DNA of 64,000 nucleotides, from positions 13,206,001 to 13,270,000 of the forward strand of contig CM102286.1 in NCBI GenBank assembly GCA_046563655.1, written 5' to 3'. Below, piece by piece: positions 1 to 64,000 of the stretch. The notes beneath the pieces are model-generated. The model saw nothing but the letters and a program-made list of their open reading frames with translations, made no database searches and had not been told where the DNA came from. Position 1 is the stretch's first letter. Each line of letters begins with the position of its first letter. Source of the stretch: Yuukianura sp. NJ FZ-2021 (lineage: Eukaryota). A program made the position numbers and the translations under genes.

Positions 1-805
1 CTAAACAGAGCTTCGCTTAAAATATCACGAGAGGAGCACAATAATATTTATACTTTGTTGCGCTGGCCTAAGATCTCTAAAAATTGTTTGAAATATCTCT
101 CTGACTAAATGAAAAAATGCATGTGATCTGCACTGATTACCTTAACAATTACTATGTTGATGATGATTCGTTATGATTACCGATTATGAATTTGGTTTAA
201 GTGACACGCGTTCTATAGTACACTGTTCTATCTTCAACTCAGCAAAAGAAAAAGTTTAGGTCTGTGCTAGAATCAAAACTAAATTTTGCTTTCACTTTGT
301 ACTCTACTTAACGTTATACTTTTTAGTCGCTTTTCCTCGAATTTTGAAGCCTTTCAATTCCAACTAATTGTGTTACGCTCTTATTACATGTTATGTTAAG
401 CTAAACCAAAATAAATTCCTGCCTAACCTTACTTTTTAAAACAATCAGTGTAAGCGTCACTTTGGCATTTGAGTCAATTTAATTAAAAAATATTATTATT
501 AGTAGATGACATAAGTCGTTTTAACTTCTAAGTTCGGTCTACAGTTCTACAAATACTTGGCAAAAAAAGTCGCATCATTCTTTTAAATAATTCTTCGCAT
601 TTCAATTTCGTAAAACAGCCTTGACCTTAAGGTCAACTTCTTTGAATTGAGCACCCACAACTTTCAAAGGAAACCTCATCATTTTTACAAATTGTTGTGA
701 CTTATTACAATTGAGTGCTAAGTAAGAAAAAAAGATCCAATTTGATCAACTCAAGTAAAAGCCAAAAGTGAGTATCAATTGGACCAGGTACTACTGACAG
801 TAAAG

Positions 806-3298
806 TTAGCTTGAGCGACGATAAATTTTTGCCAACATTTCAATGAAGAGATGTTTGGGAAGTCCTGGAGACATTTGTTGGATATGGGCCATGATCAGAG
901 CGTGGCTGTCTTCCTCAAACTTGTGAAACAGGTCTGGAATTCCCATTTCTAGGTAAAGATTCTTCACAGCAGCAATTTTGGCGACATCGTCTTCACCATA
1001 GTTGGCCAGCAGGAAGTCACGTTGAGCAGGAGTAGCCTTCTCCAGTGCTGTAACGAACAGCCAGGAACATTTGCAATCTTGAATATCCGTGCCAATCTTG
1101 CCAGTGACCCGAACGTCTCCGAAGCAATCCAAGTAGTCGTCTTGTACTTGAAAAAGATGTCCGATCTCAAGTGTGACTTTTTCAACCTGTCGTTTTTGCT
1201 CTGGATCTTTCACTCCAGCCTGAGAAAAAAATTCATTTTTGTAAACAGAAAATACATTTTTGTAAGGGAAAAAAATACATTTTTGGACAATTGGTTTCCT
1301 TGATTTGGAGATAATGGGCTGGAAATTCCATGAAAGTCAAAAACAAGTTATAGCTCCCAGCAAAACCAAACTCCTTACACATGTTAACTTAATTTTAACT
1401 CAAATATTAAAAGGTACTCAAGCAAATCACAAAGCAAACTTGTCTTTTGAACGAGTTGGACCTGAAGGCCTTGGGAAATTTTAAACCAGCTCAATCGTTT
1501 TTGGAAATTCTCACATTAGTGATTCTGAACGTATGACATACCATAGCCATTGCAAGGGCGACAGGCAGATGAAATGAGTAGTAACTTGTCTTGTACTTGA
1601 CAATTCCCTTGTATTTGTCCATTGTATAGCTGTGGAAAAAAAATCAAATGCTGTAGACACTCTTTCAGTGCAACTATTGGCTTCCAAGCGTCTAAAATCT
1701 TAAATCACTTACGTCTGCATCTGTCTGGTAAGTCCAGTCCTGGTATCCAAACTCTGTCCATAGATTGTCTTATAGTTGGCATCATGCATGATTTCCAGAA
1801 GATCCAAATAATACTCTTTTTCACGAAAATACTTCTTGAGAATAGCAAAAATAGTGCCTTGAAGGAGAAACGCATCGTTCATGGCAGCAGGCCCCATATT
1901 GTCAACTTTGTACCAACATGGTCTTCCTCGGCGTGTTTCCGAACTGTCCATAATATCATCGGCAACCAGGAAATATGCTTGGAGCTATCAAAAAATAATC
2001 ACAAATCCATAAAAATTTAAATATCAAACAAAAAACTACTAGTAGGGCATACTAAGTTGTCTACTTTCTTACAATCTCTACGGTCCAGCCGAGAATGTAA
2101 CTCAATTCCAAACTTTTGTCATCAAGCTCATCAGCCAAATAGCGGTATGCCAAGGCAGTGGCGAGGCCACGATTCCGTTTCCCATGGGGCACATTGTACT
2201 GCAAAACTTTGGCCAGCCAGCGATTCGTTTCTGGCATGTCCCTAAACTCCGGCATCTCCGTCAAAAATTTTGCCAGTTTCACAAATACTGCATTGAATTT
2301 ATCAAATTCTTCTTTTTCAAGCAACTTTGATGCTTGAACTTGACCTTGAGCAGGGGCGACGTCAACCATTTTGGGTAATGTCGTGAGAGATCTAAAAAAA
2401 ACCAAGAAAAATTGAAATAAATTAATTTTGAAAAACAAACTTTTCAGTAACGGTATCGAGTTTCTTTCTTTTCAATCTTAAATCAACTAACAGGCCTTAC
2501 AAGAGAAATTCAACAAATGTATTTTTAATTTTCCGAAGTACTTGACTCGTTTTCCTAGAAATTTCTTTTCAAATGAAACTAATGACTCAGCACAGTAAAT
2601 TAGCAAGACCAGTGAGCTTTGAGTTCAAGAAGCCAACTGAAACCAAACCAGTGGACGCTCTGCGTTGATATAGCCCAAGGAAAGTCCAATTACAAAAAAT
2701 ATTAAGATGAGAAGGGTAATACCAGTTCCTGTCATTGACGTACCATTAATACTAAAAAAAACGTTCAATTGCTTTTCACGGCTCTTTCAGAAGTTGTTCT
2801 CGGGAATGATGTCGGCACCTCGTCAATTTACTCTATTATTCATGCATTATTGTTCCAGGGTAACTTTGCTTCCGTTTCACCGTAGCAATTTGTCTAATAA
2901 GTGAATTGACGCCACAAACTACTATTCCCAGATCAAAACAAGTTGTGTAGATGCACGTAATACTACGGAATGCGTCAATTAGTCAAAGTTGCTGAGAATA
3001 CTTTGAATTATTATGCTTACCGAGGCTGAGACGTCGTTGAAGCACTGGGCAGTGATTGCGGTAAGGGTTCTTGAACAGCAATTGTCGACGCAGAAGCTAC
3101 GGTTGCAGAACCATTCGTTTCGCCAGGCATGATGGCGTTCGTTGCCCTGGGAGGTTGGCCGACAGGTAAAACTGAACTGGCCAAGGCTGAATTCCTGTTG
3201 AATTTGAGGAGAGACTTCGTGTAAGTTGCTGATTTAGTTGAAAAACGGGTCTTCTTGAGAAGGTGTAGAGGAGTAATAAATGAGAATGTCCGCCGCAT
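806..3298 (-). CDS. Fpps: Farnesyl pyrophosphate synthase, 5 coding exons: 3021-3298, 2073-2391, 1713-1984, 1542-1629, 806-1219 (456 aa)
   Basis: Motifs [71 protein letters not shown]. All introns are GT-AG and the exons sum to 1371 nt in frame. Confidence 0.96.
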
Positions 3299-5262
3299 CT
3301 TCAGAATAAATTAAGAGATACCGAGGTATGAGATCCGATCTTCGAATCTTCCGAGGAAGATTTGCCTGCGGGGAAAACAATGAAATGTTCTTAATCATTT
3401 TGTGTCCATCAACAAAGTCCACTAACCTTAGCAAAACAACAGGAATTCATGACGCTCTGTTTCACAATTGGTCAGAAGCATATGACCCGTTACGAAAGTG
3501 CATTTAAAACGCATTTGGCCTAACTTAAGTCACACAAAGCGGGGTAGAAAATTCGTTCATTCGGGTAGCATTCATAAACATAACGGTATTTCTTGTCTTC
3601 CTATAGTAAAGGTACGGATAACACGTCACTGGCATGTGACATTGACTAAGCGCAACGCCTGGACGAATGATCGATTTCGATTTCAAGTTTCCTTTCAAGT
3701 ACCACAAAGTTTTTCGTCAAATTAAGCACCACAAATGTACATTTTGGCACTAACTTTTAATGAAATTTAACATATAATATGGCATTTAGCATTATAGCGT
3801 TTTGTATTTTTGGAATTAAACGTCAATGTTTATAGTCGATGGATTGGCTTATAAGTGGGAAAAAGAACGGGTCACATTTTAATGGAAGTTAAATTCAATT
3901 TGGATTTTAGCATTATGTGATCGTGGCTTTGACTGCTTGAGTCTTGGGAAAAACCAGACGACAAGGCTATAAAGTTGTAATTAAGTACTAAAAAGTTTTC
4001 TTTTCAGTTCCTCGTACCTCGTTCCTCCAGGAAAACCCCGCTATACGTACGAAACGAACTGTTTGAGAAACATTGAATGAAAAAAAGCCAAACCTGCCTC
4101 AAAACTCGAGTATGGTTTTCATCAAAACAAAACAAAAACTAAATTTCCACAACTTCCTTAGGGAATTTGATTCTTTTGGTTTTGTTTCTTTCATTTTTAA
4201 ACACGCAACGCATGAGTTGAGTTCAGTTCAATGTAAAAATCATCAACATAGACTCCCACGACTCCATTTTAGTCACGAAGTAACTGTCTGATATTGAATT
4301 CTGATAAATCCTAGAAATAAGTTAGACATTTTAACGCACTTGTAGAGATTCGTGATGACCTTTTGGCATAACCTTGAAGGCAGGATATGGAAGTGGGTTT
4401 TTTACTAATGGCATTGGCACTCGTCTTCAGTGGAGGAAGTTGAAAATTGTCTCCCAGGGATTTTAATTAAGTTTTAATTTTGGAAGCAAAGCAAGCCAGG
4501 CAACGCTAAACGAAACAGTTTCAGAAAGAAGATGTTTTGATGACAGCTTTACTGGTAGCGACATACTGCTGTTGCTGAGAGCAATAAATCAAAAATCAAA
4601 TGGGTTATATTTTTAAAATCCTATGAAACTTAACCAAACCATAAGGTTAACCCGCCCAAAGGTCATCACATCATAACTAGTGCCTGGCTGATGAAAAAAT
4701 GTGACAGAGGTCAGACATCAAAGACATTCAGCTAACCTTATTTTTAGACCTCGTCTAGACACGTGTTTCGGCAAAACCTAAAAGTGGAATAACTAATCAG
4801 TTGCTTAGCACAACTACACTACCACAGCGGCAGTGCCACTGGTTGAGGCGGTAACTTTTAGCTTGTACTCCGGTTAACTCACACAACGGTGTCACTGTGA
4901 CACTGTCAACACTGTCACACACTGTGGCTCACAATTTGCCTGGCATTATAAATTCTTCACAGCCCATTGTTCTCTCGGACATTTCAGAGGAAATGTTTTC
5001 CACTGGAACAACTAAACATAGAACTCGACTTATACTAATCTTGACTTCATTAGTTGTTTCTGTTTGTTGTATACTTGTAACTGAATAGTTAAGCTCCTTG
5101 CCAAAGTAGATTATATTAGTAACTGACCAGACCACAGACCAAAGTTTACGATAAGACGCGTACTCCTTAATAGTCGTTTTGTTTCAATTAGGTCGAGCCA
5201 ATTACCGGCGGTTTACGTTTTCGGATCTACAATCTAAAAGAAAATAAAAAAAAATGAAAATT

Positions 5263-5438
5263 GTAGTCACTTGACTTGCCAAGTACTGCCCTGTTCCAGT
5301 GGTCCAGACAAAATGATACCAGGACTAGGACACCCACCGTCCGCTTCCAGTATCCAGTCACGCTCTGAGTCAGCAGTCCGAGTTCCTGATCCTTACCACT
5401 GTCAAAGACTTGCCAATTTCTATGATTCATCATACTAC
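5263..5438 (-). ncRNA. Candidate intronic structured RNA (box C/D-like sno/scaRNA)
   Basis: GC-rich island in a putative minus-strand intron (5234-5518). C box ATGATGA (5427-5433), terminal stem GTAG/CTAC, non-canonical D box GTGA, long internal irregular hairpin. Confidence 0.35.
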
Positions 5439-6241
5439 TGAAACGTCAAGATAAATTTTCTTGTTTGAATTTGCACAAAAACTTCCAGGAAATCGCAAAA
5501 TGATAACAATAGCCGTACCTTCTGTCTGACAGTGAATTCACACCACATGTTGGACAAAAAAAATGAATGTAAACAGAAGATATTAACCACAGCAGCGCTA
5601 CCTCTAAAGTTTACTCCCGCGCCTCAACCGTGCGGTGCAATACGATATTTGGGAAATCGAATTTACTATAATCGAACATGAGTCGAAACGTTTTTTTTTC
5701 ATTTATACTTTGAAGCAAAAACATTAGTCTAAAAGTTTCCGTTTCTCTTGGCTTTGCATCAAAAACATGAACCAATCGTTTTAACGCTGAGAAATCATAA
5801 CTATTAGTACGAAACGACACCTCACATAAACTGCGCATAAAGTTTTCTATTGTATTCGGTTATAAGATAACGGTATTTGAACCATGGGTAAGACGGTACC
5901 CAAGCCGAGCTGCTTTTATGCGTGCTTGAATAAAACATTTTTCCGATTTCATCTGGCAATGCTAGACTAGTCAAAGAAATTGAATCCATGTTTAGGTTTT
6001 AAATGTGGAGCTCACAGAAGAATTAATTTTGTTTTAACTTGACTTAAACAATTAACTGTCATTACGGTAAGTACTGTTATACTATTGCATTAACATGACA
6101 TAAGTGTTCGTTATTAAAATGAAAATTATTGTTCCAGATAATAGAAACAGAAAGGATACCCCGTTTCGGTATTGGCGTCCCTGTTACTGAGTGATCGATA
6201 TTCGATAAGCCCTGTCAGCATTGCCTCCTTGTCTCATCTAA

Positions 6242-6685
6242 ATGGAATTGAATAAGCCCAGTTTACAGCACCAGAAAGTTACCAGTTATGAATACTTCCT
6301 GAACGAGGTCCTACGAACAGATCTCAAAAATGCTATGGAGCGGCGAGCATCCGTACAGAAAAAAATCTCAGCCTATACTCAACAGAAGACGATTCTGGAG
6401 AAGTTGACCTCCAGCCCAGAATTATCTAAGGATATTAGAACTAAAGTAGATCTGAGTTGCGATTTTTATGTAGATTCTTTAGTACCTAACTTAGACATGG
6501 TCGTAATGAATTTAGGATGCGGGACCTGGGTACAGGTAACTTCTGATGAAGCGATCCGAATTTGTGATCGAGAGATAGCCAACCTCACTAAAACTGTTGA
6601 GGTTATTTCTAAGCAGGAACTAGAACTGAAAGCCCACATTAATCTTGTGATTAATGGTCTACGAGAAATACAGAATCTAGAATGA
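6242..6685 (+). CDS. UXT: UXT (prefoldin alpha-like, ART-27), single coding exon, 147 aa
   Basis: KVTSYEYFLNEVLRTDL, TKVDLSCDFYV, LGCGTWVQVTSDEA and KAHINLVINGLREIQ match the UXT coiled-coil/beta-hairpin pattern. Confidence 0.9.
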   Translation: MELNKPSLQHQKVTSYEYFLNEVLRTDLKNAMERRASVQKKISAYTQQKTILEKLTSSPELSKDIRTKVDLSCDFYVDSLVPNLDMVVMNLGCGTWVQVTSDEAIRICDREIANLTKTVEVISKQELELKAHINLVINGLREIQNLE

Positions 6686-6857
6686 AATAGTGCCAGAGAA
6701 ATGACCTACTTTTCCATGACTGACTACTAAAAATACAAATCCAAAAATTAGAATGCCAATAAAAATTATACGAAAACATGCTGGTTGGAAAGAAGCTGTT
6801 TAATAGTTTTATGTTTTTATTCAAACTTTTAAACAATAGAAACGGAAATGTAGGTCT

Positions 6858-7605
6858 TTACTTGGCCGCAGCCTTCGCTTTAGTAGCTGGTGACTGGGAT
6901 TTCATGAGCTTCACTACGATCTTCTGTTCTTCGATCAAAAATGCTCGTACGATCCTGTTTGGAAAATAAAAATGTCAATTAGGACGTCAAGGTTTAATTT
7001 ATTAGTGCTTGACAATCAGAACCAGTTGTATTGTACAAATTGTATACCTCTCCTTGACGCACTGATGACAAAGGACTCCACCGTATGCTCGGTTGACCAT
7101 CTTATGACGTCGTGAGAGTCTGGACAGCTCGCGAGATCTGGCTGGCGTAATTCCGCGCAACTTCGTTTTACAGTGACCACATTTCGGAACCTGCCTTGGC
7201 TTCTTGACATATTGGTAGACAAGACGTCCTCCTGGTGTCCGGACACTGAAAAAAAAACGTCAATAATCAATCTATATCTTTCTTTACCATGATCTTTTTT
7301 CCCATGCCAAATGTATACTTTCATCGTTCTGCCCTGATATGTATAAATTGATCATGTCACACCACTCATGTGTCTGTAGCAGCCAATATGTAGTGTTCCT
7401 ACGCAATGTACATTTCATTCAGTAGTCACAAAATTTAACATTAACGCAGTGGCTTTGTAAGCAAATACAAACACATGTTCAATGTTCACAAACCTCTAAA
7501 TTAGATTAGCGAATAGGGTTAGCAAAACAACGTTACTTACATTCGCCTCTTGTTACTGGCGGTGTTGTAGGGCAATCGTCGCCTGAGAGTTAGTCTCTGA
7601 ACCAT
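6858..7605 (-). CDS. RpL34: 60S ribosomal protein L34 (eL34), exons 7541-7605, 7048-7245, 6858-6954 (119 aa)
   Basis: Spliced translation begins [34 protein letters not shown] and contains [28 protein letters not shown]. Exons sum to 360 nt. Not present in the ORF track. Confidence 0.97.
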
Positions 7606-7712
7606 TTTAGAAGGTGTCTAAAGCTACTTTAATTAAGTCACTAATCAATTCACTGTCAAAAATCAGTGATTATCTCTCCAGGAAATCCAAGAAAACCAGA
7701 GCAAAACTTTAC

Positions 7713-7722
7713 ACAGAAGAGC
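7713..7722 (-). promoter_or_regulatory. Probable TCT/5'TOP start and tiny non-coding first exon of RpL34
   Basis: Minus strand reads CTCTTCTGT|gtaaag. The intron 7618-7712 ends in tttag 12 nt before the ATG. Pyrimidine starts are typical of ribosomal protein genes. Confidence 0.55.
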
Positions 7723-10151
7723 ATGCAAAAAGCCGAACAAAATTTTAGAGAACATGCACACCGATTTCAATTCAAATCAAACCTCCGTTTTCCGGAGTGT
7801 TTATTTCTACTACCGCTAGAGGACGCCCCACTTCCACGCTTACAAATACCAAACTAACGCGTCACTTTCTCCAACTCTACTTCATTATGTAAACCGCAAG
7901 CACTGCCATAAATAATCTTGCTCGATTTAATTAGTGTAGTACTTGTAATTAATGATTTTAAATTTATTAAACTACATTCCCTTGGTAGAACTAAATTTCA
8001 GCCACTGAATTCTTAAGCGTTGCCCTCTTTTACGTAATGATCAAGACCACTCTCATTAATTTCAAAACGGTGGCTGTTCAGTTCAGTGCCCAATTTGTGT
8101 TTAAGTGTAACCGAATAAATGAACTTCCGCTCCTTTGTTGTTATTTTGAAAACGCTGGAAGGCTGCTTCAGGTTTGAACAAGTTGCTCTTGTTCTTACTT
8201 CAAACTAATGATGATGACGCTGGGAAAGTCAGTGAAAGTCTGCAAAGTTATATTTAGGTTTACAAGTATTTGGATCCGGTGAAATTCAATAACCTAAAGT
8301 GTTTTGATCTCGAGTGAAGATGGTTCTGGTTTCCTCTGGTTGAGTGAGCAGGGACAAAAGTCACTTGAAGGGATCTCAAGCGCGTGAAAGTCAAGGCAGA
8401 ATCATATCTCCGTCCGCATCTTCCCAATTTATTAAACTAGATACGTTTCCGTAGAAAGTCATAGAAAGTAGAGTAGATACCATAGAGACGTCTTCTTCTA
8501 GATCTTCCAGAAATATGACGTCGACATGTTCTGTCCAGATAAGCAAGAATATGGAAATGATGCAGTCCAACTTTCACTGGGATTCAAATTTCAAATTTCT
8601 CAAAATAATTTCCATTTTCGTCATTCCCAATTCACTGCACACCACATCTTACAACTTTTTAATATGCAATTATAATCTGTCCAATTTGCGTCATAACTTC
8701 CTGTAACCCGACACAAACAGAAACGTGAAAACTTCGATTCCCAAAAATCTAATGTGAAATCTACCCCGAACTGGAAAAAATTGAGGTTTGGCATTCGTAT
8801 AATTCGTTTTCCAATAAAACTTTTTTTTAGTTTCTGCACAAGAAAGTTTTTCTTGAAACTTTTCAAAATGTCACAAGCTACACTCAACCTAATATAACTT
8901 TCACACTTAATTCAAATTCAATGCTTTTCTTCGCTTTCTTCCTCAAGGCTTTTGTTCCCTACGTTACAAAAGTAGCAGTGACAAAAGCCCTATTATGAAA
9001 CGCTACATCGTCATGACTTTCCCTTTTCCAGGGAATTGAGCAATCTCTAAAAGCATCGCAGGTAAAAATTAATTAAATTCTCCTGTACTTTTTAAGAAAG
9101 AGAAAAATTCTCCCGGGATTGGCTTAATCCCTGCCTGAAAAGTCCACTCGACTTAGTACGTGCCTTTAGCTGAGCTTTAAGAATAGTTACTCCCTCCACT
9201 CTTCTTCAAAAGGCAGATGAAGAGAAAGATGAAATTGGATGCATCCGTCCGCTGCTAATCTCCAGCTTCCTTTTGCTCCTTTCCCTCCAGCATCCTTTCA
9301 CTAAAGTTCATGAATCTAGCTGAGGTTGAGCTAGGATTGTAGCGCATCGAAATGTCAAGGGCAATTTTGGAGCACATTGTGCTGCTAGACTGAAGAATAT
9401 AAAAGTCAAAGGACAGGTGAACAAAACATAACGCACAGAGAAAGTCTCAACTTTAGCATTCCAACTTGGCTGCATTTCTTTGGAAAGCTCCAGCGGCAGC
9501 TCCAGGAACTTTCTATTTTGGTTGTACATACGTCAGACACCCAGATTCTAGAAAAGCTTTTGACTTTATTGGTCCATTATTCATAAAGAATGAGACTGTG
9601 AAGTAGAGAACAATAGATTTCATGGATGTTTCGTTCTGAAGCTCCCTTTGGATACATTTCCACTTACTTTGTGTACATAGCCAAATCCAAGTTGTTTCAA
9701 CATTCGTTTGTCCAAGGTGCTAAAGGGAGTGATGCTCCGGGAAAGTAAAATGAGTCCGGATGGGCTGCCATGCGTAATCATTGATCTAGCAGTTCCTACT
9801 AAAAGAGTTTCCAACCAGGAAAACCATGACAATATCGATCTTTTTCCTTCAAGTACATAGTGTAGTGCTAAGCTTTATTTCAAACAGACTTCCATCCCCC
9901 TCCGTTGCCCAAAATATGAGTCATAGTTACTCAGGAGTGGAGATCCAGGAAGATCCAGATCATGGACTAGATCATACCAACAGCCAGTAGTACTGTCAAC
10001 TGGGTTGCAACGACTTCCAACCCCCGCACAAATCTTTGTGATTCCCAGGACTTTCTCCAGCAATCATCAAAATCAGCCACTTCCGTTCCAGACTTTAGGC
10101 AAGACACACCAATTCCAAGTGGAGAGTAGAATTCAACACTAAGAGGCACAA

Positions 10152-10186
10152 AGGTCAAAGGTCAAATTCTGGAAGGTCAAAGGTCA
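10152..10186 (+). promoter_or_regulatory. Two tandem perfect DR1 elements (AGGTCA-A-AGGTCA); a third copy at 10734-10746
   Basis: Exact matches at 10152-10164, 10174-10186 and 10734-10746. Function is unproven. Confidence 0.4.
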
Positions 10187-10207
10187 GAGTAGGTAAGGCT
10201 TGTGGTC

Positions 10208-12180
10208 ATGTCCTTAACAGCTTCTGGGATGATTGACCGTGCTTCAGCCGAAATCTCCAAGTGTATTATGCGGATCAAGCGAAAAGACAATAAGAAACCA
10301 CCAGAAGTTCCACCAAAACCAAATTCCGATGTGCTTCGTAACGGTGTCGCAGTACTTCCAATGAGACACGGAACTGTTGGAGCCACCAGTAGCAATCCAC
10401 TCATCAACACGCTTACTCCGTTGACCCCTAGAAAGTTTACTAAAAAGTCTACGGCAAAAACCAAAGTAGTTTTGACCAGTGCTGACCAATTGTGGAAGGA
10501 TGATACTTTCCTCAAGCATTTCTTCCTGAACTACTTTCAAGGTACGGAAAAACTTGTACTGCCAGCAGTATCTCGGAAATGGAGAGACGTCGCTTATAGT
10601 TGTCCAGAGTTCTGGAGCGATTTGATTCCAGTGCTAAAGTGTAAAGAGCTAAGAAGGACGGTTCGAGTGGACGGTGGCCTTGGAGCTGGGATAAGAAGGC
10701 GTTTCTATGGTGGCGTTGTCAAGAGAGGGTAAGAGGTCAAAGGTCAAATCTAAAAAGGAAAGAAAAAGGCGGTATTTGAAATGTCTAAATGTTAATTTTA
10801 GATTCAATTCGTTGAAATTGGATTCAGCGACAGACGAAGACTCAGAAGACGTTCTGATCCACTTTTCTCAAGGGACGCAGCTCATTCAGACGCTGAAACT
10901 CTACTCTTCAAGTATCACTGACAAGGGACTGTATAATTTGATTGATCATTTGACTTCTCTCAAAGAACTGGAATTGAGTTCATGTAATGAACTCAGTGAA
11001 GATGGAATTGTGCAAGCTCTACCAAAGAAATTAGAAAAATTGGTCATCTACGATTGTATTCATGTCGCCGACATTGTCGTATCTTTTGTTGCCAAATCTC
11101 TCAACCTTGTCGAATTTTCTCTCCAAGTAAGTCAAAACTTATAAAAGTTTACTTGAAAAAAAAAAAACTTTGCTTTACTTTGAAATGTGATTCAAAATTG
11201 AATTTGATAAAAATTTGAATGGTTCCAGGCTTATCATGTGACTGACACAGCACTCATGTCGTTCAACCAAAAATCAAATGCAAACCTTACCACGTTGAAA
11301 TTAGACTCTTGCTGGGAACTGACCAATCAAACCGTCCTACATATCGGTAAAAGTTTCTTGAATTGAAACCGAGTCGAAACATTTCAAAAATTTTAAAATC
11401 AAGCCAGGAATGTAAATTCACAATTTCGCTTAATTAGAAAACTTTGAAAATTTAGTTTCAGGCCTCCCTATGCTTCGCCGGCTAAGTCTCTCAGGCTGTT
11501 CAAAAATTACTGATGAAGGAATCGAGATTCTAGCAGAAAATTTGACTCATTTGCGGTTGCTTGACCTTGGGTGGGGTCCAAGAATCACTGATGCTTCCCT
11601 GGAGTGTATTGCCTGCGACTTGATGTGTCTTGAGGAGCTTATACTCGACCGGTAAAATGATCCATCAAAAATTTAACTTCTTCTGAAAGGTTTCCTTGAA
11701 CTTTGACATTTCAATTTCAGCTGCACAATGGTAACAGATCTTGGCGTTGGATACTTGGCCACTATGTCCACGCTTCGGAAACTGTCTCTGCGGTGGTGTT
11801 CCATTCGAGATGCTTCTGTTCATCATATCGTCGGAATGCGGCGACTGCAGTATCTTTCCCTAGCAGGTAACATACGGAGCCTGTCATTTTACGCTTCCGG
11901 CTTCTTTTTACAAAATTTAGTGGTCCAGGAACCCCTGTGGGAGCCGCTTCATTGCTTTGCCTTAGTGAAACATTTACAATGTTTTCTTTTCTTTCTCTCT
12001 TTTTTGAAAAACTTCTTTTTTAAATTGTTTACAGGATGTGTCAACATTTCCCCGTCGACGTTTTGCTCTCTATCAAATCTAAGGAACCTCAAAGAACTGG
12101 AACTTACAAACTGTGGAGCCAATGCTCAAGTGATTCAGTTTCTTCGGAGTACGCTTAACTCATGCGCCGTCGTTGAGTAG
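10208..12180 (+). CDS. FBXL16: F-box/LRR-repeat protein 16-like, exons 10208-10728, 10802-11126, 11229-11346, 11456-11651, 11721-11866, 12035-12180 (483 aa)
   Basis: N-terminal [13 protein letters not shown]-box-like [13 protein letters not shown], LRRs [42 protein letters not shown] and LEELILDRC. Exons sum to 1452 nt. Confidence 0.9.
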
Positions 12181-13856
12181 CTCAGTCGCAATTTTATTTA
12201 AACTAAACAAAAGAAAAGAGAAGGAGTTTTATCTCTCAAAATGACATCTAAACCTGTAATTTAAAAATTCCAAGACGTGACCTCTCTAAAAAGTTGTGCA
12301 ATATTGTAATACCTTGCCTAAATTAACTCAAATGTTTCATTTTTGCTCTAAAACGTCGGACAAAAATGGGTAATGAAAGTTTATCGAGGGAATTAACAGT
12401 TAAGGTAAAACTAAATTTAGAGTTTCAAAAATTTTAAATTGAAGACGTATTTTCTAGTTCCTTTTAAAAAATTATTATGCAGAAAAAATATCAATTGTCT
12501 GTCCATACCGTAACTGTTTGTGCATTTAAACGTGTGTTAATTTCTACCTTGTGAAATTATACCTCAAAGGTCTTGTAATTTTTGTAAAAAAAAAATGACT
12601 TAAGTTATTTTTGCTCTCGCTCTAATAACAGTTACGGTTGTGTTGTAGGCATTTCAGCTTGTTACCTGAACAAATCTTTTTTTTTCTTTTGAAAAACTGT
12701 TAGTAATTTATGTAGATGTTGGATTCAATTGCAATCGTAACCGTTTATTGTTCGGTAGTTGTAGTCTAAACTCAACTTAAAAGTGTATACATAACTCATA
12801 TTTTCCATTTTCAGTTACTTGGATTTGGGAAAAGCGGTTAGAAAGTTCCAGTATTACAAAAACTAGTGGAAGGTCGAAGGTTATTTTCGTGTTAGAAATT
12901 ATGAAGATACATAAAAAGAACTCAACCATATTGTCTCGTATTTATTCTCAAAATTTTAGCGTTTAATTAAAAGATAATCTAAAAATGAAATTAATAAATT
13001 CATTTAAACTGTACAAAAATAAAAGAAAGATGAAACAAATCGTGTGGGGAAACGCGCCCCTAACTTCTTTTAAAATTCGGGTATGTGCGACTTTTTTATG
13101 TGCTGTAATTTAATTTTGTTGCGTAACTTTTTTTTTGAAACTTTGTTTTTTCAAAGAATACTTCAGAGTGGGTTGGTCCGGTAAAGATTAAAAAGTTAAA
13201 CTTTTCTTGAGTCGAATTGTAAAAGTCTTAACTAGAAAAAGCAGAGTGAAAGTTGTGCTTCCAGTGCATTGCGTGCTCAGTTGATTATGAAAAAGTTTAC
13301 GAATTAAAACTTTCTCCAATAACTCAACCCGTATTAAGGATAAGCCTCTGTGACATTCACTTTTATAATTGGAAGTCCCCTGGTGCTCCAAAGTTGAGAA
13401 CCTTATATTAAAAAGTTATATCATTGATTAATTATGAATTAAAAATAAAAGTTAGGGAAGTTTCGTTTTCTTTTTGCATTAATGTTTGTAGAGAAAGTTA
13501 TTTTTAGAAGAGAAAATTATTTTTGTTACGCCAAGCTAGCTGAGAGAAAGCGACGCGTAGCTTTCACTTGTCTTATACGGCGCGAATTTTGACTTTCAAA
13601 ATTCTTGGAAGTTGGAACTGTATCAAATTTTTTATAAAACATCAGCTGACTTCCAAGTCAGTGAATCTTTTACTACAGGAGGGATTCAAGGTCAATGAAC
13701 TATATAATTTCAGTTTTTCAAGTGTCGTATTACGGATTCAATCTACGTTTGACCAATCGATAACACGTCGCAAGATTCTGAAGAAGGTAACTAACTATAT
13801 TTGAAATTAATTGCCGAATGCTGATACCGATATTCGAAACTATGTTTTTTTTTTAG

Positions 13857-15764
13857 ATGGCTGAAGTTGAAGCAATGGATGTGGACGAGAAAATCTACCA
13901 CAATTACAGTGTCTGGTTTTTTCCCGGAACGGCGACTACAAAAGGAAGGCTGCATTTGCGTCAAGTCGACTATAAGAGCCTTACGTTGGACAGACTTAAA
14001 CAACTGATCATTGAGGAGTACACAAACACAACCCGATCGGCAGGACAGGCGGAAACGATGTTACGCAGCGCTGATGATTTTGGTATAGGTTAAACATGTA
14101 AAGGAGTTTCCACGATGCTAATTACGTTGTTTGATTCAAATAGATTTGCTGTACAATGGAAACCTTCTGAAGAATACTACGGAGAATACTTTGACACTAA
14201 AACCAGAAGCTATTGTTTATGTCGTCAAGAGATCACCCGCTTCGTCGGAAAAGGAACCAGAACCATCCGCCTCTGCGCTCTCTGCTTCAATGATCAGGGA
14301 CCTTTCAATGTCACTTCGGGATGCCTTCTTACGAACTAATTTCATCAAAGTACTCGAGGTGAGTCATGTCAAATTGTTTACGTAAATTCAAGACTAGTTT
14401 CACTTGTCGTTCGTCATTTTAGAAACTGGCGGAGCCAAAAACGCTTCAAAAAGTTTTCGCTGCTGCCCCTGGGCTTGAAAAGGACTTAATGGGAATTGCC
14501 ATTATCCAGACTCCACAGCTCATGTTCCAAATCTCTGATCGCGAACTGTTGCAAAAGTAAGTGACTCTTGGCTACATATAAAGACAACAATTTTAACATT
14601 CCGTATTTACTTACTCTTAAGAGTTGCCATCACTCGGCCGTGGCTAATAGAAGCACTAAAACATATCGTGGCCACGGTGCAGGCGGAGAGGGTTGCCAAA
14701 CCGGGCCGTATCAGCGGTGCTTTGGCATCAGAATTTCTTAACACTGCTTTTTTGGATGGAGGGGAAGAAGATGATGATGACGATATGGACGATGACGCAG
14801 TAGAACCTCCGCGTACCCAGTCACAGCCCAACATGCATGGACCCATCACCCGGGAACAACTGGCCCAAGCCTTGAGTGCTCTGCCTAACATCGCTGGTAA
14901 ATTATGCTGCAAGTTTCGATTAGTCAAACGTTTCTCAAGTACCATCTTATCGTTTACAGGAATGCCATCCTCATCAACCAATCCATTTGCCAGTTTAATG
15001 AATCCAATCAATGCTCCTGGCCCATCTCGCCCTACTACAGCGCCAATACCAGCCACTGATAGCTCGCAAATTCTGAATCCCACCTTTCAACAGTTACTGC
15101 AGAATGCATTTAATGCAATGACTGCTTCAGGCGGTTCAACTGGAAACTTGGCAGCATCTCCACAGTCACCTCTTGCGGGATTAGGGAGTAATCCCGCTGC
15201 ACCGGTCGGAGCTGCCACTGCAGAAACATTCACCCGGGCACTTCAAATGGCAATGAGTCATCTAACACCAGACGACCGTGCAAATCAATTTGAACGCGTT
15301 CGCCGTAAGGACTGTGTTGTTAACTTATTTGAGTTTTGTCTTAAGTTTTTGTGTGAACTGTTTAATAATTTCTTTGTAATTTTAGAAATGGCTCAACAAG
15401 TTGTCGCTGGGAATCCATTGCCTGCTGCGACTGAACAAGCTCCAACAGCCACAGGATCGGCCACTACTCCAGCTACTGCCACTACTCCAGCATCAGAACC
15501 GAGACAATGGCCGCCCAGAGGTTTGTTATTATTTTCTGCTTTCTTACACTTTATTTGTGTTGATTGGTATCTTCATTGTCGAATTTCCTAAATTGGACTA
15601 ATAATATTGCAGACTTTAGTCGAGAGTTGGCTCAACTCCGAGAAATGGGAATTAATGATGAACGCCTGAGTATTATGGCGTTACGCGTTAGTGACGGGGA
15701 CGTCGAAACTGCCGTAGACCTCATCCTGTCCGGATGGGATGGAGCTGGAGCAGAAGAACCTTGA
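13857..15764 (+). CDS. UBL7: Ubiquitin-like protein 7 (N-terminal UBL, C-terminal UBA), exons 13857-14082, 14144-14358, 14423-14556, 14622-14896, 14960-15304, 15386-15520, 15613-15764
   Basis: UBL-like DLLYNGNLLKN, acidic tract, ITREQLAQAL, and UBA LAQLREMGINDERLSIMALRVSDGDVETAVDLI. Splice phases are consistent. Confidence 0.82.
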
Positions 15765-16637
15765 ACTTACACTAAAGTGAACAACGAAATCAAAAATAAT
15801 ACAAGCAACGGAAGGATAAGGATACACAAAATTGAACTTTTGAAAATAATTCCAATTAAAAATGAGAGTTAATTAAACTAAAAAATCAAATTAAACTGAT
15901 TTTAATTTTAGCTTTCTTAGGAACTTTGGTTTTACTGTTCCTCGGTGTTCCAGATTTCATCGATCTCATTTCTAGAAATAGACTTTTAGCAGAAAGCTAA
16001 ATGAATTTGTGAGGACTGTTCATGACGAGGGTTGTCAAAACCTTGGAATTTTCGGATTCGAGTTCAAGAAAGTCTTCATTCGTCACGCCCTTCACATAAT
16101 GCTCTTCCTGCTGCCTTCCAGAACCAGGAAAAACTAATAGCTTTCTTCCCAAAATAGATTTTTCCTGGAGAAATTGGAGATTTTGCGCCGTTGTTCGGAA
16201 CCACCTGATGCACACTATTGATTTTCTGTTGGTGGGACCACAGGACAGATTCGTTGGGAAGACAAAGTAGGACGAAGATGAATTTATCGTGTTCAACGCA
16301 TGAATCCAGAAGAGGTGGAAGTGGTCCTCAACCTTAGTACTCTGGAGAATACTTCGCCAGCATAACTACAAATAGGCGGAACAAGCCAAGGAAGCGAAGG
16401 CGAAGACAAGCGGAAATTACTAGCTGTTAGATTCCGCCCTGCGTTGAGGTGTGCCAGGGTTTGATGGAGGAAGAGCATAATCTAATCGGAAGGTAGAAGT
16501 GCCTGGACGATGCTGGAGGTTGCTGGGTTCTTGTGGTATCTAATTTAATCTTCCAGGCCAACTTGGATTTTGTCGTCGCTTATGGCACATCGCCTTGGTG
16601 CCCTCCGAGTCTTTCAGGCCTCTTCCCTCAACCAGTG

Positions 16638-19600
16638 ATGTTTGTTGGCACGGAAGCATTTTACATGATGGCCGAAATGGCTGACGAGGCGGACTTCTCC
16701 GTCTTTGAAAATAAAACAGGGTTGGCTGAGGATATGAAGTTTTTGGCATCTATGGTAAGCAATTATACTAATCAAAATTTATAAATAATATAATTAGTTT
16801 AAATAATATAATAATATATATTTTTCATATTGTCCTGTTTTAGCCGGAGTTATGCGACGTGACATTTCTAGTCGGAGACACCAGGGAACCAGTTTGTGCT
16901 GTCAAGGCCGTGTTGGCAGCCAGGAGCAGGTAAACTAAAATTTTCAAAAGTAATTCTAAACTTTTTCTAAAAATTCTAAAAACAAAAATACGTTTTTTCA
17001 TTTCAGAGTATTTCATAAAATTTTCTACCAAGCCGCTTCACCTCAGAAGAAGAAAGAAGAAAAAAGTCCAAAGGAAAATAAGCTACGACTTTTTCTGAAA
17101 CGTAGTTCAGAACCGCTTTTGAACATGCCAAGTCCACCACAGCGTCCTCCAGTAAGTGTAAGTTTTGTATTCCAAGTCAGGAAGATAATCGACGATTAAT
17201 CAGCTTCTTGAAAACGACTGGAACGAAATCAATTGATTTATACAAAAATTTTCAAGATTTTCATATTTGTTGGGTTTGTTTTTACAAAATTTTGGGAACG
17301 CGTCAAAATACACAAATATTTAGAGAGGATTCACTCAACAACTGTCAACAATTCAAGAGGTGAAAATTCAATTTCAGCCAAATTTTCCACTGCCTTTCCC
17401 AAAAGGGAAAAAATTGTCAAGTATTTTTAAGTCAAGATTCTCAATTTCTTTTACAAATTTTTTGCTTTCATTCGCTGCTGTTATACTTTCTCCGCCGTAG
17501 GCCTTTGCTGCTTTCAGTTTAAAAAGAATTTTTGAACAGTATTTTCTCAACGCCACTGCTAAAATTTATTTTGTTTTTCTTGCGAAGAAGTACAGGGACC
17601 AGTTAGCAATACCCTGCCACTGCTCGCTGCTGTTGTAGGCTACACAATTTGCAAAAACATTCAAACTAGTAATACAATACTAGAATCCAAAGAAAGTTTG
17701 GAATTGATTTGACGTTTTGAAATTTTTGAATTTTGAAATTCTCAAAAACCAAAACTTGGTACTTCATAACTAAGAACATATTGACAAAATTTCAATTCTA
17801 GCCACAACAGCACCAAACCCTAATAATAGAGGAATTTGAACCGGACGTTTTTCGTCAATTGATTGAATATACGCACACGGGATACGTTACGCTTCAGCCA
17901 AGGACACTCTTGGGTAAGTCCGAAATCTTGAAAAATAGTGCAGTGAAATCATAACTTTTTCTTGGTGTTTCTAGGCGTAATGAACGCCGCTGATTATTAC
18001 GGATTGGATGAATTGAGAAAAGCTTGTGTTGGATTCGTCACTTGTTGTATCAATGTTGACACGGTTTGTGCTCTGTTAGCATCTGCAGAGCGATACATTC
18101 AGTACAAATGTACAAAATCGTTGGTCCAAAAGGTAGGGAAACGTTTATTTACATCGTTTTGCATTTTGTTAAAAACTTTATTTTGAAATTTTGGTTTTCA
18201 GGTCCTTGAATTTGTAGATCTACATGGAACGGAGGTGCTGAATCTCGGTTCATTTACGCTCCTTCCTCAACATGTCGTTCGACTCATCCTGGTTCGAGAG
18301 GAACTTAAAGCTGATGAATTTACAAAATTCCAGGTAATGATTTCAAGAAAAATTAAGGGAGAAGAACGTAATTTTTAGTCCTTTTTGAAATTTTTATAAA
18401 TGTTAACTTTTGGGCTTATATATTTGGTTCAATTCGGTTTTATCATTCCAACCATCATTTGCCATGCCATTTTCAAAATTTTATTTTAATTTTCAAAAAC
18501 TTTAAAAATGCATATCTCGGGAACGGAAAGCGATAGAAAGGTAAACCATTCGCCCCTGAATTCACAAAAATATGTAGTATTTTTATAAAAAGGTACCCTC
18601 AGATTTTGACCAAATTTCGAAAAAATTCATGGACTAGTCCATGGTTTTTTTCAAAATTTGACGAAAAACTTGATGTTTGATTTTGGAGTTTTCAAAATTT
18701 TAAAAAATTCTTCATATTTATTGAAAGTTTATCGCGAAGAGATTAGGTCTCTATCGCTTTCCGTTCACGAGATATAAATTTTCAAAATTTCATTTTAATT
18801 TTCAAAAACTTTCAAAATTCATAACTCGGGAACGGAAAATGATAGAAAGGTAAACTCTTCGCTCCTGAATTCACAAAAATATAGAGTATTTTTAGAAATC
18901 TTAAAAAGGTACCCTCAGATTTTGACCAAATTTCGAAAAAATCCATGGACTATAGTCCATGGTTTTTTTCAAAATTTGACGAAAAACTTGATGTTCGATT
19001 TTGGAGTTTTCATAATTTTAAAAAATTCTTCATATTTATTGAAAGTTTATCGCGAAGAGATTATGTCTCTATCGCTTTCCGTTCACGAGATATAAATTTT
19101 CAAAATTTCATTTTAATTTTCAAAAACTTTCAAAATTCATAACTCGGGAACGGAAAATGATAGAAAGGTAAACTCTTCGCTCCTGAATTCACAAAAATAT
19201 AGAGTATTTTTAGAAATCATAAAAAGGTACCCTCAGATTTTGACCAAATTTCGAAAAAATCCATGGACTATAGTCCATGGTTTTTTTCAAAATTTGACGA
19301 AAAACTTGATGTTCGATTTTGGAGTTTTCAGAATTCCTAAAAATTCTTCATATTATTTGAAAGTTTATCGCGAAGAGATTAGGTCTCTATCGCTTTCCGT
19401 TCACGAGATATAAATTTTCAAAATTTCATTTTAATTTTCAAAAACTTTCAAAATTCATAACTCGGGAACGGAAAATGATAGAAAGGTAAACTCTTCGCTC
19501 CTGAATTCACAAAAATGTGGAGTATTTTTAGAAATTTTAAAAAGGTACCCTCAGATTTTGACGAAATTTCGAAAAAATCCATGGACTATAGTCCATGGAT

Positions 19601-20512
19601 TTTTCGAAATTTGACGAAAAGCTTGATGTTCGCTTTTGGAGATTTTATAATTTCTAAAAATTCTTCATGCTTTTCGAAAGTTTCTCGCGAAGAGGTTAGG
19701 TCTCTATCGCTTTCCGTTCCTGAGATATAAATTTTCAAAATTTTATTTTAATTTTCAAAAACTTTAAAAATGCATGTTGGCTTTTGGAGATTTTATAATT
19801 TCTAAAAATTCTTCATGTTTTTCGAAAGTTTGTAGTGAAGAAATTAGGTATCGTGTTTCGTTCTCAAGATTTGTATTTTCAAAATTTTATTTTTATTTTA
19901 AAAAAATTAAAATCATTCCGCTTACGAGATTTTTAGTGTTTATTTATTTTATAAAAAAAAATTCCACATTGTTTTTTAGGCTGCATTGATGTGGGCCAAG
20001 AAGTACTGCGATAACAATCGGGACACTCCGGTCAAAGAGGTCATGGGTGAGTAAGAGTATTTCTCTAGAACTTGTTAATAAAAACTAATAAATCTAAGTT
20101 ATAATCCGTAATTTTTGCCTGAAATTAGGAAACTTCCTGGAGTACATTCAGTTTCACAAGATCCCGGCCAACGTTCTGATGAAGGACATCCATCCTCTGG
20201 GCGTGGTTCCTTACCACATTGTCATGAACGCTCTTGCATATCAGGTATAACTTTTCGATTCGAGTCTCACTGCAATGGATAATGGTTGGTTCCACACAGG
20301 CTGATCCGACGTCCGTTGACCCCGCCAAATTGTCACCCAACAGACCTAGGAGGTCAACCGGAGGTCGTTCCATGTCTGTCCAGAGTTCACTTGACCCTTA
20401 TGGTTCCAATACAACTCTGGCTTCCTCTGGAAGTAGCGAACTGGACGGAAGTGGACGCGTCTCTTCTGGAGGCGGAGAAAACAGTTCCCCGCAAGCACAA
20501 AGCTCGGGTTGA
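16638..20512 (+). CDS. gprs: BTB/POZ-BACK protein, serine-enriched protein (gprs)-like, exons 16638-16754, 16844-16929, 17007-17151, 17802-17913, 17975-18132, 18202-18333, 19980-20046, 20129-20244, 20300-20512 (~381 aa; start could be 16665)
   Basis: FENKTGLAEDMKFLASMPELCDVTFLVGDTREPVCAVKAVLAARS, IIEEFEPDVFRQLIEY, GVMNAADYYGLDELRKAC and a Ser-rich tail. Exons sum to 1146 nt. Confidence 0.87.
18471..19900. repeat. Tandem array of ~318-bp internally palindromic units (about 4 full copies plus a partial) in gprs intron 6; MITE/Helitron-like satellite
   Basis: Core CCATGGACTATAGTCCATGG recurs at 18943, 19261 and 19579 (variant near 18627). Units carry inverted arms ATATCTCGGGAACGGAAAGCGATAGA / TCTATCGCTTTCCGTTCACGAGATAT. 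Confidence 0.93.
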
Positions 20513-20653
20513 AATTGATGTCGCTTTAATTGTGAAATTATACTTTAATAACTGCTAGAGTTTAGAAATTCGGGAAAACCAAATCAATTATAGATTTATC
20601 TGATATTGTAATTTTGTGGCCCAAACTTAACGTTATAACTCCAAACATAAGAA

Positions 20654-23600
20654 CTAATCTCGACTCCACGATTGTGTATCCTCGGCATGAAGCATTAGTG
20701 AAGACAGCCTTGCTTTCAATGCTGTTGCTGTTGTATCATCCATGGAATCATCTACAGTTGACTGCTTAAGTTTGATCTTCAAGCACCGGATTTCTGTCAA
20801 GTATCTAAAAAAAAACAACAAATATTTTATGATCACATTCAAATATGCATACTTCTTGTATGAAAGTATCTACTCACTTGACATGGAGTACCGTTAAAAT
20901 CTCTGAGTCTGGACAGATTGACAAGGCGTAATTAATAAAGGATAAACTTGTGTCGGGGTTTAGTAACGGGGTATCAGTTTCATGCTTGGCTAAAGACGTA
21001 AAGATTTTCCATCCCGTGTTGTACTGTTTGGCCATTATGGTTCGGCAAATCTGCACCGCATGTTTGAAGTCTCCCTCAGCCAAAGCAGCATCTCCAGCCA
21101 TTTCCAAAACAATATTTTCAGCATCTTCCAAACTCATTCCGTCGATATGTAACAACACTGCAAGTTTGAGTAACTGTTGAATTTTCTTGTATCCACCTTT
21201 AGCTTTCTCCATTGTTTGTCGAATTAGCTCAAACTTGTCTTCACAAACTCTGACTGCAATAAACAAACAAATTGTTAGCAAATGTGCTTGTGCAAGTACA
21301 AGTTAGTACACTGCTAACTTGAACTTAAAACTTACCGGCGTATGGTAAAATATTGTTGCGAAAATCTTTGTTGATCAATTTGACAGCATCCAGAAGATCA
21401 AACATATAAGCGACCTTTGGTTCCTTTGGGTTTTGTATCAAGTTGAGGCACACTTTGCACAATTCTATGTCCGGATCAGCGTAGCTGGAGGAAGAATCAA
21501 AGTACATCTGAGCAGCTTCAATGATCATGACGAGTCCTTTGTGGTAATTGATTATGTGAAGGTAAAGAGCAAATGTTGAAGAATATTCGGCACTTGAGCT
21601 TCGACTAATACGATCAGATTTTCCAGAAGATTGCTCGGGTGGACTTTTCTCAAAGAAGTCTTTAGCTAATTTGATGATTTCGGCGGATCCACTCTTCAGC
21701 AGCGCGACAAAGTAGATCTGAAATAAACAAAAGATCGTACTATAGTTTTGAAATCACTTAAATTGATACAAAGCCAATATTTTCATCCCCAAACTATTTA
21801 CATTGTACAATGGCTGAGAAACGCTTCGATAATCGTGTCAACAATGGCCATTGCCCCAATTCCTACGTCGCCACAAATTAGAGTTTTAGTCACTGGAGGA
21901 ACATACTGATATCCAAAACTAATTAATCGATTCACTTGTTCAGAAGTCAATGGATGTTCCCACATTTTAGTGTTCATAGCAGGGCAAAAGATAAATGGTT
22001 TCTTGGCTTTGAGATCCCAAGCACGGATGACACAAGTCAGAAGATTGTCACAAAGTCCATTGGATATTTTACCAAGTGTATTGGCATCTAAAGGAGCTAA
22101 GATCATAATGTCAGCCCATTTGGCCAAATCAATATGAAGCACGGGGTCTCCACGACCATTCCACATTGACCATTCATCCGCATCTCGGAAGACTTTGACA
22201 GGAACGGGGTGAGATGAGGTAATTTCAGCGACATTGAAAAACTTCAAGGACGTTTCAGTTGGCACAACTCTAATTTCGCTAACGTGTCCAGTTGAAGCCA
22301 ATCGCTGGACAATCTCTTGGACTTTGATGGCAGCGACACTGGCTGTGACACCTAGTAAAACTTTTCGCAAGTTTGGCGTCGCCGGAGTACTTGCAGAAGA
22401 GCTTCCGACGTCTTCGGAAGCCTCCATGCTGAACCTCTTTGGTACAAAACTATTTCACTGAATGAATGAATGTTTGAAGATTGAAGAAACTGAAATTGAA
22501 AAAAGTTAACTTGAGGGGTATGTTGGTATTCAAGATTAAATGGCTGCTAATGGCAACCACCGGTGTGGCTGGTGCTTAAGGTTGATCTACGTAGCTTCTT
22601 AGTTCTTAGATGCTTTGGCAGTATCATCGGATGAAGTATATCCAAGTTTGTCCCAATCTTCCTTGGCCATAAGCCCATGGTCCATTCGGCACTGAAAGTA
22701 TTGCTGGGCCTCAACACGACATTTCTCGTTGACGTAATTGTTTGAATTGAGGCACGTCATGTAGGAAACCATGAACTTTTGGCAAACCCCCGTCCTATCC
22801 AGTGGGAAACTGCCTTTATCTGGGGGTGTTGGGGTAAATTGCTTTTGGCCAAAGGTCATGGAACTCATGCTGACTAAATTGTTCGTGGATAAAGGCAAAG
22901 TTCAGCAACTCGAGAATTGAAAACGTTCATCTGATCGCTGGAAATCGAATAACTTTGTAGTTGTACATGGACTGATGGATGATGGAAGATGGATCGATCA
23001 GATGTTTGCGAATTGCAAAAGAACACACAGTACCGTTATACCGTTATCCAGAATTTGCAAACTCATAGAATTTTACACAGCAGATTCCCGCCCCTCAAAA
23101 ACAAACAAAAAGCATGACTCACCTCGAAGCATTTCTCGATTTCAAATTCTTTGAACAATTTGTTTCTCATTTCCAAAAGATCTGACAGCAGCACCTTCCA
23201 ATCGTTGGCTTTTAGTGGAGGATGCCTAGAATTTGTCAAATAATTAAATAATTAAAATAGTTACAATTTAGTTTGCTTTAACACGGAAAAGAACTTGGTA
23301 AAACTTACATTTTAGCGGCACTTCGACATACCCCGACCAACAGTTCTTCAATTTCAGACGGGTTTTTGTCTTCCGAAATCTGCTTCACTTTGTCCACTGT
23401 TGAAGTGATGTTATACTTCTGAAGTAACTGTACAGCTCGAAAATGCGACTCCACATTGTCAATCAAACGCTGAAGCTTCTCCACACTTGGACTTTTCTTG
23501 ATGTAACCCTTGGCTGGAAGACAGCGTAAGATGGCCAGCACATTTTCCGTTTGATCAGTATTCTCGCACTGGTAGATACAATTATGAGCAAGCAGCATCA

Positions 23601-26600
23601 GTTCCTTGGGATCCGGGATGATGGGATCAAATTCGTCGTCCTTGGAGGCTTCAAAAATCTAGTACATGTAAAACAAGGTTAACAGATTTTGTATTTTTCA
23701 TTTGAAATGGATTGATTCCATACCTTTACTACCCGGCTCAAATCGGTTGTACAAATTGAAGTTAAATATTCATTTGTCAACTTGAAACTGGATCCTGCGA
23801 TTCTGTCTTCACATGTTGCAAGGAACGGCAAAACGTAATAACGGAAATCAGAGACCAGCGTTTCTTCCGCGGACTGAAATATAAAAAAATGCCAAACACT
23901 CGAACGTTAATCATTCTCTTTCAAAAGAAAACTAATTTACCTTAGAGAGTAGAAGTTTAATCCTTTCAAAATCTGGCAAAGATTCCAGCTTCCCCAGCGT
24001 CATGTCCTCCAACCCAACTTCGTATACCATCGTCTCCAATGTGTGTAAATCTTGGACCAGGGAATGTAACTCCTACAAATACATAAATACAACAATACAA
24101 CTCTGTACAACTTAATTTGACTAGTAACTGTAAAGTATTCGGGCATAATCCTTACCACAACGTTTCGTTCGACTCCAAGGAGGCCAAGATCCAGAGCATA
24201 GTTAATTATGCCGCTGAAACCTTCGATTTCCCTAACTCTTCTATCGTACCACAGATAAACATCTTCGGCTGTAGCTGTTGCGCTGGTATTAGGTTTGAGC
24301 AGGAACTTGATACACCAATCTTCTTCTCTCCGTACAATGTCTTTCCAAAATATCACTTTTCCGTCATCGTCTATTGTCGGCAGAAAATCTCTAGATTTGG
24401 ATAGTTTTAAATCATTTTGACACTACTGAACAATGACCATGTCAACATAGTTAACATAGGGACATTGGAACATATAAAAAGATAGTTAAAGTTAAGTAAG
24501 TGAATACTCACTTGTAATCGTGCGGAGACAATGTCTCTGGAAAATTAGAAATTATGTCGAGGTAGCTCTGAGAAACATCGTCCCAATGCTTGGATAACAG
24601 AATTTGGAGGCCGTTCGTATCACAGTGCTGAGCCATTTCCATGGCGGACTCAATCGTACTCCGGCTTCTTAATTTCCCATAAGCCTTACTATCGTAGCGT
24701 TCCTCAATCATCCTCGGTCCTCCAACGATTTCCTGAGCAAAGTAGTTTTCAAATTAAAAAATTGCTGTAAAAACAATACAAACACATTCATTACTTACTT
24801 CATAAGTGTCAAGGATCTCCATGAAATGCAAAAATCGTTCCCGGTAACGGAGTAGCCGAATCACCTCTGCATTATTTGGGTCGACTAGCGACAAGTATTC
24901 CTCCTTGGCCATATCCAGGTCATCGGGTTTCCAGAAAATAAACTTTCCCTTGTCTTTACCTGAAATGAGAAATGACAATGCAGCCACCACGTTACTTTTT
25001 GTACTTTTGTTAATAATTTTACCTTGACTAATTAAAACTGCGACTGTGATTTCCGTGCCCTTCAATCCAAACTTCAACAGTTCCCTGGCAGCGTCAATTG
25101 TGTCCGGCACACGATCCAGACATTCTTGTAGCACCCAATTGCGTTTGGTAATCTTTGCCTAGAAGAAACGAAAACTTAAAACTGAATTTGAAGTTATTAA
25201 GGTGAATTTTTTGTTGGCAGTTACCAGAAAATCTTTGATGGTGTGAATAGAAACAGGAGTTTTGGTCCATTGTCTCTGATAAACCAAATCTGAATCCAGC
25301 TTGTACAGTTTGGCTAAATCAAGGGCTTCTCCATACTCTTCTTGATCAATCCTGCGGTAGAACAACTCTTGTGGAGTGATATTCCGTAAAGTAAAAATCC
25401 TATGAGTATGTGTCCAACAAGGCAGTTTCTTTTTCCGTTTGCGTGGTGGTCGAAACGTTTCCATATCCGTGAACCAGAATAGCACTTCTTGAGCAGCTGA
25501 CTTTATCCATGATTCGCTATGTTCGGGAACGTCGTAGTTACCTTTAATTCTAACCTCAGCTTCAAGAACGAAGAAACTTTTGTCAAAACGAGAGGACACT
25601 CGTACAGGACTTTCAAACTGTTCCGGCACATCTCCCAGTAAATTCTTAGAAGGACATTCAGTAATTGGAATTAGCGTCACCGAACCATTCGTCCTTGAAA
25701 TAATCAGGCTCTAGAATCAGCAATCAGGAAGTGAGAATGAAGTTAGGAAAAAAGATGCAATAGCGGTTACCTCTTCGTCCCACCAATTGATATCATAAGG
25801 ATGAAAGATAATGTGATCCAATGTACGAAGTTGTGACTGGTTGAATGCGTGTCGCCACCTATAATTAAACCGTGAGTTTGCAGCGTTGTACTGGAACTGT
25901 GATTTGAGTGGCCAGAGATAGCTCAATTTCAATGAAGGAATCTTCCAAATTGAAATTGCTCCAGAAACATGAATCGCTGCCATTTGACTGCCACTAGGAG
26001 AAAGTACCATCTTCATAATTGATTCCTACAGAACATAATTCTCAGTCATCTACCAATGCATTATAAAGTAAGTGTTCAGAGTATAAAGCCAAAGTAAACC
26101 TGTTGCTGCTTTGCTGTTGTCAGTGTGAAGGCCATTTTCCATAGTCTCCTAGCATCCATACGGAATTCGTCCCCGTCCACTGTAAAGAGGATCCGATAGT
26201 ATGGGTAATCGAGAAGAAGCCGCCACGCTGAGACTCCATGCTGGACACTGGGCATCTATTAGTCAATTCATAAATTCCGTAATTCAAACCAAAAAGGAAT
26301 TATAGGCTTATCCGATGAGCAGTATTTACCTCGGTATTAGATTCCTGAAGAAGAGAACCTGTCACAAGAATCAATCCATGCGTGTCCGAATACTGAGCAT
26401 CAGTAACACCAAAGGGGTAGAACTGCCTAAAAGATCCTTCATGGTGGAACTTCATTTCATCTGGATTTGTTTGCCTGAAGGATTTCACAATTCCACGTTT
26501 GTCAACAGTTATCAATTCACTGCAACTAGAAACAGGACAAAGAATAAGCAACCCATGTGACTATGTTAAATCCTACAACAGATAAACAGCGACAACTTTA

Positions 26601-27410
26601 GCACTTACTAAATCGTTTTCTTCAGCCTCTCTTCTACAAAGAACATTCCCACCAAAGCTTTCTCAATTGAAAACACTAGCTTAGAAGGCTCTTCTTCCAT
26701 TGGTCCTTCGGCATCGAATCTTCGAACCGAGAACATTTGGGAGGCCATTATATCGAAACAAACAATGAGCCCGTTTGTAAAAGAGACTGCCAACAAAGAA
26801 GAATCCCTGGACCAAGCAAGTCGTCGGAAGTTCAGGAACTCATCGTGTATAACTGTTAAACAAAACATTCATTGTCGGATCTCGTTTATCAACAGGAATA
26901 AGAGTTGGCAATGAAAAAATCTGTAACGAACCATGCGTTTTTCCAAGTACGGAGCAAAAATTATCCCTGGATGATCTTGTTTCCAAGATGGTGTCTTGTA
27001 GGACTGCAATAATCTTTCCATCTGAAGCTACTGCATACTGCCAAGACGGTCCAGCCGACTTTATCCTGCGAAATGGAATGTACTATGTACAATACTCCTG
27101 TATTCCAAAAAATCCGTATATGCTTACCATAGCGCTGTTTCCGCTTTGGTCAAAGGCTTATTTCGAAATAAACTGGTTGGGTTCAAGTACGATAGTACTC
27201 CAGATTCGCAACTTGCAAGCGACGGAAATGGACTTGCTTCCTGAAACAACAGTAAGATTCGGCAATTTTATCATCCCAAGCTTAGTACAGGGTCTGTATG
27301 AATGAACAATTAATCGATTAAAAATAAGAATACATGAACAGTACCTCTTTATCTTCAATCCATTCAGCGCAGCATACAAGTTCGTACAGAATTGCATCCT
27401 CGTCCTCCAT
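20654..27410 (-). CDS. NBAS: Neuroblastoma-amplified sequence (NBAS/Sec39), about 20 exons, large intron 21718-23122
   Basis: Start MEDEDAILYELV. Also WQYAVASDGKIIAVLQDTILETRSSRDNF, RRLAWSRD, ITPQELFYRRIDQEEYGEALDLAKLYKLDSDLVYQRQW, LQECLDRVP, IISNFPETLSPHDY and WYDRRVREIE. Internal boundaries only partly resolved. Confidence 0.92.
21798..22427 (-). CDS. PPCDC: Phosphopantothenoylcysteine decarboxylase (HFCD flavoprotein), intronless, nested in an NBAS intron
   Basis: VLLGVTASVAAIK, catalytic His in VLHIDLAKWAD, APLDANTLGK, PAMNTKMW, and catalytic Cys motif KTLICGDVGIGAM. Confidence 0.96.
   Translation of the reverse strand: MEASEDVGSSSASTPATPNLRKVLLGVTASVAAIKVQEIVQRLASTGHVSEIRVVPTETSLKFFNVAEITSSHPVPVKVFRDADEWSMWNGRGDPVLHIDLAKWADIMILAPLDANTLGKISNGLCDNLLTCVIRAWDLKAKKPFIFCPAMNTKMWEHPLTSEQVNRLISFGYQYVPPVTKTLICGDVGIGAMAIVDTIIEAFLSHCTM
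22599..22868 (-). CDS. COX19: Cytochrome c oxidase assembly factor COX19 (twin CX9C), intronless, 89 aa, nested in an NBAS intron
   Basis: MSSMTFGQKQFTPTPPDKGSFPLD, twin CX9C, QCRMDHGLMAKEDWDKLGY. The ATG is at 22868; the ORF track start at 22898 is TTG. Confidence 0.95.
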   Translation of the reverse strand: MSSMTFGQKQFTPTPPDKGSFPLDRTGVCQKFMVSYMTCLNSNNYVNEKCRVEAQQYFQCRMDHGLMAKEDWDKLGYTSSDDTAKASKN

Positions 27411-30400
27411 TTTCAGTTATTCCTCGAAACAGCTGGAATGTGGTGTTTAGCTTCCTACACTATAGTTACTTTGGCTTTCCGGCATAAATAGTTGCTCAAA
27501 GATAATAAACTGGAATTAATTATTAATTCACCTAATTAATATTGATTAATATTAATAGTTTTTTATGTTTATCGGTTTTATCTCTCTCGTCAGCTGTCAG
27601 CAGAAGATTTTCCCGCCGTTCGTTGTGTTTACACTTTCACTTCAAATTCAAATTAGCACATCACGCTAGATGACGCGGCAAGCCAAGGGCGTTTCGCAAA
27701 ACTAACATTTAAGTGGTAAAACTGATCTATACTAATTAATTTAACTCTATTTAACTTAAACGTAAACCAATTATACCCAAATTTATCAAAAATCAGTCAC
27801 TTAAAGGTTATTCCGCTTTTGCCTGTAAGTATTTCAAGCAAACTTGGCTTGTTAACGCCTGAAACGATTGTGGCAAACTAAAAAAAAGCTTAGAAAATGT
27901 GATTTGTTCTAAAAATCTTCAATGGTTAGTAGATTATCAAGAAAGAAACTATTTTTTGAAAGACAGAAGATGATTTGAGGGGAAAGTGTAGCTGTTCTAT
28001 GTTCAAATGGGACAGAAAAGGAAATTCCACTTGAAAGTGAAAGTTTGAAGGAGTTGAGAACAGACCGAGACGAAGAAAGTTCATCTTCCGAAACTTCAAA
28101 TTTTGAATTCCACAAAAGCATGTGGCCTTTCAGACACTTCTGGATGTTGTTACTGCCTCCAATGTCACCTCTCGTGTCACCTTTCCAATGTTCTCAAAAC
28201 TTCCAGAACAAAGTCCTTAATAACAATTAAATGGAAAGTCAAAGTCAAGAGATGAGCAGCACTGAAGCACGGAACTTTTGTCTCCCACCGGAAATCACCA
28301 ACGCAGTTTCCTGTACAGCCGAATTTCAGAAATTCTACAAATCCTACATTGACCTCTGACATTTCACAGCAAAAACTTGGTTCTCCCTCTCTTTCTGCTT
28401 ATCAAGAATGCAATTACTTCTAAAAACTGGCTACTCAATTCATATTTTATCGGGGTTATGTCTTGTTTTGGCCTAAAATGGCCTGACCTTTACCAAAAAA
28501 TCAACATCGTAACTCCGTCAACCAAATCACATAGAAAAACGCATTTGAAAACTTATTTTGGAATAAAAATAGGAAGTGAAAGGGGAGTTCCTGAGGAAGG
28601 GAGACAAGAAAGGGTGCAAGTCGCCATGAAGTTGTTCATTCCATTGGGGAAAGCATGAAACCTGATTCACAAAACAGTCGAACCAGACTGCGGAACTTTA
28701 CCAAACTTTTGTTATACAAAACCATAGTGGAATTGTTGTTTTTCGTTTTTATCCAAAAGTAATGTCAAAAAACGAAAACTCAGCGCGCGCAACAAACAAA
28801 AATGAGGAAATCAAGTTCTGTCTATGGTAGTACTACAGTGAAAACCGAAAAAAGGATTTTACCATTGAGGCGAAAATGAGACAATAAAGATAGAGATCGC
28901 TGTAAGGAAAGAGGACAAAAGAATTTCCAAGAATTTCTAGGCAACAGTCCCCCGACAACATCCGAAATATAAGTTGCTACGCTGCAACAACACCAAAAGA
29001 AGTCTTCAAAAAAAACTCAAGATTTCAAAAAAGTCGAATTTTTTAAAGTTATACAGTTTCCAAAATTTTCAAATTGAGTGGAATCAACTAACGATGTGAA
29101 GACATGCTTTCACAAAGGATTTCATTTTCAAAAAGCTTCCTGATCTCTGAATTTTTGCATCACATCAACATCAGCGTAGATTGTCGTCGCTGATCTACAT
29201 TTCCAGGAAATCATTTTACTTCTCTGGATGACTTCTGGAAATGTTTTCATGTTCAAATGTTCCCGCTCTGTTTTTTTCTAAATTCAAACGAGGAAACATT
29301 TATGCTTGTTTGTTCCGCAGCCAAAACTTGTTTTTAGCTTCTTATTTATGATCTTTATGAAAAAAGAAGCTTCTTTTAGCTTCCTTTTGTCAAGTACTGT
29401 TCCCGCACTACTTAAAAAAATGGAAATAATTCTCAGCGTTTTGTTTGTTAAGTTGAAAGCACGACCAAAAACTATGAAAATGCTGCCTTATAATTTCTTA
29501 TCCTCAGAAGATCTTCATCATTTTAAAAAGAGAAAACTATTCTTTTCACTGTATGTTGTGACTCACACTGTCGCTTAATATCTGTGATAAATGCTATCCG
29601 AAAAGTGTTTCTCCAAGTCCCTATCTTCTGGAAAACAAGAAAAATAAGCTCAGACAATAATAAATAGGCAACAAGATCTGGAGAAATCTCAAGAAATGGC
29701 GACAGACCCAAACCCGCTTTTCACATTTCACTTCACTGGAAAAAACAGAGACTTGTGCTTGAAACTGAAGGATAAGCATAAGCTAAGTGGACGGTCGAGC
29801 GACATTTTTGGATCCAAAAAACACTCAAATTCATTTTTATAAGTTTTGGCTTCTGTTCAAAATCTCAAAAACCAAAAAAATCTTGGAGGGATTTCGCTAG
29901 GAAGCCGCCATGCTTTCACAATTTTGCTATAATTCCTTGAAATATTAGTTTCCTTGTTTAATTAAAAGATTCCAGTTTCCAGTTTCTGAAATTCACTTGA
30001 AATTTTGTTTTCTCATAAAAAACAAAACTACAAGTTATAAACAAAGTGCCTATTTTAACCAGAACGACAAAAATTTTTTTCGATCAATCATAGTCTAGCA
30101 AACCTCAAACGCTGTTCAACTAATAACCAATTTAAAAAATCACAACCAAAATAAGATCAGCGAACGAAATCCTGTTCCGTTAATCTGGAAATCCCAGAAA
30201 ACCGTGAACTTCTAAAATCAAAATTTCAGAAAAAAAGGTCTTAATACCAAAAAAATTCTGCTCAAGTGCGAGACCCATTAGTGCAAAAGCATAGAAGTGT
30301 TAGGAAAGGAAGTTGTGAAGATAATAGAAGGATTCTAGTGCTAAGTTTACACATGATCAGGGAGCTTACGGTTAGAAGCCTTATATTAAACCCTAATAAA

Positions 30401-31301
30401 AAGAGGGTTGAGAAACCCACCCGAAAAACCAAGAAGAAGAAGTTCGGCCAGGGAAAAGTTGATGGAGATCAAGGGGACTTTCAAGCCTTTCTTTCCCCAA
30501 CTTTCTCCTTGCACCAAACTTGGATCTTTCTGGAGCATTGTCTCCCTTCATTCCTCCAGTTCCAGTCCCACTGCATTAGAACTAACCTAAAGCTGCCCAG
30601 CAGCCTCGTTCCCATTCACTTTTAGGAAGTTCTGGAAGGGAGCCACTACGAGATAGACAGGGAAGCTTTGTTAGGGTGGTGCGTGTAGCCGCTGGAAAAG
30701 AACTTCTGTGGGTTTTTCTAGCAGAGAGACATTTTCCAGAACTAGCTTTCAGTTGTGTGTCAGAGCTAGATCTTTCCAGTTAACTTGAAAAAATTCAGGC
30801 AAAAGAAATAAGTTAATTGACATGAAATATCGTTTCACTTTTTCAACTAACCACTAACACCTTCCATCATCTTCAATTTTAAACTTTCACCGCTAAAAAA
30901 AGCAGCAGAAGAGACAAATTGTTTGAAAAGTTTAAAAAAACCTTTTCATCCCCCGCACAAGACTTTTGAAAAGTCAAGTTGTGGTGAAGAGGGTTGGATA
31001 AACACGACAAGCCACAAACATTTCTGGACATTTTCCCCAAGAAAAGTTTAAGAAGTTGCCATTCCGTTGTCGTCAGTTGGTTAATGCAGTTGCACCAAAA
31101 AAGTTTCAAAACAAAGTGAAAAGACCCGCCACTGTCGTCCAGAAAGTAGCGTTTAGAAAAGTCAGTGTCATAAGAACAAAATTGCCTCAAAACGGAAAAC
31201 TTTTGCGGTGAGACACTGTAAGTGGCGGACGTCGCTTATTTTAAGTTTGTCAATCAACCAAAAAGAGGCTGCCGCAGAAGCAGAGCAGGGGTGAGAAGAA
31301 A

Positions 31302-34300
31302 ATGGTGGCGAAAGACAAGTGTCGTCCCCTTGGACAGATCATTTATGTTGTCATAACCTTCCTACTTGTCAACATTTGCTGTGGTAAGCTCAATTATTAA
31401 CCTAACCTAAACAATTTTAGCCTAACGTAAACAATTTTTAACCTAACGTAAACAATTACCAACCTAAAACGAGAAAAAAAATCGAATTAGACAAATCAAA
31501 GGACAAAACTAATCCGGTTACGAAACGATTACTGCAAAAATTTAAATACCGGACCTACATCACAACTTGGCAAAAATATTTCAGTAAAACTACAAAATTT
31601 TGAAAAATTACAGCGGCAGTTTTGTTATGATATTTTTGCCTTTTTGTTTTTAACTTCTGAGAAGATACTTTCTTTTTTCGTCGTTTGAAATGCTGTCTCT
31701 GGAGATGTAAATACTTAAACTGCATCTTTATCGGCTCATCTTTTGGTAGTTGGGCTTTTCGACTGTGGATTTAAGTTGAAAGAGGAATTCCTGTTCCTTT
31801 TTTCCTGTTTGAGCCCATAAATAAAAGTGTGTGATGTTAATGTAATGGAGAAAGTCCAAAGGATTTCCTTTGCTTAGGAGAGAGACTCCCTCTTGAACTT
31901 GTTCCGCTTTCACCCGCCTTGACTGAGCAGAGCAAGTAATTACACGCCATGTTAAATTCTGGATTTATTTCTCACCAATCCCACTTTTCGCCTAACAGAA
32001 CTTTGGATAAAACTAAACCGATTTCTTTTCCACCAAAACTCAGCAAAAACGAAACTCAGGAATTTTTGAAACAACGGCATCAGTATAGTTTTAGTTCCAA
32101 GGAAAAAACTTAAAACAACAATATCAAATCATCTCAAAATTGTTAGTTTTCATCAGGATTGTTTTCTTTTCAACTGAATTTCGAAATTTTAAAACACTTT
32201 TTATAGTGTCTAGTAACCGAAACCGCCCATGATGAAAACTGAAAAGATGTCAACTGTAGAGAAAGTTCTAAAAAACGTAAAAGTGAAAGTCTTTCCAATT
32301 TTTGTCCAAAAGTGATTGGTCGTTTTTCGTGACTCTCGTAAGGAATAAGTTTCCGATGCTCCTGAAAATACGCGGGTAACTCAGAGAAATAAAATATCCA
32401 AAGTCCAGATGTCCCTTCTCTTGGCCTGTATTTTTCATTTCTGAAAATATGTTTCCCTGGGGTATTTTCTCCCACTTGCCCCGTCTGTTTTTACCATTCA
32501 AATTGTGAAGAGGCACTTGGCTCTCTCCTTCTTCAGTTCAAAAGTGCGTCAGGAGTTTACAAGTTTACCGGCACCAGGAAATGGACGGAAAAATATGAAG
32601 ATCATCAATTTTTCTTTTATACTTTCCTCTCCCATCTTCCCTTGGAAGTCAAAGCCTAACCTAATAGAGATCCAGCTCTGGTTCGACTGCTGGGTGACTA
32701 ACAGCTCAGATCAAATCCTTGTTAATCAAAGTTCTCTCTCCCTCCTTGTCAAAAACGGTCCAAATTAAAGTGTTTCTGGACTCAAGTTAGTTCCCTAACG
32801 AACTTTTGATTGAAAGGCGTCAAAAGAAGTTCACTCTTCCTGAATCTCAGTCAGCAAGCTGTAATGCCCAGCATGCTCAACAAAGATTTCAAATAGTGGA
32901 TATCCCTTCAACCAAATCAGAAAATAAACACATCAAGTTGTATCTCAAGTTCCATTTATCCTCAAAACAGAAACAAATTCAACCGAATTTCAACAAAATT
33001 TAGATCAGAAACAAATTCACATTTGAAATCAATCTGCTAGAACAATTACAGTAGAACTGTACAATTTTAACTTAAATTCTCAAATTAGTAACTTAACTAA
33101 AGCAGTTAAAGTTAAATAAAAGTTACTAAACTGCATCAGGTAGTCCTACTCCTACCCTACCAAATCATGTTTACAGTTTGACGGATGTGGTTTTTTAAAA
33201 CCCATTTTAAAAAAAAATATAACTTAATTTGTGGGTTTTGAATTTTTTTTTGTAAAGTCAGTATGATTGCAAAAATTCCGCGGCATGTTAAACTCTACCA
33301 GAAAAAATGAAAGAAACATCGCTAAATATAAGCACTTTGAAAAAAAAAAACATTATTGTTTTTCTTCTTGGGGATAAAAAGCTGAATTCTTTTCAATGTT
33401 GTTAGTAAAATTTAACTGTATTGAAGCCGCTTTCACGCTTATAGTTTTATTGTTTCAATAAAACTAATGTTTCCTCGGTCAATTTCCTCCAAAACTGTAT
33501 CAGTAAGTCGAAAGTTCGCAAAAACTGAGTTTTGTGCAATTTCTAGTTTTCAGAAAAGTGGAAATATTTTTTTGAAAAGCCAGAGTCCCATTTTGAAAAA
33601 TAGGAGGAAAGTAGAGTAGAGTCGTTTTCACTTGGTTTTTGGTGTTACAGCCAGAGGCAAAACGCCTAATAAACTCCACTAGCACTTTCCCCTCTCTACA
33701 CTGTACTTTCATCATCCAGAATTTCCAGAGCTAGAAAAAGAGTACTTTTTCTGGACTATTTCAAATGCAGTATTTTTTCCCGCCAGTTGAATTTCCTCTG
33801 CATCACATACTACGATCAACTTAAGCCCCTTGGATTTCCTTCCTTTCACCAACTTAGTAACAAGAATTTCCGGGGATTCTAACCCTAACTTCTTTACAAA
33901 AATCAGCAGCTAACTACATTTCCCAAAAAATTTCCAAAATTTTTGCAAAAATTTTCTCTGGAATTCTTTTTTAAGATAACGTTTGTGTAAGTTTACAGAA
34001 AAATTAGGTTCTGAGTTTTCTCCAGACTTATAAGTGGATAAGCTATTTCTCGTTTTTCGTTTCTCCGCTTTTCTTGTTCTACAAATTCTATCAAAAGTGC
34101 AAGAAATTACATCTTTGTTTCGTTGATTGTAACAAGATCGTTTGGCATTAGTTACAAAACCATCAACCTAAGTAGGGTGAAGTGGAAAAAAGTGCGTCCC
34201 ATTTCAGAAAATTTATTAGGCAATAAATTCAAAAATTAAGACGTAGTTAGATCCGACACTTTCACTAATGTTTTTGATTCTGCTGGCGGCACTTTCTTTT

Positions 34301-37300
34301 TCAAACGGCAAGGAATGAAAACTAAGTTATAGCAATAAATGCTGCTGGGCTCAATGGTTTCTAGAACTTCATAGTTTTTGAAAAGAACTAATTTGGGAAA
34401 AGTGAGAACGATTTGGTTCATTTTTGAGTATACTCATGATACAGTTGGTTATTTGGTATCATTGCAACACTAAATTTCAATTAAGTTCTGATTTCCACTT
34501 TCACCAAACCACTTTCCCCTGCAACTCTGTTGAGAAACAAGCAACTGTTTCCCTGGAAGCCAGAAAGCTTCAAGGAGAAAGCAGAAGTTGATTAAATGCA
34601 AATGTGTGGTTGGAGGGAAGATACCTTAAATTTCTCCATCATTTCAACAACAGAGGCAAAAGTTGAAAATGTTGAGGGGGAGAATTCTATGAATAATAGT
34701 TTCAAATTTTGTAAATTTTTTGACAAATTGAAAAACCGTGTTCGATTTTCCACCCTTACAAATCCCGGTTTTGGAAGAGTTAAGCTTATTCAAAATCTAT
34801 GAAAAAATATGTAACAAAAACAATATGTAAAATTTCGAGAAAAATTTCTCGACGTTTTCCAACAACTGCAATTAAGTTGTAATTTTTTGGATTTCCAATT
34901 TATACTTTTATTTTTAACTTTAGTGCGTCATTGTGAATGACGTAATGACAACCTTGGTTTCGCAGTAAAAAAAAAACATTTTGAAAGCTTCACATTACGA
35001 CCTTTTGTTAACGCCACTAACCTGCGTCAATACATGTATTGTCTGTATTCAAAAATTCGAAAGTTATAATTTTCGAAATTAGTCATTCTCTAAGTCCAGC
35101 GTTGTAAACAATTATCGGATTTCCAAAACTATTTACACTTGATTTTTTCAAAACTAATCTAACCTCACCAATACATACCAAAATGAACAGAAAATTTACC
35201 ATATTTCTACAATTCCTCGTACTTGGATTAGCCTTTGGAGGTAAAGTGATGGACGAATACGAAGCGATTGTCAAAATTTATGAATCTAAAGGGACGCTCA
35301 ACTATGGCGAAAAGTGTAACTACGATGATCAGCGGAAACACGTTGAACTGGAAAAAACCCTGCACCAGAAATTGGTCAATCTGACAACAAACGAAACTCT
35401 AACTGAAATTGTTCGAGCCTTTGAAAAATTTACAAAATCCGTTACTTTACCACTCTGCAACTTCAACGCCTACTTGCAATGTAACAGAGCTACCAACACA
35501 TGCGACTGTTTCGTCCCTTCAGAATCTGGAATTCCTCTGAACACTACTACTACTGTTGTCAAGGCCAACGGCACCAACACTTGTGAACTCACTGCTGGGT
35601 CAACTTGTGACCCCGCGAGGTCAGCATCCGTCAAATGCGCAGGCCCTTCCATTTGCAGAATTGCTGAAAATGTTAAAGAGGAATGCAACATTCGAACTGC
35701 GATGATCATCATGTTAAACAAGTTCCCGAATTATGACGACGTTACTCTCCTCCGTATTGGATACAACTCATTGATTGGTGGAATGTGCAAATGCATAACC
35801 ATAGCACAGTAATATCACAGTGTACAACATATTTTTAAAAAATGTTACAAAAATGAAAATAAAAAAGTAAAGATAGACCAAAACCAATTTTTACAATTAT
35901 GTGTTTTCAAAATTGACTCTTGGCATGGCCAATTTTTTTTTAAATTACTAAATTCGCGTTTTTGAAATACAGATATATGTGAGGGTAGGTTTTCATTATT
36001 TGATGAATGAAAATTCGTATTAAATCCCTGGGATTAGCTGCATTAGCACTTGAGTAGACATTAGTTAGACATTCACCCAAGTTAAACATTTGTTCCGGTC
36101 GGTAAGGTTTCCTAAAAGCACCAAACCAAAATCGATCCGCATCTTTTGCAAAGAAATGAAACAAAAACGAAACGCAGCGCTCAGGAGGAGCAGAAACTCC
36201 TAATTTGAAACTGGGCTGGTGTAGTCTTTATAGTCTAAAATTACAAGTTTCGTTTTTAGCGGGTGACTATTGATTCACAATTTGTTTTTGTTTTATTTAA
36301 CAGGTAGGAGGGCTAGAAACTCTGACAATTTAGAAGACTTTGATATTGGTAAGTCAATTTCTAACATTACTCATGTGAATTATTACACAATTTATGAAAA
36401 ATGAAAACCAAAAGTTCATAATTTACTGCAACTCATCAATAAGTATTACTTTCTCTGAGAAAAAAGGTAAGAAAAACGGGAAAACTGAAAAAAATGAAAG
36501 AGAAAGTGCGTTCTCGAGTGCAGTTTGAAAAATAATTACCCCGTAACTAGTGCAGAAAATTCAAATCAAATAGACCCGCCGAAAAATATCGACCACAAAC
36601 TTGTCAATGACTAATATAAAATATCCTAAATGCAGAATTTCAGATACTCGGAGAAGTTCAAAAAACGATCTATACTATACAACACTTTTGCTCTTGGATA
36701 CAAAAGCCAAGCTTTCTCTACGCGATGCGTTTAAAATGCTTTGCACTCACTTTTAAAATTTTGGTTTGTATGCCTATCATTAGCTTTTATAAATAACCGC
36801 CCAATTTGTGTTCCTTTCGTCATAAAACTTTTACTCAAATGACACGTTACTTGTTAACTACTAATTGTAGCACATCGTTTCAGTTTTAGTTTCAACTGTA
36901 TACTTTGGATGGTTCAAACAAAATTTACAAAGGCGGGAAATTTCAAATTTTTATGAAGTAGTTTTGAACGCATCGAAAAGTGTTATTGAACATTGAACCT
37001 TTTGTTTTCTCCAAAGTATTTTCTTTGTTTAGCTTTAAATCTGTCGCTTGTCTTAATGCTCCTGCAACTTTCTTTTCACCCTCTCCTTCCCCTAACTTGG
37101 TTTCCTTATTAGAGATTCCGGAAGCATGAGAGGAAATGGCTTATGTAGATTGAAAGAAAATATGAGCCGAGGTTTTGGAAATGGTTTTCCCGCCAAAGTG
37201 AGGTGGGTCATATTGATGAGGAGAAATGGGCTGTAAGAAGATGACACGATCCCACCACCACGTCCCACGTTAGGCCCCACCATCCTACCACCAAGGAAAA

Positions 37301-40300
37301 GTGACATGAAAAATCTCCAGGACAGCCTCTTTAATTGCTTCTCAGACACTTTTGGAATTCTCAACGTCTTTCTCCCGCTTTCCAAGGAGAAAGTTCTCAG
37401 GAAAAGAAGAATGGACCTTCCGCAATGTTAAAACTTTGTGTTACAAAACACGCACTTTTGCACCTCTATTTAAAGACGGTTTTCATTTTTTTGCGAATCA
37501 ATTTTGCGTTTTCGTCTTTTTCTTTTTACTAAAATGCCAAAACTACGAGTGAGTGTCGAATTTTCTTGAAAAAAGGAAATGAAAAGAAAATTTCTCTCCT
37601 TTTCCTGTCAAAAGCGTGAAGTGAAACCACTTCCCAAGATTTGTTCTGACACCCTTCATTGCTTTGGAGATGAAACAAATTGCAAAATATGAAGACACAT
37701 TTAATCGCCCCTTGATTACTATCTCACGAAATGTGCTTTCTCTTCTCTGAAGAAAACGGCGGGAGTAACTAAGCCGCCTTCCTTATTTATTTCTATACGT
37801 TAGGCAACTCAAACTCAAAAGAGAAAGTTCTATTTATCTCGAAGCCTAGAGGACTTAGCATCATTTTCCTTTTCTGTCCGAAAAACCCAGAAAAAATCGG
37901 ACAGGACGAAAAAAAAACCTAAAGCTTCCACTTTTCTCCTACTTTTTTAAAGGCAAAAAGTATAACTTAATTCTGAGTTAAAGTTAATGGACGGAACATG
38001 AAATCCATCTCTCCTGTCTTTCCGCGATGATACTTGACACCTAACAAAAACTTTACCACTTTGTACAAACCACCAAACCGCGTTTTTTAGAAAATTGAGA
38101 GAAATGGAGTCTGAAAACGGAAGGAAGATGATATGTGGAAACACAAAATAAAAGTAGCCCAATTCTTCAAAAATTAATTTCACTCGCTTTCAAACTTCGT
38201 GTGAAGTTGATTGTAATTAATCGTCAGTTTCAAAAGCAAAACCAAAAGAAAATATCAAAGCACTAAAACGCATCAAAAACTCAAAAAAAAAATTGTGCTC
38301 AAAACCCCGAGAACTGTTGAAATCCATACATAACATAATCCACTAAAATTTTGAATTTTTAAATGGCGCTCATGATAAAGAATCCTCTTTTTTTTCAGAA
38401 TCTTCACTACCTCGATTTTCACAACCTATTCCAAACGTCACTGTTACTATTAATAAAGGTAAGAAAAAATTAACTTTAAGTTGTAATTAACTAATTAAAT
38501 TCTAAGTTAAGTGATTAGTTTAATCTAAAGAAATTTAGTATCCTAAATCGAAACCTAACATTTTTTCTTTCCAGACGCCCTTCTCCCTTGCGTTGTTGAC
38601 AATTTACGGAGTTACAAGGTACGTTTTCTGAATTTCAAAAACTTAAAAATCAATTAACTTTTGTAAAAAAACACAAATTAATTTAAAATAAACTCAATTA
38701 CTTGGAAAATGAGAACTTAAATCTACTTTCGAATCAGAAAAAGTAGGGTTTTTTTGTGCGTGTTTTATGTCTGTGATGAAAAGCAATGTTTAGTTTACGT
38801 GACTGTCCAAAAATCAACCCTCTCTCTTTCCAAAGTGGTGTTAATCTTGATTAGTTTGGCAGTTAAGAAAAAAAGTCTCTCATGCATTACATTATGAAAG
38901 GGGGATGATGACGGTGTGTGATGAATTCTAAAGTGAAACAATTTCACCACCCTCCTTTCACTTTCTCTTTTTTGTTTGTCTCAGCTTTTTTCAAAAAGTA
39001 AAAAAAGCAGGGGAGAAAGTGCCAAGATTTTTGACAGGAGCAGAAATGCCTTAAACTTTTTCCTTTCCCATTTTCCTTCTAGCACTTTTTAAAGGTTAGA
39101 AAGTGAAGAAAGAAGAAGAGGAAGACATGATAAGTTACAATGCATCATGTGGCGGTTCGTAGTAATAAAAATGGATTCTGCAGCTTTCTCCTGGCAAGAA
39201 AACGCGGGATATTTCAATATTAATTGCCACCTATTTGTCACTTTCTCCCCTCCCTCGTTTCCGAGGTTCAAGAATAGGAGATTTCTATATTAAAACTGAA
39301 GAGAGAGAAAGACGTGGTCCGGACGGTGTCCCCACCCTTTGACGACAAGGTTACACCAACATTTTTGAATTTTGAAAAAACCGCCAAGATATGCAGGGGC
39401 GGGGGTGAAAAAACTTAAACCTGTCGAGAGAACTCAACATGAAGATTTTATTAAAATCTGAACACTTTCTTCCTGTCCTTAGTCTTTATCCCTTCAAAAA
39501 GCTTTCTCTTAAGCAAAGCCTGTGTTAACCGAACCCCGCCGCCCCCTCAAAAGGGGTGTGGGGGAGGGGTGGAACTTTTCTGTCGTAAAGTAAACACTTT
39601 TGGATCAAACGGGATTTGTTTTCGGATATCCCTTCCCTAACTCTGGCAAGACTAGAAAGACTGAGGAAACTCAACCTGAATGGAAAATCAGGACTTTGGA
39701 AATTGTCTGTCCGTCACAGTGACACATGCATGTGCCACAAGCTAAGTCTGCTGACACTTCACAAATTCACATTTCATTCACCCAATTTCACAAATGACGG
39801 AAATGTGCAAATATGAAAAACCTGTCAAAGAGGAGAGCAGATTTTTTAAACAGGCGAGAAATGGGTCACATCGTAAGCTGATTCTCAATGACGAAAAAAG
39901 CGGGAAAAAATGAATTTGTAACAAAAAATGACAGATTCAGTATTGCATTGGCATAAAATGATGGTCCAAACGTGCCGGTAAAAAACACGGCGTGTCTGTT
40001 CAATCTGATCGTTGCGCCTGCGCGTGGTGTTCGAAAAGTCACTGACAGCAGGGGTGTTGTGATTGATACCGCGGTGTGTCTGTATTATTAATTCTTAGAA
40101 AGTAACGTCTTCCGATGACAACTTAATAAGTGGCGCGTCTCGTCAGAAATACTGTTTTTTTTTTCAAAAATTCACGCTAAAGTGAAAATTTCTAAAAGTC
40201 TAAACCACTTGGGCTGAATATTGAAGTTAAACTGGTCTGTGCTGAATTTTGACGTTAACAAAATTTTTAATTTTTTTTAAATCTCTCGTGTTAACAAAAT

Positions 40301-43300
40301 GTTCAGATCAGATCAACAAATTTTCTTGGAAAATTTATAGTTAACAATTTTGTTTAGGTGGCTTGGGTTCGTGTCGATACTCAGACAATTTTGACAATTC
40401 ACCAAGCCGTCATCACTCGAAATCCCAGAATAACCTTGGCACATAGTGATCATCGATCTTGGTTTTTACAAGTAAGTAACGTTAAACAATTTCAAAATCC
40501 TTGCACTTTGCTGCGCACAATGAAAAGCTAAAACAACCTCTGACCTCAGAGAGGGTTGTGGCATTTAAGCGCCAGTCTAAAATTTCACTTCTTTGGTTTC
40601 AAAAATGAGCTTTTAGAGGTTTCAGATTTCAGAGTTGGAAAAGTTTGTTTCCTGAAAGCAGAAAAAACGAGAATTCTGCTGAAAACAAAATTTTCTCCCC
40701 AAACCAACCCCGGATTTTTCGGCTTTTCTTTCCTAACTTCAAAATAGTTTTTCTTCCCTCCCAGTCACTTTCCTTGTCAAACAGTAAACACGTTTCCTAG
40801 TTTGTAAGTAACTGTTTGTCTTTTTTAAACGAATTAGCAGCCAAAAAGAAAACAGTGTGTGACGCATACAATCGATATTTAAAAAAGATTTTCAAAACAA
40901 CAGAAACAGTAGCATAGATTTTTTCAAAGCTATAAGATTATTTTTGTACCTTTGTGTAATTATATTTCGACAACTTCGAAGAAAGTTAATTCGAGAACTT
41001 TGACAATGAAATTGAATTGAAATTGGTCCTACTGAGCTCAAAGTTCGACCTAATTAAATTTTATTGCGTTCTTAATTTGTCCCAGACTTTGTAATTTTGA
41101 CAGTATATTTTTAGAACAAAAGTCAAAAGTGTCAAAATTACGAAATCTTTTGTCAATTACTGAATGGTTTCCGATATCTTGATTTAGTCAAAGTTTGACT
41201 TTGAAAGTTTTACAAAGCACTTGCCAAATTTCGTTTACAAAAGCGGAAAACGGTAACCTAAACTAATTGAAAAAATTTTTGAAAAATAATTTCAGATCAA
41301 AGCAACACAAGAAGGAGATCGTGGATGGTATATGTGCCAGGTAGAAAATAAGTATTAAAAATTACTAACTGAATGCCCGTAAACATGATAGTTAATTACC
41401 TTATACCTTCCTGCATCATTGTACTAGTTTACTAATGTTCAATTTTGGCAAACAGGTAAATACTGACCCAATGAGAAGTCTGATGGGCTATTTGGAAGTA
41501 GTAGGTAAGTTTTTCAGGAATTGTTTTGCACTGAAATTGGATATTTTAAAAACCAGTCAATTTTTTTCCCTAACATCGGAACAAAAATTTGCAATTTTTC
41601 GCCGATTTCTTAGAAAATGGCACACGATTTCCGCGTTTACTTTCTTACGCAAGACGTAAATCAAAATGCAGAAGAGGTTTTTACTCGCACAAACAGTAGT
41701 AGGAGAAAAACGTTTAATTTTCCCCAGAGACCTTTCCCTTCCCTTTGCCTTGCGGCTGAAACGGAAACAATGTCTGAATTCTAATGACACAAAAACTCAC
41801 AACTATCGACTGTAAACAGAGCAAAATTCTATGTGCTAAGAATCCAAAAAATATTTTGCAAAAATTGAGCTACCTTTGGACCAAAAACGCGGAAAACTCA
41901 AAATCCGTAAAAGAGAAACTAACAAAAACCACCATAGCCAAAACAGCCAAAATTTCTATACTAAAAAAACAGAATATAAGAAATTAAATGTTTTCTCTTT
42001 GTGAAACCAAAAGCTAACAATTCTTGTTTCAAAAAAATTTCAGTTCCTCCGAAAATAATTGACAAGGAGACGAGTACGGACATTGTTGTGAAGGAGGGTT
42101 CGAACGTGACACTTCGCTGCAAGGCCAAAGGGCATCCAGAGCCCTACGTCATGTGGCGCAGGGAGGATAATCAGGAAATTCAGTACAATGGAGTCATGGG
42201 TAAGTTTTTCACTAAACTTAATTTCAAATTTCCCGCTAAACAATTTAGCTACAACTTTCCGCTTCACTTTCATATTCTTCCTTCCAGCTACAGCTCACTT
42301 CCACTTGTTAATTCAAAACAATCCGATTAGCACCCACCCACCAAAACTCTCCTTCACTTGTGTTCACGTACTTCGCGGATGAACCCCTGCAGCAATTTAA
42401 TTAGGCAATTGCTTTTGACAGTTTCCAAAACTCCTAATTTTTATTTTCCCTTAGGCAAGTGTTGACTTGTATCCAAGAATTTGGAAGCTCCTAATTACTA
42501 AGTTAGTGCAGGGAGAAAGTCGTGTTTGAAGGGTCCTACGTGAAGGGCCAAGGGCTACTTCTATGCCGTAAAATCCAGGAAATCCAAGGGTCCATCCGTA
42601 ACCTCTCTCCTGTCCAGAAACTTTTTCTAGCCCAAAGCACCTAGAGTCTACAAGCTCCGAAAAAATACGGCAGTGGGAGATGAAACATGGATTTTTACAG
42701 AAAAATTTCCAGAGACGCAAGGGCTAAATTTTTTTTGGCGAAATTTCTTCAAATTAATTCTGGACACAGAGCTCAAGGTGAAACGAATTTTTTTAGTACA
42801 ATTTTCCTCGAGATTTTCCGAACTGCTAAAAGATGTGAAAAACTTAAAGACGAGATGCCAGAGGGGAAATTTTGTTGTGTCCAGAATTAAATGAAAGTAA
42901 CTTAATCAACACACAAACTCAGAACTCGGTTGCCAAAAGGCATGCTTCACTTTTAAAATTTCCTTTCTCTAAAAAAAACATACACACAAAAAAACGAAAA
43001 ACGGAGCAGACCATGACCAAGCAAGAAAGCGCATTCTATTTCACTTAAAAAAACAACCAAAAGAAAACGAAAATCAAAACAAAACAGTTTACAAAAAAAT
43101 ATTACTCAAATCCTACATTCCATTCATATAAATTAACTTCTGAGTTCTTTGTAATTTAAAGTTTTTTAAAAAAATATTTTTTCCCGGTAGCCAGCTACGA
43201 CAAGAAGTTGTTCTTTTTTGCGGCTTTAGATGGTATCACGCACAATTTTTTTTTGAAAAGTGGAGGTAGAAAATGTCACCAGCTCCACTGACAGCAAATG

Positions 43301-46300
43301 TCAGATATCGTTTTTGTTGTCCAGTGAAAGTCATATTTAGAATGACTTTCTCCATCCCCCTCTCTTTTCACATTGGATTTCATTATTTTCCACCCTCTTT
43401 TTCATTTCGAAGAGGGTGAAAAGAAAGAAAGCTAAGGAAATAAGAAATTTCTTATAAGTATTGACACTCCCATTCATTTCAGGAAAATCGGAAGTCAAAC
43501 CAGTCTGTTTCCCTCTCCCTCTCTTTTTTACGGAAAATCTTCCCCTTGAAATTGAAATAAGAAACCATCTTGTGAAAACGACACTTTGGGGACATTTTCT
43601 AGTACTTCAATCGCTTTTACACAAAACGTAGATTTTTTTTCTGTGTAATTGATAGCAAACCAAAAAAAAAATGAGTTGAAGCGATAGGGTTAAAGTGAAA
43701 GTTAGTGGAAAGAATTAATTCATTTTCAGAACCAGGTGCTTTGACCAAATGCTTTTTTGTTCAAATATGTTCAAATATCTTGAAAATGTTTATTTATTGC
43801 TTCGGATATCTCAAGATCTCTTGATCTCCTGCAATTGAATCCCTCCAAACATCTGAGCGTTTCAAGAGTTATTGGTCGTAAAGATTCAAAAACAAGTTTA
43901 TCCGAGGACGTTAAATGTGCAATTCCGGTATCACGTCGTTAACAATCTCAAATGATAAAAGCTAAACACAGAAATAACAAATGTTCCGGTGAGAATCCGA
44001 ATGACATCGATTATGCTTTGTTATAAAGATTTGATTCAAATTTTTAGCTTTTTCAAAATTTCAGCGGCGATTAGACAACTTATTTAAAGTAAATCTAAAA
44101 ATTGTCTGTTTCATTTAAAGTTGTTCGGTGTCTCCATTCTGAAGTTTTCGGTCTGAAAAACAAACTTTTTCTTATGTTCTTTCGTTATGATAATCTTCGG
44201 TGTTTTCACACAAGGAACCAATACTTTTTGGTTGGGATGTGTTTGAAAAACCACTAAAAACACTTTGTGCATTTAGATCCTTATGGGCCACAGTATGGTC
44301 TGTGAAAAGTTTCGTTTACGACACAAAAAGTCTTTCCAAAAAAGAAAGTCTGAACATGAAAAAGTTTCAAAAGGAAGAGAAAGTGACTCAGAAAAAAACC
44401 TGTAAACCGCAGGGAAACGCCACTTTTACACAAAAAGAAAAGGGAGGGAGGAAGAAGGAAATGTTGATGCATGTAAATGGTCGCGATTTGAATTCCAAGT
44501 ATTTGTTTGTCTCTCCTCCACTTTTTCTTCTAATGGGAACACACTTTACGAATATTAAAATTCTTCAGCTAGAAATAGCCGCCAAAAAATTCTGATTTTA
44601 AAACCGCCCACAGCTTGTCTGACTTTTCTGTGTTCCCAAAAAAAAAGACCGAAATTGTAACAAAGGCAGCGCAAATGGTGCCAAATGTTCAGAGAATTTT
44701 TAGCATTCTCGTCCGATTGTTTCCGCACATCTAAATCATTCTTTTGTTGTTTTTCAACAAAATTTCTGGTAAAAGAAAAATTTCAACTTGTTTTACACTT
44801 AACTTTGCCGAATAGTGAAAGTTAGACGAGCGGGAAGCCTTTTTGGCCGGTTTCTGAAAAACATGAATTTTGAAAATCTGCTTGTTCCGCTTTTTATGTA
44901 AATTCTGAGGATTAGTGTGCTTAAAATCTTTGCACATTATTTTCGCCCCATAAACTTCAAAGATTAGTGAAACTCTTTTTGAGTGTAGTTAAATAACTTT
45001 TAATTTGAAAATACTTAGAAATGTACTTTCAAAATCCTAATATGTTTTTGCTTGTTCTAAACAGCAAGTGCTAAAAACCGAGTTAATCACTGTTTCTCAA
45101 TGTGGTCGACTTCCTCCCAAAATTTTGAACAAAGTTAAGGAATTCCAGCATTTCAAAACAGACAGTAAGTTTCACTTGCTCCAACGTTAAAAGTGTAGAA
45201 AACAAAAGTTTGTTTACAATTTCAGTGTTTTCAATGCGTTTAATTCTGAGATGATGCCCTGAAGAGAAAGCACTGAAGTGTAAAACGCTGAGACTAAGAA
45301 ATATTGTTTCAAATTCTTGTTTGAATAATAACACAGTGTCCCCCTTTTAAAATTCAATTTCAACCCTGTCTTCTCAAAATGTCGTTTTAAAATGGTTTTC
45401 TTACAAATCCAACAATTCACATTTTATCTCAAGAAATCTGGAGAAGAATTAATCGCCCTTTAATTAAATTTTTCTCTTCAACAGTTTCAATTTTCAGTCC
45501 ACCCTAATTGCAAATTCAAAACAAGAGAAACAAAGCAAATATCAAGACTGCTGGAATGTTTCAAAAACCAAAACAAAAATTTTAGACGAAAAAGTATCGA
45601 AAATCCAAAGTGATTTGTTTATATTTTGTAAACCTGAGACAAGTAATTGCTTTCTCCTGAATTCAATCCCATGCACCTAAGCTATCAAACCCAATTTCTA
45701 CTTTGATACATCAGTGGGACAGACAAAGTGAATCCTACAGTGAACTTCTCGTTTTGCATGATCAATTCTCTAGAGCAATCGAAAATAGGTTCAATCTAAA
45801 TCTAACATTTCATAAATTTTAATTTACACAAAAGAAACCGTAATCTAGCTCTCGTGTATTGATGAAATAGCTGCAAATTCAGATTACAAGGGTCGCAAAT
45901 CTGACATTCAAATCCGAAAGATTCAATTTCATAGAAAAAAATGAAGCTTGAGGTTGACATCTTTCCACAACTTTGGTTGAAATTTGGTTTCCTTAAATAA
46001 CGCAAATACCTTTATTGTAAATGGAGTTTAAGTTTTCGGAAATCCTGTCTCAAATCTATCTCAATCTGTGGAAAAAATTGAAAATAGGTTGGAAGAATTA
46101 TATTATTGATTCAAGTGACCATAGGTTTTTGAATGGTATTGATTGGCTGGAAACGTTTGGAATGACAAGTCGAAAAGTGCTTGGAGGGTATTGAAATAAG
46201 TTAAGGACGAGAGGATCAGAATGGAAGGACGCCATGGAGAGAAAGTCAAGTTAAGGGAAAGGGGGCCTAACTCCTACATGTGTGGCCACTAGATAAATGG

Positions 46301-49300
46301 AGAAAGTGAACACCTTGTCAAAGAGAGATCTCTTATCCCTTTGAAGATCTATTCACTCTTACTACTCATTTCCTCACTCTCACACTGTTTTCCTCACTCA
46401 TGCTCATCTCCTCGCTCCTATACTCTTTCCCTCACACACTAATTTCCCCACTCTCATACTCTTTTCCTCACTCATGCTCATTTCCTCACTCTCATACTCT
46501 TTTGGTCACTCATGTTCATTTCCTCACTCATACGCTTCCTGATTACTTATTTCCTCATACTCTGTTTTTCACTCATTCTCCTTTCCTCACATCTAATCAT
46601 TTCCTCTCATACTGTTTTCCGAGCATGCTCATTTCCTCGCTACCTTTTTGCATACCTTTTCCCCACTCTCATACTAATTTCTCGATTATACTCTTTCTCT
46701 CGCTCTATTCATTTCGTCGCTCACATTCCTCCTCAGTTAGTATACTATTTTCCTCTCTTTCGAACTCTTTTCTTCACTCTCGTTACTCATTTCTTCACTT
46801 TCCTCGTACTCTTTTCCTCCCCTGCTCATTTTCCATCTCACTTTCACCGTGGCATTCTTCTTTGCAACTCTTTTTTTCATGTTCCCAGCTTCCCCCTCTT
46901 CTGCCGCGTCTTTTCACGCTCCATTTATTAACATCACTTTCTACATATCTCTTTTTATACCCACTCTCCTGTCTCCAACCTCACTCTGACTCCATAAAAT
47001 TATCATTGTCTTTCCAATTTAACTTTTTATTCAAACCACTTTCTCCTACGCTCCCGTCCAAGTAACTCAAGTCAACGACTCCAACAATTAGTTTTTCGAT
47101 CTCAAAGTTACGAAAAGTAACCACTTTTAGGTAAAACGGATTCGACGTATTATGGCAATAGAGAAACGAAAACTTTTTACCCAAACTGTGTTGGAGTTTG
47201 ATTTAAAAAAGCAGGAATATTAAAGTGGCATTGGAACTTTCAATTTTTGAAGGTTCCTGTAACTCTGCCGCAACAGCATGAGTGAAGACGCTCCATAAAT
47301 TCTTATGATTATTTATCTTTTATTCATGAACAAGGGGAGTTCGTATTTTTCTTAAGAGTGAACATCAGAGGGGAAAGGAAGGAGCGGAATAAAGAAAACA
47401 ATTTTTGAAGGTTCCTGTAACTCTGCCGCAACAGCATGAGTGAAGACGCTCCATAAATTCTTATGATTATTTATCTTTTATTCATGAACAAGGGGAGTTC
47501 GTATTTTTCTTAAGAGTGAACATCAGAGGGGAAAGGAAGGAGCGGAACAAAGAAAAAAATCTCGTAACATTTGAAGCATTGTTATCTTCCGCATTTTACA
47601 AGTTTACAAGCTTAAAGTACTGTTTTCCAGGAAAATTCAACATAACAGGATTTTAGATTTTTCCCCTAACTAACCCATTCCAATCAGAAACTAACGTGAG
47701 GGTTTGACTTTTAAAAAAATGCGGTTCACTCCCATTTCTTTCTTTTTTTTTGAATTGCTCATCCCTGAAAATGTTAAGGAGAAAGTAAAATGTATGGAGA
47801 GAATGCATAACTATGTGCATAACTATGTGTTCAGCTGTCGCTTGTTAACACACTTTCCCCGTATACATTAACCACCCCATCCAAATGCAAATGAGGATTC
47901 TACAGAGGAAAAGCAGTGTTTCATGCCAAGGGTGAAGGAGAAAGAAACTTTGGCGTCGGTTCCTAATAGGAGATTACGAATGAAGGAAAAGCTTCTCTCT
48001 GATCACACACTTCACTAACATTCAGCACATCCAGAAAGTATTTCCCCACACTATGCATCAGAACTGTGTCTGCAACATGAAAGATCTCCGATGTTGCACA
48101 CGTACCACAAAAGTAATATTAACACATCCTTTGTCTGGTTACATTTTCATTTAAACTGTGACTTATAGCCACAAGATCTCCAGCCACCAAAGAAACTTTG
48201 TCAATGTCAACACCACACATGAACATCTTCATTACACTTATTCATGAAAGTCACTTTTCCCACAGAAAACTTGAGGTTCATCAGAGACAATGATACCGGC
48301 TCCAAGGAATTTTTTCTTCAAAAACACTTCATTCAAAATTCAGAATCTTCGTAAAGAATCAAAAGCACAACAAAATTTCTCCAAAATTTCTTTCTCAAAA
48401 TGTTGAATTTGAACTTCAAAAGTCAACTTGAGTTTTACGGATAAAAAACTGAAAACGTATTTCTAAAAAAACTCATTCACTTCAACTGATGCATCACGAA
48501 ATCCCTAAAAGTAACTTCGCATAAAATCTTCAAATTTTCCCCCAAAAACATTAAGGTACAACAATGAATAAAATGTCAACGTAGAAAGAAACGCCATAAC
48601 GCCATGTTACCAAATTTAAGTCGTATTACCTAAAAATTCCAAAATTTCAAACAGAACAATGTTTCCCCGCTCTTTTTTCACGATAGGCAGCAATGGTACG
48701 AAAAAAAAACGATAAGTTTCCTGGGCAGTAGTGAGTACGTTGGGATGAAATTGAAGTTGTTTCCTGTTTTATGACAAGCGGATATCTGAAGTCAATGTCC
48801 GCCATACACAAAAGAAATAGTGTGATAGTAAGGCTGAAGTGAAAGCACCGTGCGTAAGGCATGCCAGCAGAAGTCTCCGGGTGACTCCAGAACACTTCCC
48901 CATACGAGTAGTAGTCCAAAGTCTATTTCTTTCAATTGTCAAAATAGAGTCGTTTGAGAAGTGATCTCATCATTGGCTTAGTTTCCAATTCCCTCAGGAA
49001 AAAGACTCCTGCCCCATAAAGAAAGTTCGTAAATTCCAAGAGCCATAACATATCCTACTCTCCCTCCTGCTTAAACTTCCATTGTCTCCCTCAACCCAAT
49101 CCCAATTTCAATACAATCTCTGATGTGTCTTAATGATTTCTCCAACACCGACTTTTTTCGAAATCACGCCCTCAAAATCCCGCCAAATTCAAAAATTCAA
49201 TTTCTCCTAAAAACGTTTCAAAAACATTGCTTTTCCTGTTTCACGAAAAAGCTAAACCTTCACCAACGCGATTAACAAACATTTAGAATAATAGAAAGCA

Positions 49301-52300
49301 GAAAAGAGCTAAAACTTTTTTGTTCTCTTTACAGTTAACGTCATCGACGGAGAATTTTTTCATATTCAGAAATTGTCCCGCCTTCACATGGCAGCTTACC
49401 TGTGCATTGGTAAGCTAACTTTTCTCAATTTAGTTGTTACTTATGTAAATTTTCAAAAAAATTTCTTTTCATGTAATTTCATAATTTGTTTTTAAATTCT
49501 AGCGTCTAATGGCATTCCACCGTCGATTAGCAAAAGAGTAGAAGTGAAAGTTCAGTGTAAGTACTACATGGAAAAAAATCGAACAACTACTTCCACTTAA
49601 GTGAAAATTTCTTTCGAAACGTTTTCAAAAAATTACGGAAATGGCTAAATATTGTTTCAAAATGTATACTTTCAGTTCCTCCCATGATGACAATTCCACA
49701 TCAACTTGAAGGAGCCTATTTAGGTCAAGAGGTGACTCTGGAGTGTCAGACCGAAGCATATCCCAAGTCCATCAATTACTGGACCACAGAACGCGGAGAT
49801 ATGATCGTCTCAGGTGAGATTCTTTGCAAAAACAAATTAGTCTGTCAAATCTATCTCATCGATATCCAAGCTAAAAATGCCAAGGTTCAGAAAAGAAATC
49901 AATCTTAGTTTTGTATCTAAGGTAACATAAATTGTTCCGTCTCTAAAGAAACACGAAATGACTGATATGATATCCATCTTGTGACGCTAATCTTCACAAG
50001 AGAAAGAAAGCATTAGGTTATTGTTAGGTTATACTTTAGATATTCCCAATTTCCCAGAGGCTTCCAGGAACAGGAACTAATCACAATAAAAGGGAAAACA
50101 AAGGGCACTTGAACTTTGATTGACACTCCAAAGGCCTCGTAGGAAGGAACGAATACCGTGATTGATGAACGCCACTGTTCTTTCAACCTCCATGAAAAAT
50201 CTACGCACTTTGAACTAAACCAGGTTCCTTTTACTTTCCTAAGAATAGCTGTGAAATGGAATACAGAACTTCTAAGAGAAGGAGAGGCTAGGCTCAATTG
50301 AAAAGCGAAAGGAGAAAGTAGTCCTTTCACTTTCACTTTCTAATTAACGCCCCTTAATTATCCCCTCAGCTCTTCACTTTAAATCAACCAGACTCCCTAG
50401 CCTTCTTATCCTCCAACTACTTCCACTTAATCAACTGTCTGCCCCATGCAAAACACAATACCTTACACCACACTTCCTTCTATTCATAACTTTCAGCTCA
50501 AAAATATCAATACCGTAAATCGTCTATTAGTAGCCGGTGCTGTCAAAACCTTCAAATTAAAAAATCCAGTACCCCATTTCTCAAGTTTTAGTCTATGAAA
50601 GCGTCTACGGGAAGGAAAATTAAACAAGGAGCTAAATATTTTAAGCGCCCGAAAATTCTATCGGAGGTTATTCGAACATTTACGGTAACAACTCACACAT
50701 ATCATCTGTCCTCACATTCTTTGCAATTTTTCACTCTTTTTTTCTCCAAATTTTTAACAAAGAACACCAACATTTTTCTCCATCAATTTTATACAAAATT
50801 GAGCAAGATTGAATTGAAAACCGCAACAAAGGAATTTCGGCACAAAATGAAATTTCAAAAAAGTACAAAAATTTCCACCTGTTCCACTCATGTAAATCGA
50901 ATCTACTCATCCTTAGTACAAGGTACAATATACAGTTGTCGGAGAAATTTTGAATTTCATCAGTTTTTTTTCTCTGAAAAAGAAATTCGCCTATAAGTTG
51001 ATTTCCGTAGTTTTTGGCAGTAGAATTTGAAGATAGGGAAGTTAAGGCTTATGAGGCGTTGCGAGTCAAAAACATAAGGACTAGGAAATAAATGGAAATG
51101 CTTTAGGACATGATCCAAAAATAAGGAAAAAGAAGGAATATGGTTAGGAAAAGGAAAAAAAAATAAAAGAAAGTCTTTGAGCTAACTTTCCTCCCAGCTA
51201 AAGCGAAGAACGCAGGAGAAAGTAGAAGGTGAAAGTCCCAAAACTTCTGTTTCAGAAGCTAATAATCCATAAGACAAAAGGACTTCAACGACCATATGAA
51301 TTGAAGGTGCAGAGGGAAAATCCAAAGACGTAAATCGACAGAAGAAGAACACTTCTGAACCACCGTCTTTCGAAAAAAAAAAATGCTGGAGGCTAAACAT
51401 ATATTTTCGACTTTTCCCACCTTGAATTTGAACAGTTTTTCGAACACCACACGATGGCTTAACTTTCTCCCACTTTTCTAAAATATAGTTGGACAGGCGA
51501 AGAAGAAAGAGAGGTGCTGACTTTTCTTTTTGTCACTTTTCACTTCCGAAGTTGAAAAAAGGCGGGAAAACTCCACTGTTCTGAGGTCTAAGGGCTTTTA
51601 ATGTCCCTTTATTACCTGTAATATGGGAAATGAAATATGGTGAAAACACTTTCCTAAGTCAATTATAAGGCTTTCGGGCATTTGTCTTTCCCAAAACTTT
51701 TTTCTGCTTTCCCCAACACCTCCAAAAACACACAAGGAAGCCTTTGATCCTTGGAGAAGGAACAAAAACCAAAAAGAAACCAATAATAGAAGTAAAAAAA
51801 AAACTTTTTGGCCAAAATGCCAAAATTGGACAAAAAAAACTTTCGAAGAAGTCCATTTTCTGCGAACTAATTCCACTTGGCCACACTTCTGGTCAAAGTA
51901 AAAAGAAAAAGTAAAAGGTTTCAAAAGCTTTGTTTCTAAAGTGGTCAAAAGGTAAAAATGAAAATCTAATGAAATTAGGACAACTTTTCAGAAAAAAAAG
52001 GGCGTAGTTTGAAAACGCACAGAACACACTGTAGTGCTTAAAATTCGGATAACACAGGTTAAGAACAAAGTAAAAGAAAAGCTAAGACAAATAGAACAAG
52101 ATTTATGAGGATGTTAACCGTCCCAAATTACCTCAACCACCAAAAGACAAATGGAAGGAACACAACCACCGACTGTTTAGGATTTCACCGCTAATCTCAC
52201 CAAACTAAACTGTTTACTAACAAAATCACCTGTTTCAATATCGACCAAAATCAACAAACATACAAGGAAAAAATTCAATTCGAATGTTGAAGACATGAAC

Positions 52301-55300
52301 ACAATTGCGTGTTGCAGATAAAATTCAAGCAGAAAAACTATGCTTATCGCCTTAAAATTTTGCGCAGTAAGTGTAACTAATCCTTCACATGGTAGGATTC
52401 AAATTTTGATTTTTAAAATTTTCGAAGCTGATTGATTACCTTTAAAATCATAATTTCCAAATTTTCAAATCAAAACTTCAATTTTTTTTTTGTAAAAACT
52501 GAAACTTTGAGTTGGAGTTAATGCAGGACATGGGAAAATAGTAATAATTATTATTAGGTTTTCGGGAAAAAGTAAAAGAGAAAGTTTTGATGAAAAGAAG
52601 AAGAAAGTCAAGTGAGGAGGGAAATAATAGGGAATTATTAGAAGGTTTTCCGTATGATGTGAGAAAAAAGGAGAAAACGCAAGAAAAAAAGTTTGGAAAG
52701 AAAAAATATGGAGCACACAGACGAAAAAAGTCATTTTTTCACTTTCTCTTTTCTTTTTCCCCTCTCTTTTTTTGGCAGGTGACAAGTACGAGTCGTTTCT
52801 GGTGGACAGTAGTTACCGAATGTTCATGCGCCTCAAAATTCGCAACTTGACGAAAAGCGACTTCGGTATCTTCAAATGTGTTGCCAAAAATTCATTAGGA
52901 GATACAGACGGCAACATCAAACTATACGGTAAGTTTCAAACCACAAAATAATTCGTGCCAAAAAATCTCAGCCGTGTCCTAACCTTATCCCAACATTTTT
53001 TTCTGCGTCAAGTGTGTCCACAAAGCGTCAATTAATGTACGTTAAATGCTACCCATCGTCCTAATCATCCCTGCCCATCATAATCAAAGTCTGAGAAAAA
53101 CGAAAAACAATTTATTTACGAATCCTTGTGAGAATCGTACCCGCGTCCTTGTTTTCCTTTCAATCTGCTTTCCTCCCTCCACAAAAAGAAATCCGTACAC
53201 TAAAATGACTTGGAGAGAGACTCGAAAGACATCATGAGCGTTTCAGCGTTACAGCGATTCAGCGTTTACGTCGTCTTATCTGTTTCTGGGAAGTTATAGT
53301 CCTTACGTGCTACACAAAGAAGAGTCAGAGACTACGACACTGCTTGGAGATGAAGAAAAACTGAAGGCAGAAGAGGATTGGAAGCCTTAACGTATTTATT
53401 TTAGGATTTTTATATTATCCCGCTCTTCCTCTTCCTTGGCGCGTCTCTACTTTTGCACCACAGTGGCATTCCCATGTCATAACAGATTTTCTGGATTTCG
53501 ATCAATCAAGATGTTGAAGCGTTTTTCCGTCTCTCCCCGTCCAAAACTTAATTGATTCCATTTCCCTCTCGGGGAAAACATTTCACACTTCTTTCTTCTT
53601 TTTCGAAAACTGGAGAAAACATTTCACATTTTTGTCACTTTTTTCAAAAACAGAGATTCCAGCGCCATCGTCAACAACTCAGGCCGTTACACCTAAAACA
53701 ACACCCCAACCAAAAACAAAAGCTAAGAAGAAAGGTAAGGCACAAATTCCTAAAAAGTTTCCAAAAATTCTATTTTAAACTAAATTTTCAAAATTCTCCA
53801 CAAATTTTAATTTGTCTGGAGAGTCAAACCACAAGCGAATTTGAGCAACTCCAAAATTTCAAAAATCAAAATTCCTTGACATCAACTTATTCTCGCTGCA
53901 CACGAAAACAGACTGCTGCTGCTGTTTCGTTTGCATTCCCCAGTCGAATTCTCCAAAACTTTTTGAAATTGTTCACAAAAAGTTTTGTGAAAAGTGAAAC
54001 TTTTACATTTTACTTTTGCTTTGTCTTTAAGATTTGAGCAGATTGTCTTGTCTGCCCAAATAAATGTTGGAAAGGTGTGTTTCTGTCTGTGGATGGATTG
54101 GATGCGGAGAAAGTTAGGGTGAAACTGTCTCGTTTTTTGGAACCAAAAGGAAAAGCGAATTTCCGGTTGGGAAACGGGAAACTACCCGGATTTCGAGTAG
54201 ACCAAGGGAAACTCAGTTTTCAAAATTCGGTTTCCAGCGCCTAAAAAACTTCTCTCTCTTTTCTAGACTTCTAGTAAATTAACTTTAAACTTTCCCATGG
54301 GGTGAAGAAAAATGCACTAACTTTCTAATGCGGCTTTAGACAAGTACTGGTCCTAGAAATAGTTACTCCCTCCATTCCAAAAATCCAGTTTTTACCCCAA
54401 ATTCAATTCTAACTCACTTTAAACGACTGTCACTTCGCCTAAACTGAAATTCATCATGGACACAATTTCCAACAAAAAAACGACCCCTGATCTACCTCAC
54501 TGTGAAGAAAGTTTGCATTTTTAAAACAGAGTATCAACTTTTTTAAAGAATTCTCTCCTTTTTTTTGAAATTTGCAAAGTGAAAGTAGCACACCAACTTC
54601 AGAAATTTTAGAAATGGGAAATGAATGACTCTACATCTTCCTCTTCCTTCTGTCTATGAATTCCCATGTTGAAATAAATCACGTCTTAGGAAGAGCTTCA
54701 ACGTTCAGTTCCGGATTTGATAACACCTTTCACCTTAAATCTTACTTTGCCCCACAAATCTTCACAGTAACACAAAATCCAAAATTTAAGAAAAACCTTA
54801 AAATCCTTGTTTCCAAAATTTTGAATAACGGAGAGTATACAACAACAAATTTTTTTAAAAAGGAAAAATGTTTTGCCACAGACAAATTTTGATTTGTTTA
54901 GAAAGTCCCTTGTATCCGTCTCGTTTCAAAATTTTGACTAATGCATATTTTTTGATTCTTTTAGATAAAACCAGTCTAATAAACGATGTCCTCGGATCCG
55001 AGTTTGGAGAATGGACTAACAGCAATACCAACCGAGGTTAGTCTGAACATAACCTAACAAACCTAACTTATTACGAAAATCCAGATGCTCAAAAGCACAT
55101 ATTAATTGGTCAACAATAACAGAATCCAGAAAACCTAACCTAATCTCCTGCACTAAATCTCGTTACCAGAAACCAAATAATCCATTAACCTAACTGTAAG
55201 CTATTGCAGACGCCATGTAAAATGAACTCCTTGATTGATATCTTGATTGTACACTGACAAATGGACTTTTGGACATTTGAGTTATTCTACAGAAGAGCCG

Positions 55301-58088
55301 AGGGTCAGAAGTGAGGGTTGGGGGAGGTTAAGGTTATTTGTCTTTTGGTTTTACAAATGAACTTAAGTTAGGCTAAGAACCAAGCCTAACCAAAGGAGAA
55401 GTGGAAAACAATGGGGTGTTTGTAGATGGTTGATTATTGATTCATGAGTTGATTTAAGAGAGGCCTTTTGAACTTGAGCCCTATGAGGGGGATCAACTGA
55501 CTCACAGCAGGGTTTGCCACGGGAGTCCACACACTTTCTTCGTTCCTGGGAAAAGTGAAAGTGCAGGAAGAGACAGCACAGCATCTCATCTGCTAATCGG
55601 AGGAGATAATCCATTAACTCCCTCCTGCCTACGTTAGGTTAGCCTAGTCTGCCTCCCTTTCCCTCCAAGTCCAAAGTACGCAGAACAATAATTAGCAAAA
55701 GGATCTTATTACAACAGCACACATTAGACAAGGAATTCACCATCTCCAACCACTTACCCCCTCTAACATAGGTGAAAACCTAGCGTCAAATACTCAAAAC
55801 CACTCATTAAACCATAACAAAATCCCCCACGAAACATAAAATGCACTTCTAACCTTGTTTTCCTTCATTAGCAACTCAAAAACTACATTTCTAAAGCATC
55901 AAAAACCTAACCTAGCACCACTAGTACCTCGTTTTCTTATTTTTGCTCATAATAAGAAAACGAGGTACTAGTTTTTTCTAGGAGGCAGTTTTCAAATTTG
56001 AAAAAAATTTCAGTTGCCTCATGAAGCGCTAAATAGAAAGTATCAATTTTTTAAAATTTTGTCTACAATCGTAATGGAGAAAGTATTTTTGAAAAGGTTA
56101 GTTTTTTCCATAAGCGTTGCAATGGAAGTGAAAAAGACCACTAAAAACCCGCTTTCTAAAAAGAGGCAGACTAGGTTTGGATTGATTGTTTAGATTTTAG
56201 AAAATTCCAATTTTTTCTATGATTTCCCTAGCTGGTTTCAAGGGGTTGATGTACGGACTTAAGGGTCATCGTCTCAAGTTAGGTTAACCTATGGAACATT
56301 GTATGGAGAAAGCTAAAGAGAAAACGTGTTAAGGCACAGAGACAAGAATTTAAGTTTCCATTGTTATAAATCTCATGTTTTCTGATCCGTTAAACACCTT
56401 CCTGCCGATTGGTTAGACACCCGAACCGACACCACTGGGTTTTAGATTCGAATCTCCTTCTTTTTTTCAAAAACCGAAATCGGAGAAACACAAGTAAAAA
56501 GAAAAAAGAAAAGTCGGGATCCTGTTTTCCTAAAAAATGTAAAAACTTCCCCCTTTGTCTCCCTCGTCCTCCACTGGGCTCCATTAAAGTAAATTCAATT
56601 CAAGCATGTGGAATGGGTCGTTTCAGATTTATGTAACTTTCTCCATATGAATTCTGATTTTGAAATAATTCTTTTTCTCCTAAAACCTGACTTACGCTCT
56701 GGGACTTTCTCTCTTCCTGCTTACCACCACCAACACCAACAAAAAAAACGGAAAAAAAAGAGCAAGTATTGAATTCGAAAATAACCAAAACGGAGAATTC
56801 TTACTAAATTTTCCGCAATTTTCATTTTTTTAAACTCTAATTTACCAATTTCCAAAATTCTCTTCATCCCTGAACACTTTTCACTCTGTTAACTTTCTCT
56901 TTACATGGATTTTTCATATTTTTTCGCATTACATATTATTAAGATATGTTTTTCCGTAATAACTGCTTTTTTTTTTTGAAAACATAACTTCAGCTAGACA
57001 AAAAATAGTCAAATTGACAACAACTGACCCAAACCAGACTTACTTGTTAGTAAAAAAACCAAGATTAAACAAAAAGCTGCCTTTGGAGATCAGAGATCTG
57101 CCTATAAGTTTTCAATGCGTTTGTTAACACAATTCCAAGAGTTTAAGCAAACGTACAAGACTTTGTATAGGATCCAAAAGTGAAAGTAGAAGTGAAAGTG
57201 GGGAATAGGAAACGACTTTTGGTGACAAAGACGAACGACACGGGTGAAACTTTAGCCGGTGCCTAACCTAACATAGACGAGGCCTACTACCGGAATCCTT
57301 GGTCAAAAAATACGACCTACCTGCCTCCTGGTCCTCTCCACGCTTTTTCTCATTCAAATCCACTTTCACCCGCCAAAGATCCAGTTTCACTGTCACACAC
57401 TTTCACTACAAAAATTTAGAAATTCGAACCTTGCCGCTACTTCCTATGTGAACCGACTTCCTTTTCCCTCACTGTCCACCCCAATTTTCATTTTCTTCTA
57501 AAAAAAAACTAGTGACTGACCAATTGTTCTCTTTCGTGGTCCAAGTTTCGTCCTTTTCTATTTTCCTATTCTGAAAAATCTATAAAATATTTATCACTTC
57601 CTTTTGTTCCAAATTGGAAGTGAAGCGTCTGTTACTCCCTTTGAATTATTCATAACTTCCCTCCATTTCTCAAACAAAAAAGAAAACCTTTTGTAATTTT
57701 TCAAACAACCAGTTTCTAAACTTTCACTTTTTCCCCGGAATGTCCCATTTTTAGCCTTAAAAAGAAAACTGTTGACCTTTTTAACCCAAAAATTCAACCA
57801 GAACACATTTCGATTTTTTTGTCAAAATTTTGTGTTTTTTTTTCAGTGGGTCAACCGAATTATGAAGATTTAGAAAATCGTAATGCGTTAAACTCCGGAG
57901 CTAGTCTACTGCTACCCTACTGGAGTTACTACTTCGACCTCTGGCGACATATCCGCACTTCTGGGGTCAACGACCCCTCACTGCCCAGTACATTGAGTTG
58001 CGTACTCCACGGACTTAGATTCATGTGCCTCTGCTTAGCAACCACCAGCCTCACTTTCTTCCTAGGCAAACTCCACCAGATTCATTAA
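31302..58088 (+). CDS. Dpr-interacting protein (DIP)/lachesin/IgLON-like 3-Ig cell adhesion protein, 15 exons: 31302-31383, 36304-36348, 38399-38458, 38575-38618, 40358-40471, 41296-41340, 41456-41504, 42044-42199, 49335-49409, 49503-49556, 49676-49813, 52779-52928, 53654-53734, 54965-55036, 57847-58088 (468 aa)
   Basis: Signal peptide. Ig1 PRFSQPIPNVTV..CVVDNLRSYKVAWVRVDTQTILTI..DRGWYMCQVNTDPM. Ig2 VPPKII..CKAKGHPEPYVMWRRED..SRLHMAAYLCIASNGIPPSISKR. Ig3 LECQTEAYPKSINYW..CVAKNSLGDTDGNIKLY. Hydrophobic C-terminus (GPI-like). Exons sum to 1407 nt in frame. Confidence 0.92.
35183..35812 (+). CDS. Unknown secreted cysteine-rich protein, 209 aa, intronless, nested in DIP intron 1
   Basis: Hydrophobic signal peptide, 12 Cys, 4 N-glycosylation sequons, AAAATG start context and AATAAA at 35858. 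Confidence 0.8.
   Translation: MNRKFTIFLQFLVLGLAFGGKVMDEYEAIVKIYESKGTLNYGEKCNYDDQRKHVELEKTLHQKLVNLTTNETLTEIVRAFEKFTKSVTLPLCNFNAYLQCNRATNTCDCFVPSESGIPLNTTTTVVKANGTNTCELTAGSTCDPARSASVKCAGPSICRIAENVKEECNIRTAMIIMLNKFPNYDDVTLLRIGYNSLIGGMCKCITIAQ
46110..46330 (+). mobile_element. Possible degenerate 3' fragment of an RTE-like non-LTR retrotransposon
   Basis: Broken frames give RKVL..RTRG..WKDAMER..GL..DKWRK, resembling the RTE ORF C-terminus pattern. Stops and frameshifts are present. Confidence 0.25.
46350..46990. repeat. Strand-asymmetric CT-rich degenerate minisatellite (CTCATACTC / CTCATTTCCTCA-like units)
   Basis: Repeated short motifs with almost no G on the plus strand. It generates the spurious ORFs 46400-47065 and 46512-46931. 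Confidence 0.85.
47241..47556. repeat. Near-perfect 158-bp tandem duplication
   Basis: Copies start at 47241 and 47399 (CAATTTTTGAAGGTTCCTGTAAC). One substitution seen (GGAATAAAG vs GGAACAAAG). Confidence 0.95.
55920..55972. repeat. Perfect 22-bp inverted repeat with a 9-nt loop
   Basis: ACTAGTACCTCGTTTTCTTATT-tttgctcat-AATAAGAAAACGAGGTACTAGT. Confidence 0.95.
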
Positions 58089-59682
58089 CACTTTCCAAAT
58101 TTGGAATTTCGGTGTTAAATTTTGAAACAAAACTCACCATTTCCACTTCAAAATCTTCAAGGACGCCGGATTTTGGATCCATTGTATTCTTGTACTTCAA
58201 AAACAAAAGTCCCACAAACCAAAATACACAAATTACCTCTCTCTCCAGATTCAAAATCCTCAAAATTGACAACTGAAAACAATTTCAAAATTTGTAACAC
58301 TCTACTCATTCCACTATTTGAAGTTGATTAAAATTTTGTTTACATAAACATACCCTACTCAATAAACGTCCAACCGCACTTTACAGCAGTATTATAAACA
58401 AAACATACAATACTAACTTTGTAGTTAACTAAAACCTGACAACATCTAACTTAGGTCTAACCTCTAACCATAACAAACGCTTCGATAAGAAATGATTTTT
58501 GATTTCATATATTAGTTTAAATTAATTAATGTTAAAATTAACGTCATGGACCAGTAATCACTATGCCGCTAATCTTTAGATTTCAATCCTGCACACCTAG
58601 GTTAAAATTTGAAGTTTGAAATTTGACTGTACGCTAAGATTTTTTTAAAAATTCCGATTTTGTTTCAATCAAAAATTCTGTTTTAGTATGTATCCCAGGT
58701 ACACCGATTGTTCAAAAATCAGTTAAGTGCTACTCACGATCACGGGTATAACCAAGAAAAAAATTCACATTTTTTCCAAAGAATTTTTTTTGAGTTGCGC
58801 TTAACTGGAATGGACGATCTCTGCAAAGGCCTTTTTCATAAAACCAAAAACCGTATGGTGTGAAGCATATCCAAAGTTAAAAAATTTTCCAAAAAATGAC
58901 TAGAAATTTAAATTAGAGTTAACAAAATTATTATTTTGTGTTGAGCATTGATGTAAACCAGAATTAAAACAAAATCCCACCTAATGTAATTCGTAGTGGA
59001 AGTCAAAACGTGTAGAATGTGTCTAATATGAGGTCAAAATTTTACCAAAATTTGTAAAAACCTAGAAGTTGAAACAGAAATTTATAAATAAAAATCTGAA
59101 AAATTTTCATACTAAAAATCTCATTTTCCACCCTGATGAACAAATAATTTACTAAATTTTTGCATTTTTCCTCCACAATTTTAACATATGAATAACAACA
59201 TTTGAAATTTATGTCAAAATGTGCCTAACTAATAATGTGACAAGCGGATCTAACATAAATGGAATACCAAAAAATAAGTACTATTGCCCAATCTAAGTGT
59301 ATAATATTGCTCGTCATTTCTTCATTTTAACTTTCACTAAATTAAGACTAATCAACTTACTAACATTTCATAACGATGTGTCATTTGTCAATTGTGATAT
59401 TTCAGGAAAAGTTTCCAGTAACCGTTTCAGTGGCAAGATTAGGCTAGTTAGGCTATTAACCTAACTTGGACATCCTACTCCAACCTATGACCTATTAATA
59501 ATTAAAGCTATATTGTCAACAGTGAAAGTTCCTTTCGATGAAACATTTTTCGTTTCGAAGCCAAAACGTTTAAGCCGAATATCCCATAAGAAAATTCCTG
59601 AGTTTTCGGAATGACGCTTGACCTGCTCTGACCTCCGATCCTGCTAACATTTTTCCGCTTTTTCCATTCTTTGAAAATCTTG

Positions 59683-62600
59683 TCAGTTGATTTGGAAAGA
59701 AAGTGGTGGATTGTATTTCCAAACGAGTTGAGAAAACTGAACTTGTCTTTTCGTATCTCCAACGTTCCCGCCTCCACTCAAGCGAGTGGATCCATCCTTC
59801 CGGGTCAACTTCAAATCAACTTTGTAGAGACCAGGAACAAAGTAAATGAGTGAAACTGAGTGTTGGAACGACTTTCCTGGCAGAATCTACAGAAATGTCA
59901 TAACGATTACTTAAAAAAGTGAAAACTTTCACACATGCTGTCACAAGAAACACAAGAAAAACTAAAAGTCGCACTCAACTGGCACCAAAAAACCAATAAA
60001 AATCAATCCAAACATAACAGTAACAGGAAACCCAACAAACTAGCCATTTTGGTTGAGCAATTTCGAAACTACGGTTAGTTGGATTCAAACGCGAAAAGAA
60101 AGAACTCAAGCAGTGAAAAAAGACACGAAAAAAAATTCAGCAGCAACATGAACACAAAAAAAATTTACCAGCGACACTCGGATACCAAGGAAAAAATTGT
60201 ACCGGAAGAGGCAACATTCGGACACTACAAAAATCGAGTCGGAAAAAAATCGAGCGGGAAAAAATCGTACAGGAAGAGGCAACACTCTGACACCAAAAAA
60301 TCGAACGGGGAAAAATCGTACAGGAAGAGGCAACATTCGGGGATACCAAAAAATCGAGCCGGAAAAAATCGTGCAGGAAGAACACCAATCGTGCACCAAA
60401 AAATCGAGCTAAAAAAATAAAAAAATCGTGCAAGGAGAGGAACATTCTGGCACCAAAAAAATCGTGCCGGGAGAAGCACAATCTGATGTGCACCAAAAAA
60501 TCGAGGAGTGCCAGGGACACCAAAAAAAGCGACCAGCGACATTCGAGCACCCAAAAAATGAAAAGTATGCCAAACACTTTTTTTTGAAAGAAAAGTTTGG
60601 CCTGGATTTTGGGTTCAAAGCACAAGCGAATTAAAATTCTCACGGTTTCCCGGAGAGGTTGAGAAAAGATGCTATTTCTTACCTCTACGATTTCCACTGA
60701 ATCGTTTCCGATGACAGCTACTCTGGAGTCGAGGCGATAGTTATACCTCTCGTTCAAATAATCTTGGTAGAATGCCAGGGAGAGATGAACATCTTGTAAT
60801 TCTTCTCGCAAGTGATTCTTCAAACATACGTCTACATTTATCTTCTCTCCCGCCTCAAAGTGCATTTCCTCCGTTTTGGCCAACTCTCCATTTATTGCAA
60901 TTTCTAAAGGAAACGAGAGAAAAGAAGCCACTTAAGCCTCAACCTTTATCCTCTTCTATCAATGCTGTTCCACTTAAGACTCTTACCCCATTCAATCGGT
61001 GACACCGTTGCTAATTGAACCATTTCAGGCGTAAGACGAATTCCTTCCAGAGTTGCTTTTCCAGAACAATCAGGTAGGGTCCACTTAACGTCAACATTCT
61101 TTACAATATGCTGACAGCAGACTGCTTCTTCTTTTCCTAAAAACATGTTGAAATATAATCAAACCCCACAAGTAATCAAACTCAAAATGTAGAAAATTAT
61201 TTTCAAATGTTGTCTCACCTTTCTCTACGTCAGCTACGGAGCACTTCTCAAGAGGAACCGGAATTCTACAAGTTTCCAACTTCTCGACTAATATTTGTTT
61301 CGTACCCGCATACTGTAGCTCCATTTCATGTTGAGTGGCATTGCAAATGTCAAGTACAATGTAGAACTGAGAAGGTCTAGAATGACAAAAAAAGTTGTGA
61401 ATCAGCCAGCGATGACAAAAACACGCAAGTAAACTAATGCCACAGACTTACGATTCGCCAGGTAATGTATCCCATTTTGTGATGAAGAGAGTTGGAGCAA
61501 CTTCAACGTTAAGAGCAATACCGCAGTGTCTGAAATGTCCGCTCTGTCTTCCAGGACCTCCAGTGTATTTCAGTTTCAGAACAGCCTCATACGTCTGAAA
61601 CACAAAATCACAAAAACATTATAAAATAAATTTTTTTAATAATTTTATAGTTAAATTAAATTAATGAAATTGACCTTGACCTTACCTTGTTGTAATTGAT
61701 CAGCGAAACTTTTGGAGTAGCAGCGGAGAAGGAATTGAAGCTTCCCCCACTTTTACCACTAGACCTAAAAGCAAAATCAAGGTTAACTAAAGAAAATCAT
61801 AGTTAAATTCGGTGGAAATTTTTGAATGTTCAAAATTTTCATACTTTGATGCTACAGATTCCGTTCTCTTGGCCGTTGACCTGAGCCGTTCCGAAATGGC
61901 ACCTAATCTCGATGGAAGGGAACTTGGTCCATCACCAATCGGTTGTGTGTTTCCCATGGGCATGGACGAGGTACTGCTTGTATCACAGGCTTGCAGGTCC
62001 GGTTGACCAATAAACTCTCCTGCTCCATAGATATACACCGTAAAACTGGCAGAACATCCTGGTTGGATTGGCAGTTGAGCTTGAAGGTTGTCATCACTCC
62101 AACTAAAAATCTCACTTATTCTGGCATCAATTCTGGAATCAATGGAGATTTCCAGGGATTCAATTGGTACTTTTCCCGTATTGATCAAAGCTACGCTACA
62201 CTCTTGACTTTCGCCCATCAACAAGGACACACTAGCACTCGTAACAATGGAATCGGAGAAGGAGCTGAAAAATTCTGATTTAGGTTTGGACGTTTCCACC
62301 TACAACAATAAAATCACAAAATTGAAAGAAAAAAATCGTCATATTTTTATGAGAATATCTTTTTCCAAAATCCAATTACCGCAAGACACGGGAGTGCAGC
62401 GACGACCTCAATATCAATATGTGGACACTTCATGGCACGAATGTTTTTCAGTCGTATATTTGATTTTACACCAAGTGTGTAAGTAGAGTACCCTAAAAAT
62501 ACAAAAAGTTACTCAAAATTTTAACAAACAAAATTCCTTTTACTTTTGAAATTGTGAAATTCAATTCTGTACCTAATATTCTGAGATTTCCGGGTCCCAG

Positions 62601-64000
62601 CGGTATCCCAGTCAGCGTCGCAGGGAATGTCGACTCTGCCGGAATCGAAATCACGTTGGAATTGACATGAAATCCAACACCTTCCGTTATAAGACACTGC
62701 AACAAACAAACAAAGACGTGAGCAATTATTTCAGCATTTAGCATTCCCTCTGATGAACAATATTTCCTCAAGCATTACTTACAATTGAGCTCAATTTCAG
62801 TTCGATCGGTAGAGGATTCTCCAGAATTACGCTTACTTCACACATTTCGCCTTCTACCCAGCAGAATTCTGTTCAACAAAGAAGCCAATACTTTTAATTT
62901 ACTTTGGAAGTTTAACGACAATCAGCGTAAATGAAAGATTCATTTGCTACGTACCCGACTTGCTACTGTCCGATGGATCTTTCTTTCGATTAGCAGTAAA
63001 CGGAGTGTAAACGAATGGACTAATTTCTTCAACCGTATTCTTAACTTCTAATTTTTCAGGCCTCAAATGTGGTGTAGGTTGAATGAGTTTAAACATTCTG
63101 CAGAAAACAGGAAGAATTAAGTGGCACAGTCACTGTCATTTCTAAAGATCATTTTCCTCAAATTCATAAAAGTACTTACTTGATTAGAGGAATCGTAGAT
63201 AAATGTACTGGAGGAGCAATTGCACCATTGTCAAGCGCGATGGGAGTTGGAACGCCTTCACTGTCTTTCGACAGCATTTCAAGCTGCATGGCAAACTCAC
63301 CGCGTTCTGCAGTACTCAACTGCAATAGAAAGGAAAAAATTCAGTACCTATTTGCCTTGATTGCATTGCATAACATCGTCTTATCCCCAAATCCCCGGGG
63401 AAGGCATCAAATCCCCGGAGAAAATCATACACTGGAAAAAAAAGTACTGCCAACATTTTTAACTTACATGTGGTAGCATAGTATGAAGTAATAATGTCAT
63501 GTGACGAGTTGCAAGAGCGTTGGCTCCTTTCTTCTTCGCTGTTCCCACGAGTTCCTGAAGCACTTGAATTTGTAACCGCGCCCAACCGTAGTATCCAAAC
63601 GCTCGCGGTTCGTTAGGGTCTACTGATAAATTGTAACCGTCAAGCAGTTGAAGAAGGAGAGAATGACAGAGATTCCAGTTTGGTTGAGGATTGCTGGGGG
63701 ATACACATCGCATGGCAGCTACGCGTTTAAAAAAAGCTGCTTTTCGATGAAACCCTAAGCGGCTATACATTTCCGACAGGGCGTTAAACCTTTGCATCTA
63801 AAACAGAGAGCACAAATTGAATTATATGCCAACGTCTACTAAGTTGAAATCTTTAAGGTTAGGGAAGGCTTCGTTAGTGTTACCTTCTCCTCTTCTGTAA
63901 GTTGTAAACAAATGAATACGGCGTTTTGCAAGAAATCAGCAGCCAGCAGAGTCTGCTTCTGTTCAATTAACACCATAGCTGCCTTAATACTGGCCTCCGT
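59683..64000 (-). CDS. TRAPPC9: TRAPPC9 / brunelleschi (Trs120, NIBP), 3' portion, about 14 exons; last exon 59683-59886; 5' end lies beyond the window
   Basis: QRFNALSEMYSRLGFHRKAAFFKRVAAMRCVSP, GWARLQIQVLQELV, RHMTLLLHTM, LINTGKVPIESLEI, FSWSDDNLQAQLPIQPG, CRIPVPLEKC, FYQDYLN. Stop TGA at 59683-59685. Confidence 0.93.
60100..60560. repeat. Degenerate minisatellite (AAAAAATCG..CAGGAAGAGGCAACA..CACC units) in the last TRAPPC9 intron
   Basis: AAAAATCG recurs about ten times, interleaved with GAAGAGGCAACA. It produces several overlapping repetitive ORFs. Confidence 0.85.

Follow-up and report, generated by a model that had tools for sequence, protein, structure and literature searches.

A putative COX19-PPCDC dicistronic gene nested in the sense orientation in an NBAS intron of Yuukianura sp.

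The COX19-PPCDC pair and related systems

The closest described counterpart of the locus reported here is CG42496-Ppcdc of D. melanogaster. According to supplement file 2 of PMC4528330, FlyBase gives the two genes one extent and classes them as 'all di/polycistronic', with 18 nt between the CG42496 stop and the Ppcdc start; the supplement has the locus as a 1.47-kb unit. The sequence-only reading of the present DNA had put the fly orthologues next to each other, and on these entries they are adjacent. Hayden and Bosco (2008, PMC2276209) described, in the CG30290 transcript, a 94-aa twin-CX9C uORF, and their paper includes single ESTs from Aedes and the crab Carcinus maenas that carry a CX9C uORF together with a flavoprotein mORF. 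Counted by eye, 14 of 19 positions of the CG30290 uORF match the small ORF found here over COX19 residues 11-29. The COX19-PPCDC dicistron is therefore not a new type of system: it was published in 2008, and FlyBase carries it as an annotated locus. Because this annotated locus is joined by two-ORF ESTs extending out to a decapod crab, the pairing is ancient in Pancrustacea; documented on one transcript in flies, in mosquitoes and in a crab, it ranks with the oldest dicistronic genes recorded from animals.

Other arthropod CHCH uORF genes, namely CG9865/PIG-M and Mocs2-CG42503, as described in PMC2276209, also have an mRNA on which a small conserved CX9C protein, probably mitochondrial, precedes an enzyme unrelated to it, but they join other protein pairs, and CG9865 has three uORFs. 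A paper on plant CHCH uORFs (PMC2075485) was set aside, the group it treats in the part concerned being another one and not COX19-PPCDC. In the literature searches only PMC2276209 and PMC4528330 proved relevant to the pair, and neither NBAS nesting nor dicistrons of springtails turned up as the subject of a paper.

Two further classes invite comparison. Same-strand nested intronic genes resemble the present unit in being complete within a host intron and in the sense orientation, whereas the unit here has two cistrons and no canonical poly(A) hexamer, its second stop codon being 80 nt short of the acceptor. The SL trans-spliced operons of nematodes, tunicates and some crustaceans likewise have two genes per primary transcript, but there 3' processing and trans-splicing cut up the pre-mRNA so that each mature mRNA is monocistronic. 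In contrast, the fly and crab ESTs, as given in PMC2276209 and PMC4528330, represent mature RNA with both ORFs.

The locus in Yuukianura has the same two proteins as the fly locus, in the same order and on the same strand, with a conserved upstream peptide and no gene between. It differs in its spacer, which at 171 nt lies outside the range of short spacers, and in its nesting in an NBAS intron, seen here and apparent in one relative only. The fly locus has been annotated from transcripts, whereas this one was recognised in genomic sequence. Its local peculiarities are the sense nesting in NBAS, the longer spacer and the absence of a canonical poly(A) hexamer; the locus extends the pair to a non-insect, probably springtail-like arthropod, and shows that the two genes can be housed, in the sense orientation, within a larger one.

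The NBAS intron and its two genes

The window analysed is a stretch of 64,000 nt from contig CM102286.1 of Yuukianura sp. NJ FZ-2021, and the features of the locus are collected in Table 1.

Table 1. Features of the host gene and the nested pair (positions in the window)
Feature	Position	Strand	Basis
Host gene, NBAS/Sec39 homologue (approximate extent, homologue-aligning part)	20732..27082	-	Pfam and tblastn
Host exon upstream of intron, 103 nt, ends ...EKCFE	23123..23225	-	TTCTAG acceptor ends 23226; GTGAGT donor starts 23122
Host intron with both nested genes, 1405 nt, phase 0	21718..23122	-	GT...AG borders: donor GTGAGT from 23122, acceptor TTTCAG to 21718
Donor-to-COX19 stretch, 254 nt, presumed promoter and 5' leader	22869..23122	-	Position
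COX19 ORF, 89 aa + stop, intact	22599..22868	-	CHCH domain, twin CX9C, named matches
Intercistronic spacer, 171 nt	22428..22598	-	Between COX19 stop and PPCDC start
PPCDC ORF, 209 aa + stop, intact	21798..22427	-	Pfam Flavoprotein, homologues
PPCDC-stop-to-acceptor tail, 80 nt, AT-rich, presumed 3' UTR and poly(A) region	21718..21797	-	Position
Host exon downstream of intron, begins IYFVALL	21336..21717	-	Acceptor and tblastn

The identity of the host is given by two Pfam domains that follow one another in successive minus-strand exons: Nbas_N matches lie in host exons at 27082-25717, the Sec39 domain starts at 24753-24508, and Sec39 positions 579-688 lie at 21302-20874. When 10 of the 48 listed NBAS-like proteins were used as tblastn input, all of the long ones (8/8) were collinear with the host gene. 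The matches of four proteins (P0217, P0222, P0224 and P0248) stop at about 23120, by the end of the upstream exon, and those of three (P0214, P0220 and P0224) begin at 21741-21720, close to the start of the downstream exon. One homologue, P0224, is contiguous across the intron, since its residues 827-865 align to 23236-23120 and its residues 863-981 to 21723-21343. The nested pair thus lies wholly between a donor and an acceptor whose splicing brings together consecutive residues of the NBAS protein. The neighbouring NBAS introns are 83 and 82 nt long; the intron concerned, about 17 times longer, is a length outlier because of the two genes inside it, its segments from 5' to 3' being 254 + 270 + 171 + 630 + 80 nt.

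The small upstream ORF is predicted to encode a mitochondrial COX assembly factor. Residues 29-62 match the Pfam CHCH domain (PF06747; cut-off 27.2 bits) with a score of 30.5, and the translation contains a twin CX9C motif (C29-x9-C39 and C50-x9-C60). Identity is 71% with a named COX19, that of Tenebrio molitor, and 76% with the best match, which is unnamed. Nearly all of the functionally named matches go by 'cytochrome c oxidase assembly protein COX19'; a few are merely 'CHCH domain' or 'hypothetical', and none is another named CHCH protein.

The downstream ORF matches the Pfam Flavoprotein domain (PF02441) over residues 22-203 (E = 2.3e-30), and among its 2285 homologues those with names are phosphopantothenoylcysteine decarboxylase. 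H98, the motif at P149-W156 (PAMNTKMW) and C185 are all present, and we take them to be the active-site His, the PxMNxxMW motif and the catalytic Cys, as in AtHAL3a and human PPCDC. In an alignment of 14 sequences these positions are invariant except for W156, which is nearly so (90% or more), and each of the 75 invariant columns is kept in the ORF (75/75). The sequence-only reading had named the host and both guests, and had placed the guests in an NBAS intron in host-sense orientation; the domains, matches, borders and collinear homologues bear it out on all of these points, and its intron and ORF coordinates, all on the minus strand, are as given in Table 1.

Since both ORFs are uninterrupted and contiguous, as in a copy of an mRNA, they might be unexpressed retrocopies of a dicistronic mRNA inserted into the intron. 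This is extremely improbable. Both ORFs are complete, the twin CX9C motif and the invariant PPCDC columns have been kept, and the sequence past the PPCDC stop has no A-run. A relative whose proteins are 64-70% identical apparently has the same arrangement, NBAS exon included, which is unlike a decaying copy. In annotation, the COX19 and PPCDC ORFs should both be called genes.

One mRNA or two

By homology, the best reading is that a single mRNA would carry both ORFs. The locus is probably a local version of the pancrustacean COX19-PPCDC dicistronic gene, a counterpart of CG42496-Ppcdc that is nested in the sense orientation in an NBAS intron and expressed as one mRNA. Several lines of evidence support this reading. 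The two intact ORFs run in one direction and have no other gene between them; the fly locus and the Aedes and crab ESTs have both ORFs on a shared mRNA; and the pair recurs both in metagenome contigs and, apparently, in the nearest relatives.

The metagenome comparison set comprised 80 loci obtained with a PPCDC alignment, the listed matches being all at 58% identity or less. In at least three of the 80 loci examined (L001, L002 and L011), which are insect-like by their best matches, COX19 immediately precedes PPCDC in the same orientation. Two of the three contigs are about 1.05 kb long and hold just both ORFs with short flanks. The spacers in this group are 1, 2 and 25 nt and are therefore too short for a promoter. 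In L011 the pair follows a mitochondrial bL21 gene and not NBAS.

For the nearest relatives, linkage was judged by equal contig size, which is not proof of one and the same contig. On this basis, PPCDC and COX19 are found on contigs of 17309 nt (P0001/P0203), 3967 nt (P0002/P0207), 2414 nt (P0003/P0210) and 5717 nt (P0005/P0208), and on further equal-size contigs of 5928, 8659 and 2985 nt. Equal-size pairs of about 1 kb (1042 nt, P0042/P0159; 936 nt, P0023/P0196) were excluded from the count, a chance coincidence being likely at that size. An NBAS exon also occurs on a contig of 17309 nt, the size common to P0001/P0203. Linkage of the pair to NBAS outside this locus is suggested in this one relative only. 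Two relatives count against the dicistron, since their contigs are too small for both complete ORFs (PPCDC P0004, 909 nt; COX19 P0122, 739 nt); these contigs may be fragments or monocistronic transcripts.

The proposed course of expression would be as follows. A promoter in the first 250 nt or so of the intron would give one capped mRNA of roughly 1.1-1.3 kb, and COX19 would be translated from the 5'-proximal AUG. After termination, a fraction of the 40S subunits would scan the AUG-free 171-nt spacer and reinitiate at the PPCDC AUG. The 3' end of the mRNA would fall in the 80-nt tail, where a poly(A) signal of non-canonical type would be used. Promoter position, reinitiation and 3' end are all steps that we infer. 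No poly(A) hexamer occurs in the 254-nt leader, which has four ATGs (positions 8, 57, 155 and 193) and one TCAGT (position 148). The PPCDC start is the first AUG past the COX19 stop and has A in position -3 and G in position +4. The COX19 ORF contains nine ATGs, and this number argues against leaky scanning and for reinitiation. Reinitiation after an ORF of 89 codons is, however, generally held to be inefficient, which counts against the mechanism proposed. Its inefficiency after such ORFs is also discussed in PMC2276209.

The spacer contains no ATG and neither AATAAA nor ATTAAA, but has two TCAGT words, at 22493 and 22461, the one 64 nt and the other 32 nt ahead of the PPCDC start codon. These cues, pointed out in the sequence-only reading, are all present, yet none of them goes beyond chance: among 5000 dinucleotide shuffles of the spacer, 1295 (26%) were free of ATG and 539 (11%) had at least two TCAGT. 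By eye, there is no DPE at the canonical distance from either TCAGT, a matching word being 3 nt off-register. An IRES-like or other structure in the spacer was also considered and was rejected, because the predicted RNA fold is not unusual (z = -0.86; 32 of 200 shuffles fold as well). No Rfam family was found in 20500-24000 at E <= 0.1.

Another explanation is that the widened spacer acquired a promoter of its own, so that PPCDC would be mainly monocistronic and COX19 would be on a short or a dicistronic mRNA, either as separate mRNAs or as a mixture. The length of the spacer, about 10 times that of the fly and some 7-170 times that of the insect-like contigs, speaks for this and against a shared mRNA, since a promoter could fit. 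The two TCAGT words, which are initiator-like, point the same way, although their number is no more than chance would give. FlyBase has such mixtures for many fly dicistronic loci, only 45 of the 159 annotated ones being apparently exclusively dicistronic in the account of PMC4528330, and the PPCDC on the 909-nt contig is 73% identical to that found here. On the other side, the spacer has no AATAAA or ATTAAA with which to end a separate COX19 mRNA, which also counts for the dicistron; the fly locus is classed as entirely di/polycistronic in the supplement of PMC4528330; and linkage is kept in every closest relative with comparable contig sizes. Separate mRNAs are therefore rather unlikely, though of the alternatives to a dicistron they deserve the most weight.

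Whichever reading holds, the intercistronic distance of this pair is not fixed, and COX19-PPCDC offers a natural case for studying the translation of a second cistron, by termination-coupled reinitiation at 1-25 nt as against scanning over 171 nt.

The 3' end and the host transcript

The dicistronic reading meets a difficulty at the 3' end. The minus strand contains no AATAAA or ATTAAA between 23961 and 20549, and in the 80-nt tail (GC 0.28) the sole poly(A)-like word is the weak variant AAAATA. The absence of a canonical hexamer between PPCDC and the host exon leaves the 3' end of the proposed mRNA unexplained and counts against this reading.

One possibility is that the unit lacks an internal promoter and that it is derived from NBAS transcription via intronic polyadenylation or intron retention. 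Unit and host are on the same strand, COX19 starts 254 nt past the donor, PPCDC stops 80 nt before the acceptor, and an NBAS exon is apparently linked to the pair in the relative with the 17309-nt contig. This origin is nonetheless highly unlikely: roughly 1000 NBAS codons upstream would block the translation of COX19 by scanning, and elsewhere the pair works without NBAS, as in L011, where it follows bL21, and in the fly, where the supplement of PMC4528330 gives it as a unit of its own.

The formation of the 3' end of the COX19-PPCDC mRNA and the splicing of the NBAS intron might compete at the same 80 nt or so, such that the two outputs would be mutually exclusive for any one transcript, and selection protecting the host might have kept the poly(A) signal weak. 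This idea is speculative and unlikely. It is suggested by the sense orientation, the absence of AATAAA and ATTAAA, the distance of only 80 nt from stop to acceptor, and the fact that the pyrimidine/U-rich tract of the acceptor is the sole plausible downstream element. If it were true, any transcript could yield either the ER-trafficking gene or the two mitochondrial/CoA genes but not both. Selection for the arrangement would also be in keeping with the apparent linkage to NBAS in a relative. In any case, the locus offers a natural setting in which to ask how the mRNA of a sense-nested gene can be terminated while the host transcript is left whole.

The NBAS intron and its nested genes

The sequence-only reading had placed COX19 and PPCDC within one intron of NBAS, both co-oriented with the host, and this observation was fully confirmed, since the borders, the ORFs, their order, and their strand all match the sequence.

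Features of the window around the nested pair and elsewhere
Feature	Coordinates	Strand	Detail
NBAS exons, Nbas_N match	27082 to 25717	minus	
NBAS exon, match to the start of Sec39	24753-24508	minus	
Host exon upstream of the intron		minus	ends ...EKCFE; then donor GTGAGT at 23122
Non-coding stretch, host donor to COX19 ORF		minus	254 nt
COX19 ORF	22868-22599	minus	89 codons
Intercistronic spacer, COX19 to PPCDC		minus	171 nt
PPCDC ORF	22427-21798	minus	209 codons
AT-rich stretch, PPCDC stop to host acceptor		minus	80 nt, GC 0.28
Host exon downstream of the intron		minus	begins IYFVALL, directly after acceptor TTTCAG ending 21718
NBAS exon, match to Sec39 positions 579-688	21302-20874	minus	
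Polyprenyl synthetase fragment	806-1336	minus	Pfam, 2.5e-23
Prefoldin subunit	6242-6685	plus	Pfam, 6.8e-13
Leucine-rich-repeat exons	10695-12180	plus	Pfam

The first ORF matches Pfam CHCH (30.5 bits; curated cut-off 27.2), its translation contains Cys-x9-Cys twice (C29/C39 and C50/C60), and the named proteins among the 84 found by a protein search are almost all COX19 (e.g., Tenebrio molitor, 71%). The second matches Pfam Flavoprotein (2.3e-30), and the named matches among its best 120 of 2285 are phosphopantothenoylcysteine decarboxylases, the best being that of the springtail Orchesella cincta (59%), with other matches at 70-74%. The source of the window is thus placed among arthropods and, tentatively, with springtails or their close kin. 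In an alignment of 14 sequences, PPCDC His98, PAMNTKMW (149-156), and Cys185, which we take to be residues with catalytic roles, occupy invariant columns except for W156, which is nearly invariant. Given these domain matches and conserved motifs, both genes are intact. That they are dead retrocopies is therefore very hard to credit, the more so because the arrangement recurs in a relative.

Homologues of the host were obtained by a library search with exon 21302-20874 (48 proteins), and ten of these NBAS-like proteins (the eight longest, P0215, and P0212) were compared with the window by tblastn. The long proteins are collinear with it in all eight cases. In the homologue P0224, residues 827-865 align with 23236-23120 and residues 863-981 with 21723-21343; this continuity means that the 1405-nt intron splits adjacent NBAS residues. 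The small upstream host exon was matched by four of the ten proteins and the start of the downstream exon by three, the others skipping these poorly conserved stretches flanking the intron. The adjoining host introns measure 83 nt (23308-23226) and 82 nt (21335-21254), and further short introns are marked by in-frame stops inside the long NBAS match at 26025-24511; the nested intron is long because it holds two genes.

On the minus strand from 20874 to 19900, NBAS homologues of around 2000 aa align no further than about 20732, and an AATAAA cluster then follows at 19948-19891; the C-terminal region, long in the homologues, may here be absent or very diverged. Elsewhere in the window, the long ORFs at 14539-15591, 35108-35812, 46310-47065, and 60137-60931 gave no Pfam match.

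An arthropod dicistron and its distribution

Hayden and Bosco (2008, PMC2276209) described in the D. melanogaster CG30290 transcript FBtr0071672 an upstream ORF (uORF) for a 94-aa conserved peptide with a twin CX9C, followed by a main ORF (mORF) for a "putative flavoprotein enzyme". The pair reaches in their paper as far out as an EST of the crab Carcinus maenas (DY308116, "Pancrustacea"), and in their supplement one EST supplies both ORFs in Aedes (DV368308) and likewise in Carcinus. Over residues 11-29 of the window COX19, a count by eye gives 14 identities in 19 positions with the fly uORF printed there, and the printed mORF contains the PPCDC motifs. The FlyBase "Rule-Benders" supplement (PMC4528330, file 2) gives CG42496 and Ppcdc one extent (2R:21691295..21692764), with the entry "all di/polycistronic", "unrelated", "18 nt bet. 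stop/start".

On the basis of these two sources, the fly dicistron is annotated knowledge and its Pancrustacean antiquity is published. The adjacency of the Drosophila orthologues, suggested in the sequence-only reading, thus agrees with the FlyBase listing, and the idea of an ancient pairing was already in print. The dicistron proposed from sequence stands as the best reading of the locus but not as a discovery: this arthropod dicistron is ancient and has already been described and annotated, and the locus is a further example. Three features of the locus deserve mention: the pair is nested within NBAS in the sense orientation, its spacer is about ten times as long as that of the fly (171 nt versus 18 nt), and it lacks a canonical poly(A) hexamer.

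Linkage in relatives was scored when the closest PPCDC and COX19 proteins lay on contigs of identical size and source, coincidences at around 1 kb being discarded. Such PPCDC/COX19 pairs are P0001/P0203 (17309 nt, JGI), P0002/P0207 (3967 nt, ENA, two contigs each), P0003/P0210 (2414 nt, Logan), P0005/P0208 (5717 nt, JGI), P0011/P0127 (5928 nt, Logan), P0091/P0177 (8659 nt, Logan), and P0080/P0189 (2985 nt, Logan), which is strong circumstantial evidence for linkage, short of proof of a single contig. When NBAS exon 21302-20874 was used as the query, two proteins matched; the better match, P0205 (64% identity), comes, like P0001 and P0203, from a JGI contig 17309 nt long. The NBAS nesting, or at least a tight linkage, is therefore probably common to a relative with 64-70% identical proteins.

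Scanning metagenomes with the alignment of PPCDC sequences gave at least 80 loci, and comparison with the window COX19 (E <= 1e-3) found a match in three of the 80 listed: L001 (COX19 40-273, PPCDC 275-847, spacer 1 nt), beetle-like by its best matches (Nicrophorus, Atheta), and the insect-like L002 (105-365, 391-933, 25 nt) and L011 (1281-1556, 1559-2113, 2 nt). Contigs L001 (1055 nt) and L002 (1062 nt) contain the two ORFs alone with short flanks. In L011, which may represent either genomic DNA or a transcript made by read-through, a mitochondrial bL21 gene (185-769, same strand; Pfam Ribosomal_L21p, 8.6e-23) precedes the pair by 512 nt, so the association with NBAS is not universal. Four further animal-like loci among the best listed matches have non-arthropod best matches (L003, sea urchin; L004, cnidarian; L010, fish or cnidarian; L012, bivalve) and no COX19; three have less than 190 nt upstream, too little to judge, and in L010 none was found in the 470 nt upstream of PPCDC.

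Expression of the pair

By homology, the whole unit would be carried by one mRNA, and we consider it fairly probable that this mRNA arises from a promoter in the intron and that COX19 and then PPCDC are translated from it by reinitiation. The 5'-proximal AUG would serve COX19 and the next AUG past its stop would serve PPCDC; the nine ATGs within the COX19 ORF make leaky scanning unlikely. Stop-start distances of 1-25 nt in the fly and the insect-like contigs suggest termination-coupled reinitiation there. Here, a 40S subunit would scan 171 AUG-free nt up to the PPCDC AUG, the context of which is good (A at -3, G at +4). The promoter would lie in the 254 nt following the host donor, where ATGs occur at positions 8, 57, 155, and 193, so that either transcription starts no more than about 60 nt before the COX19 AUG or small uORFs are present in the leader. 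Expression from the NBAS promoter instead is improbable, as some 1000 NBAS codons would then precede COX19.

The main rival, possible although we doubt it, is that PPCDC has its own promoter in the widened spacer, with or without a dicistronic form. In its favour, of the 159 dicistronic loci annotated in the fly by FlyBase, only 45 appear to be exclusively dicistronic (PMC4528330), and the contigs of two close relatives are too short for both ORFs. The sequence-only reading had described the spacer correctly (no ATG, AATAAA, or ATTAAA; two TCAGT, which lie at 22493 and 22461), but as evidence these cues are within chance: among 5000 dinucleotide shuffles of the spacer, ATG was absent in 1295 and two or more TCAGT occurred in 539. 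The spacer has no unusual RNA fold (z = -0.86), and window 20500-24000 matches no Rfam family.

As to the 3' end of the presumed single mRNA, neither AATAAA nor ATTAAA occurs on the minus strand over the 3.4 kb from 23961 to 20549, which covers the nested unit and adjoining NBAS exons, and the 80-nt tail past the PPCDC stop has only the weak variant AAAATA. L011 ends in A15, 20 nt beyond AATAAA, and this A-run begins about 78 nt past its PPCDC stop; a 3' UTR of about 80 nt is thus not unusual for PPCDC, and it is the window's signal that is non-canonical. A strong signal in a sense-nested gene would truncate the host, and the weak one may therefore be kept by selection. Minus-strand hexamers resume from 20549 and cluster densely at 19948-19747.

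COX19 (22873-22866) and PPCDC (22432-22425) share on the minus strand an identical 8-mer, TCAGCATG, i.e., the same five bases plus the start codon; a match of five bases is expected by chance in about 1 of 1000 cases, and the word may be initiator-like or a start context common to both genes. In the presumed promoter region, the 8-mer ATAACGGT is repeated in perfect tandem at 23047-23032 (minus strand), around 165-180 nt before the COX19 AUG, with an ATCGAT core near 22995, about 35 nt downstream of the tandem.
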